Shown one piece after another: positions 1 through 51,507 of a stretch of 51,507 nt of DNA. This DNA is from Colwellia polaris (lineage in GTDB: Archaea > Nanohalarchaeota > Nanosalinia > Nanosalinales > Nanosalinaceae), in the NCBI GenBank assembly GCA_047617785.1, contig JBLGBK010000004.1:1-51507 (forward strand), given 5' to 3'. A program made the position numbers and the translations under genes. Numbering within the stretch: the first letter of the stretch is position 1; every line of letters starts with the position of its first letter. The notes under the pieces are model-generated. The model searched no databases and was not told where the DNA came from. It saw only the letters and a list, made by a program, of their open reading frames with translations.

Positions 1-73
1 TAGCCCCCGCAGGATTCGAACCTGCGTCGAGAGGGCCAGGGCCTCTCATGATTGACCACTACACCAGGGGGCT
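1..73 (-). tRNA. tRNA-Gln (anticodon CTG), no intron; any encoded CCA would lie outside the window
   Basis: Reverse complement folds as AGCCCCC/GGGGGCT acceptor stem with A73, anticodon stem AGAGG/CCTCT with loop CC-CTG-GC, and T-arm GCAGG-TTCGAAT-CCTGC. The A1-U72 pair is typical of archaeal tRNA-Gln. Confidence 0.92.
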
Positions 74-139
74 GTCTCCTGTATAGTTCTTATAGAAGGC
101 TAATTTTTTTATTGAGAAAGGGTGAGATTTGCTGGTTTT

Positions 140-1138
140 TTAGAGCATACTGTCTATATTTTCAAGGTTTCCAGCTTTTTTCTGTACTTTTTTTCGTACT
201 CTCTCTGCTTCATTGTAGACGTCTTGAATTATGTTTTCTGTTTTGTTGATCTGTTTCTGGACATCTCTACTGTAAGCTTGCTTTGATTTCTTGTTAGCAC
301 GTGAAATAGCTCTTTCAAGCTCTTCGGCTTCTTGCTCTATAACCTGTATCTCCTGCAGAAGATTTTCGAATTCGTTGCCTGTTTGCTGTAATTCATGCTC
401 TTCCTCTTCTACCTCGCTCTCTATTTCCTCTCTTTCCTGCCGATGCTGGTCCGCCATTTGATCCTCGGCGTTTTTCATTCGTTTGTTTCTTGTTGCGTTT
501 GCTATTTTTCCTCCTTCTTCTACAATTTCTTCTGCTTCGTTTTCTTCTCCTTCTTCGTGTTGGATTGCCTGAGCTTGTTCCCCTTCTACCTGTTCAACAT
601 CTGCAAGCTGTTCTGCAATCATTTCAATTTCTTGTAGTTCCTCTTGCAGTTCTTCTGCGCCTATTTCTGCAATTTTTACAATTTCCTGTATTAGTTCAGT
701 TGTTGCGCCTTGTTGGTACAACTGGTCTACCTTCTGGTTGAGAGCTTGTATAACTTGTTCTGTTTCTTGTTCTTCGCTGTATAGTTCTTGTTCCTCGCTC
801 TGTATTGCTTCTAGAGCTTTTCCTATGAGGTCTAAAGCTTGTTTTGAGGTCTTAATTTCCCTTTGTTCTTCCTTTGTTTCTCTCATTTGCTCTTGGACTA
901 GTTCGTGCAGTGCTTTTTTACCGAAATCTTTGGCACCTTCGATGTGTTGCTCCAGTCTTTCAGTATGTTCCTCTTGTCCTTCAAGTTCTTCCTGCATATC
1001 TAGTACGGTTCCAGTAAGATCATGAGCTTTCTTGATAGCCCCCATTGCACTGTCTTTCTTATCTTTTAGATCTGAAGCTTTCTGGTTGATGTCCTGAAGC
1101 GTGTTCATAGCGCTACTTACTTTGCTAGAAGCTGCCAT
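140..1138 (-). CDS. Hypothetical acidic E/Q-rich coiled-coil protein (332 aa)
   Basis: Long ORF with host-like acidic composition, heptad-like helical pattern, no Pro, Cys or Trp, and no recognisable motif. Lies between two tRNAs. Confidence 0.8.
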   Translation of the reverse strand: MAASSKVSSAMNTLQDINQKASDLKDKKDSAMGAIKKAHDLTGTVLDMQEELEGQEEHTERLEQHIEGAKDFGKKALHELVQEQMRETKEEQREIKTSKQALDLIGKALEAIQSEEQELYSEEQETEQVIQALNQKVDQLYQQGATTELIQEIVKIAEIGAEELQEELQEIEMIAEQLADVEQVEGEQAQAIQHEEGEENEAEEIVEEGGKIANATRNKRMKNAEDQMADQHRQEREEIESEVEEEEHELQQTGNEFENLLQEIQVIEQEAEELERAISRANKKSKQAYSRDVQKQINKTENIIQDVYNEAERVRKKVQKKAGNLENIDSML

Positions 1139-1192
1139 GTTGACCTATTTAGAAGCCTTATTCAAATAGTTTATTGAGTAGAAGTAGTGAAG

Positions 1193-1279
1193 CGCCGGAG
1201 CTGGGATTTGAACCCAGGAGACCCGGGATGGGTCACCAGCTTTCCAGGCTGGCACCTTTAGCCACTCAGTCACTCCGGC
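1193..1279 (-). tRNA. tRNA-Ser (anticodon GGA) with long variable arm; CCA not encoded
   Basis: GCCGGAG/CTCCGGC acceptor stem with G73, anticodon arm CCAGC-CTGGAAA-GCTGG, variable arm GACCC/GGGTC, T-loop TTCAAAT. Usual archaeal position downstream of rps10. Confidence 0.95.
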
Positions 1280-1423
1280 ATGAAATTTGGTTTCTCTATT
1301 ATTTTACTCCTAGTAGAAGCTTTAAATTAGAAGCGGAAAACCTGTTTCACACCGTTTTTAATCTGTAATTGTAGATTATAGTAGTGAGAAATTAGATAGA
1401 GGGGAAAAGAAGAGTTACCGAGG

Positions 1424-1732
1424 TTATTCGATTAGCTCGATTTCAATGTCTACTCCTTCAGGTACGTGTACACGCATTACCTGTCGAAGTGCACGTTCGC
1501 TCTCTGTAAGATCGATCAGCCGCTTGTGTACATGCATCTCGAATCTTTCGAATGTTGATGCGCCTTCGCCATCCGGTGCTTTACGAGTTGGAATTTCTAG
1601 TTTATCTGTTGGTAGTGGTACTGGTCCGGATACTTCTGCATCGTATTCGTCGCCTATTTCTAGTATTTCATCTGCCAGGTCCTGTACCTTTTCCTGGTCA
1701 GTGCTTCTCAATCTTACACGTGCTTTCTGCAT
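1424..1732 (-). CDS. rps10: 30S ribosomal protein uS10
   Basis: SGPVPLPT...TRKAPDGEG...FEMHVHKRLIDL motifs. Confidence 0.98.
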   Translation of the reverse strand: MQKARVRLRSTDQEKVQDLADEILEIGDEYDAEVSGPVPLPTDKLEIPTRKAPDGEGASTFERFEMHVHKRLIDLTESERALRQVMRVHVPEGVDIEIELIE

Positions 1733-1770
1733 ACTGATACATCTAGACTTAAATCTTATAAATGATTCAA

Positions 1771-2826
1771 CTAACTCGTGATCTTTTCAGGTATCCGTTC
1801 TTTCCAGTTCATATCTCTGGAGATTATTTCCATTGTTATGACATAGGAGATGCCCGTGATAATTATGCTCCATAATATACTATCCATAAGCTTCAAACCG
1901 GCGAAGGTTCCTAAAAACTGTGAAAGAGCTATCAGAAGCCCTAAAAACGCAGGATGAAGAATATAACCCCAGAGACTATGTTTGCCGTATCTGTTGAAAA
2001 TACTTTTCTCACCTGCCTCAGGTCTAGAAAGAGTGTACAAGAAGATGCTTATTGCCATAGGAGCAGTCATGAATGAATAATCGCTCCACTGGAAAGGGGC
2101 AGAACTATTCAAAACTATTGAAATAGCAAGTCTTTCAACTATATGCAATATTATGGATAAAGCTGAAATTTTCAGTAAAAGACTGCTAATCTTCTCAAGT
2201 TTCGGCTCTCTACCTCTAATGTAAAAACCGGCAGTAGTGAAGAATAATCCGAAAAATAATGCGTCAGTACGCGGAATAGCTATACCTAAAGACACTTGAT
2301 AGGCCTGAGATAGTATTCCAATAACATGAATTATTAGAGAACTGCCTAGAAGCCAGCGAACAAGGTTAAAACGATCTGCAACATAAACTGCAGATGTAGA
2401 TAGGAAAAGAGCTGTTAGAAACCATAGATGGGTGCTAACAGCATCACCTAGGTAGAAAATATTAATCGGATTTAAATTAAACTGTATAACCTGGGATATA
2501 GATTTTACTTCTGTAAACCTGTTTAGATATAATATAGGTAGTTGTATACCTAGCCATATTATAGATCCAAGAACGTAGTACTTACCTACTGATTTAAGAT
2601 ACTTTACTCCATAGTCTCTGCCTTTTTGCTGTAGTTTCAAGTGAAGCAAGTATCCTGATATAAGAAAGAATACAGGAACTGCAAAACGAGCAGTGTTAAT
2701 TAGTATAAAACCTGCTACAGAATTAACGTGGTAATTATCGATAAAACTACCTCTAGCATGAATAAAGAAGACAGCTAACAAGGCCAAGCCTTTCAAGGTA
2801 TCTAAACTATCTATCCTCTTAGTCAC
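1771..2826 (-). CDS. Membrane acyltransferase, Acyl_transf_3 (OafA/WecH-like) family
   Basis: RIDSLDTLKGLALLAVFFIH, RFAVPVFFLISGY, HLWFL and GKHSLWGYILH motifs; about 10 hydrophobic segments; GTG start; visibly AT-rich. Confidence 0.88.
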   Translation of the reverse strand: MTKRIDSLDTLKGLALLAVFFIHARGSFIDNYHVNSVAGFILINTARFAVPVFFLISGYLLHLKLQQKGRDYGVKYLKSVGKYYVLGSIIWLGIQLPILYLNRFTEVKSISQVIQFNLNPINIFYLGDAVSTHLWFLTALFLSTSAVYVADRFNLVRWLLGSSLIIHVIGILSQAYQVSLGIAIPRTDALFFGLFFTTAGFYIRGREPKLEKISSLLLKISALSIILHIVERLAISIVLNSSAPFQWSDYSFMTAPMAISIFLYTLSRPEAGEKSIFNRYGKHSLWGYILHPAFLGLLIALSQFLGTFAGLKLMDSILWSIIITGISYVITMEIISRDMNWKERIPEKITS

Positions 2827-2905
2827 TGTAATAAGTAAACAATTCTGAACTCCACTTTCTTAACTTGTTTTCAAGGAAGAACTAGATAAAGCCAGTAAAT
2901 TAATA

Positions 2906-2931
2906 GAAAGAAAAAAGATTTTGAAGAAAGG
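2906..2931 (-). terminator. Probable oligo-U (pyrimidine tract) terminator after tuf
   Basis: Minus strand reads CTTTCTTCAAAATCTTTTTTCTTTC just downstream of the tuf stop, as expected for an archaeal intrinsic terminator. Confidence 0.4.
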
Positions 2932-2941
2932 CAGTTATGCC

Positions 2942-4225
2942 TTACTTCTCGTTGACCTTTAGAGCCTGACCGGCTCCAACTGTCTGTCCCATGTCTCGGA
3001 TAGCGAATCGTGCGAGCTGTGGGATGTCGTCGTTCTCTTCAATAACTAGGTCCTGCTGTGGTGTGATCTCAACCTTTGCTGCCTGACCCTGTTTGATGTA
3101 GTCTGGGTCTTCTTCGATTGTCTCTCCTGTCTTTGGATTCATTGTGGACTTGATGTCCGTGAATGTACAGCTGACCTGAGCTGTGTTGACGTGGAATACT
3201 GGTGTGTATCCTTCGGAGATGACGTTAGGGTGGTTGAGTACGATGACCTGTGCTTCGAAGCTTTCGACAACTGTTGGTGGGTTGTCGGAAGGTCCTGCGA
3301 CGTCTCCTTTCTTGATGTCGTCCTGTCCGACTCCTCGTGTGTTCCATCCGATGTTGTCTCCAGGTTCTGCACTTTCAACTTCTTCGTGGTGCATTTCGAT
3401 TGTCTTGACTTCTCCACCTACGTTCTTGTTCAGTCGTGTGGATGCAGGTTCAAATGTTACGCTGTCTCCTTGGCTGATGTCTCCTGTTTCTACTCGTCCG
3501 ACGGATACTGCTCCGATTCCGGAGATTTTGTATACGTCCTGTACAGGGATTCGTGTTGGTAGGTCGATTGCTTTTTCAGGTTCTTCTAGATCGTCTAGTG
3601 CTTCGATTAGGGTAGGTCCGTCGTACCATCCTAGGTCTTCACCTTCGTCTACTACTCCGTCGCCTTCGAAGCTGGAGATAGGTACGAAGTCGATCTCGGA
3701 TGTATCGTATCCTACGCCTTGGATCATTTCTGAGACTTCGTCTTTGACGTCGTTGAATGCGTCTTCTTCGTAGTCCTTGAGATCCATTTTGTTGACAGCT
3801 ACAACTAGCTGGTCAATTCCTAGAGTCTTAGCTAGGTAAGCGTGCTCCTTTGTCTGAGGTTGGATTCCGTCGTCTGCTGCGACTACTAGAACTCCAGCGT
3901 CAGCCTGAGAAGCTCCTGTGATCATGTTTTTAATGAAGTCTCGGTGCCCTGGAGCATCGATGATTGTGAAGAAGTAGTTGTCAGAATCGAACTCTTTGTG
4001 TGCGAGGTCGATTGTAACTCCTCTTTCACGTTCTTCTTCTAGAGAGTCCATTGCGAATGCGAAGTTGAATGTTTCCTTACCTGCTTCTTCAGCAGCTTCT
4101 TCGAGCTTTCGCATTTCTTCTTCTGGTAGATTCTCTGTGTCCCAGAGTAGTCTTCCAATTGTTGTGGATTTACCGTGGTCAACGTGTCCAATAAATACTA
4201 GATTAATGTGTGGTTTGTCTGCCAT
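2942..4225 (-). CDS. tuf: Translation elongation factor EF-1 alpha
   Basis: [25 protein letters not shown] and NKMD motifs. Start moved to ATG 4225 (MADKPH), which follows a GGTGA Shine-Dalgarno. Confidence 0.99.
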
Positions 4226-4273
4226 TTTAGGTTTCACCTATAGTACGTATATAACCCGATTAACCTATTAAAC

Positions 4274-4288
4274 TTTAAAAATGGTTTC
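4274..4288 (-). promoter_or_regulatory. Probable BRE/TATA promoter of tuf
   Basis: Minus strand GAAACCATTTTTAAAG about 50 nt upstream of the start codon. tuf is separated from fusA by inserted genes. Confidence 0.45.
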
Positions 4289-4471
4289 TGTTTTTCCCTA
4301 TTTTTGTCATATATTGCCGATTTTATGGCTATTAGTCTTGTTTATTTCCAGTTTTAGGTAGAACTTCGCACTTGGAAACTTAGCAGAATGATAAAAATCC
4401 CTATTATATGAGATTTTAAGAGGAAAATTTTATTCCTAAAACTAAAAAATACTGTAGCTCCAGTGTATTTT

Positions 4472-6064
4472 ATGGTTTCAGCAGAGAACATCATTAACAC
4501 TATTTTAGATCGAACTAACTGCAGTAAAGTTTTCACCTACCCCGGAACGCCTCCAGCCAAGCTCTACAAAGAGGTTGAAAGATCTTCTGCGGAGCTTGTT
4601 CAGGGGGTAAGAGAACAGCATTTAACCCATCTTGCTCAGACACGTTACTACAAGAAGTTGGAGCAAGGAAATGAAGAGATACCGGTTATAATAGTTTCTG
4701 GCGAGATGGGAGAGGCAATGATGATGCAGGGGTTGCTAGCAGGTTCTATTACTTCGCCTTGTCTCGTGATAGTCGCAGAATCTCGGTTTGAGCACGTTGA
4801 TAACTCTATTAATATTGCACATCAGACAGATAGAGGCTCTACTCATGATAAATTAGACAACTCTGATGTTTTGCGCCGGCATGAAAACGTCCATCACAGG
4901 GTTCTTCTCCAAGATGGAGATGATTTAGACGATGTAGAGACTATGATTCAAGAATTAAAGGAGAAGAAGGAAGTAGGGATAGTTCATGTGCCAATATATT
5001 CCCATGACTCATCAGAAGGAGGTTACCTTTCAGAACCTGAAAAAATAGATCAGTCAAGGCTTCAAAACAGGTGGAATGAAGCGGAAAAACCTATGATCGT
5101 CGCTGGGAGAGGAGCAAAAGATCCAAAAGTCAGAGATATGATTGAAAATCTGTCAAAGTCTTCAGGAGCACCACTAGCAGTGAGCATACCTATGGAAGGC
5201 TACTTCGAAGATAATTATGTAGGCCGGATCGGTATGATGGGAACTCCTTCAGCCAATCAGGCTTTCAAGGAAGCAGATCTTGTCCTGTCAATAGGTACCT
5301 CGATGCAGAACGTAATTACTTCCTTTGGGGAAAATAATATCCAGGAATTTAGAGAGAAAACAGTACAGGTAGAACCTAACCCTCGTAGAAGAAGTTTCTT
5401 CGTAGGAAGCTATATAGAAGGCTCTGCTGGTGAGGTTCTCTCTGAACTTAATTCTGAAAAGGAGGAATGGCTCTCTTCGAATGACTATGGTTTAGAAGAT
5501 AAGAGAAAGTTTATTCCCGAACCTGTAAACGCGTTGGGCCAGCTTATACGTGAAGATTTCTCTGATAAAGTTGTCACTTTGGGGGTAGGTAATTCTGTCA
5601 TCTGGCTGCCCTACTCGTTAGGCCCTGAGATCAGAAAGGAAACCTCTCGAAGCGGTTCTATGGGCGAGGTAGTAGCAGGCCTTAATAGGGAGGAAAACCC
5701 TATCTTGGTTCTAGGTGATGGAGAGCTTGAAATGGATCTATCGCTTATAGTTGAGGCCCAATACCGGACAGAATCTGCAGCTCTGTTTATCATAAACAAT
5801 CAGCGTTTGGGTTTGGTGACAGAGATACAGGAGAAACAGTTTGACGAAAAGATAACTCCTAAAGATAATTCTGTAAATTTCCAGGATCTAGGAGAGTCGT
5901 TTAAAGGAGTAGAGTCTTTCTCCGCTGAAAAAGCTGAAGAAGTAGATGAGAAAGCTAGGAAAGCGATCAACTCCGATAAAATCAGCTTGGTAGAGATAAA
6001 AGTGGAGGAGGACCTCCACTCTGAATTATTCGATGTAAACGCTTTGCCGGATCTAGATAACTAG
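4472..6064 (+). CDS. Thiamine pyrophosphate-dependent enzyme, divergent acetolactate synthase/pyruvate oxidase superfamily member
   Basis: N-terminal YPG...VREQ (catalytic Glu position), central KPMIVAGRG...GRIGMMG...ADLVLSIG domain, and C-terminal GSMG plus GDG-x24-NN TPP/Mg motif. Start is ATG 4472 or GTG 4463. Confidence 0.85.
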   Translation: MVSAENIINTILDRTNCSKVFTYPGTPPAKLYKEVERSSAELVQGVREQHLTHLAQTRYYKKLEQGNEEIPVIIVSGEMGEAMMMQGLLAGSITSPCLVIVAESRFEHVDNSINIAHQTDRGSTHDKLDNSDVLRRHENVHHRVLLQDGDDLDDVETMIQELKEKKEVGIVHVPIYSHDSSEGGYLSEPEKIDQSRLQNRWNEAEKPMIVAGRGAKDPKVRDMIENLSKSSGAPLAVSIPMEGYFEDNYVGRIGMMGTPSANQAFKEADLVLSIGTSMQNVITSFGENNIQEFREKTVQVEPNPRRRSFFVGSYIEGSAGEVLSELNSEKEEWLSSNDYGLEDKRKFIPEPVNALGQLIREDFSDKVVTLGVGNSVIWLPYSLGPEIRKETSRSGSMGEVVAGLNREENPILVLGDGELEMDLSLIVEAQYRTESAALFIINNQRLGLVTEIQEKQFDEKITPKDNSVNFQDLGESFKGVESFSAEKAEEVDEKARKAINSDKISLVEIKVEEDLHSELFDVNALPDLDN

Positions 6065-7242
6065 TTTTCAGTTATTATTAGGGAGGTAACTGTCAGAAAG
6101 TTGGAGGTGCAGAAATCCTCCGACGTTCCTCCTATCTCTCCATAACTGAAAAATCCGGCGAAAGAACCGTTCAAATTGTTCTGAAGAGCCTCTAGTTCCT
6201 TTTCAAGTTCGTCTCCCAAAGTCATAGCCCTGCCGGCGCATTCAAAAACTAATGCCATGATAATATCGTCGGAGGAACTTGCTATGTCCTGGATATGATT
6301 TGCCGTAGAGTCGGCAATATCCTCTTTAGAACCTTCCATAAGCACGAGTTCGGAGTTGTTAGATATACTAGAGTTAAATACTATAGCACCATCGTCTACA
6401 GCCTGCGGAACTTTTAGAGCATAATTATCCCCCATTTTAACGCCGAAAGGCGATCGATGTGAATGTTCTGCCATTACTTTAGGGATCTCTACCCCGCTAG
6501 GAAGTTCTACAGTTCCTTCTAACTCTTCCGGTTCAACGTCTAGCTGTTCTGCATAAACCTCCTGTGCAGGCCTACCGTTCAATTTAGTGACTACGTTCTC
6601 TTCTGAACGAGCAAGGAAAGTATGTTCTGTTTTATCATAGCCATGGCCGAGCTCAATCCGGTATTCTTGAGATGTTTCAACGCCAGTTAGGACTAAAGCA
6701 TCACTGTACACCTCTCCGTTGCAAAACTGATAGCTCTCTTGATACTCGTTGTTGTCTCCAGCAGCTGCTCCTACTACTGGTGTTTCTGCATTGTACTGAT
6801 CAAAAATCCCTTTCAATACCTGGAACTCTATGGCAGGTTCTTCCTCTGTAAAACCCGGTAAGAGAGGAACAAAGACCGTGTCTTCACCTCCAATCCTTTC
6901 AGCTAACTCTGCAGATTTGTTTACTGGGTCTTTTCTAATATTCTCTGCCACACCTGTAGTAAAGTCTATTTTGGAGGTATGGTTAGTAATTAATACACAA
7001 CTGTCCTCTGCTTTTTTACTTTCTGATATTTCTCCTGCAGTAGTACAACCTGTCCAATTGCAATCTAGTCTTTTATCCACTTCATCTGTTAGCTCATCGA
7101 GATTGATAGAAGTACTTGCGAATAGAAAAGCAAAATCTGTGTTATCTTTGTCAATAGAGTTGGTAAGTTCTTCTGCTATTGCTGCAGGATTGTTACTATA
7201 TTGGTCGTATTCTACATGGTTAACTCTAGATGGTAGAGACAT
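6061..7242 (-). CDS. Stand-alone FIST (FIST_N + FIST_C) sensory domain protein
   Basis: GCTTAGEIS, GAAAGD, GHG, LNGRPA, CAGR and GFFSYGEIG motifs typical of FIST/NosP proteins. Confidence 0.88.
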   Translation of the reverse strand: MSLPSRVNHVEYDQYSNNPAAIAEELTNSIDKDNTDFAFLFASTSINLDELTDEVDKRLDCNWTGCTTAGEISESKKAEDSCVLITNHTSKIDFTTGVAENIRKDPVNKSAELAERIGGEDTVFVPLLPGFTEEEPAIEFQVLKGIFDQYNAETPVVGAAAGDNNEYQESYQFCNGEVYSDALVLTGVETSQEYRIELGHGYDKTEHTFLARSEENVVTKLNGRPAQEVYAEQLDVEPEELEGTVELPSGVEIPKVMAEHSHRSPFGVKMGDNYALKVPQAVDDGAIVFNSSISNNSELVLMEGSKEDIADSTANHIQDIASSSDDIIMALVFECAGRAMTLGDELEKELEALQNNLNGSFAGFFSYGEIGGTSEDFCTSNFLTVTSLIITEN

Positions 7243-7325
7243 ATCTACCTATTTTACTAAAGACAGAAAATAAAAGTTGTTGTCAGAAATAGAGAAATTA
7301 AGGGGAAGGAAGGGGTTAGAGGAAA

Positions 7326-9509
7326 TTATTCCTCTACGCTCGGCATCTCCTGCTTCATGCCTTTACGTTCTCGGATCTCCATGATCTTCTCTTCCTGAAG
7401 GTTTCTTGGAAGAGGTTCGAATAGGATGTCGATCAGGCTGAAGAATCCTTTACCGTTTGTTGCGGACTTGAGTGCTGCCTCGAATCCGAACAGTTCTTCT
7501 ACTGGAAGCTTACATTTGATGACTGAGCTTCCTCCTTCTTCTTCCATGTCGATTACATCTCCACGCCGGTTGGAGACTTCTGTCATTGCTTCTCCCATTG
7601 TATCTGATGGCGTGTCGATTCTCATCTTCTGTTTTGGTTCGATGAGCTGTGGCTGTGAGGTCAGGAATCCATTTCTGATTGCGTTCTTTGTCGCCGGGAT
7701 CATCTGTGCTGGTCCTCTGTGGATTGCGTCCTCGTGCAGCTTTGCATCGTGAAGCTTGACTTTGAGACCTGTTACAGGTTCGTTTGCTAGAGGTCCTTCG
7801 TCGCAGAATTCATGGAATGCGTCTACTAGGTATTCCTGAATTTCTCTCAGGTTCTTGATTCCACGGGAGGCGTTGATGAAGAGGTTTTCTTCGTATGCGT
7901 CCATTACGTTGTCTGCTTCGTCTTGTGTGAGCCCTGCGTCGACTAATGCGTCTCTGACTTCTGTTTCGTCGTCTGCCTGCATCTTAATTTCCTCGTATTC
8001 TTCCTTGAGGAACTTTCTGACGTCTTCGCTTAGAGGTTCTACGCTGATTTCCAGTTTGTTGTGTCGGTTAGGTGACTTTCCTTCGAGGACGTCACTTGCT
8101 TCGCTGATTCCTTCACGGAATACAACGATCGGTTCGGAAACGTTGATGTCGATTCCTTTCTCTTCGAGATGTCTTTCAACTTTTGCTTCGATATGAAGCT
8201 CTCCAAGACCGGATACAAGTGTTTCTCCGGTGTCCTCGTCAATGTCGACTTTGATTGTGTTGTCTTCCTTTGCTCGCTTACGCAGTGTTTCGATAAGCTT
8301 TGGAAGATCGCTTGTACGCTTTGGCTCGATGGATTTTGTAACAACAGGTTCGAAAACGTGCTCGATTTGTTCGAATGCTTCGATTTCATCTTCTCCGTCT
8401 AGGATGAATGTTTCTCCTGTTGAGAAGTCTGGTCCTGTGATTGCTACGATGTTTCCTGCCGGTACTTCGTCAACCATCAGCTTTCTTGGTCCGGAGTAAA
8501 TTCCGACCTGCTGTGCTCTTTCTGTCTTCTGGCTTCCGATTCCGTATAGTTCGTCTCCTTCTCTTACTGTTCCTGAGAATAGACGTGCGGTGACGATTGT
8601 TCCGGCGTGTTCGTCGTCTTCTACGTTGGTTACTACTCCTACTAGAGGCCCGTCTTCGTCTCCTTCCTGTAGTTCTTTACCTGTTTCGCTTTCGATGTCT
8701 CCTGGCCATACCTTTGGAATTCTCCATTCTGCGGATTCCTGAGGGTTGACTAGGTGTTTTACTACCATGTCCAGAGATACTTCTTCGATTGGTGCGTCGT
8801 TTGCGAGACCTTCGTGATCTCCTTCGTTTACGCGATCGATGATGTCCTGGAAGCTGATTCCAGTTTTCTGCATATATGGTGCTGAAATAGCCCAGTTCTT
8901 GAGTGCGGATCCGAATGCGACTGTTCCGTCGTTTACAGCCATGCTCCATTCTTCTGCTGTTTCCTCATCTGCATACTTTCGAAGCGCTGTGTTTACTTCT
9001 CGAATAATCTTGGTGAATCTTTCCTGCATTTCTTCAGGTGTCAACTGCATCTCTTCGATCAGTCGATCGACTTTGTTGATGAATAGTACTGGTTTAACTC
9101 CTTCCTGAATTGCCTGTTTCATGACGGTTTCTGTCTGAGGCATAACTCCGTCAACTGCGTCGACAAGAACCATAACTCCGTCAACGGCACGCATAGCTCG
9201 GGTAACGTCTCCTCCGAAGTCAACGTGCCCGGGTGTGTCGATAAGGTTGATCAAGTAGTCGTCGCCGTCTAATTCGTGGACCATTGAAACGTTCGCAGAA
9301 TAGATTGTGATTCCTCTTTCTGCTTCCTGGTCGTCGAAGTCCATAAAACGTTGGTCTCCAGCGAGCTTCTCCGATATCATACCTGCTCGTGCGAGAAGGT
9401 TGTCTGTTAGTGTAGTTTTTCCGTGGTCGATGTGTGCTGCAATAGCAATGTTCCTAATGTGTTCTGGGTCGTTAATTACGCCCTTAATTGCCTCTAGTTC
9501 GTCTGACAT
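7326..9509 (-). CDS. fusA: Translation elongation factor EF-2
   Basis: AHIDHGKTT, ERGITI, DTPGHVDF and NKVD motifs; diphthamide loop LHEDAIHRGPAQ is intact. Confidence 0.99.
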   Translation of the reverse strand: MSDELEAIKGVINDPEHIRNIAIAAHIDHGKTTLTDNLLARAGMISEKLAGDQRFMDFDDQEAERGITIYSANVSMVHELDGDDYLINLIDTPGHVDFGGDVTRAMRAVDGVMVLVDAVDGVMPQTETVMKQAIQEGVKPVLFINKVDRLIEEMQLTPEEMQERFTKIIREVNTALRKYADEETAEEWSMAVNDGTVAFGSALKNWAISAPYMQKTGISFQDIIDRVNEGDHEGLANDAPIEEVSLDMVVKHLVNPQESAEWRIPKVWPGDIESETGKELQEGDEDGPLVGVVTNVEDDEHAGTIVTARLFSGTVREGDELYGIGSQKTERAQQVGIYSGPRKLMVDEVPAGNIVAITGPDFSTGETFILDGEDEIEAFEQIEHVFEPVVTKSIEPKRTSDLPKLIETLRKRAKEDNTIKVDIDEDTGETLVSGLGELHIEAKVERHLEEKGIDINVSEPIVVFREGISEASDVLEGKSPNRHNKLEISVEPLSEDVRKFLKEEYEEIKMQADDETEVRDALVDAGLTQDEADNVMDAYEENLFINASRGIKNLREIQEYLVDAFHEFCDEGPLANEPVTGLKVKLHDAKLHEDAIHRGPAQMIPATKNAIRNGFLTSQPQLIEPKQKMRIDTPSDTMGEAMTEVSNRRGDVIDMEEEGGSSVIKCKLPVEELFGFEAALKSATNGKGFFSLIDILFEPLPRNLQEEKIMEIRERKGMKQEMPSVEE

Positions 9510-9584
9510 ATTTCAAAATTCACCGTTTATATTCTAGAAATCAAGTTGCAAGATTTAAAAGCCAATAGGCACGAAGACCTATTT

Positions 9585-10037
9585 TCAAGGCATCAAGTTT
9601 TTCCAATATTCATTCAATTCAGGATTTCTTTCTAGTTCTTCCGCTACCAGTTTTAGTGCTGCGCCTAGTAAAACCAGGTTTTTGAGGACATAATGACCTT
9701 CAAGTGCTGGTGCATAAGGCGCCTGGTTGAAAATAACTTCTGATGCTAGCACAACCGGACTAAGTATTCCGGGGAGGTGTATAAGAAGCAGCCCCAAACC
9801 GTACCTCAGTGTTTTCTGATGAAGAAGAAGCAGCCCTATTATTATTTCGAATGTTCCTATTATTAGGAGTGCTGTTGAGGTTGGCATAAAGAATAATGTA
9901 TGTGAAATCAGTTCTTCTGCAGGACTCATGTCTATAATTTTAAGTGTGCCAAACCAGAGATAGATCAACGCTATTGAGTACTGTAGAATATAGCTGCTGT
10001 GATTGTCAAGATTGTCTAGAATGTTTTTGAAAGCCAT
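9585..10037 (-). CDS. DoxX/YkgB-like membrane protein
   Basis: IYLWFGTLKI...SPAEELI...IGTFEIIIG...EGHYVLKNLVL pattern; 3-4 TM segments. Confidence 0.75.
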   Translation of the reverse strand: MAFKNILDNLDNHSSYILQYSIALIYLWFGTLKIIDMSPAEELISHTLFFMPTSTALLIIGTFEIIIGLLLLHQKTLRYGLGLLLIHLPGILSPVVLASEVIFNQAPYAPALEGHYVLKNLVLLGAALKLVAEELERNPELNEYWKNLMP

Positions 10038-10078
10038 TTAGTCTACAAGTATGGTTTATTCGGCTTAAAGATTTTGTT

Positions 10079-10378
10079 CTATATTAACTGAGCGAGTATA
10101 TAGAGAATAGTGAGAGGTATGCTGATGTAGATTAAGTACTTCCTGTATGCATTTCCAAGATCTGTATCAATAGCAGGTTGTTCGTTTTCGTCGAACTCTA
10201 TGTTCTTTATATCTTCCTCGTAATCTTGATGATCTCCTTTCGGCATCAGTCCGGTGTAGTTGCATTCGTTGCATAGCCATTTGTTCGGATTGGATATTAT
10301 TTCTCCCAGCATGTTGGTCTTGCGCTGATCTGGTTCTACATTTGTTGAACCGCAGTTTGGGCAGAAATGTTGGTCCAT
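10079..10378 (-). CDS. Small Zn-ribbon protein with C-terminal membrane anchor (99 aa)
   Basis: CPNCGS...CNECNY pair, acidic linker and terminal hydrophobic helix. Start moved to ATG 10378 to avoid overlapping rps7. Confidence 0.75.
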   Translation of the reverse strand: MDQHFCPNCGSTNVEPDQRKTNMLGEIISNPNKWLCNECNYTGLMPKGDHQDYEEDIKNIEFDENEQPAIDTDLGNAYRKYLIYISIPLTILYILAQLI

Positions 10379-10436
10379 AGAAAGTAGATATGAATTGAGA
10401 AAGAAAAAGTCGTTGAGAAAGAAAGTAGAAGAGTGT

Positions 10437-11063
10437 TTATCGTGCGCCTTCTGCTTCCTTTTCTTTACGCTGTTTCTCTCTGACTGCTCTGATGTCGTTG
10501 TTATTGTCTGCAGCGCCAATGATCTCATCTGCAAGGACTTTGTAGGCCTTGTCCTTCTCTGCTACACGTTTCTCGTATGCTCCCTGAACGAGAAGTCGTA
10601 GTGCGAGATCTGTCCGTCTCTGAGGAGCTACTAGTACTGCTTTCCGTGCTCGAACTCCTCCTCTCTGATAGGTAACTACTTCTTCAGTTGGTGCGGAGTT
10701 TTCGATTGCCTGTACCAGTACCTGGAAGGGGTTTTCTCCTGTTTCTTCTTCGATTTCTTCCATTGTTTCTTCGAGAAGGTTCCAGAGTTTCTGGCTCTTT
10801 CCGGCGTTGTGTCCGGATGTGATGTAGTGTTTGTTTCCACGGTGTCCTGCGACATACAGGTGGTTAAGTAGTCTTTCGATTACTGGCACGTCTGCCTTGT
10901 AGAACTGTCTTTCTGTGTGACGGCCTTTGCTTCGTGGAGCCATGATGTTCTCCATGTTCAGGTATCTTACTAGTCCGTCGTCTTCGATTTCTGCTTCTTC
11001 GGCGTCCCATCGGCCGAAGGTAAGTAGTTCGTCTTCTGTCTGTATCTTGGCTGCGTTACTCAT
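10437..11063 (-). CDS. rps7: 30S ribosomal protein uS7
   Basis: ENPFQVLVQAIENSAP...PQRRTDLALR motifs; str-operon position. Confidence 0.97.
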   Translation of the reverse strand: MSNAAKIQTEDELLTFGRWDAEEAEIEDDGLVRYLNMENIMAPRSKGRHTERQFYKADVPVIERLLNHLYVAGHRGNKHYITSGHNAGKSQKLWNLLEETMEEIEEETGENPFQVLVQAIENSAPTEEVVTYQRGGVRARKAVLVAPQRRTDLALRLLVQGAYEKRVAEKDKAYKVLADEIIGAADNNNDIRAVREKQRKEKEAEGAR

Positions 11064-11070
11064 TATGTTA

Positions 11071-11493
11071 TCACCGTGTTGGCTTCTGCTGGTTTCCGGC
11101 TACGAGTTCTTCAAGTGATACGGAGTTGACTTTGACTACCTGGTATCGGACTGTTGGAATGTCTCCTTTTGGTCCGTTGTCGGCTCCTCCGATTCCTTCA
11201 ATTAGAACTTCGTCGTGCTCGTCGATGTGGTCGATTGCTCCGTCTCCTGGAACAAATGCTGTCAGCTGTTTACCGTTTTTAAGCAGCTGCACTCTTACAC
11301 ATTTACGTAGCGCGGAGTTAGGCTGTTTTGCTTCAATTACTCTTTTTTCTAGTACAATTCCACGTCCCTGTGGGCTTCCTTCGAGTGGGTCTGATTTCTC
11401 CTTCAGATTTAGCATTCTCCTTTTGTAATCGATGTCACTCCAGCGGTACTGCTGCCGCTTCTTCTTCATTTTACGTGCGTTGTATAGACCCAT
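11071..11493 (-). CDS. rps12: 30S ribosomal protein uS12
   Basis: [17 protein letters not shown]...AFVPGDG...GDIP motifs. Confidence 0.98.
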
Positions 11494-11548
11494 TTGTACA
11501 AGAAAATCTAGAAGTTAAGTTTTTTATACCCGGTTGTTAAGTGGGATT

Positions 11549-13108
11549 TTAGTTCAGCTTTTTCAGGAATTGATAGGCGGCTGTACCTAGTGCTGCTGAA
11601 CCAACTATCTTGAGATCAGGACTTTGTTGGGCTATCAGGAAGAAACCTCCAAGCAGCAGACTTGCTGTGATCATTTCATCACCCTGGTTTTGAGGGTTGT
11701 CTAAATTTACATTAACCTCCTGCTGTTCGCTGTCCTCTTTCAGCTTGGTGAAGGGTTTCTCTATCAGGTCTTTGTTCTGTATCAGGTCTATAGCGGTTTT
11801 CTCTAGGTCTGGTTTGTTCTGTTTAATCAGTATTTTCTGCGCTGTATTTTTGTACTGATCTTTTATCTGGAATTCTGGGTAGATAGCGAGGCCAATACCT
11901 TCCATTGTTAAAAGGCTCTTTCCCATTAAGGCAAAACTTGTAGGCATGTATATGCCGTACTGACCTGCCTTAATTGATATTTCGACCATTTCCCTGCTGA
12001 TACTGTGATTTTTCAGCTTAGACTCCTTGATGAGGCGTATTTTTTCTCCTAGAACTTTTTTGAACTCTTCGGGATTTGCATCTTCTTCTATTGACCCCAT
12101 TTCTTTGATTATGTCAAGCGCGGCATCAGTGTCTTCATTGATTGTGTGGATGAATAGTAGACTGATTTTTCTACGTTGATCTTTGTTTAGTTGGCCTATC
12201 ATACCGAAGTCTAGGTATGCAATCTTGCTATTTTCCTGTATCAGGAAATTGGAAGGGTGTGGATCTGCGTGGTAGAATCCATCTCGAAGAGTTTGCTTTA
12301 GCCCTGCTCTCACAGCAGTTTCTGCAATTTCTTCAGATTCAATATCCATTTCCTTGAGTTTTTCGCTCTCTGTGCATTTTGCCCCTTCTATAAACTCCAT
12401 CACAAATACCTTCTCTGTGCTGTGGTCGGGATAGGTTTCCGGTATCTTTATTCGTTCTTCCTGAATGTTGTTGTCTAATTTCTCGGCGTTTATGCGTTCT
12501 TTCTCTAGATCAAGTTCATTTCGTGTCCACTCTGAGAATTCTTTAGTCAGTTTCTTTACACGCATGTCTTTCATTTTCTTGCTGTGTTTCTCAGCTCTAC
12601 TTGCGAGGAACTGAAGTATTTCTAGATCGGTCTTTACCTGCTCTTTGATTCCAGGTCTTCTGATCTTGACTGCTACATCGTCACCATTTTCGAGTGTTGC
12701 ACGGTGTACCTGTGCAATTGATGCTGCGGCTACAGGTTCTTCGTGGAATTCTTTGAAGTTTTCTAGCCCTATCTCTTCGTCAACTATTTTCCGGGCTTTC
12801 TGGTTGGAGAAAGATTCAACTGAGTCTTCTAGCTTCTGAAGCTCTTCTGTATATCTTTTTGGTAGAATGTCCGGTCTCTGCGCCATTATCTGACCGAACT
12901 TGATGAATGTAGTGCCTAGTTCCTCCAGTGTTTTACGGAGTCTCTCTGGTGGAGGGATATCGTTATCTCTGTTTATCCTTTTGGTAAAAGGTATCCGGTG
13001 GGCTAGATGAAGTTTGTCTAGTATATAACTTGCTTCTTCTGATACTAGCGTTTGGATGATATCATCAAATCTCTTGATATCGTTGATCTCTCTTCTAACC
13101 GGATTCAT
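11549..13108 (-). CDS. ABC1/UbiB/AarF-family atypical kinase with C-terminal membrane helices
   Basis: IKFGQ (KxGQ), AAASIAQVH, VAVKIRRP, HADPHPSN and LDFG motifs. Confidence 0.93.
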   Translation of the reverse strand: MNPVRREINDIKRFDDIIQTLVSEEASYILDKLHLAHRIPFTKRINRDNDIPPPERLRKTLEELGTTFIKFGQIMAQRPDILPKRYTEELQKLEDSVESFSNQKARKIVDEEIGLENFKEFHEEPVAAASIAQVHRATLENGDDVAVKIRRPGIKEQVKTDLEILQFLASRAEKHSKKMKDMRVKKLTKEFSEWTRNELDLEKERINAEKLDNNIQEERIKIPETYPDHSTEKVFVMEFIEGAKCTESEKLKEMDIESEEIAETAVRAGLKQTLRDGFYHADPHPSNFLIQENSKIAYLDFGMIGQLNKDQRRKISLLFIHTINEDTDAALDIIKEMGSIEEDANPEEFKKVLGEKIRLIKESKLKNHSISREMVEISIKAGQYGIYMPTSFALMGKSLLTMEGIGLAIYPEFQIKDQYKNTAQKILIKQNKPDLEKTAIDLIQNKDLIEKPFTKLKEDSEQQEVNVNLDNPQNQGDEMITASLLLGGFFLIAQQSPDLKIVGSAALGTAAYQFLKKLN

Positions 13109-13241
13109 ATAGACTTTATTCGTTTCAATTCCAGTTAAAGAACAGGGGTCTGTTCTTTAGAACGAAATGATCCTTCTTGTTCTGCTCGCGGTGACAGATT
13201 TAATGTAAAGGTGATGTAGAGGGAATGTGGAAGTAGGTTGT

Positions 13242-13664
13242 TTATTGGACTGTTACTTCGTCTACGTTGTGTGTACGTTTGAGAATCTCTCTGATTGTAT
13301 CGATCTTCTCTCCGTTCTTACCTACTACTCGTCCCTTGTTCTTCTGCGGTACGCTGATCTCTACTTTCTTCTTTCCATCTTCTTCTGTAATGTCTACTCC
13401 TCGTAGATTGCTTGGAACAACGTTTGAGATGAACTTTCCTAGGTTGTCACTGTATTCGTAGATCTTAACTTCTTTTCCAAGACGGTCTTGTACTTTCTGT
13501 ACTACTTTTCCGCCTTTTCCAATAGCCATTCCTGCCTTTCCTTCAGGGACGATGAAATAAGCTTCATCTTCCTTGATGATGCAGTCTCTAGCCTGTACAT
13601 CTGTCAGTGATTCGAACATGTTAATGTTCCGGATCATTTCTGTGTCGTATGTTGCTGTAGCCAT
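13242..13664 (-). CDS. nusA: Archaeal NusA (two KH domains)
   Basis: GMAIGKGG and GRVVGKNG KH GxxG loops; follows rpoA''. Confidence 0.95.
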   Translation of the reverse strand: MATATYDTEMIRNINMFESLTDVQARDCIIKEDEAYFIVPEGKAGMAIGKGGKVVQKVQDRLGKEVKIYEYSDNLGKFISNVVPSNLRGVDITEEDGKKKVEISVPQKNKGRVVGKNGEKIDTIREILKRTHNVDEVTVQ

Positions 13665-13727
13665 AATATTGTGCCTTCTGAGTAAGTGTGTATCAAATAA
13701 ATGAATAGGAAGTTTTTTTAAATGGTT

Positions 13728-14840
13728 TTACTCCTCGTCACCGAAACCAGGTTTTAAGTCAACTTCTCCTGTACCGACTGGTACTGGTTGACCTGTTACG
13801 ATGTTTTCGACAACTCCTTCAAGAGGATCTTTTTCTCCCTTTAGGGAGCCTTCACGGAGATGCTTCTTTGTTTCCTCAAATACTGCTCGAGCGAGCATGG
13901 ATTCCTTGTTTCCAACGATTCCGTAACGTGTGGTTCCGTTGAGCTCTCCTTCTTTAGTCATCATGTCTGCTAGGAGCATGATGTGGCGGTTGTCTACACC
14001 GATTCCCTGTTTTGCAAGCGTTTCGTTAATCTCGTCGATAATTCTTTTACGAAGGGATTCTACTCCGAGTACGCTATGTACTTCAAACAGGTCGTTACTT
14101 ATGGTGCGGGTTGCGTCTACTTCCTTGATTTTAAGGGTTTTACGTAGAGAGCTTCCAGCAGTCTGAAGCTGCCACTCTCCATCATCTTCATTGATAACAA
14201 CTTGGTCGATTCCCTTGATTCCTTTGATACGTGCATCTTCGGTTTTGTTCTTCAAGTCTTTCAGATCTCTAAGATCGTAGTCATCCTCGCTGCTTTCCAA
14301 GGTTACTGTGTTGCCATCAACGGTGACTTTGGATCTTCTAACTGAGTCCTTAACCTGTTCACGTACCTCTTCGGTAGTAATGTCATAATCTTCAAGCAGA
14401 TCGGGGTTGAGATCATATTCTACGTGAAGCTGCATGATGTCGATAGTGTCTTTCCGGATTAGGTCCTGGAATTTCACTTCTCGTAGCTTTCTTGCAAGTC
14501 TCTTTGCATCTTCCTTGCTGTTGAAGTCCTCTTTGAGGTAAACATCCATCGCCGGCGTCTTAGGGTTGCGGCGTGCATCCACAATTTCTTCCAGCCGTGG
14601 TAGTCCTGCGGTAAGGGATACCTGGGCGCCTCCTGCCTGGTGGTATGTTTCCATTGTCATCTGAGTGGCAGGTTCTGCCATGGACTGTGCAGCGATCATC
14701 CCGATAGCTTCACCGGGTTCGTACTGCATCTGTTCATAGCGTTCTTTCAGGTTTTCTTTAGTTTCGTCGTCCAGGTCAAGTCCCTGATACTTTTCAGGAA
14801 GTTCCTGTGCTCTGTCTTTCCAGTTAATCTGTTCTGTCAT
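13728..14840 (-). CDS. rpoA2: RNA polymerase subunit A'' (Rpo1C)
   Basis: PGEAIG...AAQSMAEPATQMTM...GLPRL and ENIVTGQPVPVGTG motifs. Confidence 0.98.
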   Translation of the reverse strand: MTEQINWKDRAQELPEKYQGLDLDDETKENLKERYEQMQYEPGEAIGMIAAQSMAEPATQMTMETYHQAGGAQVSLTAGLPRLEEIVDARRNPKTPAMDVYLKEDFNSKEDAKRLARKLREVKFQDLIRKDTIDIMQLHVEYDLNPDLLEDYDITTEEVREQVKDSVRRSKVTVDGNTVTLESSEDDYDLRDLKDLKNKTEDARIKGIKGIDQVVINEDDGEWQLQTAGSSLRKTLKIKEVDATRTISNDLFEVHSVLGVESLRKRIIDEINETLAKQGIGVDNRHIMLLADMMTKEGELNGTTRYGIVGNKESMLARAVFEETKKHLREGSLKGEKDPLEGVVENIVTGQPVPVGTGEVDLKPGFGDEE

Positions 14841-14852
14841 TTTATTCCACCT

Positions 14853-17324
14853 CTAATTCTGATCTGTGGAGATGTTTGTTGAGATTTTACCTCTGTCAGA
14901 CTTCTGCGGATCAAGTCCGTCCTCTCCTGCACGGAACTGGATGATGTCTCCCTGCGCATTTCTAACTGTCTGGTCATATTGGACCTTCAAGTCCTGAAGT
15001 GAGTTGGAGATACGTCTATACATGTATCCTGAAGTCTTGGTACGGAGTGACTTGTCCATCAGCGCCTTTCTCTGGCTCATCTGGTGGAAAAAGATCTCCT
15101 GAGCGTCAAGTCCTTCCAGAATACTGGAAGAAACAAATCCTCGAGACTTTGCACTTAACTCGTTCTTCTTGAAGTGACTGAGTGTTCTCTCTTTGTATCC
15201 TCTTTCAATTCTTTGTTCACGTACGGAGTTCTGCCCAAGAAGCCCTGCCATTGTTGTAACGTTCTGTAGGGAACCTCTTGCTCCTGAGTCTGCCATGATG
15301 TATGCTGAGGATTCGTTGTCAACTTGTTCAGATACAAGATCTCCGATCTCTGTGAAAGCTTCATTCAGCTTCTTCGTGATCTGGATCTCTCGTGTCTGTT
15401 CAAGTGTCTTACCTGTAATTGCTTCCATCTTGCCCTGTTCGTACTCTGTGATCAGTTCCTCTGTGTCCTCTACAGTATCATCCACGATATCATGGATTTC
15501 TTCTGTTGATTCATCGCTGATCTCAAGATCTTCAAGGCTGATGGAGAATCCTCTCTGTGTTAGGAAGATTGCACCAACTCTTGATACACGGTTGAGGAAC
15601 TCAGCAACTTTGTCGCTTCCGTATTCAATATCGAGCTGCTGGATAATTTCTCCACCGTAGTCTCCAAGAGCATCCTCGTCAAGCACTCCTTCTACTAGTT
15701 CTCCTTCTTCGATTACTACTTCGTCATCTTCTCCTTCGTTGATTGTCAGGGAGATATCGTTTGGTATAAAGAGTGAAACGAGTTCTCTTCCGCTGATCTC
15801 TTCTTTTTCTGGAAGTTCTGCTTCGTACTGGCCTGCTTCAACTAGTAGGTTGAGGGCTTTTTCACGGTCAAGTGTACGTTCTTCCTGTGTAAGTAGGTAA
15901 AGTCCTGAAACGAAGTCCTGTAGCATTCCTACGATTGGTCCTCCCATCTTTGGTGACTTGATGTGTTCTTGTACAAGCATTAGCTGTTCTGCTTCTGCAC
16001 GTGCTTCTTCTGTCTGTGGTACGTGGAGGTTCATCTCGTCTCCGTCGAAGTCTGCGTTGTAAGGTGCGCAAACGTTCAGGTTTAGACGGAAGGTACGGTA
16101 TGGAAGTACTCGGACTTTGTGTGCCATGATGGACATACGGTGTAGTGATGGCTGTCGGTTGAACAGTACTGTGTCTTCATCCTTAATGTGTCGCTCAACT
16201 TTCCATCCTTCGCCGGGTTCAATCAGTTCAACTATTTCGTCCAGGTTTTCATCTGTAAGTCTTCTGCGGCTTCCATCTGGTTGGAATACGTAGTTTGCTC
16301 CTGGATGTTCTTCAGGTCCTCTCTTAACTGCTTCGATCAGTTCATCGTAGTTTCTCTCTGTGACTTTTTCTGGTATTGTCAGTTTCTTTGCTACTACGAA
16401 AGGTACTCCGACCTCGTTGATTCCTATGTTAGGGTCAGGGGTAATTACTGTTCGTGCTGAGAAGTTGACTCTTTTTCCGATAAGGTTCTGTCGGAAACGT
16501 CCCTGCTTACCTTGTACACGCTCGATGATAGACTTGAGTGAACGTCCGGATCTGTGGCGTGCAGGTGGTACGCTGCTCATGTCGTTGTAGAAAAGTGTTG
16601 AAACGTGGTACTGAAGCAGTTCGTGCAGGTCGTCGATAATGAAGTCTGGTGCTTCAATCTCGATGTTGTTCTGAAGCCGCTTGTTAATACGAATTACGTC
16701 GACCAGTTTGTGTGTGATGTCGTCCTCACTTCTTTCTCCTGTTTCCAGTGTGATTGAAGGACGCATTGTTACAGGTGGTACTGGTAGAGTATCTATTACT
16801 AGGTCTTCTGGATCGTTGTTCTCTACTCCAAGTACTTCTGCGTCTTCTGGATCGATTTCTCCAAGTCTTTCCTTGATATCTTCAGGTGTCAGTTTTTCAC
16901 CTTCTTGATAGTATGTGTATGGTTTTTCTAGATCTGCGTCCAGTGCTTCTGCGTCACATTCGGGGCAGTTGTTAGGCATGTTGGATTTACGTAGTGCCTT
17001 GTCTTCGTCCTTGATTACCAGGCTGTTACATTCGTGGCATGTGAAACGTAGAAGGTTTCTGATTTTCTTTGCGTACAGAACGTGAACTACAGGACGAGAA
17101 AGAGTGATTCTTCCGAAGTGTCCTTTACATTCTCGGATTCGTCCGCCGCATGTCTGGCAGGTCATTCCTGGGTCGATTACTCCTAGTGCTGGGTCCATGA
17201 CTCCGTCTTCGACGGGGAATCCGTCTGCGTCGTATACTTCTGCTTTGTCTATCTCTTTGACTGCCATCTCATCAACTTTCTCTGAGCTGAGAATGGAAAA
17301 GTCGATTGATTGTAGATTTTTCAT
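14853..17324 (-). CDS. rpoA1: RNA polymerase subunit A' (Rpo1N)
   Basis: Catalytic YNADFDGDEMN, GKRVNFSAR and NRQPSLH motifs, plus Zn-binding CxxC pairs. Confidence 0.99.
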   Translation of the reverse strand: MKNLQSIDFSILSSEKVDEMAVKEIDKAEVYDADGFPVEDGVMDPALGVIDPGMTCQTCGGRIRECKGHFGRITLSRPVVHVLYAKKIRNLLRFTCHECNSLVIKDEDKALRKSNMPNNCPECDAEALDADLEKPYTYYQEGEKLTPEDIKERLGEIDPEDAEVLGVENNDPEDLVIDTLPVPPVTMRPSITLETGERSEDDITHKLVDVIRINKRLQNNIEIEAPDFIIDDLHELLQYHVSTLFYNDMSSVPPARHRSGRSLKSIIERVQGKQGRFRQNLIGKRVNFSARTVITPDPNIGINEVGVPFVVAKKLTIPEKVTERNYDELIEAVKRGPEEHPGANYVFQPDGSRRRLTDENLDEIVELIEPGEGWKVERHIKDEDTVLFNRQPSLHRMSIMAHKVRVLPYRTFRLNLNVCAPYNADFDGDEMNLHVPQTEEARAEAEQLMLVQEHIKSPKMGGPIVGMLQDFVSGLYLLTQEERTLDREKALNLLVEAGQYEAELPEKEEISGRELVSLFIPNDISLTINEGEDDEVVIEEGELVEGVLDEDALGDYGGEIIQQLDIEYGSDKVAEFLNRVSRVGAIFLTQRGFSISLEDLEISDESTEEIHDIVDDTVEDTEELITEYEQGKMEAITGKTLEQTREIQITKKLNEAFTEIGDLVSEQVDNESSAYIMADSGARGSLQNVTTMAGLLGQNSVREQRIERGYKERTLSHFKKNELSAKSRGFVSSSILEGLDAQEIFFHQMSQRKALMDKSLRTKTSGYMYRRISNSLQDLKVQYDQTVRNAQGDIIQFRAGEDGLDPQKSDRGKISTNISTDQN

Positions 17325-17335
17325 TTTTTGATCAC

Positions 17336-19135
17336 CTATTTGTCGTCAAGTTCAAGTTCTGTGTCGATCATCATGGATTTTAGCTCATTGAGTAGTAGCA
17401 GGAATGCATGAGGGATTTCGGCTTCTTCACTATCACTGCTGTGACAGCTTGGACAGTAGACTTCATTGTTATCGTGGTCTTCAACTGCGATTTCTCCACA
17501 GTTCTCACAGACCTTGATTTCTGTGCTGTCAGCTCCGAATCTTTCCTTGAGTAGTAGGGATGCTCCGTGTCCTACGAAGACATCCTTTTCCATCTCTCCA
17601 AGTCGGAGTCCTCCTTCCTGGCTTCTTCCTTCGGTTGGCTGTTTTGTAAGTAGTGTGACTGGTCCTCTGCTTCTTGCGTGGACCTTGTCTCCAACCATGT
17701 GGCTTAGCTTGAGGTAATATCCAGGTCCGATCAGGATGTCTGCTTCCATTTCTTCTCCGGTTACTCCGTTATACATTGTTTCCTTTCCGGATCTCTGGAA
17801 TCCTAGTTCTTCAAGTTGGTCTCTGATTTCGTCTTTGTTTTCGTTGTGGTATGCGGTTCCATCTACCTGTTCTCCACGCATAGCTGCCGTCTTACCAGCG
17901 ATCAGTTCGATCAGCTGTGACACGGTCATACGGCTTGGGATAGCGTGTGTGGAAAGGATGATGTCTGGTGTGATTCCCTGTCGGGTGAAAGGCATGTTTT
18001 CTTCCGGTACTATCATTCCGACTGTTCCTTTCTGTCCGTGTCGTGTTGCGAACTTGTCTCCAAGTTCTGGGATTCGGTATTCTCTTAGCTTAGTCTTGAT
18101 TAGTTTGTCTCCATCGCTAGTCTCTGAGACCATTACCGTGTCGACTTTACCTTGTTCTCCGTGTCTTACGGATAGACTGGTTTCTCGCTTGTCTGCTAAT
18201 CCCATCTGTACTTCGTCTCCGCCACCGCTTCCTAGGAACTTTGGCGGTGAGACTTTTCCGACGATTACGTCGTCGCTGTCTAGGTCTGTCTCTGGATTTG
18301 CGATTCCGTCTTCGTCTAGGTGAGAGTATACTTCTTCTCTTCTGTATCCGCGGACGTCTTTGTTCGGGATTCCTATTTCGTCTTGCTGTCCTCCCCAGTA
18401 TCTCTGTGCTTCTGTCTGGTACTTTCGGAGGTATGTGGATCGTGCCATTCCTCTGTCGATTGAGGCTTGGTTCATGATTACTGCGTCCTCGATGTTGTAG
18501 CCATCAAAGGATGCAAGTGCTACGATCATGTTCTGTCCAATTGGATGCTGTCCGAGAAGTTTGTCGTAAGTATTTGTTTCTACGATTGGGTGTTGTGCGT
18601 AGCTTAGAATGTTGCTTCGGGTATCGAATCTTTGGTGGAACTCTCTTGTTGGCATTCCTAGTCCCTGACCGCTCATCTTTGCTCCGAAATTAACTCGGTC
18701 TCCTCGGTTGTGTTCTGGGTAGACTACGAGTGAAGCTGAGATACCGTAGATGATCTCTGGATCGATTTCGAGGTGTGTATGTTCTTCTGTGACTTCTTCC
18801 TCGTCCATTGCTACATACGCGTCTTCTTCCTCTTCTGCGTCAAGGTATTCAATCTTTCCTTCTTCGTCGAGTTCTTCTAGGGTTAGCTCTCCTTCTTCAA
18901 GTTTTTCACGGTCTTCATCCTTAAGTTGAGGTTCTCCGTCTTCAACGATTATTGCAGGGCGCATGACTCGTCCGGAATCGGTGTTAACTCTGATCTCGTC
19001 CTTATCTTCGCTGTAGTGCACGCTGACTTCTTTCTCGATTTCGCCATTTCTTCTTTTCTCAATAAGGTTTTCTCTAATTTCCTGTGGATCTTCCACGTCG
19101 TCGATAATCTGGCCGTCTAGGAATACATCTGTCAT
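17336..19135 (-). CDS. rpoB1: RNA polymerase subunit B' (Rpo2C)
   Basis: GYNIEDA, GDKFATRHGQKG, HAIPSRMT and GGLRLGEME motifs; C-terminal Zn ribbon. Confidence 0.99.
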   Translation of the reverse strand: MTDVFLDGQIIDDVEDPQEIRENLIEKRRNGEIEKEVSVHYSEDKDEIRVNTDSGRVMRPAIIVEDGEPQLKDEDREKLEEGELTLEELDEEGKIEYLDAEEEEDAYVAMDEEEVTEEHTHLEIDPEIIYGISASLVVYPEHNRGDRVNFGAKMSGQGLGMPTREFHQRFDTRSNILSYAQHPIVETNTYDKLLGQHPIGQNMIVALASFDGYNIEDAVIMNQASIDRGMARSTYLRKYQTEAQRYWGGQQDEIGIPNKDVRGYRREEVYSHLDEDGIANPETDLDSDDVIVGKVSPPKFLGSGGGDEVQMGLADKRETSLSVRHGEQGKVDTVMVSETSDGDKLIKTKLREYRIPELGDKFATRHGQKGTVGMIVPEENMPFTRQGITPDIILSTHAIPSRMTVSQLIELIAGKTAAMRGEQVDGTAYHNENKDEIRDQLEELGFQRSGKETMYNGVTGEEMEADILIGPGYYLKLSHMVGDKVHARSRGPVTLLTKQPTEGRSQEGGLRLGEMEKDVFVGHGASLLLKERFGADSTEIKVCENCGEIAVEDHDNNEVYCPSCHSSDSEEAEIPHAFLLLLNELKSMMIDTELELDDK

Positions 19136-19138
19136 TTT

Positions 19139-19213
19139 CTAGATCACTTCCTCTTCAACGGTTTCCAGATTTTCAAGTGCGCAAAGTTTCATAGTATTGG
19201 TTTTGGATTTCAT
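19139..19213 (-). CDS. Possible 24-aa microprotein between rpoB'' and rpoB' (MKSKTNTMKLCALENLETVEEEVI)
   Basis: ATG...TAG ORF in the same frame as both rpoB halves, preceded by SD-like GAGTGAT. Too short for the ORF track. Confidence 0.3.
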   Translation of the reverse strand: MKSKTNTMKLCALENLETVEEEVI

Positions 19214-19222
19214 TTGATTGAA

Positions 19223-20680
19223 TCACTCTGTGTTGATTCCTGCTTCGTTTAGTTGTGCTTTCAGTCCGTTCTTCTCCATGTCGCTCATTCCTGTTGAGAC
19301 GTCTGCACTCATTGCGAGGTGTGTACGCAGTCCGATGTTCATTCCTTCCGGTGTCTTGATCGGGCATACACGTCCCCAGTGTGTTGGGTGTAGGTCTCGT
19401 GCTTCGAAGTGCTGTCTGTCGCTTGAAAGCGGTGAAACGATATTTCGCAGGTGTGATAGTGTTTTAATTCGGTTGTTTCTTTCCAGTGTCTGACAAACTC
19501 CTGTTCGTCCTCCAACCCAGTTTCCTGTTGCCATTGCTCCCATGATTTGCTTGCTGAGAGTGTCGGATACAACTGTGGACTGTAGGCTTGGAAGCCGTCC
19601 TCTTTTAGCTGATTTCTGGAAGTTATATTTCATTCGTGCGACCAATCCCCATTTTCCGAGGAAGACGCTTCTGAACTGCATTTCCAGAAGTTCTCCTGCC
19701 AGATTGAGACGCTTGTTTGCATAGTGGTCAATGTCGTCTTCTTTGATGTCGCCTTTTCCTAGGGCTATTGTGTTGCGGATTAGGTTGGCGAGGAACTCTG
19801 CTTTCTCTTCACGGTGTTCTGGTTCCTGTCCTAGGTGCGGTAGAAGGTAGTCGTCTAGGATGTTGGTTACGCGATCTTCTACGTTGTTTGTGATGCCTGA
19901 TTGGTTTGCGATGTATTCAAACGCTTCTTCCTGATCTGTTGCATCTGTTTCGTATAGGTTTAGATAGATATCGGATGCGTATTCTTCTCCGATTGCTTCG
20001 ACAATTTCTTTGTCGGTCTCGTATCCAAGAGCTCTTACTAGCGCAACTGCTGGTGTTTTCTTGACGTTTGCAAAGCTGATGTTTACAATATCTTTATCTC
20101 TGATCAACTGGTGTCTCTGTACGTATCCTGAATTCTCTGAGTTAATTCTACAAGTTTGTTCGCCGTCATCTTCCTGGTAGATTGGCTTGTTGTTTGCCAT
20201 TTCTTCCATAGCGATCAGTGTTTTCTCTGATCCATTGATGATGAAGTATCCTCCTGGATCTTCAGGGTCCTCTCCTTCTTCTCTAAGCTTCTCTTCGTCC
20301 CATTCGCTACTCCAGCAAAGGTCGGAGCCAACCATTACAGGGATTTCTCCGATTGTTACTTCTTCGCTTTCCTGCTGAATTCCCTCAAAGATTGGAGTCA
20401 TTGTGACTTGGATTTCGGCAGAGTATGTTAGGTCTCGCATTCGAGCTTCTCTAGGTGTAAAGTCTCTTTCTGAACCGTCTGCTTCTTTGACGCGAGGTCT
20501 TTTGATGTCAACGTCTACTATTTTTATTACAAGGTCTTCTCCGTCAGGAAGTTCTGGTTCGATTGCCCCAACGTCGTTCAGTATTGCTTGTACGCGCTCC
20601 TCTACGAAGCGGTTGTATGATTCAATTTGATGTTTTACTAGGTTCTGGTCGAGTAATTGGTTTAGGAATTCTTGTTTCAC
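19223..20680 (-). CDS. rpoB2: RNA polymerase subunit B'' (Rpo2N)
   Basis: HQIESYNRF, DPGGYFIING, DIDHYANKRL and ARDLHPTHWGRVCP..TPEG motifs; GTG start with GGTGA SD. Confidence 0.98.
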   Translation of the reverse strand: MKQEFLNQLLDQNLVKHQIESYNRFVEERVQAILNDVGAIEPELPDGEDLVIKIVDVDIKRPRVKEADGSERDFTPREARMRDLTYSAEIQVTMTPIFEGIQQESEEVTIGEIPVMVGSDLCWSSEWDEEKLREEGEDPEDPGGYFIINGSEKTLIAMEEMANNKPIYQEDDGEQTCRINSENSGYVQRHQLIRDKDIVNISFANVKKTPAVALVRALGYETDKEIVEAIGEEYASDIYLNLYETDATDQEEAFEYIANQSGITNNVEDRVTNILDDYLLPHLGQEPEHREEKAEFLANLIRNTIALGKGDIKEDDIDHYANKRLNLAGELLEMQFRSVFLGKWGLVARMKYNFQKSAKRGRLPSLQSTVVSDTLSKQIMGAMATGNWVGGRTGVCQTLERNNRIKTLSHLRNIVSPLSSDRQHFEARDLHPTHWGRVCPIKTPEGMNIGLRTHLAMSADVSTGMSDMEKNGLKAQLNEAGINTE

Positions 20681-20688
20681 GGATTAAT

Positions 20689-20928
20689 TCACCTTTCGAT
20701 AACTCTGCGGTAATAAGTGGTTTTTCCTGCTGTAGGGCTACTCCTTCGGATCTCAATGACGTCGCCAACTTCTACATTATCCATAGACTTGAGGGCGGCA
20801 TCGGTGCGCTCAATTTTCGGAAGATCTTCGATTTCGGCGTCGAATTTCTCTAGAACTTCCTCAATTTCGTCTTCTTCGAGTTTGCGATGTTCGGGAACAG
20901 TTTCGTGGTCGTTAACGTTTATAGCCAT
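20689..20928 (-). CDS. rpoH: RNA polymerase subunit H (Rpo5)
   Basis: HETVPEH...LPKI..TDAA...GDVIEIRRSSPTAG..YYRRV motifs. Confidence 0.98.
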   Translation of the reverse strand: MAINVNDHETVPEHRKLEEDEIEEVLEKFDAEIEDLPKIERTDAALKSMDNVEVGDVIEIRRSSPTAGKTTYYRRVIER

Positions 20929-21037
20929 GTTTTTGGTTGACCTCGGGTGGAAAATCTTGTTTTTGGGAGGCGGCCAGTATCAAGAAATATGGTTCTGCAG
21001 CCCGCCCACGGGTTACAATTATCACCTTTCAGGTAAA

Positions 21038-21046
21038 CTTTAAATA
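21038..21046 (-). promoter_or_regulatory. Probable TATA box of the RNA polymerase operon
   Basis: Minus strand TATTTAAAG about 110 nt upstream of rpoH, implying a leader of about 85 nt. Confidence 0.45.
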
Positions 21047-21225
21047 AGGTGGTGAGCAGTGCCGAAAAGTATTAAAACAGGTCGCAGCAATAACTAGTTT
21101 TTCCGCCTAGAAACTAGAACGTTCTTCTACTTAATCAATCTCTCCTTTCCTTATATTGAGAGTAAAGAAATTGACATTGTTGCTGGATGAGGGATTTTTT
21201 ACTGTTGGTTTTGAAGTATCGTCTT

Positions 21226-21402
21226 ATGAAGGAAAACTTAACTCTAAGCATAACTAGTGATGCCTTAAGCCAAGCACAAGCAGAATTGCTTGATTTTTCT
21301 GACTCCTGCGTCAGATATGATGAGCAAGATAGTGTAGAATCAAAGCCTGAGGTTCTAAAAAAGAACTTGGAAACCGGGTTAATGAAAATACCTAAAAACT
21401 AA
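21226..21402 (+). CDS. Hypothetical small protein (58 aa); N-terminus resembles a ribbon-helix-helix beta strand
   Basis: MKENLTLSIT... ORF ending 10 nt before nucS; host-like composition. Confidence 0.4.
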   Translation: MKENLTLSITSDALSQAQAELLDFSDSCVRYDEQDSVESKPEVLKKNLETGLMKIPKN

Positions 21403-21412
21403 CTGACTAGAA

Positions 21413-22198
21413 ATGAAACTCAAGAAGAACCCTGGTCTTGAAGAAGCAAGAGAAATATTATCCGAGTACTTGAGACGCGACTATACAGTACAGGTCAACG
21501 GACTCTGCTCGGTGAACTATCAAGGCCGTGCAAAATCCAAACTAGATAGAGGAGAACGCATGGTTATCAAAAAACAGGACTCAGCAATTCTGGTTCATGG
21601 GCCGGAAAATTATCAGCCGAAGAACTGGCAGCCGGAAGTAGACTCATACAATGTAGAACTAGATGAGGAACGCAACCATCTGATACTGGAGGCTAAAAGA
21701 AGCAATCCTGAAGAAGTAGTCGAAATCCGGTTTGAAGAATTGGACTTTCTACTAGTAGATCAGATGATTGACAAATCCGACCTGAAGATCGCAGGACATG
21801 AAGTAGATATACACGAATCAATCGAAGAAGAACCAGAGCTAGTAGAAGAAGGGCTTAAGGTAGTTGAACGCGAAAGAGAGACGCCAGCAGGCTTCATCGA
21901 CGTATTCGCCCGAGATAAAAATGACAACTATGTAGTTATAGAGGTCAAGAGAAATCCTGATTACAACACTGTGCTTCAGCTACAGCGATACGTTGACGAG
22001 ATAGATGAAGAATTCGCCGGCAATATACGCGGAATACTGGTTGCACCGAAAATGACGGACAAAGTACTTGATTATCTTGAAGAACGCGACCTCGAGTTCG
22101 TTGAAGTAGATATGGAAGATGTAATAAACTCGTATGAAGCAATAGACAATAGTCAAAAGGGTTTAAGCGATTTCAGTTCTGATTGCGGTTCAGAATAG
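21413..22198 (+). CDS. nucS: Mismatch endonuclease NucS/EndoMS
   Basis: CSVNYQGRAKS, PKNWQP, GFIDVFARD..VVIEVKR and QLQRY motifs. Confidence 0.96.
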   Translation: MKLKKNPGLEEAREILSEYLRRDYTVQVNGLCSVNYQGRAKSKLDRGERMVIKKQDSAILVHGPENYQPKNWQPEVDSYNVELDEERNHLILEAKRSNPEEVVEIRFEELDFLLVDQMIDKSDLKIAGHEVDIHESIEEEPELVEEGLKVVERERETPAGFIDVFARDKNDNYVVIEVKRNPDYNTVLQLQRYVDEIDEEFAGNIRGILVAPKMTDKVLDYLEERDLEFVEVDMEDVINSYEAIDNSQKGLSDFSSDCGSE

Positions 22199-22441
22199 TT
22201 TTTCTCCAACTCTATCATAATGGTCATCTGTGAAGACGACCTGAACTTCTACTCCGCGGTAAGTCTCACTACCTCTATCTACTTGAACCTCTCCAAGATT
22301 CTCAAGGTCTTCAATATCGTCTAAAGACTCTACCTCTCCTGAAGCACCATAGTCAAAACCGTTTAATTCACCGTCAAGTTCGTATAGATCAACACGGTTA
22401 CTGTAATTCTCAAGAGGATCGGTGTCTATTCTGTGCGCCAT
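22190..22441 (-). CDS. Hypothetical acidic protein (83 aa)
   Basis: ATG start, strongly acidic host-like composition, fills the gap convergent with nucS. Confidence 0.65.
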   Translation of the reverse strand: MAHRIDTDPLENYSNRVDLYELDGELNGFDYGASGEVESLDDIEDLENLGEVQVDRGSETYRGVEVQVVFTDDHYDRVGEKLF

Positions 22442-22491
22442 AAGAAAGAAGAAATAGGTGCTGTTTGTTAAATATGTTCTGGAAGGCTCCT

Positions 22492-22689
22492 CTAGAAGTC
22501 CTCGTGGATCCAGTAGGACTCAACTTTCTCTGCGTTGAACCAGATGGTCTCGTTGTCAGCGTCAACCTTTACGAAAGGTTCGCCGACGAACTCTACATTG
22601 TGCAGATGCAGCTCAGCTTCTTCACCGGAATCAAGGCGGATCATAACTTCTCCAAAGTCCGAAAGAGCCTGTTCTAGTCGTTCATACAT
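22492..22689 (-). CDS. Small acidic beta-rich protein, possibly Sm/SH3-like barrel (65 aa)
   Basis: Helix followed by beta strands (EVMIRLDSGEEAELHL...IWFNAEKVESYWIH); host-like codon style. Confidence 0.75.
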   Translation of the reverse strand: MYERLEQALSDFGEVMIRLDSGEEAELHLHNVEFVGEPFVKVDADNETIWFNAEKVESYWIHEDF

Positions 22690-22759
22690 GATTCAATCAA
22701 CTCCATCAAACAATTCTCTGCCGACTGATAAAAGCCTTTCTGCACCACTCAAAAACAGT

Positions 22760-24685
22760 ATGTGCGGAATCGCAGGAGGAGCAAAATCAGAAAAACTGAT
22801 CAAACATATGGATCACAGAGGCAGTGATACCTGCCTGCAGAACGGCTTAGCACACCGACTTCACTCAGTAATCGGCGAACTTGAACAACCAATCGAAGAA
22901 GAGGGAAATCTCACAACCAACTGCGAAATATACAACTGGAAACAGCTTAATGAGGATAATGGCTGGAAGACAGAGAATGATGCGGAAACACTTCTTAAAA
23001 TGCTTGATAAATATGGAAAAGACGCAGTAAAACAACTAGAGGGCATATACGCATTTGCATACAAGACAGAAGATCAAATTATAATTGCACGCGACCTACT
23101 CGGAATTAACCCTGTCTGGTACAGTGAAGATAAATTCGCGTTCGCTTCAGAGAAACAAGCCTTGGAAAAAGAAGGTTTTGAACCTCGAGAACTGAATCCA
23201 CGTCAGATACTTATCTACAACAGAGAAAAAGATGAAATACAGTTTGAAAGCCGCGACTTCTATGATATAGATGAGAAAGAAATCGAACTAGAAGAAGCAG
23301 CGGAAGAAGTAGCTGAGAAATTCCTTGAAGCGATAGAGAAACGAGTTCCGAACACAGAGGTAGCGGTGCTTTTCTCGGGCGGTGTTGACTCAACACTTGT
23401 GGCGGCAGCACTTCAAGAATTGAATAAAGAATTTACAGCATACACTTCAGGAATTCAGTACGGTAATACTTCGAAGCCTAGAGATGTTGAATGGGCGGAG
23501 AAGATTGCTGATAAAATGGATATCGAGCTCGAGGTCAACATGGCGACTCTGGAAGATGTAGAAGAATCGCTACCTAAGATATCTGAATGGCTATCTTCCG
23601 CTAACGTCATCAAGAACAGCGTCGCATTACCTATGCATTTCGCATTAAGCGAGAAAGGAAGTGAAAAAGTAGTTTTCACAGGCCTAGGAAGCGAACACAT
23701 CTACGCAGGATACAGAAGACAGGGAGGATACCTCAACAAGGAATGCCTATCCGATCTCAGAAGCGTATATCATGAGGATCTGTACAGAGATAACGTGGTA
23801 TGCTTCCGGAATGGTAGAGAGCTTCGAGTACCTTTCTTGGACGATGAGCTGGTCCGGCACGCACTCACGCTACCTGAAGAACTGAAAGTGAATGCCGACT
23901 ACCGTAAACTTGTTCTCAGGAAGGCAGCAGAGAAGATTGGTGTTCCGGAAGAAGTTGTGTGGCGTGGGAAAGTCGCAGCACAGTATGGGAGCAACTTTGA
24001 CAAGGCAATCAGCAAATTGGCAAAGGATAACGGCTTTGATCAGAAACAGAAATACCTCAACTCTTTCAGAGAGGTAAAAGACAAGAAACTGGCTGCTCTG
24101 ACTTCGGGAGGTAAAGACTCTAACGCGGCGCTCTACAGAATGCAGAGAAGAAATAATACTATTGAATGCCTTGTATCGCTGACCTCCAGCAACAAGGAAA
24201 GCTACATGTTTGATACTAGGAAACAGGAAGAGGAGCTTGAACGTCAATCTGAAGAACTAGGCATACCGCTACTACTTCAAGAAACAGAAGGAGAGAAAGA
24301 AGACGAACTAGAAGACCTGAGAACAGCACTACGACGCGCCAAAGACAAGTATGGTGTAGAAGGAATAACTGCAGGAGCAATCGAGTCAACTTATCAGCGT
24401 GACCGCGTAGACAAAGTAGCTGATAATCTCGGGTTGAAGGTTTTTGCCCCTCTATGGCAGTTCGATCAGAGTCATTACATGAAATGGCTGGTTAGAAACG
24501 GGTTTAAAGTACAGATAACTAAGGTAGCGGCTCGTGGACTTGATGAAATCTGGGAGGGCAAAGTGTTAGATGAAGAAGGTGTGGAAGAACTCCTTGAACT
24601 GGCGGAGGAGTACAGATTCAATCCTGCAGGCGAAGGAGGAGAGTATGAGACGCGTGTGAAAGGCTTTCCAAATGAGCTAGTCTAA
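22760..24685 (+). CDS. Fusion of glutamine-hydrolysing asparagine synthetase (AsnB-like) and diphthine-ammonia ligase (Dph6/DUF71)
   Basis: True start MCGI (Ntn nucleophile Cys) at 22760. HRG, NCEIYN, ARDLLGINP, SGGVDS and RVPFLD, followed by SGGKDS, SYMF, GAIESTYQ, PLW and AGEGGEYET. Confidence 0.9.
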   Translation: MCGIAGGAKSEKLIKHMDHRGSDTCLQNGLAHRLHSVIGELEQPIEEEGNLTTNCEIYNWKQLNEDNGWKTENDAETLLKMLDKYGKDAVKQLEGIYAFAYKTEDQIIIARDLLGINPVWYSEDKFAFASEKQALEKEGFEPRELNPRQILIYNREKDEIQFESRDFYDIDEKEIELEEAAEEVAEKFLEAIEKRVPNTEVAVLFSGGVDSTLVAAALQELNKEFTAYTSGIQYGNTSKPRDVEWAEKIADKMDIELEVNMATLEDVEESLPKISEWLSSANVIKNSVALPMHFALSEKGSEKVVFTGLGSEHIYAGYRRQGGYLNKECLSDLRSVYHEDLYRDNVVCFRNGRELRVPFLDDELVRHALTLPEELKVNADYRKLVLRKAAEKIGVPEEVVWRGKVAAQYGSNFDKAISKLAKDNGFDQKQKYLNSFREVKDKKLAALTSGGKDSNAALYRMQRRNNTIECLVSLTSSNKESYMFDTRKQEEELERQSEELGIPLLLQETEGEKEDELEDLRTALRRAKDKYGVEGITAGAIESTYQRDRVDKVADNLGLKVFAPLWQFDQSHYMKWLVRNGFKVQITKVAARGLDEIWEGKVLDEEGVEELLELAEEYRFNPAGEGGEYETRVKGFPNELV

Positions 24686-25165
24686 ATTACTTATCATCCA
24701 GTCTTGGATTTCTTCTCCGTTACCGTCGAACTGGAAAACTGCTTCAAACTCAATTCCTTCAAATATCAGAGGCATCCAGTAACGATCATCCGGCCACATC
24801 CTTTCGTACGGTATCTCATCTACAGAAACCCATTCAGGGACTGCTTCCTCAGTTTCTACAGGCTCGCCACTGTATTCATCAGTTATGTAGACATGAACTT
24901 GATGGAAGGGGTTGTCTCCAAAGATAAAGTCGACCTCACCAACTTTCTCCACGTTCTTGGGCGTTACTTCTACCTCCTCCTTTACTTCACGTATAGCGGC
25001 TTCTTTGATTGAGTTGTCCTGAGCCTCAACTTTGCCGCCAGGACCGTTGATATTGCCTTTGCCAATACCTCTTTTCTGCTCGATCAGCAGGACTTCATCC
25101 CTGTCCATTACGTAGCAGAGTGTTGCTATCTCATCGAACTCTTCCGGTTCGTGTTCTCTTTTCAT
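24677..25165 (-). CDS. Nudix hydrolase, MutT/MTH1-like 8-oxo-dGTP diphosphatase
   Basis: NGPGGKVE...AAIREVKEE Nudix box; IPYERMWPDDRYW is MTH1-like. Confidence 0.88.
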   Translation of the reverse strand: MKREHEPEEFDEIATLCYVMDRDEVLLIEQKRGIGKGNINGPGGKVEAQDNSIKEAAIREVKEEVEVTPKNVEKVGEVDFIFGDNPFHQVHVYITDEYSGEPVETEEAVPEWVSVDEIPYERMWPDDRYWMPLIFEGIEFEAVFQFDGNGEEIQDWMISNLD

Positions 25166-25194
25166 AATAGAAAATAGAAATATGACGGGAGGGG

Positions 25195-25899
25195 TTATTC
25201 AGCTACGTCGTTTTCCCATCCTTCAGTAATGATGTTGTCTTCTTCGACTCCTTCTTCATGTAGAAGTTCTTCTGTGTCGACAACCATCTGAGGCACCCCG
25301 CAGATGTAGAAATCCTTGTCATCCATGCTATCCACTACTTCTGGGACGTGTTCTTGGATGAATCCAGTTCTCTTGCTCCATTCCTCGTCGCTGAGGCTGT
25401 AGATTACTTCAAGTTTGTCTTGTTCGGCTTCGAGTTGGTCAAGGCTTTCTTGGAAGATCAGGTGTTCCTGTGTCTTCTCACCGTGGAAGTAGTATACTTT
25501 TCCATTGCCGTTTTCCAGGTAGTCGCGCAGCATAGCGTACATTGGAGTTGCACCTGTTCCTGTAGAAATCAGTACGATATCTCTATCATAATCCTCAATA
25601 TGCAGGTTTCCATGAGGTTCTTCGACTTCAATATTATCGCCTAGTTCGCGGTTGTGCATCCAGACGCTTGCGTGTCCATCGTCGTATCTTTTGATCGCCA
25701 GGCAGAATTTCTCGGTTTCCGGCATCGTGATCGGGGTATATGGTCGTTCAACTTCTTCGCCGTTCTCGTCTTCGAAACGGATTACTGTGTGCTGTCCGGG
25801 TTTGAAATCCCATTCTGCGCCTTCTAGTTCCAGTTGGAACTGTCTTACTGTAGGGGTTATATCATCGAATGACCGAAGTTCGGCATTATCGTAGCTCAT
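25195..25899 (-). CDS. FAD/NAD(P)-binding oxidoreductase, ferredoxin-NADP+ reductase-like family
   Basis: FKPGQH, RPYT, GHAS, PHG, TGTGATP and YICGVPQMV motifs. Confidence 0.92.
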   Translation of the reverse strand: MSYDNAELRSFDDITPTVRQFQLELEGAEWDFKPGQHTVIRFEDENGEEVERPYTPITMPETEKFCLAIKRYDDGHASVWMHNRELGDNIEVEEPHGNLHIEDYDRDIVLISTGTGATPMYAMLRDYLENGNGKVYYFHGEKTQEHLIFQESLDQLEAEQDKLEVIYSLSDEEWSKRTGFIQEHVPEVVDSMDDKDFYICGVPQMVVDTEELLHEEGVEEDNIITEGWENDVAE

Positions 25900-25942
25900 A
25901 ATCTAATAGAAGCTGTCCAACTGTTTAATCCCTTTCGACTCT

Positions 25943-26419
25943 CTAGAATATCAGCGTGAGAAGGAAGACTATAAGCACTGTGAAAGTTAGAAAGGTCTGT
26001 ATAATAGTTGATCCAAGGACCGCGATAGTGGCGTAGACTGCTCCTTTACCGCTTAATTCTCTATCGCCGTGAATAAGGTATTCTCGGATATATACGGTGG
26101 CTGCTGTTAATGCAACCATGCCGATCGGCCCACCGAAGAAGATAAACCCTATTAATCCAGCTAGTCCGGCCATTAGACTGGTTTTATTTGATGCGCCGCC
26201 GTACTTTGCACCTACTGATCCTGCAAGCCAGTCAACGCCTAAAGCGAAAGTTGTGACGATAAATGAGAAGAAGATATAGATCAAGCTAGGTTCTGGATTT
26301 GTAAATATGTAGACAACGGTTGCAAGCAGTGAAAGCAGTGCTCCCGGTACAACTGGCAGTATGCTTCCAATTACACCGCCGATTAAAAGTAAGAGAATAA
26401 TTAGATTTGCTGGTTCCAT
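25943..26419 (-). CDS. DUF456-family membrane protein
   Basis: GSILPVVPG...GAKYGGAS...GPIG pattern; hydrophobic throughout. Confidence 0.8.
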   Translation of the reverse strand: MEPANLIILLLLIGGVIGSILPVVPGALLSLLATVVYIFTNPEPSLIYIFFSFIVTTFALGVDWLAGSVGAKYGGASNKTSLMAGLAGLIGFIFFGGPIGMVALTAATVYIREYLIHGDRELSGKGAVYATIAVLGSTIIQTFLTFTVLIVFLLTLIF

Positions 26420-26459
26420 ACCCGTATGCGGAAGGTCTAGCTTAATGTGCCTTTCGGCT

Positions 26460-26855
26460 TTACTTTCCTGTCTGGTAGAACAGGTAGAATCCGTACGTAA
26501 TGTACACGAATCCTAGTGCTATTCCTCCGTGGAAGAATATGTACCAGAAGCTGCTGTTAAGTCCTAGGAAAGACGGTGTTTCTTGGATATGCCACACAAT
26601 ATGCGGCACCATATTCAATACGAATGTTCCGATTCCTATTCCGATAAAGGTCAGGTACCGTGCTACTTCTCCACCCCATGATCTGGCTGCTAGATAGATG
26701 AAGGCCAGGCAAAGAAGTCCTGCTGGCGCTATCAGAAATGCTGTGGCTCTGAGAGGCCCCTGAACGCCGAACTGTCGTAGTACTCCTATTAGTATTGATA
26801 GTCCGAACATTGCCCCTACGACGGTCCAGTCCTGTTTTGTTAGTAGTTCTCTCAT
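26460..26855 (-). CDS. Four-TM membrane protein with conserved His motifs (paralogue 2)
   Basis: WGGEVAR, PHIVWH, FFH and YGFYLFY..GK motifs; ATGA overlap with the upstream paralogue. Confidence 0.8.
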   Translation of the reverse strand: MRELLTKQDWTVVGAMFGLSILIGVLRQFGVQGPLRATAFLIAPAGLLCLAFIYLAARSWGGEVARYLTFIGIGIGTFVLNMVPHIVWHIQETPSFLGLNSSFWYIFFHGGIALGFVYITYGFYLFYQTGK

Positions 26856-27259
26856 TCTTTACCACCTTTATAGAATACGTAGAATCCCCAGGCCGCTATG
26901 AAGAAGATCAAGGCAGTTGATGCGTGGAAAAATGTTTCTATTGCTGCACCTGAGATAGGCCCGATAGCTCTTACTCCTGTTATGTGCCAATACAAGTGGG
27001 GTAGTATGTATATACCATAGTATCCAACACTGATCGCTACAAGTGCTAGTCCGCGTCCTGCTACTCCTCCTACTAGATTGATCCCTTTGTATACGAAGTA
27101 CATTGCAAATATGACTGAAACGGCGAGTATGAGGTCTCCTAATGCCTCTGTCTGTATAGGCAAATTGAGAACCATGGATATTATTGATCCTGTGAGAAGA
27201 ACTGCTAATCCCGCGCCGATCACTCCAAAGTCTTTTCTAGTAAGAGAGTCTAATACCAC
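26852..27259 (-). CDS. Four-TM membrane protein with conserved His motifs (paralogue 1)
   Basis: VGGVAGR, PHLYWH, FFH and WGFYVFY..GK motifs; alignable end to end with 26460-26855. Confidence 0.8.
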   Translation of the reverse strand: MVLDSLTRKDFGVIGAGLAVLLTGSIISMVLNLPIQTEALGDLILAVSVIFAMYFVYKGINLVGGVAGRGLALVAISVGYYGIYILPHLYWHITGVRAIGPISGAAIETFFHASTALIFFIAAWGFYVFYKGGKE

Positions 27260-27283
27260 AAAATGTCACTTGTATATACTTGC

Positions 27284-27826
27284 TTATAAGGTTTTTATTT
27301 TTGAGATGAGGTTATCTAGGAAACTGTTTCTATCATCTTCTTTCTCCGGTCTTATCTCTTCAGGAAGTAGTTCATATTTGTCCTCCGAGACCTCTTCTAG
27401 AGCGTTTCTGATCTTTGAGTTAGCTGTACTATCCCCCATGTACTCTTCGTACTGGGTGACTAGGTTCTGCAAAGCGTTTCGGCCTGGTCCATAGTATGCT
27501 TTTATCTCGCCTTCCGGGGTTATCTCTAGGGGTGCTTGGCGCGCATATCTCTGACCTATTTTTTCTCCAAACAGGTCGGTGACGGCATCCATGGTTTTTT
27601 GAAGACATTCTAGGTAGAACTCCTGATGCTCCGTATAACTTCTCAGTATCTCTACTGCATCCTCTCCTTTGCCGTAGAAACCTGTTATCTCGTCTTCTGA
27701 GTTTATTTTAAGCGGGGTTTTACGCGCCCATTTCAGAGCTACTTCCTCGCCAAGAGCTTCTTTCTCTTTTTCTACTATCCTCGCCATTACATCTAAATAA
27801 TACTCCTGACGGTTATCTTCGCCCAT
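27284..27826 (-). CDS. Soluble hypothetical protein built from an internal tandem duplication of about 60 aa
   Basis: QEYYLDVMARIVEKEKEALGEEVALKWARKTPLKINSEDEITGFYGKGEDAVEIL aligns with QEFYLECLQKTMDAVTDLFGEKIGQRYARQAPLEITPEGEIKAYYGPGRNALQNL. Confidence 0.85.
   Translation of the reverse strand: MGEDNRQEYYLDVMARIVEKEKEALGEEVALKWARKTPLKINSEDEITGFYGKGEDAVEILRSYTEHQEFYLECLQKTMDAVTDLFGEKIGQRYARQAPLEITPEGEIKAYYGPGRNALQNLVTQYEEYMGDSTANSKIRNALEEVSEDKYELLPEEIRPEKEDDRNSFLDNLISKIKTL
27445..27808 (-). repeat. Protein-level tandem repeat (2 copies, about 61 codons each)
   Basis: Direct alignment of the two halves (QE.YL, G, AR..PL.I..E.EI...YG.G..A...L); boundaries approximate. Confidence 0.8.
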
Positions 27827-28061
27827 AAGCGAATTTTCGTATTGTCAATTAAACCTGTTTGGGGTATTTCTTTGCTCTTAATCTTAGATTCCAAAAATTG
27901 GTTCTGGTGTTCTTAAGATTCTCAATCTATTTGGGTGTAAAAATTCTTTTTATATCTGTAAGCGATGAAATCCAGAAGGCTGAAAAGTTTATGAAGTAGC
28001 AAGGGTTAGTTAAACGTTGCTAACTGGATAAACAGAAAGTGAAAAACTGAATTCCTAATAT

Positions 28062-28466
28062 CTACAACATCCTGTTCTTCCCATTTCTCAAGCCATAACC
28101 TCTCAGAACATTTTCCACTCCAATATTCATTGCAGTCTCCATATATTCTCCTGCACGTTCTCTATCGTCAAATTGGTTGTAAGGAAGATCTACGGTATGA
28201 ATATCGGGTTCTTCGCCAGCAATACTGGTATATATCTCGTCTTCTCCTTCTGAAACAAACTCATATATGACGATCAAATCGTGTTCGAGTTCTGGAGTTT
28301 CCTCAATCTGTAGAAGACCAAGACCGGAACCAATATCTCCAACCATATAAGTCGGATAATTATTTTCGTCAATTGTTGAAAGCCGCGACCAATCCTCTTC
28401 TGACTCAAGTAATTCGGGTTTTAACTCCTTATCAGAACTGCCTTCCAAGTTATCCTCAACGCTCAT
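28062..28466 (-). CDS. Hypothetical acidic protein (134 aa)
   Basis: Start moved to ATG 28466 (MSVEDNL), preceded by GAGG; acidic composition; no motif recognised. Confidence 0.7.
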   Translation of the reverse strand: MSVEDNLEGSSDKELKPELLESEEDWSRLSTIDENNYPTYMVGDIGSGLGLLQIEETPELEHDLIVIYEFVSEGEDEIYTSIAGEEPDIHTVDLPYNQFDDRERAGEYMETAMNIGVENVLRGYGLRNGKNRML

Positions 28467-28601
28467 GATATCCTCTTTCCAAAAACAAGCGTAACGCCGC
28501 CTTATCAACGCTTCCGAAAACTTAAGTGAACCAATTCACAATAAGTACAGTAAGTACCTCGATTCTATTTCTCTTCAGAAGTTAGACTAAGTAAAATTTA
28601 G

Positions 28602-28675
28602 TGGGCCGGACGGGATTTGAACCCGCGACTGCTTGGTTAAGAGCCAAGCGCTCTGCCAGACTGAGCTACCGGCCC
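28602..28675 (-). tRNA. tRNA-Lys (anticodon CTT); CCA not encoded
   Basis: GGGCCGG/CCGGCCC acceptor stem with A73, D-arm GCTC/GAGC, anticodon arm CTTGG-CTCTTAA-CCAAG, T-loop TTCAAAT. Confidence 0.97.
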
Positions 28676-28763
28676 GTGGTGGTAGCCTCTGTATCTATGT
28701 TATTGTATTGATAAGTTCTTTATAGGACATTGATAGAAAAAGAGAGTGAGAGAAGGAGAGTGT

Positions 28764-29318
28764 TTACTCTCGGAGTTCTGTTTTCCGGACTTCCAGTTCT
28801 CTGAATGGGTAGATTTCGTCTACTGCGTCTCTGAGTTCTTTCTGCAGGTTGTCCTGGAAGATGTTCTCCATTATTTCTTCGTAGGTCTGTTCGCCTGTTT
28901 TTTCTTCTGTGATCTCCTTGATTCGGTTTCTTGCTTCGTTCAGTTTCTTCTTGGAGGTCTTCTTGAGGGTTGCACCTACAAACTTGATTCTTACTTCCCG
29001 GTCGTCAGCTGTCGTGAAGTCTTCGACGTAGTCAAAACGGTTGCTTCGCTTACGGATCATTCGGGAAACGAATTCCTTGCTGCACTCCATTCCGTCGATC
29101 TCTGTGAAGGCTTTGTTTCCTTCAACTTCTGTAACTTTTAGTTCAACATCTACGTAGTATTTGCTTGTATCATCCATTAGTTCGGTCAGGCTTTCCTTGA
29201 CTCTTCTACCGACTACTTGAGAGTCCTTTTCTGCAGGAGTCTCTGTTACTACATCTTCGTCGAATATTTCCGGTGCCTGTACTTCATACCAGTTTTTCTG
29301 TATTACAGCCTTAGCCAT
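28764..29318 (-). CDS. rps3ae: 30S ribosomal protein eS1 (S3Ae)
   Basis: KNWYEVQAPEIF...VGRRV...IYPFRELEVRKTE motifs; start moved to ATG 29318. Confidence 0.95.
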   Translation of the reverse strand: MAKAVIQKNWYEVQAPEIFDEDVVTETPAEKDSQVVGRRVKESLTELMDDTSKYYVDVELKVTEVEGNKAFTEIDGMECSKEFVSRMIRKRSNRFDYVEDFTTADDREVRIKFVGATLKKTSKKKLNEARNRIKEITEEKTGEQTYEEIMENIFQDNLQKELRDAVDEIYPFRELEVRKTELRE

Positions 29319-29358
29319 ACTCAATCTCACGAATTAAAACTTTATAAACGGTGGTACC

Positions 29359-30726
29359 TTATGCCTCTGAAATCTCATCTGCAATCTGTTCCTCAACCTG
29401 ATTAATGAACTTGTGCTTGTTCTCCTCCGGTATTTTAGCTCCTGCAGCGATGTTGTGCCCTCCTCCTTCGCCGTCAAGCTCTTCACATATCTCGCCGATA
29501 ATCTCTCCAAGATTTAATCCCGCCTCAACAACCTCTTTATCAGCACGGGTAGAGATCTTCAGCTTATCTTTTTCTGCTTCAGCAACTCCAAGGATTACAG
29601 GCGAGTCAAACAATCCGTTACTCATAGAAATAGTGGTAACAGTTCCGATGAAGTCATCGCTGATATTTGAACCGGCATCAATAACTCCGATATTCTGTTC
29701 GTAGATAACGTCGTCGTTTTCACGGTTGTTCTCAACGAAACGCAGTGATTTGGATATTTTCCGTCCGTACTGGCTTGAAATCTTCTCTGCCATTTCTTGA
29801 TCATCCTCCAAAAGAATGTGGACGCCTTTTTCTGCTTTACCTAGCCTTCCGCATGCGTTGATGACGGTTGAGTACTCGTCGATCTCGTAGCCGTTCTGAA
29901 GTGTGTATATAGAGTTCATTAGCTGTTCGACAGGGAAGCCTTGTGTAATCATCTTGTGAATCAGTTTTTTCTCCTCTTCAGGTTCAAGATCTGCCAAGGT
30001 CCGGAAATCGCCTTCGTCTCTTACATCTACGCCTGAGCTTTTTACGAGCTGTATTGCACCTGATTCGTTGTTGCTGACCCCTTCAAGATATGGATCTGTA
30101 GTATACATTAGTGATTGCTGGATCGGCTTTGTAGTCCTTCCGTATAGATCTAAGCCTTTTCTTTTATCGACTAATCCTTCTTCTACTGCTTCTTCTGCTA
30201 GCTGTTCGTTCAACCCCATGAATTCGCCGTCTTGTTTCTGGACGTCTCCTGTAGCGCCTACAAGTGCGTACTGTACTAAGTCTACGTTTTCTTCATCGAC
30301 CTGTTTGGCTAGTAGGTAGGTTACTCCTGCGGCAGAGATTGCTTCTCCTCCATCGATTCCTACAAAGTGTGGGTTGATGTGGATGAAGTCTCCTTCGATC
30401 TGTGGTTCGTGGTGGTCGCTTACGATTACTTCTTTGCCGGTTCCTTCAATTATATGTTCTTGTATGAATTCTGACTGTCCTGATCCGATGTCGACGAATA
30501 GCAGCAGTTCTTCGTCTTCCTCTGAGATACGTTCTATTCCTTCTTCGTATAGCTGTTTGACTATTTCGTATTCAAAGTCTTTTCCAAGTCTTTCAAGCAT
30601 CTGGTATGCGATTGCTGTCGCTGATATGCCGTCTGCGTCGTACTGTCCTATTAATCTTATTTTGCCGTCGTATTCTCTTAGTTTCTCCGCGGCAGGCTCT
30701 GCTGCTTCAAGAATTTCTTCAACCAT
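29359..30726 (-). CDS. RecJ-like DHH/DHHA1 protein (GAN/Cdc45-RecJ homologue)
   Basis: DADG, DIGSG, DHH, GATGD, NACGR and GGGH..AAGA motifs; conserved position between rps15 and rps3ae. Confidence 0.92.
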   Translation of the reverse strand: MVEEILEAAEPAAEKLREYDGKIRLIGQYDADGISATAIAYQMLERLGKDFEYEIVKQLYEEGIERISEEDEELLLFVDIGSGQSEFIQEHIIEGTGKEVIVSDHHEPQIEGDFIHINPHFVGIDGGEAISAAGVTYLLAKQVDEENVDLVQYALVGATGDVQKQDGEFMGLNEQLAEEAVEEGLVDKRKGLDLYGRTTKPIQQSLMYTTDPYLEGVSNNESGAIQLVKSSGVDVRDEGDFRTLADLEPEEEKKLIHKMITQGFPVEQLMNSIYTLQNGYEIDEYSTVINACGRLGKAEKGVHILLEDDQEMAEKISSQYGRKISKSLRFVENNRENDDVIYEQNIGVIDAGSNISDDFIGTVTTISMSNGLFDSPVILGVAEAEKDKLKISTRADKEVVEAGLNLGEIIGEICEELDGEGGGHNIAAGAKIPEENKHKFINQVEEQIADEISEA

Positions 30727-30846
30727 TAATCCTAAACAGGAAGTCTAATGCTTTTTACAGTTTAGGTTGCTGAATTTAGAGAAATTTGAGAAATGTAAAA
30801 TGAGAGAAAAGAAAGTTTTGAGGAGGTTAGATATTGGAAACGGTTT

Positions 30847-31284
30847 TTACTCGTCTCGTTCGTATTCCCAGTTCTCCGGGATCTCGCCTTCTTCTCTGTA
30901 GTAATCTGCAAGGCTTCGAATCTTTGCCTCGGTAAGTTCTAGGCGTCTTTCTGCCTGTGAGTCGTTGTCGTTTTCTTCGAGGTGTTCTTTAAGATTCTGA
31001 GCTTTGTCTAGAAGATTCTGCAGATCTGAAGGTATGTCAGGAGCTTCTCCTTTTTCTTCCAGTATTTCTGTTACCTTCTTGTCTGTAACTTGTTTGACGG
31101 AAGGAATTCCGTACTGGTCTCGGAGTCGCAGGCCGATTTCAGCTGGCTGCAGTCCGTCCTGGCTGAGTTTGACTACAAGGTCTTCAACTTCTTCCTCTGC
31201 GTAGTCTACCCAGTCAGGGTTGTCTTTTTCTATAGGTTTGTTAGATCCTGAACTTCCTCTTGCGTCTGAGTGCATTCTTGACAT
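30847..31284 (-). CDS. rps15: 30S ribosomal protein uS15
   Basis: MSRMH...GSSGS...IGLRLRDQYGIPSVK...EAKIRSLADYY motifs. Confidence 0.98.
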   Translation of the reverse strand: MSRMHSDARGSSGSNKPIEKDNPDWVDYAEEEVEDLVVKLSQDGLQPAEIGLRLRDQYGIPSVKQVTDKKVTEILEEKGEAPDIPSDLQNLLDKAQNLKEHLEENDNDSQAERRLELTEAKIRSLADYYREEGEIPENWEYERDE

Positions 31285-31295
31285 TGTTATATCAC

Positions 31296-31342
31296 GTTCC
31301 GATCCGGTTCAGCAAAAATTCTGCTTTTCCGGTCTACAGAAC
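31296..31342 (-). promoter_or_regulatory. Candidate structured 5' leader (hairpin) of rps15
   Basis: Nested complementary segments GUUC/GAAC, CCGG/CCGG and AGCAGA/UUUGCU. Begins about 20 nt below a TATA box and abuts the GTGAT SD. Confidence 0.5.
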
Positions 31343-31361
31343 AGTAGTTAAACTGAAAATC

Positions 31362-31369
31362 TTTTTAAA
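31362..31369 (-). promoter_or_regulatory. Probable TATA box of rps15
   Basis: Minus strand TTTAAAAA immediately after the bud32 stop. Confidence 0.5.
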
Positions 31370-31371
31370 CC

Positions 31372-31938
31372 CTATTTGTACCGGCCACGCTGCTCTACTT
31401 CTTCTAATCTTTCAAGAACATCATCGATCTCATCGGATTTCTTATAGCCTTCCAGAAATGCGTTCCATAGCTTTTCTGCTTTCTCGCTGTGAGAGCTCTC
31501 AAGGACTTGTTTTAATAGATGGATATCGACAGCTCGATCCTCAACACGGTCCGACTGAAATGCAAGACCGAAGTCGATTATCTTCAGTTCCGCGTTAACC
31601 ATGACGTTACTGGTGGTAAGGTCCCCGTGTATAACATCAATTTCGTGTAATCCTGCAACCTCTTCTCCCATTTTCCTGAAGTATTCTTCTTTCGGGTTAT
31701 CTCTAAGTTTTTCGCCCTCAACTTTCTCCATCTTGAAACTGTCTTTGCTGATTTTCAGCACTTCTGGCACAGAAACGTTGTACTTGTGAGCTCTCTTGAG
31801 GAGTCTCACTTCTCTTTCTGTTCTCTCTTCTCTGAGCTTGCTGTCGAGTTCTGGATGTCGGTACTTCTTCTTTTCCCTTTTCTTCACGGCTTCGCTATCT
31901 GTGAATTCGATTACTGCTTCGGCTCCTCTGATAGTCAT
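31372..31938 (-). CDS. bud32: KEOPS kinase/ATPase Bud32
   Basis: RGAEA, KKYRHPELD, HGDLTTSN, IDFGLA and EDRAVD..LL motifs; C-terminal RGRY. Confidence 0.96.
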   Translation of the reverse strand: MTIRGAEAVIEFTDSEAVKKREKKKYRHPELDSKLREERTEREVRLLKRAHKYNVSVPEVLKISKDSFKMEKVEGEKLRDNPKEEYFRKMGEEVAGLHEIDVIHGDLTTSNVMVNAELKIIDFGLAFQSDRVEDRAVDIHLLKQVLESSHSEKAEKLWNAFLEGYKKSDEIDDVLERLEEVEQRGRYK

Positions 31939-31969
31939 GATTCAATCACTGTCTGTGAATTTTCTTATA

Positions 31970-33625
31970 TTATCCTTCATCGGACTGAAGGAATTTTCTG
32001 ATTTCAAGCAGGTTTCTTCTACGTAGCTCTTCACGGTAGTTCTTGTCCTGCATAACGCCTTCCATGTGATCTACAAGCATCTCTGAGCTCAGGATTTCCG
32101 GCACGTTAACGTATAATGCTCCTCTTTCCAGTAGCTCGCTCGCCTCTGTAACGTTTTCTGAACGGAGAATGATGTCTGCGTCAGTATCGAGATCTAGTAT
32201 ATGTTCTGATATCTTCTTTACTGGTACTGTGGATACTATTAGTTGTGCATTCTCAAGTCCTGCTTCTTGCCATGGGAATATGTCCATGACATCGCCGTAT
32301 AGATATGGTTCGTCTTTTTCGCGTAACTCTTCAATCTTTTCTGGGTCGTTCTCAATTACGATGTAGTCTACTTCTTCCTTATTTAGTGCGTCTACGATCC
32401 GTTTACCTTGTGTATCGTATCCTGCGAGGATGATATGGTTTTCTAAATCTCCGATATCGTCGCTTTTCGGCACTGACTTGTTTGTAGGGAGGAAATCAAT
32501 CTCTCTGATTATGCGGTAAAGTACTTCTTCGTGTCTTGTGGTGTAGGCGGATGTGATCATTGTGAACGTAGCTGCAAGTATCAACGCGTTAAATAGGCTT
32601 CCAGATATTGTTCCGTTTATGTGACCAGTAATACCTATTATCAAGCTGAATTCGCTTACCTGGTCGAGGCTAAAGCCTGATAGATGTGCTGTACGATCGT
32701 CAAAGCCTGTACTTATCAATCCTAGAACTGTGATCATAGGTTTCGCGACTGCGACCAATAATACTAGTACTGTTGCCAGTAAAAGAGTCTGAAATCCTGG
32801 AAAGGTTGCTAGAGCGCCTAGTGAGATGAAGAATAGTGCTGAGAAGAAGTCTTTCAGCGATCCGGTTGTGTCTAGTATTTCCATGTTGTGAGGGAATTTT
32901 GATACCGCTAGTCCTGCTGCAAAAGCACCTACAGCAATACTTAAGTTGAGGACTACTGCTATACCGATAAAGCCGGATAGGAATGCTATAGAGGTTATCA
33001 TGAAGAGTTCTCGAGAGTTCTCGATTAATCTGCCGATGTAGTCAAATAGGTACTCTCGGAAAATCAGGGCCAAAGTCATCAAGCCCAGTCCGTATAGGAA
33101 CTGTGTAGCGATGTTGGCGCCGGATGAGAGCGCGGTTAGTCCGATGACTAATGCTATTGCTATTATATCCTGAATAAGCTGTATAGATTCTGCTATTCGG
33201 CCATGAATTAGATCTATGTTTATTTCTTGCTGTATCAGCTGTAATCCTACAAGTGAAGAGCTAAGAGACGCAAATACGCTGAAGTAGAGTGCTTCCATTA
33301 CTGATAGGTTAAGTAGTAGTCCTAAGCCAAATCCAAGTACTCCTATCAAAGCCACCTGTAATGTGGCAGTAAACTGGCTTTCGCTAGCTACAGATCTTAT
33401 ACGGTTTATATCCAGTTTTACTCCGAAAATGAAAACCAAGAATGCAATTCCTATTTGTGAGAATGTTAGTATGTCTTGTTCTGGTATTAAGGGTCCGACT
33501 AAAAGCCCTGCTAGTATGTATGCAGGTAAAGCAGGGTGATCGAATCGATCTAATACCATCAAGGTGAATGACGCGGTTAGGAAAACTAATGTCAGTACTT
33601 CGATTAACTCAGACAGAGCGATCAC
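31970..33625 (-). CDS. Kef-type cation:proton antiporter (CPA2) with C-terminal RCK_N domain
   Basis: AYILAGLLVGP, IQD, GAFAAG and QVSEFS motifs; about 12 TM; HIILAGYDTQG RCK domain. Start codon uncertain. Confidence 0.92.
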   Translation of the reverse strand: MIALSELIEVLTLVFLTASFTLMVLDRFDHPALPAYILAGLLVGPLIPEQDILTFSQIGIAFLVFIFGVKLDINRIRSVASESQFTATLQVALIGVLGFGLGLLLNLSVMEALYFSVFASLSSSLVGLQLIQQEINIDLIHGRIAESIQLIQDIIAIALVIGLTALSSGANIATQFLYGLGLMTLALIFREYLFDYIGRLIENSRELFMITSIAFLSGFIGIAVVLNLSIAVGAFAAGLAVSKFPHNMEILDTTGSLKDFFSALFFISLGALATFPGFQTLLLATVLVLLVAVAKPMITVLGLISTGFDDRTAHLSGFSLDQVSEFSLIIGITGHINGTISGSLFNALILAATFTMITSAYTTRHEEVLYRIIREIDFLPTNKSVPKSDDIGDLENHIILAGYDTQGKRIVDALNKEEVDYIVIENDPEKIEELREKDEPYLYGDVMDIFPWQEAGLENAQLIVSTVPVKKISEHILDLDTDADIILRSENVTEASELLERGALYVNVPEILSSEMLVDHMEGVMQDKNYREELRRRNLLEIRKFLQSDEG

Positions 33626-35294
33626 CCCATTTTATCCTTTCTTTTTCCCGTTCAACTTCCTCAATGAATAACTGCTTGTCCTCAAGATAGAGTTCTATAT
33701 ACTCATTCATCTTGTCTCCTGTAAGTATGTTCTCCATTATAACGTAGTGCGCGTCCAGTTCATAGAGTTCTGCTGCCTTCGTCATGGAGTCTGTCTGTAT
33801 GAATTTTGTAGCGTCTTCTGAAGCATCAGACAGAATTCTCTTGTTGACTTCGTGATCTTGAACTACTGAAAGTATGAAGTCTGCTTTTTTGATACCTGAA
33901 GAGTCTCGTATCTCACCGTGCTTGAAGTCGCCGTAAATGTATTCGTAGTCTGATGACGCGAGATTTGGCGTGTCTTTTGCGTCGTTATCAACGATTACAA
34001 CCTGATCGTATTCCTGTTCTAGAAGCTTCAACGCTCTTTTCGCTAGTTCGTTGTAACCTATGACCACCGCATGGTTATGCAGATCCTGAATCTCTAACTC
34101 TTCCTTTTCACCATTCTCAAACCATACTAGCAGGTGTTCGACTTTCTGATAGATTTTGTCATTGAATGTGATAAGATAGGAAGAGATACCCATTGTAACC
34201 ATAGCTGTAATACTGAGGAACCCAAGAACATTTTGATCAATAAAGTTCTGTGAAACAGCTAGAGAACCAAGGATTAATGCGAACTCGCTGATCTGCGTCT
34301 TGTTTATCGCAGCCTTGAAACTGGTTTCAGGAGTGAAATTCTGGCTGTTAGTTACCATGAATATTATGACAAACTTTGCAACCATCAATACGCCTGAAGC
34401 TATCAGTGCTTCCTCAAGGTAGAATCCGAGAGTATCTAAGGTTAGCTCCAAGCCTAGTCCTACAAAGAAGACAGCCATGAAGAAATCAGTTAGCGGTCTT
34501 ACTCTTTCACGTAGTTCGCTGCTGTAAGGAACCTGTCCTAGGCTTAGTCCTGCGAAGAATGCGCCAATCTCCATAGACATTCCAACCTGTTCAGCTAATG
34601 TGATCATGAAGAAGAACCATCCAAGTCCGTAGATGAAGAAAGTATGCTGGCTGTCTTTGATTGACTGGAAAAGTCTTGGCAGAAAGTACTGCGAGGAAAG
34701 ATAGGTTATCACTCCGATAAGTGCTATGAAGAAGAATATCTCCACTACACTGATTGCAAACTGGCTGATGTTTCCGCCTTGAGTGCTCATCAGTGCCAGA
34801 AGTATTACAACCACAATATCTTCGATTAGAAGCATACCTACATCCAGTTTTCCTGGTAGAGTGGTTTCCTGGTCGAGATCGGCGAGCAGTTTGACTACTA
34901 CTGCTGTTGATCCGTACATCGATGCTGCGGCGATTACAAGGGATGCAATCATTTCGAAGCCCATCAGCATCGTAACTGTATAAGCTACTAGACCGGTAAG
35001 TGCCATCTGCACCATGGCGATAATAGTTACGGGTTTCAAGATTTGTTTGATCTCATTTATCTTGATTTCCAATCCTATGAAGAACAGAAGGAATCCAAGA
35101 CCGAGTTCGGACATTAGTTCTATGAACCCTGAGTTTTCTACTAGGCTTAAACCGGCTGAACCTAGTACTAGCCCTGTCGCGATATAGGCTATTATGGTTG
35201 GTTGCTTGGACTTTCTAGCTATTATTCCTAGAACTGCGGCTACAACTGCTATTAATCCTAATCCTGCGAACTGTCCGCCTAGTAGAGCTACCAT
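33609..35294 (-). CDS. Kef-type cation:proton antiporter (CPA2) with C-terminal RCK_N domain (paralogue)
   Basis: IAYIATG, LLFFIGLE, STAVVVKLL, LLIED, GAFFAG and QISEFA motifs; HAVVIGYNELA RCK domain. Confidence 0.93.
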   Translation of the reverse strand: MVALLGGQFAGLGLIAVVAAVLGIIARKSKQPTIIAYIATGLVLGSAGLSLVENSGFIELMSELGLGFLLFFIGLEIKINEIKQILKPVTIIAMVQMALTGLVAYTVTMLMGFEMIASLVIAAASMYGSTAVVVKLLADLDQETTLPGKLDVGMLLIEDIVVVILLALMSTQGGNISQFAISVVEIFFFIALIGVITYLSSQYFLPRLFQSIKDSQHTFFIYGLGWFFFMITLAEQVGMSMEIGAFFAGLSLGQVPYSSELRERVRPLTDFFMAVFFVGLGLELTLDTLGFYLEEALIASGVLMVAKFVIIFMVTNSQNFTPETSFKAAINKTQISEFALILGSLAVSQNFIDQNVLGFLSITAMVTMGISSYLITFNDKIYQKVEHLLVWFENGEKEELEIQDLHNHAVVIGYNELAKRALKLLEQEYDQVVIVDNDAKDTPNLASSDYEYIYGDFKHGEIRDSSGIKKADFILSVVQDHEVNKRILSDASEDATKFIQTDSMTKAAELYELDAHYVIMENILTGDKMNEYIELYLEDKQLFIEEVEREKERIKWGDRSV

Positions 35295-35296
35295 GA

Positions 35297-35893
35297 TTAA
35301 TCGAGCACTTCTTCTATATCGGACCGGCTTACAGGTCCTTTACGATGAATAATGATCTCCGAGTTATTAACTTCAACGATTGTCGAAGTTGGTCCTTGAC
35401 TTAATTCTCCTTCATCAATTACTCCATCAACTTTTTCTAGAAGATCCTCAGAGATATCGTCAATACTGTAAGAAGTGCTTTCGCCTGAGATATTCGCGGA
35501 AGTAGCGGTTATAGGAGGGTTCTCTGCTAGACTGCGGGCTAGTTCACTGGAAGAAATGCGGAAAACAAACTTCTCATTCATTTTCTCTGGAATGCTGTTC
35601 TCGGATTTATCAGCTACAAGAGTGATCGGGCCGGGCATCAATTCCTCAACGATATTTCTCTCACTTTCTGAAAGCTCAGCGTGCCGTTCTGCCTGCTCAA
35701 TACTGTCAACTATTGCTGTCAAACCTTTGCTGCGTGGCCGTTGCTTTGCCTCATAAACTTTCTCAACTGCGTCGGGGTCAAGTGCATCTGCAGCTAAACC
35801 ATAAGCAGTCTCAGTTGGGAAGACAACAACGCCGCCGTCTTCAATTATCTTTTTTGCCTTATCAACATCTACTTTTAGATTTTCTACATCCAT
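35297..35893 (-). CDS. tsaC: Threonylcarbamoyl-AMP synthase, single-domain TsaC/YrdC type
   Basis: FPTETAYGL, KQRP, PGPIT, TATSANISG and STIV motifs; no SUA5 C-terminal domain. Confidence 0.93.
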   Translation of the reverse strand: MDVENLKVDVDKAKKIIEDGGVVVFPTETAYGLAADALDPDAVEKVYEAKQRPRSKGLTAIVDSIEQAERHAELSESERNIVEELMPGPITLVADKSENSIPEKMNEKFVFRISSSELARSLAENPPITATSANISGESTSYSIDDISEDLLEKVDGVIDEGELSQGPTSTIVEVNNSEIIIHRKGPVSRSDIEEVLD

Positions 35894-36855
35894 GATGTAT
35901 CAACCTCGTCTGGACGCCAGTTTGGAAGAGTTTTCTCTGATATATCTGTTTCTCTCCCTGCCTGCAGCTCAATTAATCCCTGATGTGCGATCATCGCTCC
36001 GTTATCCATAAGGAACTCTGGTGGAGGTACGTATGCTTCTGCACCTCTCTGCTCGCACATCTGCTCGATCATTTCCTGTAAACGTGAGTTCATAGCTACA
36101 CCGCCTGTGAGAAGCGCTTCTTTTGATCCTTCCTGCGCCATCGCTCTTTCCAGAGCTTCGATAGCAACTGAGTATGCGTTTTCCTGAAAACTGTTGGCTA
36201 GTACTTCCTCGCTGGTTCCACCGGCTTTTCTCTGCGCCTCGCTTACTAGGCCAGAGTAAGATAGATCCATGCCTTTGATTGGATAGCTCAGATCTGTTAT
36301 CTCATTAGTTTTCTTCGCTAGTTTCTCTATTTCTGGTCCTCCAGGATGTGGATGTCCGAGTGTGCGTGCTAGTTTGTCAAGGGCATTTCCAAGCGCTATA
36401 TCTAGTGTTTCTCCGACGATCCGGTATTTGTCGTTTCTGTACTGTATTATCTGTGTGTTGCCGCCTGAAACGTATAGTGTAGTTGGTCTTTCCGCATCAG
36501 TAGTTCTTGTTCCGATTGAGATATGTGCGAGGCAGTGGTTTACTCCGATTAAAGGTATATCGTGTTTATTTGCCAGGCTTCTTGCGGTTACTGCACCTAC
36601 TTCAAGGCACTGAGGTATTCCGGGTCCGCGTGAGTATGATATTGCGTCGATGTCCTTAGGTTCTAGTTCTGCTTCTTTGTATGCTTCTTTGAGAAGGTGT
36701 ACTGCCTTATTGTAGTGGTGTTCTGAGGCTTTTCTCGGATGTATACCGCCTTCTTCTGGCTCGTACATGTCTTTCTGATTGGCGAGTATCTCGTCTTCGT
36801 TGACTATTCCTACGCCGAATGTGTGGGCGGTACTTTCTATTCCGAGGACATTCAT
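35884..36855 (-). CDS. kae1: tRNA N6-threonylcarbamoyltransferase Kae1
   Basis: LGIESTAHT, GGIHP, GPG, VNHCLAH, YVSGGNTQ, GETLDIA and DNGAMIA motifs. Confidence 0.98.
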   Translation of the reverse strand: MNVLGIESTAHTFGVGIVNEDEILANQKDMYEPEEGGIHPRKASEHHYNKAVHLLKEAYKEAELEPKDIDAISYSRGPGIPQCLEVGAVTARSLANKHDIPLIGVNHCLAHISIGTRTTDAERPTTLYVSGGNTQIIQYRNDKYRIVGETLDIALGNALDKLARTLGHPHPGGPEIEKLAKKTNEITDLSYPIKGMDLSYSGLVSEAQRKAGGTSEEVLANSFQENAYSVAIEALERAMAQEGSKEALLTGGVAMNSRLQEMIEQMCEQRGAEAYVPPPEFLMDNGAMIAHQGLIELQAGRETDISEKTLPNWRPDEVDTSWM

Positions 36856-36891
36856 TACAGGAAAGATTGGAGAATTGAAAAGTTAAAACTC

Positions 36892-37449
36892 CTAGTTTTC
36901 GACTTCTTGGGTGTAATCTCTTAACTTCTTCAGGGCTTCTTCCCGGTGAGAAACCTGATTCTTGTATTCTGGTTCCTCGCCCCAGGTCTTATCATTGCCT
37001 TCAGGAAGAAATAACGGGTCGTAACCGAAACCGCCGTCGCCTCGCGGTTTGACTATCTCGCCTTTAGCTTTGCCGGTGAAAACCTCGGTCTCATCACTTT
37101 GTGGATTGTAGAGAGCGATTGCTGCTCGGAACTCGGCTTTTGCTCCTTCATCAACTAGATTTAATATCTTGTCTTTACCGACTTTACGATCGAAGAAATG
37201 TGTCTGAGGTCCGGGAAATCCGTTTAGGTCCTCTATGAATAGTCCGGAGTCGTCTGCTATGATGAATTCGTCTTCTTTATCTGATTTCTCAATTGCCTGC
37301 ATAACTTTGTTCTCTGCGATGGTCTCGATAGAGTCGACGCTGAGTTCGATTGTTTCGATATCAAGTTGTTCAACTTCAAACTGGTCTCCGAGGATTTCCG
37401 AAGCATGCTTGGCTTTTCCGGAGTTGCCGGTTGCGAAATAGATCTTCAT
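36892..37449 (-). CDS. rdgB: Non-canonical purine NTP pyrophosphatase (RdgB/HAM1)
   Basis: FATGNSGK, DDSGLFI..LNGFPGP, GFGYDPLF and KNQVSHR motifs. Confidence 0.95.
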   Translation of the reverse strand: MKIYFATGNSGKAKHASEILGDQFEVEQLDIETIELSVDSIETIAENKVMQAIEKSDKEDEFIIADDSGLFIEDLNGFPGPQTHFFDRKVGKDKILNLVDEGAKAEFRAAIALYNPQSDETEVFTGKAKGEIVKPRGDGGFGYDPLFLPEGNDKTWGEEPEYKNQVSHREEALKKLRDYTQEVEN

Positions 37450-37520
37450 GTAGAAAAACTGTCTCTAATAGAAATTAAAAGCTGAGATATGAAGAGGGAG
37501 AGAAAGGAAATGTAGGTAGA

Positions 37521-37670
37521 TTAATCGTGTTTGGTGTACTGGCACTTGCCGCAGCTTTTGCGGTCTTCGTGTTCTGCTAGGAAGCTGCCGCATCGTGGGC
37601 ATTTTTCTCCTGTGTGGCTTCCGTCTTCGTTGTATTTCTCGTGTAGCTCTACTTTTTCGTGTTTGCTCAT
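37521..37670 (-). CDS. rps27ae: 30S ribosomal protein eS31 (S27ae), 49 aa; absent from the ORF track
   Basis: Manual translation MSKHEKVELHEKYNEDGSHTGEKCPRCGSFLAEHEDRKSCGKCQYTKHD; follows rps24e. Confidence 0.95.
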   Translation of the reverse strand: MSKHEKVELHEKYNEDGSHTGEKCPRCGSFLAEHEDRKSCGKCQYTKHD

Positions 37671-37684
37671 TTAATTTGACACCT

Positions 37685-38122
37685 CTAAAGTCGGTCCTGA
37701 ATCCACTGTTTCAGGGTTTTTCTGTCTTTGTTCTGTTTTTCTGCTTCTAGTGCTGCTTTCAGGCTTTCTGTTTCTACTTCTTCTAGTTCGTCTTTTGCTT
37801 CTGTGATTGTGCCTGAAACTGCTTCTTCGAACTCTGCAACTGGTAGATCTTGTGTTTCTTCTTCGATTGTTTCTTCTTCTAGTTCTTCGTCGTATTCGAA
37901 GTCTTGGTAGACCTTTGCGTAAGCTGTGGAAACTTGGCTTCCGAAAGGAGTTTTTACTGTCTTGATCTCGATTTTGTCCTGATCAAGATCGTTCTCTGCT
38001 GCTACACGGTCTTTGATGTCGCTTGTGCTTGGTGTAGCTTCTCCTTTGTGGTTAAGAGTGATTTTAACGTTCTTTCTATCCAGTAGTGGATTGTTTCTTA
38101 CTGATGTAATTTTTGCTTCCAT
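37685..38122 (-). CDS. rps24e: 30S ribosomal protein eS24 with extra C-terminal helical domain
   Basis: NPLLDRK...H.GEATPS...T.FG....AYAKVY core, then an acidic linker and a 45-50 aa extension. Confidence 0.93.
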   Translation of the reverse strand: MEAKITSVRNNPLLDRKNVKITLNHKGEATPSTSDIKDRVAAENDLDQDKIEIKTVKTPFGSQVSTAYAKVYQDFEYDEELEEETIEEETQDLPVAEFEEAVSGTITEAKDELEEVETESLKAALEAEKQNKDRKTLKQWIQDRL

Positions 38123-38135
38123 TAGTATTCACCTT

Positions 38136-38324
38136 TTATTTTGCTCTGATTGCGTAACGTCCTGGTGTTGAGATTTCCATTTTCTCTGCGATCTCCGAGT
38201 CTTCAGGATCGTAGATTACTACAAGTCCGCTCCAGGATGTTGATAGATCATTGTTACGGCAGACAGGACATTCGTCGCTGTCTTCAACTATACGGTTACA
38301 GTTCTTGCATACTTTTTCAGCCAT
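38136..38324 (-). CDS. spt4: Transcription elongation factor Spt4 (RpoE'')
   Basis: CKNC...CPVC...WSGLVVIYDPEDSEIA...PGRYA motifs. Confidence 0.97.
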   Translation of the reverse strand: MAEKVCKNCNRIVEDSDECPVCRNNDLSTSWSGLVVIYDPEDSEIAEKMEISTPGRYAIRAK

Positions 38325-38906
38325 TTACTCTTCCCCTTCGTCTTCTTCTTGTTCTTCTTCGGCTTTTTCTTCTTCGTAATGCTCGATCCATTCGTCTTTA
38401 CCTAGTCCTGGCTGTCTCATTGTCAGGTTGATCTTGTTGCTTTCTTCGTTGCCTAGGCTGACTGCAATTATGCGTGTGATAACTTTGTCATCGATTTCCA
38501 GGCTGAATTGTTCTTCTTCGGACACAAGCATGTTGTTTTCTTCGTCCATGTTGACGTATTCGTCCATTACCTGGGATACGTGGCATAGGCCGTCGAATGG
38601 CCCTATTCGGATGAATGCTCCGAAGTCTGTGATGTCAACTACCTCTCCGCGGATGACTTCGTGCATTTCTGGTGCGAAGGTTAGTGCTTCGTACTCGACT
38701 TCGTAGTGAACTCCTGCGTCTTCCGGCTCAATATCTCCGCCTTCGACACTGAGAACATTTTCTACTGCGAGGATTACACCTGCTTCCTCTGTGATTGTGC
38801 CTTCTGCTTCTTCTTTTAATCCTTCCTTTACGCTTTCTTCTACGTTTTCCCCGAAGTGCTCTGGAGGCACTCTAACGGAGTCCGCTACTGTAAGTCGTTT
38901 GTACAT
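38325..38906 (-). CDS. rpoE1: RNA polymerase subunit E' (Rpo7)
   Basis: VRVPPEHFG...GEVVDITDFGAFIRIGPFDGLCHVSQV...LTMRQPGLGK motifs. Confidence 0.97.
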   Translation of the reverse strand: MYKRLTVADSVRVPPEHFGENVEESVKEGLKEEAEGTITEEAGVILAVENVLSVEGGDIEPEDAGVHYEVEYEALTFAPEMHEVIRGEVVDITDFGAFIRIGPFDGLCHVSQVMDEYVNMDEENNMLVSEEEQFSLEIDDKVITRIIAVSLGNEESNKINLTMRQPGLGKDEWIEHYEEEKAEEEQEEDEGEE

Positions 38907-38977
38907 AGTGGGTTATCCTCCTCTAAATGGTTTAAATCTAAATCTCTGTGGAACATATAACAGGTTAGACACAATTT

Positions 38978-39361
38978 TTAAAACCCTACCGAGGAACGGT
39001 TCAAAACCTCCAAGTGATCGCCGCTGCGTATGATCACAACTTCACGCGAGTCATCAAGTAAACGATTCTTCAGCTCCTTATCGTTCGTAGCAATAATATA
39101 ATCTTCCGCGATATCAACAAGCAAATCGTCTACTTCGCCATTACCTTCAGTGCTCAACACTTCAATGTCCTGGGTCTCAAGCAACTTGTCGATCAGTTCC
39201 TTGTACTTTCCGCCTTCGATACTCTTCGCTTCCTGAACAGCATCCTCCAAAGTGTAGATCTGATGGAGAGGGTATATCCGGTCGAACTCCTCGAAAAGCG
39301 GAAATGAAAGCTGGAAAGGAGCGACCAGAAAGTTCGTGTCTAACACGATTTTGTTGTCCAT
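38978..39361 (-). CDS. PIN-domain protein (Fcf1/Utp24-like)
   Basis: IVLDTNFL...VDD...IIATNDKELK motifs; usual neighbour of aIF2gamma and rpoE1. Confidence 0.9.
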   Translation of the reverse strand: MDNKIVLDTNFLVAPFQLSFPLFEEFDRIYPLHQIYTLEDAVQEAKSIEGGKYKELIDKLLETQDIEVLSTEGNGEVDDLLVDIAEDYIIATNDKELKNRLLDDSREVVIIRSGDHLEVLNRSSVGF

Positions 39362-39385
39362 AAAACTAAATCCAGAACTCTAGCT

Positions 39386-40606
39386 TTAAAAACCGGTTTC
39401 GAAAACTTTCTCCAGACTGATTTCAGGTTCTTTCAGCATACCACCTGCTTCAACCTCTTCACGGAACTTCTCAGCATACTCTGAGTTGATCTTACCTATC
39501 AAAAGCGGCCAGACCTCATCTCTCTCACTCCATTCGCTGACTCCTTTCAAGTAGATATGATGCCGCAGCGCTTCACGATTTCTTGCTACTAGGTAGAAAC
39601 TTCTATCTACACTTCCGCCAAGATCGATTAACTTCTCAACTATATCCTTGAAATTCTCTCCGTAATTGTCGGACTCTGCTATCTTGTACGCAGCAACTAA
39701 CCGGAGATGATAGTCAAAATCTTTCTCAGCATAATTTGTATTTGTCTTCTGTTCTCTGTAAAGTGCTCCACCTTCCTCTGTCTGGTCATAGAACGGAGTA
39801 TGAATACCAAGTATAGGAGGGAAGCCGGATTCCTCTCCTGCCTTATATCCGTTATAGGCTCTTAATGCGTGGAATAGCTCGTGCTTGGTCAGCATCTCTG
39901 CCTCTTGCTTTGAGTATTTCCGTTTGTCATCGCTGCTACCGTTCGCAGCTACAACTGTCTGCTCCTCCGGAATATTAAAGCATCCTTCTACCTCACGCAG
40001 CTCGACACTATAATCCATGCCGAGCCGTTTAACTTCCTCCTCAAACATTTCTTTCAAGTCTTCGCCGTCAAGAGTTTTCTCCTTTTCTTCAGGCTTATCC
40101 ATTTCCTCTAGTTTTTCAATAGAGTCTCTGTATGTTTCCTCATCTATCATAGGCCAGATCTTCTCGGAGTATTCACGCCAGCTTTCTTCATCTTCTATGT
40201 TTTCTGAAAGCTCGAGGTATAGCTCTAGTTCACTGATTATCTCGCTGAAGAATTGCTGCATATCCTCCGCAGATAGCTTTTCTGCGCCGTATTTCTTCAT
40301 TTCTTCCTTACTGATGTTTTGAGATGCTTCTCTGCATTGTTCTAGTAAGCTATAGAGTGGTTGAGTATCGTTTGTTTTCTTGAATTTGAACTCGGGATGA
40401 TAGTGTTGCTTTTCGTCTCTGCTTTGCTTGAACCTTTCTCTTTCCTCTTTCTTGTTGGTTATCTGAATGTTCTTGATCCATGAGGTTTTGTCTGTAAGAT
40501 GTCTTACTGCTTCCTTAAGGCCTTCTATCCTGTTTTCTGCTTTGAAATGTATTTCTGTTTCCTCTGTTATCTCTGTTGATTTGAGTTCTTCAGGTTTGAT
40601 TTTCAT
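39386..40606 (-). CDS. DUF1704/MATCAP-like zinc metallopeptidase (putative carboxypeptidase)
   Basis: YHPEFKF, LTKHELFHALRAYNG zinc motif, TEEGGALYRE (QEGLA-like third ligand), HIYLKG and LLIGKI. Confidence 0.75.
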   Translation of the reverse strand: MKIKPEELKSTEITEETEIHFKAENRIEGLKEAVRHLTDKTSWIKNIQITNKKEERERFKQSRDEKQHYHPEFKFKKTNDTQPLYSLLEQCREASQNISKEEMKKYGAEKLSAEDMQQFFSEIISELELYLELSENIEDEESWREYSEKIWPMIDEETYRDSIEKLEEMDKPEEKEKTLDGEDLKEMFEEEVKRLGMDYSVELREVEGCFNIPEEQTVVAANGSSDDKRKYSKQEAEMLTKHELFHALRAYNGYKAGEESGFPPILGIHTPFYDQTEEGGALYREQKTNTNYAEKDFDYHLRLVAAYKIAESDNYGENFKDIVEKLIDLGGSVDRSFYLVARNREALRHHIYLKGVSEWSERDEVWPLLIGKINSEYAEKFREEVEAGGMLKEPEISLEKVFETGF

Positions 40607-40667
40607 GTAAACTTTAGTTTCCGGTTCTAAAGGTTTAAAGTAGTCCCAGAGAAATTATACTCTGAAA

Positions 40668-41618
40668 ATGTACAAAACTGGCTTTATCTGGGATAGCGAA
40701 ATAGCATGGAACCGAGAAAATCCTTTTGATGGGAAAAGAAGTGACGACTTTGCGTACTATACTGAAGAAGGAAGGGGGTACGATCTCGAAATATACATTG
40801 CTAACTATAAATGGTATGAAAAAGGCAAATTAACTAAGGCGTGGTTCTGGAATGGAGAAGAATGGGAGAAAAAACATGACGTAGAACTTGACTTGATATA
40901 CGACAAATTCAAATATGACTTGGATACTAGAAATCTCAAGGAAGAAATGGCAGAGGAACTTCCTGTCCTGAATGATCTTGAACTAGAAGAAATATGTAAA
41001 GACAAGCTTAAGACATACAACTTATTCTCTGAGCGCGTAGGCGAGACTAGAAAAGCTACGCAGGAAAATGCAGAGCAGATGTTTGAGAAATTTGAGAAAA
41101 TTGTTTACAAGCCGCGTTATGGATTTGCAGGGCACGGTGTCGAAGTTCTTCACAGCTTAGAAGAGTTTTCTGAACCTGACAATCCGGAAGACTTCATAAT
41201 ACAGAGGTTCATTGATACCGATGGCTTTGAGGAGTGGGGTGTTGAAGGACCTCATGATCTCCGGACCATCGTGATAAACGGCGAGATACAGGATGGGAAC
41301 TATGTCCGTGTTCCGGATGAAGGATTGATCAGCAATATTAGCCGTGGAGGCCATCAGAAATATATCAGAAGAAGTGAACTACCTGATTCTGTAATTGAGT
41401 TGATAGATGAGATAAAGCAGGAATTTGAGCGTTTCCAACCTGCTATCTTTTCGGTTGACTTCATGTTTGATAAAGATATGAAGCCATGGATAGTCGAGCT
41501 GAACTCCAAACCAGGGACCTACTTCAACCATCCAGAAAAGGATGAAGAGTTGGAGAAAAAGAAAATCAAGAATATCCTGAAAACTCTAAACCTGAAAGCC
41601 GAAGAGTTCTATGGATGA
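40668..41618 (+). CDS. ATP-grasp ligase (RimK/GshB/YheCD-like), paralogue A
   Basis: CKDKLKTY, YKPRYGFAGHGV, IIQRFI, HDLRTIV, SNISRGG, SVDF and VELNSKPG motifs. Confidence 0.88.
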   Translation: MYKTGFIWDSEIAWNRENPFDGKRSDDFAYYTEEGRGYDLEIYIANYKWYEKGKLTKAWFWNGEEWEKKHDVELDLIYDKFKYDLDTRNLKEEMAEELPVLNDLELEEICKDKLKTYNLFSERVGETRKATQENAEQMFEKFEKIVYKPRYGFAGHGVEVLHSLEEFSEPDNPEDFIIQRFIDTDGFEEWGVEGPHDLRTIVINGEIQDGNYVRVPDEGLISNISRGGHQKYIRRSELPDSVIELIDEIKQEFERFQPAIFSVDFMFDKDMKPWIVELNSKPGTYFNHPEKDEELEKKKIKNILKTLNLKAEEFYG

Positions 41619-42552
41619 CAATATAGCCTTTCTTTGGTGGGAAGATGAAGTTAAGTGGGAAAAAGCAGATAAGCCGTTCTCTAAAGAATGGAAGAGCAGG
41701 GACTACGAAGTTTACGCTGATCTTTTCGAGAAAAGAGATATAGATTTCTACGCTGCAGAGTACAGATGGCTGGCGGAAGATTTTCTAAGGAAGGCTTGGT
41801 ACTGGAACGGTGATAAATGGATTAAGAAACACGATATACAGGTAGAGATGGTTTATGACCTTTTCCGTCATGACGAGGAGAAGATGAAGCTAAAGAAAGA
41901 TATACAAAATCACGTGGATTTAGTTAACAAGCCTGACGTAACTGATCTTTGTCAGGACAAATTGAAGACCTATAATAAGTTTTCTAATTATGTCCCCGAA
42001 ACTGCAGAAGCTACAGAGGATAATATAAGAGATCTCCTAGATGAATATGGGGAAGTTGTCCTAAAGCCTCGCTATGGTTCAGCAGGAGAAGGAATTGAAA
42101 GAATTGAATCAATAGAGGAGCTTGAGGGAAGAGAAACTGATGACTTGCTTGTTCAGAGATTTGTGTCCGAGCCTCTTCTTTCTGAATTTGATCTTGAGAA
42201 ATTTCATGATCTTCGCGTGATAATAATTAATGATGAGGTTCTCGGAGGATATTTGCGTCTTCCAGAAAAAGAGGGTTTTCTGAGCAATGTGGCTCAAGGT
42301 GCATCGGTTAAGTATTTGAAAACTGAAGAAATCCCTGAAAAAGTTTACCCTATGATTGACGAGGTATCAGATTGCTTTAGACAGTATTCGCCAGTTATCT
42401 ATACGGTCGACTTCATCTTTGAGGATGATGAACCGTTAATAATGGAACTGAACTCTCAGCCAGGTATATTCTACCATAAGGACGCGACAATGAAGGAGTA
42501 CGAGTATCCATGGATGAAAAAGGTGGTCGAAACACTTGAAGAAAATCTTTAG
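41611..42552 (+). CDS. ATP-grasp ligase (RimK/GshB/YheCD-like), paralogue B
   Basis: CQDKLKTY, LKPRYGSAGEGI, LVQRFV, HDLRVII, SNVAQGA, TVDF and MELNSQPG motifs; shares KAWxWNG..W.KKHD with paralogue A. Confidence 0.88.
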   Translation: MDDNIAFLWWEDEVKWEKADKPFSKEWKSRDYEVYADLFEKRDIDFYAAEYRWLAEDFLRKAWYWNGDKWIKKHDIQVEMVYDLFRHDEEKMKLKKDIQNHVDLVNKPDVTDLCQDKLKTYNKFSNYVPETAEATEDNIRDLLDEYGEVVLKPRYGSAGEGIERIESIEELEGRETDDLLVQRFVSEPLLSEFDLEKFHDLRVIIINDEVLGGYLRLPEKEGFLSNVAQGASVKYLKTEEIPEKVYPMIDEVSDCFRQYSPVIYTVDFIFEDDEPLIMELNSQPGIFYHKDATMKEYEYPWMKKVVETLEENL

Positions 42553-43430
42553 TTTTTCTGAGCTTCCATAGCCCTGTTGTGAAGCCTTTCAACTATTCTT
42601 AGAATAACATCATCGCCAACCAGCTCGTTGATTTCTTCGTGTATTCCAAAGGAGCCATTTATCTCCAATACGTGAGGACCCTCATCGGTGCTTATGATAT
42701 CGGCACCACATATATCGAAACCGGTAGCACGTGCTGCTTTTAAAGCTGCATCTTTCATTTCATCTGTTAATTCAGCTTTCTTACGTTCTCCACCTGCAGA
42801 TATGTTAGAACGCCAGTCGTCTCCTCCACTGCTTCTACTGTATGCTGTTACATAGTCTCCGATGACTATAACTCTGTTATCTGTTCCGGAATGTTCTTTG
42901 AACTCCTGAAGACATATTTCTTGCTCAAAGCTCTTCATTGTATCCATTACAGGTTTTAATTCGTTCTCTCCGGTTGCTCGCATTACTCCTTGACCTCCTA
43001 CTCCTTTTACAGTCTTCATGATTACGGGGTAGCCAAGCCTTCTAGCAGCTTCTACTGCTACATCGGGTGAAAGAGTGTACACTGAGTCGGGTACCTGTAC
43101 TCCGTTTTCTGAAAGTACTTTCATGCTGTAGAACTTATTTGACTCGTAGCTATATGTGTCGTTTTCTGCCTGAGTTACAACGCCGGATTCGTTCATTACT
43201 TCGGTTAGATGTTCGGAAAACATCATGTCGCGGTCGTCTGTTCTTATGTAGACTGCGTCGAACTCAGTTAGATCTGTACCTTTGTATAGTACTTTGGTTT
43301 TTTCGCTGCTATGAACGAATTTGATGCCGTCAATTGGAGCTGCTAGAACAGAATCAAAGATATCTTCTGCACGCTCCATAATGAGTTGGTGGCGTGTTGA
43401 AACATCTCCGTATACGATTCCTAGCTTCAT
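42549..43430 (-). CDS. RimK/LysX-family alpha-L-glutamate ligase
   Basis: NKFYS, YPVIMKTVKGVGGQGV, LQEF, DNRVIVIG, WRSNISAGG, GADII and LEINGSFG motifs. Confidence 0.9.
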   Translation of the reverse strand: MKLGIVYGDVSTRHQLIMERAEDIFDSVLAAPIDGIKFVHSSEKTKVLYKGTDLTEFDAVYIRTDDRDMMFSEHLTEVMNESGVVTQAENDTYSYESNKFYSMKVLSENGVQVPDSVYTLSPDVAVEAARRLGYPVIMKTVKGVGGQGVMRATGENELKPVMDTMKSFEQEICLQEFKEHSGTDNRVIVIGDYVTAYSRSSGGDDWRSNISAGGERKKAELTDEMKDAALKAARATGFDICGADIISTDEGPHVLEINGSFGIHEEINELVGDDVILRIVERLHNRAMEAQKN

Positions 43431-44248
43431 TTTTCTTCAACCTGTTCTTTGATGGTTTCTGCTACTGCTTCAAATGAGCTTTTACCGGAGACATCCTGAT
43501 ACATCTCCAGATCAGGGTTGGGATTTACGTCATATACGTTTTCTCCTACAAGAAGAATTTCTGCAATATCGGTTCCGATTTTATTCACTGTTTTTCGGAC
43601 TATCTCTTTTTGAGTATCTGATATATTTGAGTACTTCAAGTTATCTCGAGTGAAATCCCAGTCCTCACTACCTTCTTTCACCGAAATAATCTGATCTCCA
43701 GCAACTAGGCAATAGTATTTATCACCTTCTTCTAATTCGTGGAAGAGAAGTACGTCCTCCTCGTACTCTACGCCCTCAATAAATCCCTGTATGTCTTCAG
43801 AATCTTCTAATTTCTTTGTTTCAGTCTCCTCGTAGTCTTCAATATTTCTTCCGACTAAAGGTGGCTGAAGCTCTCTCTCAATGTTTCTTCCTGCCTTCTC
43901 CGAAGCAACAACCATGGTCTTTGGAGCAGGTATGTCTTGTTCATGCAAGACATAGTAAAGGTAGTTTTTCTTCGCCATAATAAAGAAGGCTGTTGAGGGA
44001 TAGTTAACAGCTACATTAGCTTCCTCTACCATTTCGAGCATAACGCGGCCGAAAACGGCGTTTTTCTCTGGTAACTCTGCGTAGAGAGCATCATATTCTG
44101 TGATGGATTTATCGCCGAGCTTGAGATCCTTTTTTCCTTGGACGATTTCAGGAGCAACTTTCTCAACGTCTATATGTTCTACCTCGTCAAAGAATTGGTC
44201 TATTTTGTGCTCTTCGCTGTCAGTTACTCTGACCAGTTTTATTTTCAT
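43427..44248 (-). CDS. Degenerate RimK-like ATP-grasp protein
   Basis: VNYP...KKNY...IPAPKT...PPLV...YDVNPNPDL fold pattern with eroded catalytic motifs. Start moved to ATG 44248 after a GGAGGGG SD. Confidence 0.75.
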   Translation of the reverse strand: MKIKLVRVTDSEEHKIDQFFDEVEHIDVEKVAPEIVQGKKDLKLGDKSITEYDALYAELPEKNAVFGRVMLEMVEEANVAVNYPSTAFFIMAKKNYLYYVLHEQDIPAPKTMVVASEKAGRNIERELQPPLVGRNIEDYEETETKKLEDSEDIQGFIEGVEYEEDVLLFHELEEGDKYYCLVAGDQIISVKEGSEDWDFTRDNLKYSNISDTQKEIVRKTVNKIGTDIAEILLVGENVYDVNPNPDLEMYQDVSGKSSFEAVAETIKEQVEEK

Positions 44249-45758
44249 CCCCTCCATCTTGGTTTTCAGGCTCCCAAACCTGAGTAACATTTCCTTCCAT
44301 CTTCCACTTGTCGGTATAGTTCTTGAGCTGCTGAGGCATAACGTCTGATAGAATACGCCCCTGCCTTGTAATCTTTCTCAGTCGTGCTTCCAAAGTCTTT
44401 GAAAGTTCGTCGTAGTAGCTCTTGTCTGTGTAGATAAGCTCGTTTTTAACACGCCAGAATGCTGTTGTCCCTTCTGGCGCGAGCACAAAGTATCCAAGAT
44501 TTTCTCCCTTTAATGACTCCTTCATCGTGTCCTTGCTTACATAATAGACTCCGCCGTCATCGACTTTAGGATCTATGATTAATATTTCATTTTCTTCGAC
44601 TCCGGCGGCTAATACATACTGTTCGCCTTCCTCTGCGAAGATCGGATCTCTTTTGATTCTGCATATTACGAGCGCTCCGTCATTGAACCAGGTCTTGAAG
44701 TCGTCGGCAACGTCTGTAATCTTGTCGTGCTGTATGAAGGCGGTCCTTATTTCCTTGTTAGTCATGTTCTCTATAGCGTTCATAGCTTTGCTGTTCTCGT
44801 TTTCGCCTTCTGCTTCTTCAACTTTCTCCTCTACCTCCTGCTGTGGGTGGAAGTAACCAAATATCTCTAAAGCCATCTCTATACATGCTTCTTGAGTTCT
44901 TTCTGTCTCGGTTTTGAAGTACTCTTTGATCTCTTCCAAGGTATCCAGGTCGCTTTTAGCTCTTTTGAACCGGATACTTGAGTTCATCAGGTTGCTGTTT
45001 GGCGTCATTACTGTGTATCCGTCGTTGGTGTCAACAAGTGTGCTTAGGAGGGAGATCTTTCGTATTTCTCCTACGGCACCGTTTACATCAACCTGTTCGC
45101 CAGGTCTAATTCTTCTTGAATTCTTCAGGTAGATGCCTGCGGCGTAATTCTGGAATAGGTCTTTGAAGCCGTAGAGAAGCAGTCCTACTGCTAGAAGCAC
45201 TACTCCCCATGCTGACGCATATACGAAGGTGTTAATTACGGTTGAGTCGATTCCTATCTGACCCATCGTTATTTGGACTAGTAGCAAGTACAGGAAACCT
45301 TTCAACCCTATTTTAACTAGGTTAAATGACTGTGATGAGAGCCCTAGTTCTCTAAAGTAGTTTTTAGCTCCTACAGTCTTTAGGAAATCTCCTGCGAATC
45401 TTGTTATTATGTTTATGAGTATTACGCCAAGAGCAACTATTAAGGCTACTGAAACGATTTCTGGCAGAATTTCAACAGTCTGTGTGTATATTCCATCTGT
45501 TATACCTGTGTTAAGATATACTAGCGCTGCAGCTATTACTACTGCGTCAAGTCCGTAGCTTATATTACGAACTTTGTTGTTTCTTTCTGTCACCTCTTTC
45601 TTGCTCATTTCATCTTTGCTCCAAAGCTTTCGGAGGCTGAAAGTAGAAGCTTTAACACAGATATGACCTGCTAAAACAATACCTAGCGTGATAGCTATCC
45701 GTATCAGTGTCTGATCTCCGGAAAAAATTGTTGATAAATTGGTTAAGAATTCAATCAT
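44220..45758 (-). CDS. MscS-family mechanosensitive channel fused to a C-terminal C39/papain-like domain
   Basis: Five TM segments, FKDLFQNYAAGIYL...IRPGEQVDV...GEIRKISLLST...TPNS MscS signature, then ACIEMALEIFG...QQEV...GALVI...YVLAAGV...ILIIDP...GVYYV. Confidence 0.8.
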   Translation of the reverse strand: MIEFLTNLSTIFSGDQTLIRIAITLGIVLAGHICVKASTFSLRKLWSKDEMSKKEVTERNNKVRNISYGLDAVVIAAALVYLNTGITDGIYTQTVEILPEIVSVALIVALGVILINIITRFAGDFLKTVGAKNYFRELGLSSQSFNLVKIGLKGFLYLLLVQITMGQIGIDSTVINTFVYASAWGVVLLAVGLLLYGFKDLFQNYAAGIYLKNSRRIRPGEQVDVNGAVGEIRKISLLSTLVDTNDGYTVMTPNSNLMNSSIRFKRAKSDLDTLEEIKEYFKTETERTQEACIEMALEIFGYFHPQQEVEEKVEEAEGENENSKAMNAIENMTNKEIRTAFIQHDKITDVADDFKTWFNDGALVICRIKRDPIFAEEGEQYVLAAGVEENEILIIDPKVDDGGVYYVSKDTMKESLKGENLGYFVLAPEGTTAFWRVKNELIYTDKSYYDELSKTLEARLRKITRQGRILSDVMPQQLKNYTDKWKMEGNVTQVWEPENQDGGDENKTGQSN

Positions 45759-45799
45759 AACTATCCAATTCTACTTCAAGAGTATAAAAAACCCGGGAT

Positions 45800-46990
45800 T
45801 TATTCTCCCTTGCCTGTAATCTTTCCTTGGCCGATTAGCCGCCAGCGAGAACCTATCTGCCGTGAAATCGCCACTCTATCGCCGACTTCTGCACACACCG
45901 GAACTTTCAAATCTACCTTTACGTTCTTCCCTGCCTGTGTGACAACTCCGGCAGACTTTCCTGTACCGACGTTGAGCATTAAAGGTTCCTTGCCTTTGAT
46001 GTTCTCAACTTCTTCAATTCTGTCAGATCCTACAAGCTTCTCCATTAGATCTACTTCTAGTTCAAGCTTGCTGGTGGTCTCAGGTAGTTCGCCTTCAAGT
46101 CCTAGCCGGTTTCCGGATAGGCCGTCAGACTTTGCCATTGCGGGATCTAGGTTGGTTTCTACAGCCATTAGTCCGCCAGGTGTTCCTTTTTCAACGGTTT
46201 CAGATCCCTGCATGATGCTTTCTACGGTTGTGGTGATGCTTTTCCATTTGCCGTCGATACGGGTTCCTGGACGCATCTCGATTTCGTCGCCGACTTCAAG
46301 TTCTCCTTCGGTGATGCTTCCACCGACTACGCCGCCTTTCAGATCTTCGGCGTTTGTTCCTGGCTTGTTGATATCGAAGCTTCGTGCTACAAGCATCTGC
46401 GGGTCTGTTTCAAGATCTCTTTCGGGTGTTGGGATTTCTTCATCAATTGTTTCTAGAAGTACATCTATATTGACTTCGTGCTGTGCAGAGACGGGTACAA
46501 TCGGTGCATCCTCTGCAACTGATCCTTCAATAAAGTCTTTGATCTGCTGGTAGTTCTCCTTGGCTTCTTCCTCAGATACTAGGTCCACCTTGTTCTGTAC
46601 AATTACAATATTTTCAATGCCTGTCATGTCGAGTGCAGCAAGGTGTTCTCGGGTCTGAGGTTGCGGTACTTCTTCGTTTGCTGCTACCATGAGGATTGCT
46701 CCGTCCATGATTGCTGCTCCGGAGAGAACGTTTGCCATCAGTGTTTCGTGTCCGGGTGCGTCGACAAGCGAAACAGTTCTTACTTCTTCACCGTTTCCAT
46801 CAGTGTTTAGTTCACCGTCGTCATCTCGATAGTATGTGACGTCTGCGTAGCCCAGTCGGATTGTAATCCCTTTCTTCAGCTCTTCACTATGCTGGTCTGT
46901 CCATTTGCCTGAAAGTGCGTTTGTTAGTGTGGTTTTTCCGTGGTCTACGTGTCCTACTAGTCCTATGTTTACTTCTGGTACTTTGCTCAT
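45800..46990 (-). CDS. eif2g: Translation initiation factor aIF2 gamma subunit
   Basis: NIGLVGHVDHGKTT, GITIRLGYA, DAPGHE, QNKVD, RSFDINKPG and RWRLIG motifs. Confidence 0.98.
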   Translation of the reverse strand: MSKVPEVNIGLVGHVDHGKTTLTNALSGKWTDQHSEELKKGITIRLGYADVTYYRDDDGELNTDGNGEEVRTVSLVDAPGHETLMANVLSGAAIMDGAILMVAANEEVPQPQTREHLAALDMTGIENIVIVQNKVDLVSEEEAKENYQQIKDFIEGSVAEDAPIVPVSAQHEVNIDVLLETIDEEIPTPERDLETDPQMLVARSFDINKPGTNAEDLKGGVVGGSITEGELEVGDEIEMRPGTRIDGKWKSITTTVESIMQGSETVEKGTPGGLMAVETNLDPAMAKSDGLSGNRLGLEGELPETTSKLELEVDLMEKLVGSDRIEEVENIKGKEPLMLNVGTGKSAGVVTQAGKNVKVDLKVPVCAEVGDRVAISRQIGSRWRLIGQGKITGKGE

Positions 46991-47298
46991 TTTATCTGGC
47001 CTTCTTTGATGTTGTCGGTGTTGTAAGATCTCCTGAAGTTTCCATCAGGGTCTTCATAGAGACGACCTGCCCGGTAAAACTCTTCTCCGGTCATTAATGT
47101 GCGAACGACGTCTCTATCAGTTATCTCATAGAGTTCATCCTCGACCTCTACCTGTTCTTCTTCTTGGAACCGGAAATGTTGAAGAGCCTCAACTGTTTCC
47201 TTAACGCTACTGTTTTTCCACGTTTCTGAGACTCTATTTCCTAAACGTTCGGCCTTTTTCAGACCGGAGTTCAGGTAGTAATCGGTAACGATGCCCAT
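46987..47298 (-). CDS. Hypothetical protein (103 aa) inserted between rps6e and eif2g
   Basis: ATG 8 nt after the rps6e stop and an ATGA overlap with eif2g, so translationally coupled. Confidence 0.7.
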   Translation of the reverse strand: MGIVTDYYLNSGLKKAERLGNRVSETWKNSSVKETVEALQHFRFQEEEQVEVEDELYEITDRDVVRTLMTGEEFYRAGRLYEDPDGNFRRSYNTDNIKEGQIK

Positions 47299-47306
47299 AG
47301 ATATGT

Positions 47307-47678
47307 TTATTCTTCTGTTTCTTCAAGAAGCTCTTCTACGGATTTTTCTCCTGATTCAGTTACTTTTGTGTTAAGCTGCTGAATCTGATTGGAGACTGTG
47401 TTTCCGCGGACAGACTTTCTTCTCTTGACGCCATCTTCTGTTTCCTGGATTCCACTGCCGTCTTCAAGAAGCATGCGTTTTCTTTCTGCTCCTTCAACTG
47501 ACTTTCTCATTGGGAAGCCGTCTTTGTCGCTTCCGCCGGTTACTTCCAGTTCGTAACCATCTAGTCCGATGATTCCGCCTGAGAATGTTTCACCAATTTT
47601 TGTTCCGACAATCTGATCTGTGTTTTCTGATTCGATTTGGAAAGTTTGTCCGTCTTGTGTTCCAACTGTAATCTGCAT
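47307..47678 (-). CDS. rps6e: 30S ribosomal protein eS6
   Basis: GLDGYELEVTGGSDKDGFPMR...RRKSVRGN..S..I.QLN motifs. Confidence 0.97.
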   Translation of the reverse strand: MQITVGTQDGQTFQIESENTDQIVGTKIGETFSGGIIGLDGYELEVTGGSDKDGFPMRKSVEGAERKRMLLEDGSGIQETEDGVKRRKSVRGNTVSNQIQQLNTKVTESGEKSVEELLEETEE

Positions 47679-47850
47679 TATGTAATTTTCACCTTGAATA
47701 GCTCAGTCTACGGTTTGAAAGTTTTCCGAGCCTTAACCTACATTCAGATAATCACCGCCAACCTTTTTATTTAAAACGCAGAAAGTCGGGCACTCATTTT
47801 TATTCAAATACACGCCACTAACTATCTGTGAGTTACGGAGGAGGAGACAA

Positions 47851-49275
47851 GTGAAAAAGATGATGAATATCGTAGGAAGAGTCCTCCAGGTATTTTCTTT
47901 TCTCCTACTCGCTCCATACTTTCTAGCAATATACTTCAACGAACCAGGAAATATCCTATGGTCCTACGCAGTTGCAGCATTCCTGGCGGTAGCCGTCGGA
48001 CGAGCATCCATATATCTAGGAGAAAACGGAGACATGTCGCTGAGAGAAGCCTCTCTGGCAACAGTTATCGGATGGATTTCCGTAAGTCTTGTAGGAGCAA
48101 TACCTTTCCTGAACTTCCTAGGGCTTGAGCAGGCAGTATTTGAATCTGTAGCAGGGATTACAACGACCGGAATGTCGATGTTCTTGGCGCCAGAAAATCT
48201 TCCTCAATCCCTGCTTTTCTGGAGGTCGTTTATGCAGTGGATAGGAGGCTTGGGGATACTTACATTCTTCGTAGCAGTAGTAAGAAACTCAGGAGCAGCA
48301 ACAAGAAAGCTATTCTCATCAGAATCGCATAAAAGCGATCCTGGAAATGTAAGGCCGAGCATGAAAAAAACAGTTATCGACCTATGGAAGATTTACGCAG
48401 GACTGACCTCGATAATGGTGGCAATCTACTTCTTATCAGGAATGAATGTGCTTGATTCGCTGCTACACAGCTTTTCAGTTATATCAACAGGAGGTTTCTC
48501 AACACAGGGTGGAAGTATAGGAGCATTCGATTCGACGCTTATATCGATAGTTACTGTGCCCTTCATGCTTGTAGGAGGGACTAACTTCGTACTAATATAC
48601 TCTCTCATCAAGAGAAAATACAATATATTCGCAGATTCTGAATTCCGGAGCTACATCAAGCTCTTTGGCTTTGCTGTATTCGTTTTCGCTGTTGACAAAT
48701 ATCTTAATGGAAGTTTGGTTCTTGAGAACGTTGTAGAGGTATCATTCACTGCTGCAACTCTGCTTACATCTACAGGTTATGCTATTGAACCGGTTACGGG
48801 GTACTCATTTCCGGTTCAGATACTGATGCTGGGCATAATGTTTGTGGGAGGTTCAATTGGATCTACAGCAGGAGGCCTCAAAGTTTTCCGTTTTAAGGTG
48901 CTTTGGGAGGTAGTAAATACAAGGATAAAAGCATATTCGCTTCCAGAAACAGCTATAAACGAGGTAAGAATAGATAACGAGATACTGGAAAACAATGCTG
49001 TCAGAACCGTTACCTCTCTCTTTTTCCTCTGGGTACTCGTAACCTTTGTAGGTACAGTATCGCTGGCGGTATTTGAAGGCTTCACAATTATCGAAGGGAC
49101 TTCTGCAGTCATCTCTGCTATCAGCAACATGGGCCCGGTGATGTTCTCTGGCGAGCGCTTGATCGAGACTACTTTAGCCTCTAAAATCGTACTGATGGTA
49201 TCGATGCTCGCTGGAAGGCTGGAAATGCTTCCGCTTCTCGCAATTTTTAATAGGCATCTAGCACCAAACCAGTAG
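47851..49275 (+). CDS. trkH: Trk K+ uptake membrane subunit TrkH
   Basis: Pore loops ITTTG, ISTGG, LTSTG and ISNMG; WRSFMQWIGGLG, GSTAGGLK and GRLE motifs. Confidence 0.96.
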   Translation: MKKMMNIVGRVLQVFSFLLLAPYFLAIYFNEPGNILWSYAVAAFLAVAVGRASIYLGENGDMSLREASLATVIGWISVSLVGAIPFLNFLGLEQAVFESVAGITTTGMSMFLAPENLPQSLLFWRSFMQWIGGLGILTFFVAVVRNSGAATRKLFSSESHKSDPGNVRPSMKKTVIDLWKIYAGLTSIMVAIYFLSGMNVLDSLLHSFSVISTGGFSTQGGSIGAFDSTLISIVTVPFMLVGGTNFVLIYSLIKRKYNIFADSEFRSYIKLFGFAVFVFAVDKYLNGSLVLENVVEVSFTAATLLTSTGYAIEPVTGYSFPVQILMLGIMFVGGSIGSTAGGLKVFRFKVLWEVVNTRIKAYSLPETAINEVRIDNEILENNAVRTVTSLFFLWVLVTFVGTVSLAVFEGFTIIEGTSAVISAISNMGPVMFSGERLIETTLASKIVLMVSMLAGRLEMLPLLAIFNRHLAPNQ

Positions 49276-49282
49276 TAGAGCG

Positions 49283-49945
49283 ATGTACGTAACGATAGCA
49301 GGAATCAACATTCTATCCAAACGACTCGTAAAGAAACTGGAAGGAAAACACGACGTCGTAGTGATAGAAGAAGATGAAGATAAATGCAAGAGACTGTACG
49401 CATCAACAGGAGCAAAAGTTATCAACAAAGCACCAACGACCATATCAGCTCTGGAAGACGCAGGTATAACAGAATCAGATATAATGATCTCCACACTTAA
49501 AGACGAAAATCAGAATATGGTTGTATGCAGTCTAGCAAAGAAATTTGGAGTGCCAAAAGTTGTTACGCGTATAGAAGACGATGAATACTTCGATGCCTTC
49601 GAACTAATCGATGCACAGGCAATCGGGCACACAGACCTACTTCTATCCGAATTTCTTTCAGCTGTAGAGCATCCTTTCCTAGTGAAGCTCGCGAACGTAT
49701 CTGATGAAAGAGAGATTTTGAAGGCTTCTGTAGGTCAGCAATCAGATCTTATAGGCGAACAGGCCAGCGAACTAAACCAGATGAAGCGTTTCCCGAAAAA
49801 GTTCAAGCTTACCTCTGTAGTGAAACCGGAAGAAACACTTACAGGGCAGCTGGACGTCGAGATAGAGGCAGAAGATGAACTAATACTCATAGGACCAGAA
49901 GAACAGAAAAACCAGTTGAACAAATTCTTCCAGAATAAAAACTAG
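49283..49945 (+). CDS. trkA: Trk regulatory subunit TrkA (RCK_N + RCK_C)
   Basis: HDVVVIE, LEDAGITESD..I..L.DEN.N, AKKFGV.KVVTR motifs; directly downstream of trkH. Confidence 0.9.
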   Translation: MYVTIAGINILSKRLVKKLEGKHDVVVIEEDEDKCKRLYASTGAKVINKAPTTISALEDAGITESDIMISTLKDENQNMVVCSLAKKFGVPKVVTRIEDDEYFDAFELIDAQAIGHTDLLLSEFLSAVEHPFLVKLANVSDEREILKASVGQQSDLIGEQASELNQMKRFPKKFKLTSVVKPEETLTGQLDVEIEAEDELILIGPEEQKNQLNKFFQNKN

Positions 49946-49957
49946 AGGTAGAAAGAA

Positions 49958-51370
49958 ATGGTCGCAGTAGTATGGATAAGACGCTCAATGCGAGAAAAAG
50001 ATAACACTGCTCTTGTAGAAGCATCAAAAGAACACGAAAAAGTCTACCCACTATACATAATAGACGATGAATACTTTGAACAGACACAGCTCGGATATCC
50101 GCGTGTAAAGTTCTGGCATGACTCGCTGAAAGAACTTCGAAACATGCTCCGTGAAGACAAGAAAGACCTGTTCGTAAGGAAGGGAAAACCAGTAGAACAA
50201 CTACAGGAGTTCATAGATCTGGTCGAAGCTGAAGAATTATATCACAACAGAGACTACACCCCTTACAGTCAGAGAAGAGATGAAGAAGTAGAGGAAGAAC
50301 TTGATGTGCCTGTCAAGACCTTCAAAGACCTAGTAATGTTCGAAAAAGATGAAATACTGACAAACGACGGCGACCCCTACAGCGTATACACATACTACAG
50401 CAAAAAATGGTTCAATAGAGAGAAAAGAAAGCCACAAGAACCTGAAGACTATCATATCGCAGACGAGACTCCTGGAGAAATGCCTTCGCTAGAAGAGCTA
50501 GGCTTTGAGAAACCGGATGAAATGGAAGAAATATGGGAAGGAGGAAGAAAGAATGGAGTGGAAAGATTAGAACAGTTCAAAGATAGGATTGGAGAATACG
50601 ACGAGAAAAGAGATAATCCGTCCGCAGACGCAACATCCAAGCTTTCTCCGCACATTAAGTTCGGAACTTTATCAATCAGAGAGGTCTTCTGGGAAGCAGA
50701 ACGCATGAAAGCTCGGACTGACAAGGAAAGCGTGAAAACATGGCAGGAGGAATTAGCCTGGCGAGACTTCTACTACCAGGTACTCTACCACAATCCACAA
50801 ACCACAACCTCGCCGTTTCTAGAGAAATACAGTTCGCTTGACTGGCGAACCAAAGACGAAGCAGGAGAAGAATGGGAACGCTTCATCAACGGCAAAACAG
50901 GCTACCCATTCGTCGACGCCGGAATGCGACAGCTAAAGAAAACAGGATTCATGCATAATCGCTTGCGCATGGTGGTCACAAGTTTTGCATGTAAAGATCT
51001 CTGGATTGACTGGCGCGACCTACACGAATACTACAAAGAAATGTTCATTGACGCCGATCTAGCCTCAATGATCGGAGGAATACAATGGGCATACAGTATT
51101 GGAACCGACGCACAACCATACTTCCGAGTATTCAACCCGGTTAGTCAGGGACAAACACACGACCCGGATGGAGAATATGTCCGAAAATGGGTGCCCGAAC
51201 TAGAAGATGTACCCGACTCCTACATCCACAAACCATGGGAAATGCCTGAATACGTACAGAAAGACAAAGATACCATGATAGGAGAAGACTATCCCGAACC
51301 GATAGTTGACCACTCGGAAAAACGAGAAGAAGCCATAGAAAAGTTCGAACAAGCCGCCGACCAAGAATAA
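49958..51370 (+). CDS. phrB: Deoxyribodipyrimidine photolyase (class I CPD photolyase family)
   Basis: WIRRSMR..DN.AL, TSKLSPHIKFG, ELAWRDFY, GKTGYPFVDAGMRQL, MHNRLRM, PYFRVFNP and YPEPIVDH motifs. Confidence 0.93.
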   Translation: MVAVVWIRRSMREKDNTALVEASKEHEKVYPLYIIDDEYFEQTQLGYPRVKFWHDSLKELRNMLREDKKDLFVRKGKPVEQLQEFIDLVEAEELYHNRDYTPYSQRRDEEVEEELDVPVKTFKDLVMFEKDEILTNDGDPYSVYTYYSKKWFNREKRKPQEPEDYHIADETPGEMPSLEELGFEKPDEMEEIWEGGRKNGVERLEQFKDRIGEYDEKRDNPSADATSKLSPHIKFGTLSIREVFWEAERMKARTDKESVKTWQEELAWRDFYYQVLYHNPQTTTSPFLEKYSSLDWRTKDEAGEEWERFINGKTGYPFVDAGMRQLKKTGFMHNRLRMVVTSFACKDLWIDWRDLHEYYKEMFIDADLASMIGGIQWAYSIGTDAQPYFRVFNPVSQGQTHDPDGEYVRKWVPELEDVPDSYIHKPWEMPEYVQKDKDTMIGEDYPEPIVDHSEKREEAIEKFEQAADQE

Positions 51371-51426
51371 AAACCCGTTCATTTCTAGGATTTTTATTTA
51401 AGCGTTCAGCACCTTAAACACAAACA

Positions 51427-51507
51427 GTGACATCTCACCGCACAACCACCAAAATCCTTCTCACCGCACTCCTAATAACCCTCACAACAGGAACCGCAGC
51501 AGCACAA
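51427..51507 (+). CDS. 5' end of a probable secreted protein (signal peptide), truncated by the window edge
   Basis: GTG-initiated frame MTSHRTTTKILLTALLITLTTGTAAAQ has a basic n-region, hydrophobic h-region and A-x-A cleavage site. TATA-like TTTTTATTTAA lies about 25 nt upstream. Confidence 0.6.
   Translation, partial: MTSHRTTTKILLTALLITLTTGTAAAQ

What the first reader, a model, noticed from the sequence alone, without database searches (positions are those of the whole stretch)
39386..45758. Candidate undescribed peptide write/erase/export system: four ATP-grasp ligases, a MATCAP-like carboxypeptidase and an MscS-C39-like fusion
Seen: six contiguous genes sit between eif2g and the PIN gene. 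They are MscS-fusion > degenerate RimK-like > intact RimK-like (overlapping, coupled), two paralogous ATP-grasp genes on the other strand, and a DUF1704-type zinc peptidase divergent from those. Known: eif2g and the PIN gene are usually neighbours in archaea; RimK/LysX/GshB/TTL-type ATP-grasp enzymes ligate amino acids (often Glu) onto peptides, proteins or cofactors; DUF1704 includes the tubulin carboxypeptidase MATCAP; some MscS channels (MscCG) export glutamate. Inference: a reversible amino-acid tagging system, or an oligo/poly-glutamate or small-peptide synthesis-degradation-release module, possibly for osmotic balance or host interaction. This would be a large investment for a biosynthetically reduced symbiont, and no lysine/arginine (LysW) or F420/methanopterin pathway genes are nearby to explain it.
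Basis: partly seen in the sequence, partly recalled or inferred. Interest (0 to 1): 0.85.

Follow-up and report, generated by a model that had tools for sequence, protein, structure and literature searches.

The report
Channel-anchored glutamate-ligase module in nanohaloarchaea
A tiny salt-loving symbiotic archaeon carries a conserved, unstudied gene set that ties a pressure-release membrane channel to enzymes that build and trim glutamate-containing peptides, and parts of this set are swapped between related species.

Summary
The six genes are real and intact. The unit is not a fixed six-gene system. The core is a triad: an MscS channel fused to a papain/C39-like domain, a catalytically dead RimK paralogue, and an intact RimK-type glutamate ligase. 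The triad lies between eIF2-gamma and the PIN gene in all 36 relatives' loci examined. Three genomes without it have eIF2-gamma next to PIN. The slot beside the triad varies. This window holds two YheC/D-TTL-like ATP-grasp ligases and a MATCAP/DUF1704 zinc peptidase. Other genomes hold a GCS2 ligase, a P-loop protein, or AstE/AspA or M24 peptidases. The C39 domain keeps its full Gln-Cys-His-Asp set in 18 of 37 loci, exactly those with GCS2 or the P-loop protein. It is dead in this window. Cassette type differs within four genera, and RimK sequences cluster by cassette type. A complex model places the dead RimK between the channel domain and RimK (0.91, best control 0.00). LysW and CofE were not found. 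The best reading is membrane-anchored glutamyl-peptide synthesis and trimming, probably for osmotic adaptation. No product or substrate has been shown.

The parts
44220..45758 (-). MscS-type channel (five predicted helices plus beta-domain) fused to a cytoplasmic papain/C39-like domain (about residues 274-428), a conserved helical extension (about 430-487) and a disordered acidic tail. The catalytic Cys is replaced by Thr and the His by Gln in this genome.
   Evidence: PF00924 at 200-262. Aligned to E. coli MscS 28-180. C39_2 matched in 34 of 37 orthologues and C39 in 27 of 37. The domain model has pLDDT 83.6. Foldseek top hits are Nostoc phytochelatin synthase, PeiR and the PCAT1/ComA peptidase domains. 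The full-length model shows no canonical MscS alpha/beta domain.
43427..44290 (-). Dead RimK paralogue (pseudoenzyme). The likely true start is near 44248-44257. It is translationally coupled to both neighbours.
   Evidence: hhalign against the RimK alignment gives 99.6% and E 1.5e-23. The Gly-rich loop residues G143/145/146/148 are mostly Glu/Asp (G persists in 8 of 36 at 143 and 1 of 36 at 148). The Mg-binding D244 is L, R, K or another residue and is Asp in 0 of 36 orthologues. R199 and the R207-S208-N209 motif are not kept, although Arg persists at 207 in 9 of 36. It is adjacent to the channel and RimK genes in all 36 relatives' loci. The complex model scores 0.91 against a best control of 0.00.
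42549..43430 (-). Intact RimK-family alpha-L-glutamate ligase
   Evidence: TIGR00768 scores 146.6 against a cut-off of 143.4 and PF08443 scores 115 bits. The best solved relatives are E. coli and Pseudomonas RimK at E 1e-43 and 3e-41. 41 columns are invariant, including K139, the Gly loop, D244, E256 and N258.
41611..42552 (+). YheC/D-TTL-like ATP-grasp ligase B (accessory, variable)
   Evidence: PF14398 scores 47.2 and PF03133 scores 32.1 bits. Catalytic K148, D264, E277 and N279 are conserved in the 29-member alignment.
40668..41618 (+). YheC/D-TTL-like ATP-grasp ligase A (accessory). It is divergently paired with the peptidase across a 61-nt spacer.
   Evidence: PF14398 scores 52.4 and PF03133 scores 40.2 bits. 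The ligase and peptidase are adjacent and divergent in the window and 10 relatives' loci (L013, L019-L022, L024, L027, L028, L030, L047).
39386..40606 (-). MATCAP/DUF1704-family gluzincin, predicted to be a carboxypeptidase (accessory, variable)
   Evidence: PF08014 scores 37.5 against a cut-off of 27. The profile hits only human MATCAP in the PDB, at E 5.9e-13. H242, E243, H246, E278 and G279 are invariant in 19 of 19.
45800..46990 (-). eIF2-gamma, the conserved left flank of the insertion
   Evidence: It is adjacent to the channel gene in all 36 loci. It is adjacent to PIN where the triad is missing.
38978..39361 (-). PIN_9 domain gene, the conserved right flank of the insertion

Best explanation
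This is a membrane-anchored amide-ligase and peptidase module.

A specialised MscS-type channel carries a cytoplasmic papain-like domain in place of the usual MscS cage domain. The conserved C-terminal helices of that domain dock a dead RimK paralogue. The dead paralogue in turn pairs with an active RimK-type alpha-L-glutamate ligase, which would place ATP-driven glutamate ligation at the mouth of an osmotically gated channel.

The accessory slot supplies further ligases and a trimming enzyme. Here these are two YheC/D-TTL-like ATP-grasp enzymes and a MATCAP-type zinc carboxypeptidase.

The most likely chemistry is the building and shortening of oligo- or poly-glutamyl peptides. These could be free or attached to an acidic C-terminal tail. 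The module would then buffer or release the main cytoplasmic anion during osmotic change.

Shown: the gene identities, the conservation, the loss of catalytic residues, the co-variation of parts, and a high-scoring complex model.

Inferred: the product, the direction of flux, and the osmotic role.
For: 1. The fusion gave a full-length match in 35 of 36 same-family genomes, 8 of 10 in family f3 and 8 of 8 in f4. RimK shows the same pattern. The channel, dead RimK and RimK are adjacent in all 36 relatives' loci, with overlapping reading frames in the window.

2. The complex model scores 0.91 against a best control of 0.00. The runs agree in at least 95% of contacts and the partner's pLDDT is 91. 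The dead RimK touches RimK and residues 169-198 of the channel domain. That stretch holds the invariant or near-invariant T170, T171, W174, S192, K193 and E196.

3. Every variable neighbour is an amide-bond maker or breaker. These are YheCD-like ATP-grasp, GCS2 and MATCAP-like, AstE/AspA and M24 peptidases, plus an unassigned P-loop protein.

4. The parts co-vary. The full Q-C-H-D set in the C39 domain occurs in 18 of 37 loci, exactly those with GCS2 (9) or the P-loop gene (9). None of the 19 loci lacking the set has either gene, and 15 of those 19 have the MATCAP-like gene. Six of six independent pairs on an eIF2-gamma tree go the same way, p 0.031.

5. The RimK profile is closest to genuine RimK.

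6. Bacterial parallels point to osmotic change. In Pseudomonas, the stress defects of mutants lacking the three secreted Rlo proteases, which act redundantly in survival of hypo-osmotic stress, are rescued by mutations in RloB (inactive transglutaminase with 7 TM helices) and RloC (ATP-grasp) (PMC11957051, passages). In Photobacterium damselae at low salt, RimK rises 52-fold, an ATP-grasp gene annotated GshB rises 38-fold, and the QEGLA/DUF1704 gene with the next locus tag rises 27.5-fold (PMC10308900, Table 2 text).
Against: - No product, substrate or transport is shown.
- The RimK-RimK-like part of the complex model may pass because RimK oligomers have been solved. The tool warns that the calibration does not cover three-chain jobs with the user's own alignments.
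- RimK, TTL and MATCAP are best known for acting on protein C-terminal tails, not free peptides.
- In four relatives the MATCAP-like gene lies in the L11-L1-L10-L12 ribosomal cluster, not at this locus.
- Within-genus swapping of cassette types is not what a simple housekeeping osmolyte pathway predicts.
- The bacterial parallels are analogies. TIGR02291 scores only 17-24 bits on the accessory ligases.
- The eIF2-gamma tree rests on a single gene.
Confidence: 0.4

Rival explanations
1. This is a protein-tail write and erase cycle. RimK, helped by the YheCD/TTL-like ligases, adds Glu or other residues to the acidic C-terminal tails of translation proteins or of the channel's own tail. Candidates are S6e, L10/P0, uS2 and Rpo7. 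The MATCAP-like carboxypeptidase removes the added residues. This would parallel RimK/RimB acting on bacterial S6 and TTL/MATCAP acting on tubulin.
For: The nearest solved relatives of the ligase are the enzymes that glutamylate S6. The peptidase profile hits only MATCAP in the PDB. TTL-family matches occur in 23 of 29 accessory ligases. In four relatives the peptidase gene lies beside L10 and L12. S6e, two genes away, ends in Glu-Glu in this window and in most same-family loci, but not in L059-L061, three of the four genomes examined that lack the triad. In this genome only L10 and a uS2-like protein end in four or more Glu among 592 ORFs of at least 150 aa. The channel protein has a semi-conserved acidic, disordered tail.
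Against: Acidic tails are common in salt-in halophiles. 24 of 592 ORFs end in EE, and the candidates were picked after looking. This reading does not explain why the ligase pair is tied order-wide to a channel. It also does not explain the GCS2, AstE/AspA and P-loop alternatives, which are small-molecule enzyme families. Small DPANN genomes are dense in translation genes, so neighbourhood with them is weak evidence.
Confidence: 0.25
2. The cassette encodes a strain-specific peptide product. This could be a signal, an antagonist or a host-interaction factor, made by the cassette's particular ligase set and released through the channel. The cassettes would be exchanged and kept polymorphic by selection, as at pherotype or bacteriocin loci.
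For: Cassette types differ within four of the genera sampled more than once: g20, g16, g7 and g21. RimK sequences fall into two deep clades that follow cassette type rather than the eIF2-gamma tree, both at 100* support. C39 domains are classically tied to peptide export (passages of PMC10318531). The organisms are obligate episymbionts (recalled, not from a call).
Against: No precursor peptide gene is seen. The C39 domain is dead in 19 of 37 loci. An MscS pore is not known to pass peptides (recalled). No PADLOC defence family matches any of the six proteins.
Confidence: 0.15
3. These are ordinary pathway enzymes: LysX/ArgX-type carrier-protein ligases of lysine or arginine synthesis, or CofF/MptN-type cofactor glutamyl ligases.
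For: Weak sub-threshold NCBIfam matches: MptN 119.9, LysX 109.7 and CofF 67.3 bits.
Against: All are far below the curated cut-offs of 350, 275.6 and 300. No LysW or CofE was found in the 96.55%-complete genome, while the positive-control genomes did give matches. The profile prefers RimK over ArgX/LysX by 17 or more orders of magnitude in E-value.
Confidence: 0.03

Closest known systems
RimK with RimB (and RimA) of Pseudomonas; RimK of E. coli
   Same: An alpha-L-glutamate ligase of the RimK clade is paired with a peptidase that can shorten glutamyl tails. The bacterial enzyme also makes free poly-alpha-glutamate (passages).
   Different: There is no bacterial-type S6 in archaea (recalled). 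The peptidase here is a MATCAP-type gluzincin, not a retropepsin. A dead RimK paralogue and a channel fusion are added. No c-di-GMP component is present.
RloABC of Pseudomonas aeruginosa (PMC11957051)
   Same: A three-part logic: a cytoplasmic ATP-grasp ligase, an inner-membrane protein carrying an inactive papain-superfamily domain, and a peptidase. The system is linked to tolerance of hypo-osmotic stress.
   Different: The membrane part there is a 7-TM inactive transglutaminase whose domain is predicted to face the periplasm. Here it is an MscS channel with a cytoplasmic C39-like domain. The Rlo peptidase is a secreted retropepsin. Homology between the parts was not shown here.
Bacterial QEGLA/DUF1704 (TIGR02421) genes next to ATP-grasp ligases
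   Same: The same peptidase family (51 bits to TIGR02421) lies beside an ATP-grasp gene. In Photobacterium both are strongly induced at low salt.
   Different: The window's protein is far below the equivalog cut-off (51 against 338.65 bits). It carries HExxH rather than the HExxxH described for MATCAP. I recall a conserved bacterial trio with a 7TM-transglutaminase, but did not check it.
Peptidase-containing ABC transporters (PCAT1, ComA)
   Same: A C39-type papain-like domain is fused to a membrane transport protein on the cytoplasmic side.
   Different: The carrier here is an MscS channel, not an ABC exporter. The catalytic Cys and His are missing in this genome. No double-glycine precursor is seen.
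TTL and MATCAP tubulin tyrosination cycle
   Same: A TTL-family-like ATP-grasp ligase and a MATCAP-family metallopeptidase occur as an adjacent, divergently transcribed pair.
   Different: No tubulin substrate is indicated. The ligases match YheC/D, RimK and GshB models about as well as TTL.
Phytochelatin synthase-like papain enzymes (Nostoc Alr0975)
   Same: Best structural match of the channel's C-terminal domain: E 6.9e-06, TM 0.48 normalised to the query and 0.59 to the target. The Pfam Phytochelatin model matched in 19 of 37 orthologues at E <= 1. That enzyme handles a gamma-glutamyl peptide.
   Different: Sequence identity is 15%. The domain here is fused to a channel and inactive in this genome. 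The link to GCS2 exists only in other cassette types.

Membership tests
RimK family alpha-L-glutamate ligase (TIGR00768 / PF08443), gene 42549-43430 | Score above the curated family cut-off | tested here: met
   146.6 bits against 143.4; PF08443 scores 115.3 against 21.
RimK family alpha-L-glutamate ligase, gene 42549-43430 | ATP-grasp catalytic residues conserved (Lys, Gly-rich loop, Mg-binding Asp/Glu/Asn) | tested here: met
   K139, G143/145/146/148, D244, E256 and N258 are invariant in 37 of 37.
RimK equivalog (S6--L-glutamate ligase, NF007764) | Equivalog cut-off met, and a bacterial S6 substrate present | tested here: not met
   110.4 bits against 331. That bacterial-type S6 is absent from archaea is recalled.
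RimK family, gene 43427-44290 (dead paralogue) | Homology to RimK with catalytic residues kept | tested here: not met
   It is homologous (hhalign 99.6%). The Gly loop is replaced mostly by Glu/Asp, and D244 is Asp in 0 of 36.
MscS channel family | Pore helix and beta-domain | tested here: met
   PF00924 scores 41.5 against 20.2. Residues 103-266 align to E. coli MscS 28-180.
MscS channel family | Canonical C-terminal alpha/beta cage domain | tested here: not met
   There is no Pfam match after residue 262. The model goes from the beta-domain through a linker into the papain-like domain.
Peptidase C39 / C39_2 (papain-like) | Fold | tested here: met
   Foldseek hits to PCAT1, ComA, Alr0975 and PeiR at E 7e-06 to 4e-04.
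Peptidase C39 / C39_2 | Pfam gathering score for the window's own protein | tested here: not met
   17.3 bits against 24 (C39_2) and 13.4 against 22 (C39). Among orthologues, 34 of 37 match C39_2 at E <= 1, with a best E of 2e-10.
Peptidase C39 / C39_2 | Catalytic Gln, Cys, His and Asp | tested here: not met
   The window has E, T, Q and D at these columns. 18 of 37 loci have Q-C-H-D.
MATCAP / DUF1704 (PF08014) | Pfam gathering score and metal-binding motif | tested here: met
   37.5 bits against 27. HExxH and EEG are invariant. Human MATCAP is the only PDB hit, at E 5.9e-13. The motif is HExxH, whereas MATCAP/TMCP has HExxxH.
QEGLA motif protein (TIGR02421 equivalog) | Equivalog cut-off | tested here: not met
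   51.2 bits against 338.65.
YheC/D-like ATP-grasp (PF14398), genes 40668-41618 and 41611-42552 | Pfam gathering score | tested here: met
   52.4 and 47.2 bits against 26.8. 29 of 29 relatives match. TTL, ATP-grasp_3, RimK and ATPgrasp_ST also pass for both proteins, and GSH-S_ATP passes for the second only, so the assignment is to the superfamily neighbourhood and not to a characterised clade.
LysX/ArgX (LysW-dependent ligases) | Equivalog score and a LysW carrier in the genome | tested here: not met
   109.7 bits against 275.6. There is no LysW match in the own genome, while the control genomes did give matches.
CofF / MptN cofactor glutamyl ligases | Equivalog score and pathway partners | tested here: not met
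   67.3 against 300 and 119.9 against 350. There is no CofE match. Methanopterin genes were not searched.
RloABC-type module | RloC-like ligase (TIGR02291-like), 7TM inactive transglutaminase, secreted retropepsin | tested here: not met
   TIGR02291 scores 17.5 and 23.9 bits against 314.2. No transglutaminase or retropepsin family was found in the six proteins. The resemblance is in layout only.

The most novel reading that the evidence does not exclude
Nanohaloarchaea have an osmotically gated 'glutamate capacitor'. A ring of papain-like domains under an MscS pore recruits a RimK and pseudo-RimK pair. That pair polymerises the cell's main organic anion into osmotically silent oligo-glutamate when turgor rises. 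Cassette-specific hydrolases depolymerise or release it afterwards. The hydrolase is an active C39 domain in some lineages and a MATCAP-like carboxypeptidase where the C39 is dead. The whole ligase and hydrolase cassette is exchanged between species as an allele-like unit.
Probability: 0.2. Interest if true: 0.85.

Novelty: new variant of a known kind. Interest (0 to 1): 0.72.

Why it matters
Nanohaloarchaea have genomes under 1 Mb and few biosynthetic genes. Even so, the fusion and RimK were found in every same-family genome searched except one (G028, 86% complete), and most carry three to seven such genes at a fixed site. That level of retention suggests the module matters for their lifestyle.

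Three features stand out:
- The channel fused to a papain-like domain is rare. Only 77 representatives matched among 1.84 billion proteins, and nearly all strong hits share this architecture.
- A pseudoenzyme appears to act as the adaptor between the channel and an active ligase.
- Loss of the C39 catalytic residues goes together with replacement of the partner enzymes, which is a natural experiment in how ligase and hydrolase pairs are matched.

The locus also gives a prokaryotic setting for a TTL-like ligase paired with a MATCAP-like peptidase. It adds a third, archaeal example linking RimK-type ligases to osmotic change. Fusion and RimK homologues carry the names of cultivated nanohaloarchaea, so the ideas can be tested in co-culture.

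Tried and rejected
- CDC123-type link. CDC123 is an ATP-grasp protein that binds eIF2-gamma (PMC4431377, search listing and start of abstract only). I considered it because the block abuts eIF2-gamma. Only 1 of 29 accessory ligases gave a weak R2K_2 match. The flank is better explained as a conserved anchor for an insertion.
- Defence system. None of the 6 proteins matched PADLOC.
- Lysine or cofactor pathways. Rejected.
- Expression. The look-up of sequencing runs listed 17 DNA-type holders and no RNA holder.
- Named ATP-grasp phylogeny against RimK, LysX, CofF, MptN, GshB and YheCD. Not done. HMM scores and PDB profile hits stand in.
- Iyer et al. 2009 (PMC3268129) is not held. What I say about it is recalled or taken from citing papers.
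- The P-loop gene of other cassettes. Pfam gave only weak MobB/CbiA hits. The PDB gave nothing below E 0.18. The ESM Atlas points to DUF1611-like clusters, which is a lead only.
- A fifth RimK-like ORF elsewhere in the genome has no Pfam match and was not pursued.
- Wider homologue searches returned only proteins that are unnamed or named as nanohaloarchaeal, so no outgroup context was gained.
- Supplements of papers were closed. Supplementary tables of PMC11957051 and PMC10308900 may hold operon details I could not see.

Full report
OBSERVATION

The window is contig C4 of a 787,359-base genome in 22 contigs, 96.55% complete. Named homologues of its proteins are all labelled Nanohaloarchaea.

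- Peptidase, 39386-40606(-). It passes the Pfam MATCAP/DUF1704 threshold at 37.5 bits against 27. A profile built from 19 homologues hits only human MATCAP among all PDB sequences, at E 5.9e-13. H242, E243 and H246 (HExxH) and E278, G279 are invariant.
- Two plus-strand genes, 40668-41618 and 41611-42552. They are 37% identical paralogues. All 29 relatives match YheC/D-like ATP-grasp, ATP-grasp_3 and GSH-S_ATP, 28 match RimK and 23 match TTL. The catalytic Lys, Asp, Glu and Asn are conserved. Their best solved relatives are only distant: ArgX at 3.5e-09, GshB at 4.8e-08 and TTLL7 at 1.8e-05.
- Gene 42549-43430(-). This is a RimK family member above NCBI's cut-off, 146.6 bits against 143.4. Its profile hits E. 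coli and Pseudomonas RimK at E 1.3e-43 and 2.9e-41. ArgX and LysX reach only 4e-26 and 1.6e-22.
- Gene 43427-44290(-). It has no Pfam match, yet it is a full-length RimK homologue by profile comparison: 99.6% probability, E 1.5e-23, 273 columns. At positions invariant in 37 of 37 RimK orthologues, the Gly-rich loop is mostly Glu or Asp. The Mg-binding Asp244 is Asp in 0 of 36. R199 is lost, and the R207-S208-N209 motif is not kept, although Arg persists at 207 in 9 of 36. I read it as a pseudoenzyme.
- Gene 44220-45758(-). It aligns to E. coli MscS residues 28-180 and has the MscS beta-domain. After residue 262 it carries a different domain.

THE CHANNEL'S C-TERMINAL DOMAIN

- Among the window and 36 orthologues, 34 of 37 match Peptidase_C39_2, 27 match C39, 19 match Phytochelatin synthase and 13 match DUF3335 at E <= 1. 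The window's own copy is below all gathering scores.
- An AlphaFold model of residues 262-512 has mean pLDDT 83.6.
- Its best Foldseek matches are papain-like enzymes: Nostoc phytochelatin synthase Alr0975 at 6.9e-06, pseudomurein endoisopeptidase PeiR, and the PCAT1 and ComA peptidase domains.
- The full-length model (pLDDT 73.3, pTM 0.39) shows five long helices, the beta-domain, a low-confidence linker and then the papain-like domain. No canonical MscS alpha/beta domain is present.
- By homology with MscS the domain is cytoplasmic.
- The consensus of the orthologues carries the Gln...Cys (YCGPAS) and His (GHYVL) motifs. The window has Thr and Gln at the Cys and His columns.
- The family is narrow. 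A profile search of 1.84 billion representative proteins found 77 hits at E <= 0.001 and 50 at E <= 1e-30. Nearly all strong hits are proteins of 480-545 residues with the domain at about 250-500, or are fragments.

CONSERVATION

- Among 60 relatives, the fusion gave a full-length match in 35 of 36 same-family genomes (not G028, which is 86% complete), 8 of 10 in family f3 and 8 of 8 in f4. It was found in none of the six genomes of families f2, f5 and f6-f9.
- RimK follows the same pattern: 35 of 36, 9 of 10 and 8 of 8.
- The peptidase matched in 21 of 36 same-family genomes.
- YheCD-like ligases matched at E <= 1e-40 in 28 of 36.
- I fetched 36 loci around the fusion and mapped the window's genes onto them. 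These loci were chosen because they hold the fusion.
- The order eIF2-gamma, channel, dead RimK, RimK holds in all 36. S6e follows eIF2-gamma in 35 of the 36 (L050 ends first), and PIN and Rpo7 lie beyond RimK in 33 and 32 of them where the contig reaches that far.
- In three genomes without the triad (G045, G040, G057), eIF2-gamma lies directly beside PIN. The block is therefore an insertion into an older S6e, eIF2-gamma, PIN, Rpo7, S24e array.
- The exact six-gene layout recurs in L013 and L028. L024 and L047 have it with a third accessory ligase.

THE VARIABLE SLOT

Between RimK and PIN, relatives carry the following:
- zero to three YheCD-like ligases;
- the MATCAP-like gene;
- a GCS2/YbdK-type carboxylate-amine ligase (9 loci);
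- a 340-residue P-loop protein with weak MobB/CbiA similarity (9 loci), which the ESM Atlas places near DUF1611-like clusters, a lead only;
- AstE/AspA-type zinc hydrolases;
- extra RimK-like genes in family f4;
- an M24 peptidase in one locus.

Apart from the unassigned P-loop protein, all of these are enzymes that make or break amide bonds.

CO-VARIATION

- The full Gln-Cys-His-Asp set of the C39 domain is present in 18 of 37 loci. These are exactly the 9 loci with GCS2 and the 9 with the P-loop gene.
- The 19 loci lacking Cys or His, the window among them, have neither gene. 15 of those 19 have the MATCAP-like gene at the locus.
- On an eIF2-gamma tree, six independent pairs on well-supported branches differ in catalytic state. 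The accessory state changes the same way in 6 of 6, sign test p 0.031. This rests on a single-gene tree.
- The RimK tree splits into two clades, each at 100* support. One holds all P-loop-type loci from two families together with family f4. The other holds the GCS2 type, with all 15 same-family 'dead' loci nested inside it (96* together with L049).
- By the tool's own genus codes, cassette types differ within genera g20 (G021 against G033), g16 (G017 against G029) and g7 (G008 and G024 against G036). In g21, G034 has the P-loop type, while for G022 only gene matches are available: a MATCAP-like gene and two YheCD-like ligases beside RimK on one contig. Its locus was not fetched and its catalytic state was not scored.
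- I infer that the dead RimK, RimK and accessory genes, and probably the C39 state, move as a cassette between conserved flanks. The alternative is that old alleles have been sorted differently. I did not map recombination breakpoints.

PREDICTED ASSEMBLY

I ran one complex job with the channel's C-terminal domain, RimK and the dead RimK as the scored partner, each given as an alignment.
- It scored 0.91 in three runs against 0.00 for the best of three controls.
- The runs agree in at least 95% of contacts, and the partner's pLDDT is 91.
- In the tool's calibration, 58 of 80 solved complexes and 2 of 110 mismatched pairs reached the mark. The tool notes that this job differs from the calibration.
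- The dead RimK contacts RimK broadly. That part may reflect memory of solved RimK oligomers.
- It also contacts residues 169-198 of the channel domain, which correspond to about 430-459 of the full protein. This stretch holds T170, T171, W174, S192, K193 and E196, all invariant or nearly so across 37 sequences.
- The model supports binding but does not prove it.

WHAT THE SYSTEM PROBABLY DOES

Lysine and cofactor roles are unlikely.

The tight, order-wide coupling of an active RimK to an MscS-type channel through a pseudoenzyme points to glutamate ligation at the membrane. The accessory ligases and a carboxypeptidase point to the building and trimming of short acidic peptides.

Two bacterial data sets link similar gene sets to falling osmolarity:
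- In Pseudomonas aeruginosa, three secreted retropepsin-like proteases act redundantly in survival of hypo-osmotic stress. The defects of the triple mutant are rescued by mutations in a 7-TM inactive transglutaminase and an ATP-grasp protein of the same operon (PMC11957051, passages).
- In Photobacterium damselae at 1% NaCl, RimK is up 52-fold, an ATP-grasp gene annotated GshB (RS17020) is up 38-fold, and the QEGLA/DUF1704 gene with the next locus tag (RS17025) is up 27.5-fold (PMC10308900, Table 2 text).

I therefore favour a module that converts free glutamate into oligo-glutamyl peptides and back, or releases them, during osmotic change. I give this 0.4 confidence.

THE MAIN RIVAL: PROTEIN-TAIL MODIFICATION

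- RimK, TTL and MATCAP are tail-modifying families.
- In four relatives the MATCAP-like gene lies among the L11, L1, L10 and L12 genes.
- L12 ends in an acidic run followed by GLGxLF or GLGxMF.
- Most same-family S6e proteins end in Glu-Glu, whereas those of L059-L061, three of the four genomes examined without the triad, do not (L058 ends in ...EEGE).
- Only L10 and a uS2-like protein end in four or more Glu in this genome.
- These candidates were noticed after the fact in an acidic proteome, so I weight this reading at 0.25.

Within-genus cassette exchange keeps a third reading alive at 0.15: a strain-specific released peptide.

NOVELTY

- No paper in the searched library holds both 'nanohaloarchae' and 'RimK'.
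- Of 11 papers holding 'nanohaloarchae' and 'mechanosensitive', I read passages of one. It concerns a different channel-linked gene.
- The general idea of ATP-grasp ligases teamed with peptidases and papain-fold proteins is established (Iyer et al. 2009 is recalled and not held).
- I therefore file this as a new variant of a known kind.
- The new elements are the MscS-C39 fusion, the pseudo-RimK adaptor, and swappable accessory cassettes whose content tracks the catalytic state of the C39 domain.

Noticed in passing
L040:7277-8506, L041:8019-9245, L042:8716-9855, L043:7666-8793: In four relatives (G013, G007, G043, G034) the MATCAP/DUF1704-like gene is not at the RimK locus. It lies in the Spt5-L11-L1-L10-L12-AlaRS cluster, between or beside the ribosomal stalk genes L10 and L12.
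   Followed up: partly
window 47307-47678 (S6e); G000:C2:81487-83528 (L10, L12): S6e ends in ...EETEE here and in Glu-Glu in most same-family loci, but not in three of the four genomes examined that lack the triad (L059-L061; L058 ends in ...EEGE). L10 ends in ...SEEEEE. L12 ends in an acidic run followed by GLGNMF.
   Followed up: partly
window 47851-49275 (+): A TrkH-type K+ transporter gene is transcribed divergently from S6e. It was matched beside the locus in 32 of the 36 relatives' loci mapped.
   Followed up: no
window 46987-47298 (-): A 103-residue ORF between S6e and eIF2-gamma has no Pfam match. It is detectable in only 4 of the 36 relatives' loci: L013, L016, L017 and L020.
   Followed up: no
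G000:C1:46319-46888 (L055:1354-2397, -): A fifth RimK-family-like ORF of 347 aa lies elsewhere in the genome. TIGR00768 gives 53 bits in the genome search, but there is no Pfam match at E <= 0.01.
   Followed up: partly
L033:12835-13722, L034:15248-16168, L039:10785-11672, L058:6693-7007: In families f3 and f4 a second, small, ordinary MscS gene lies between S6e and TrkH, close to the fusion locus. It is present even in L058, the G045 locus that lacks the triad.
   Followed up: no
L045:5755-6918 and L045:6957-7661: One relative (G030) has an M24 Xaa-Pro-type peptidase and a 234-residue ORF without a family in the variable slot, in place of the MATCAP-like gene.
   Followed up: no
window 1-73, 1192-1279, 28601-28675: Three tRNA genes (Gln-CTG, Ser-GGA, Lys-CTT), all on the minus strand. 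The first touches the window's start.
   Followed up: no
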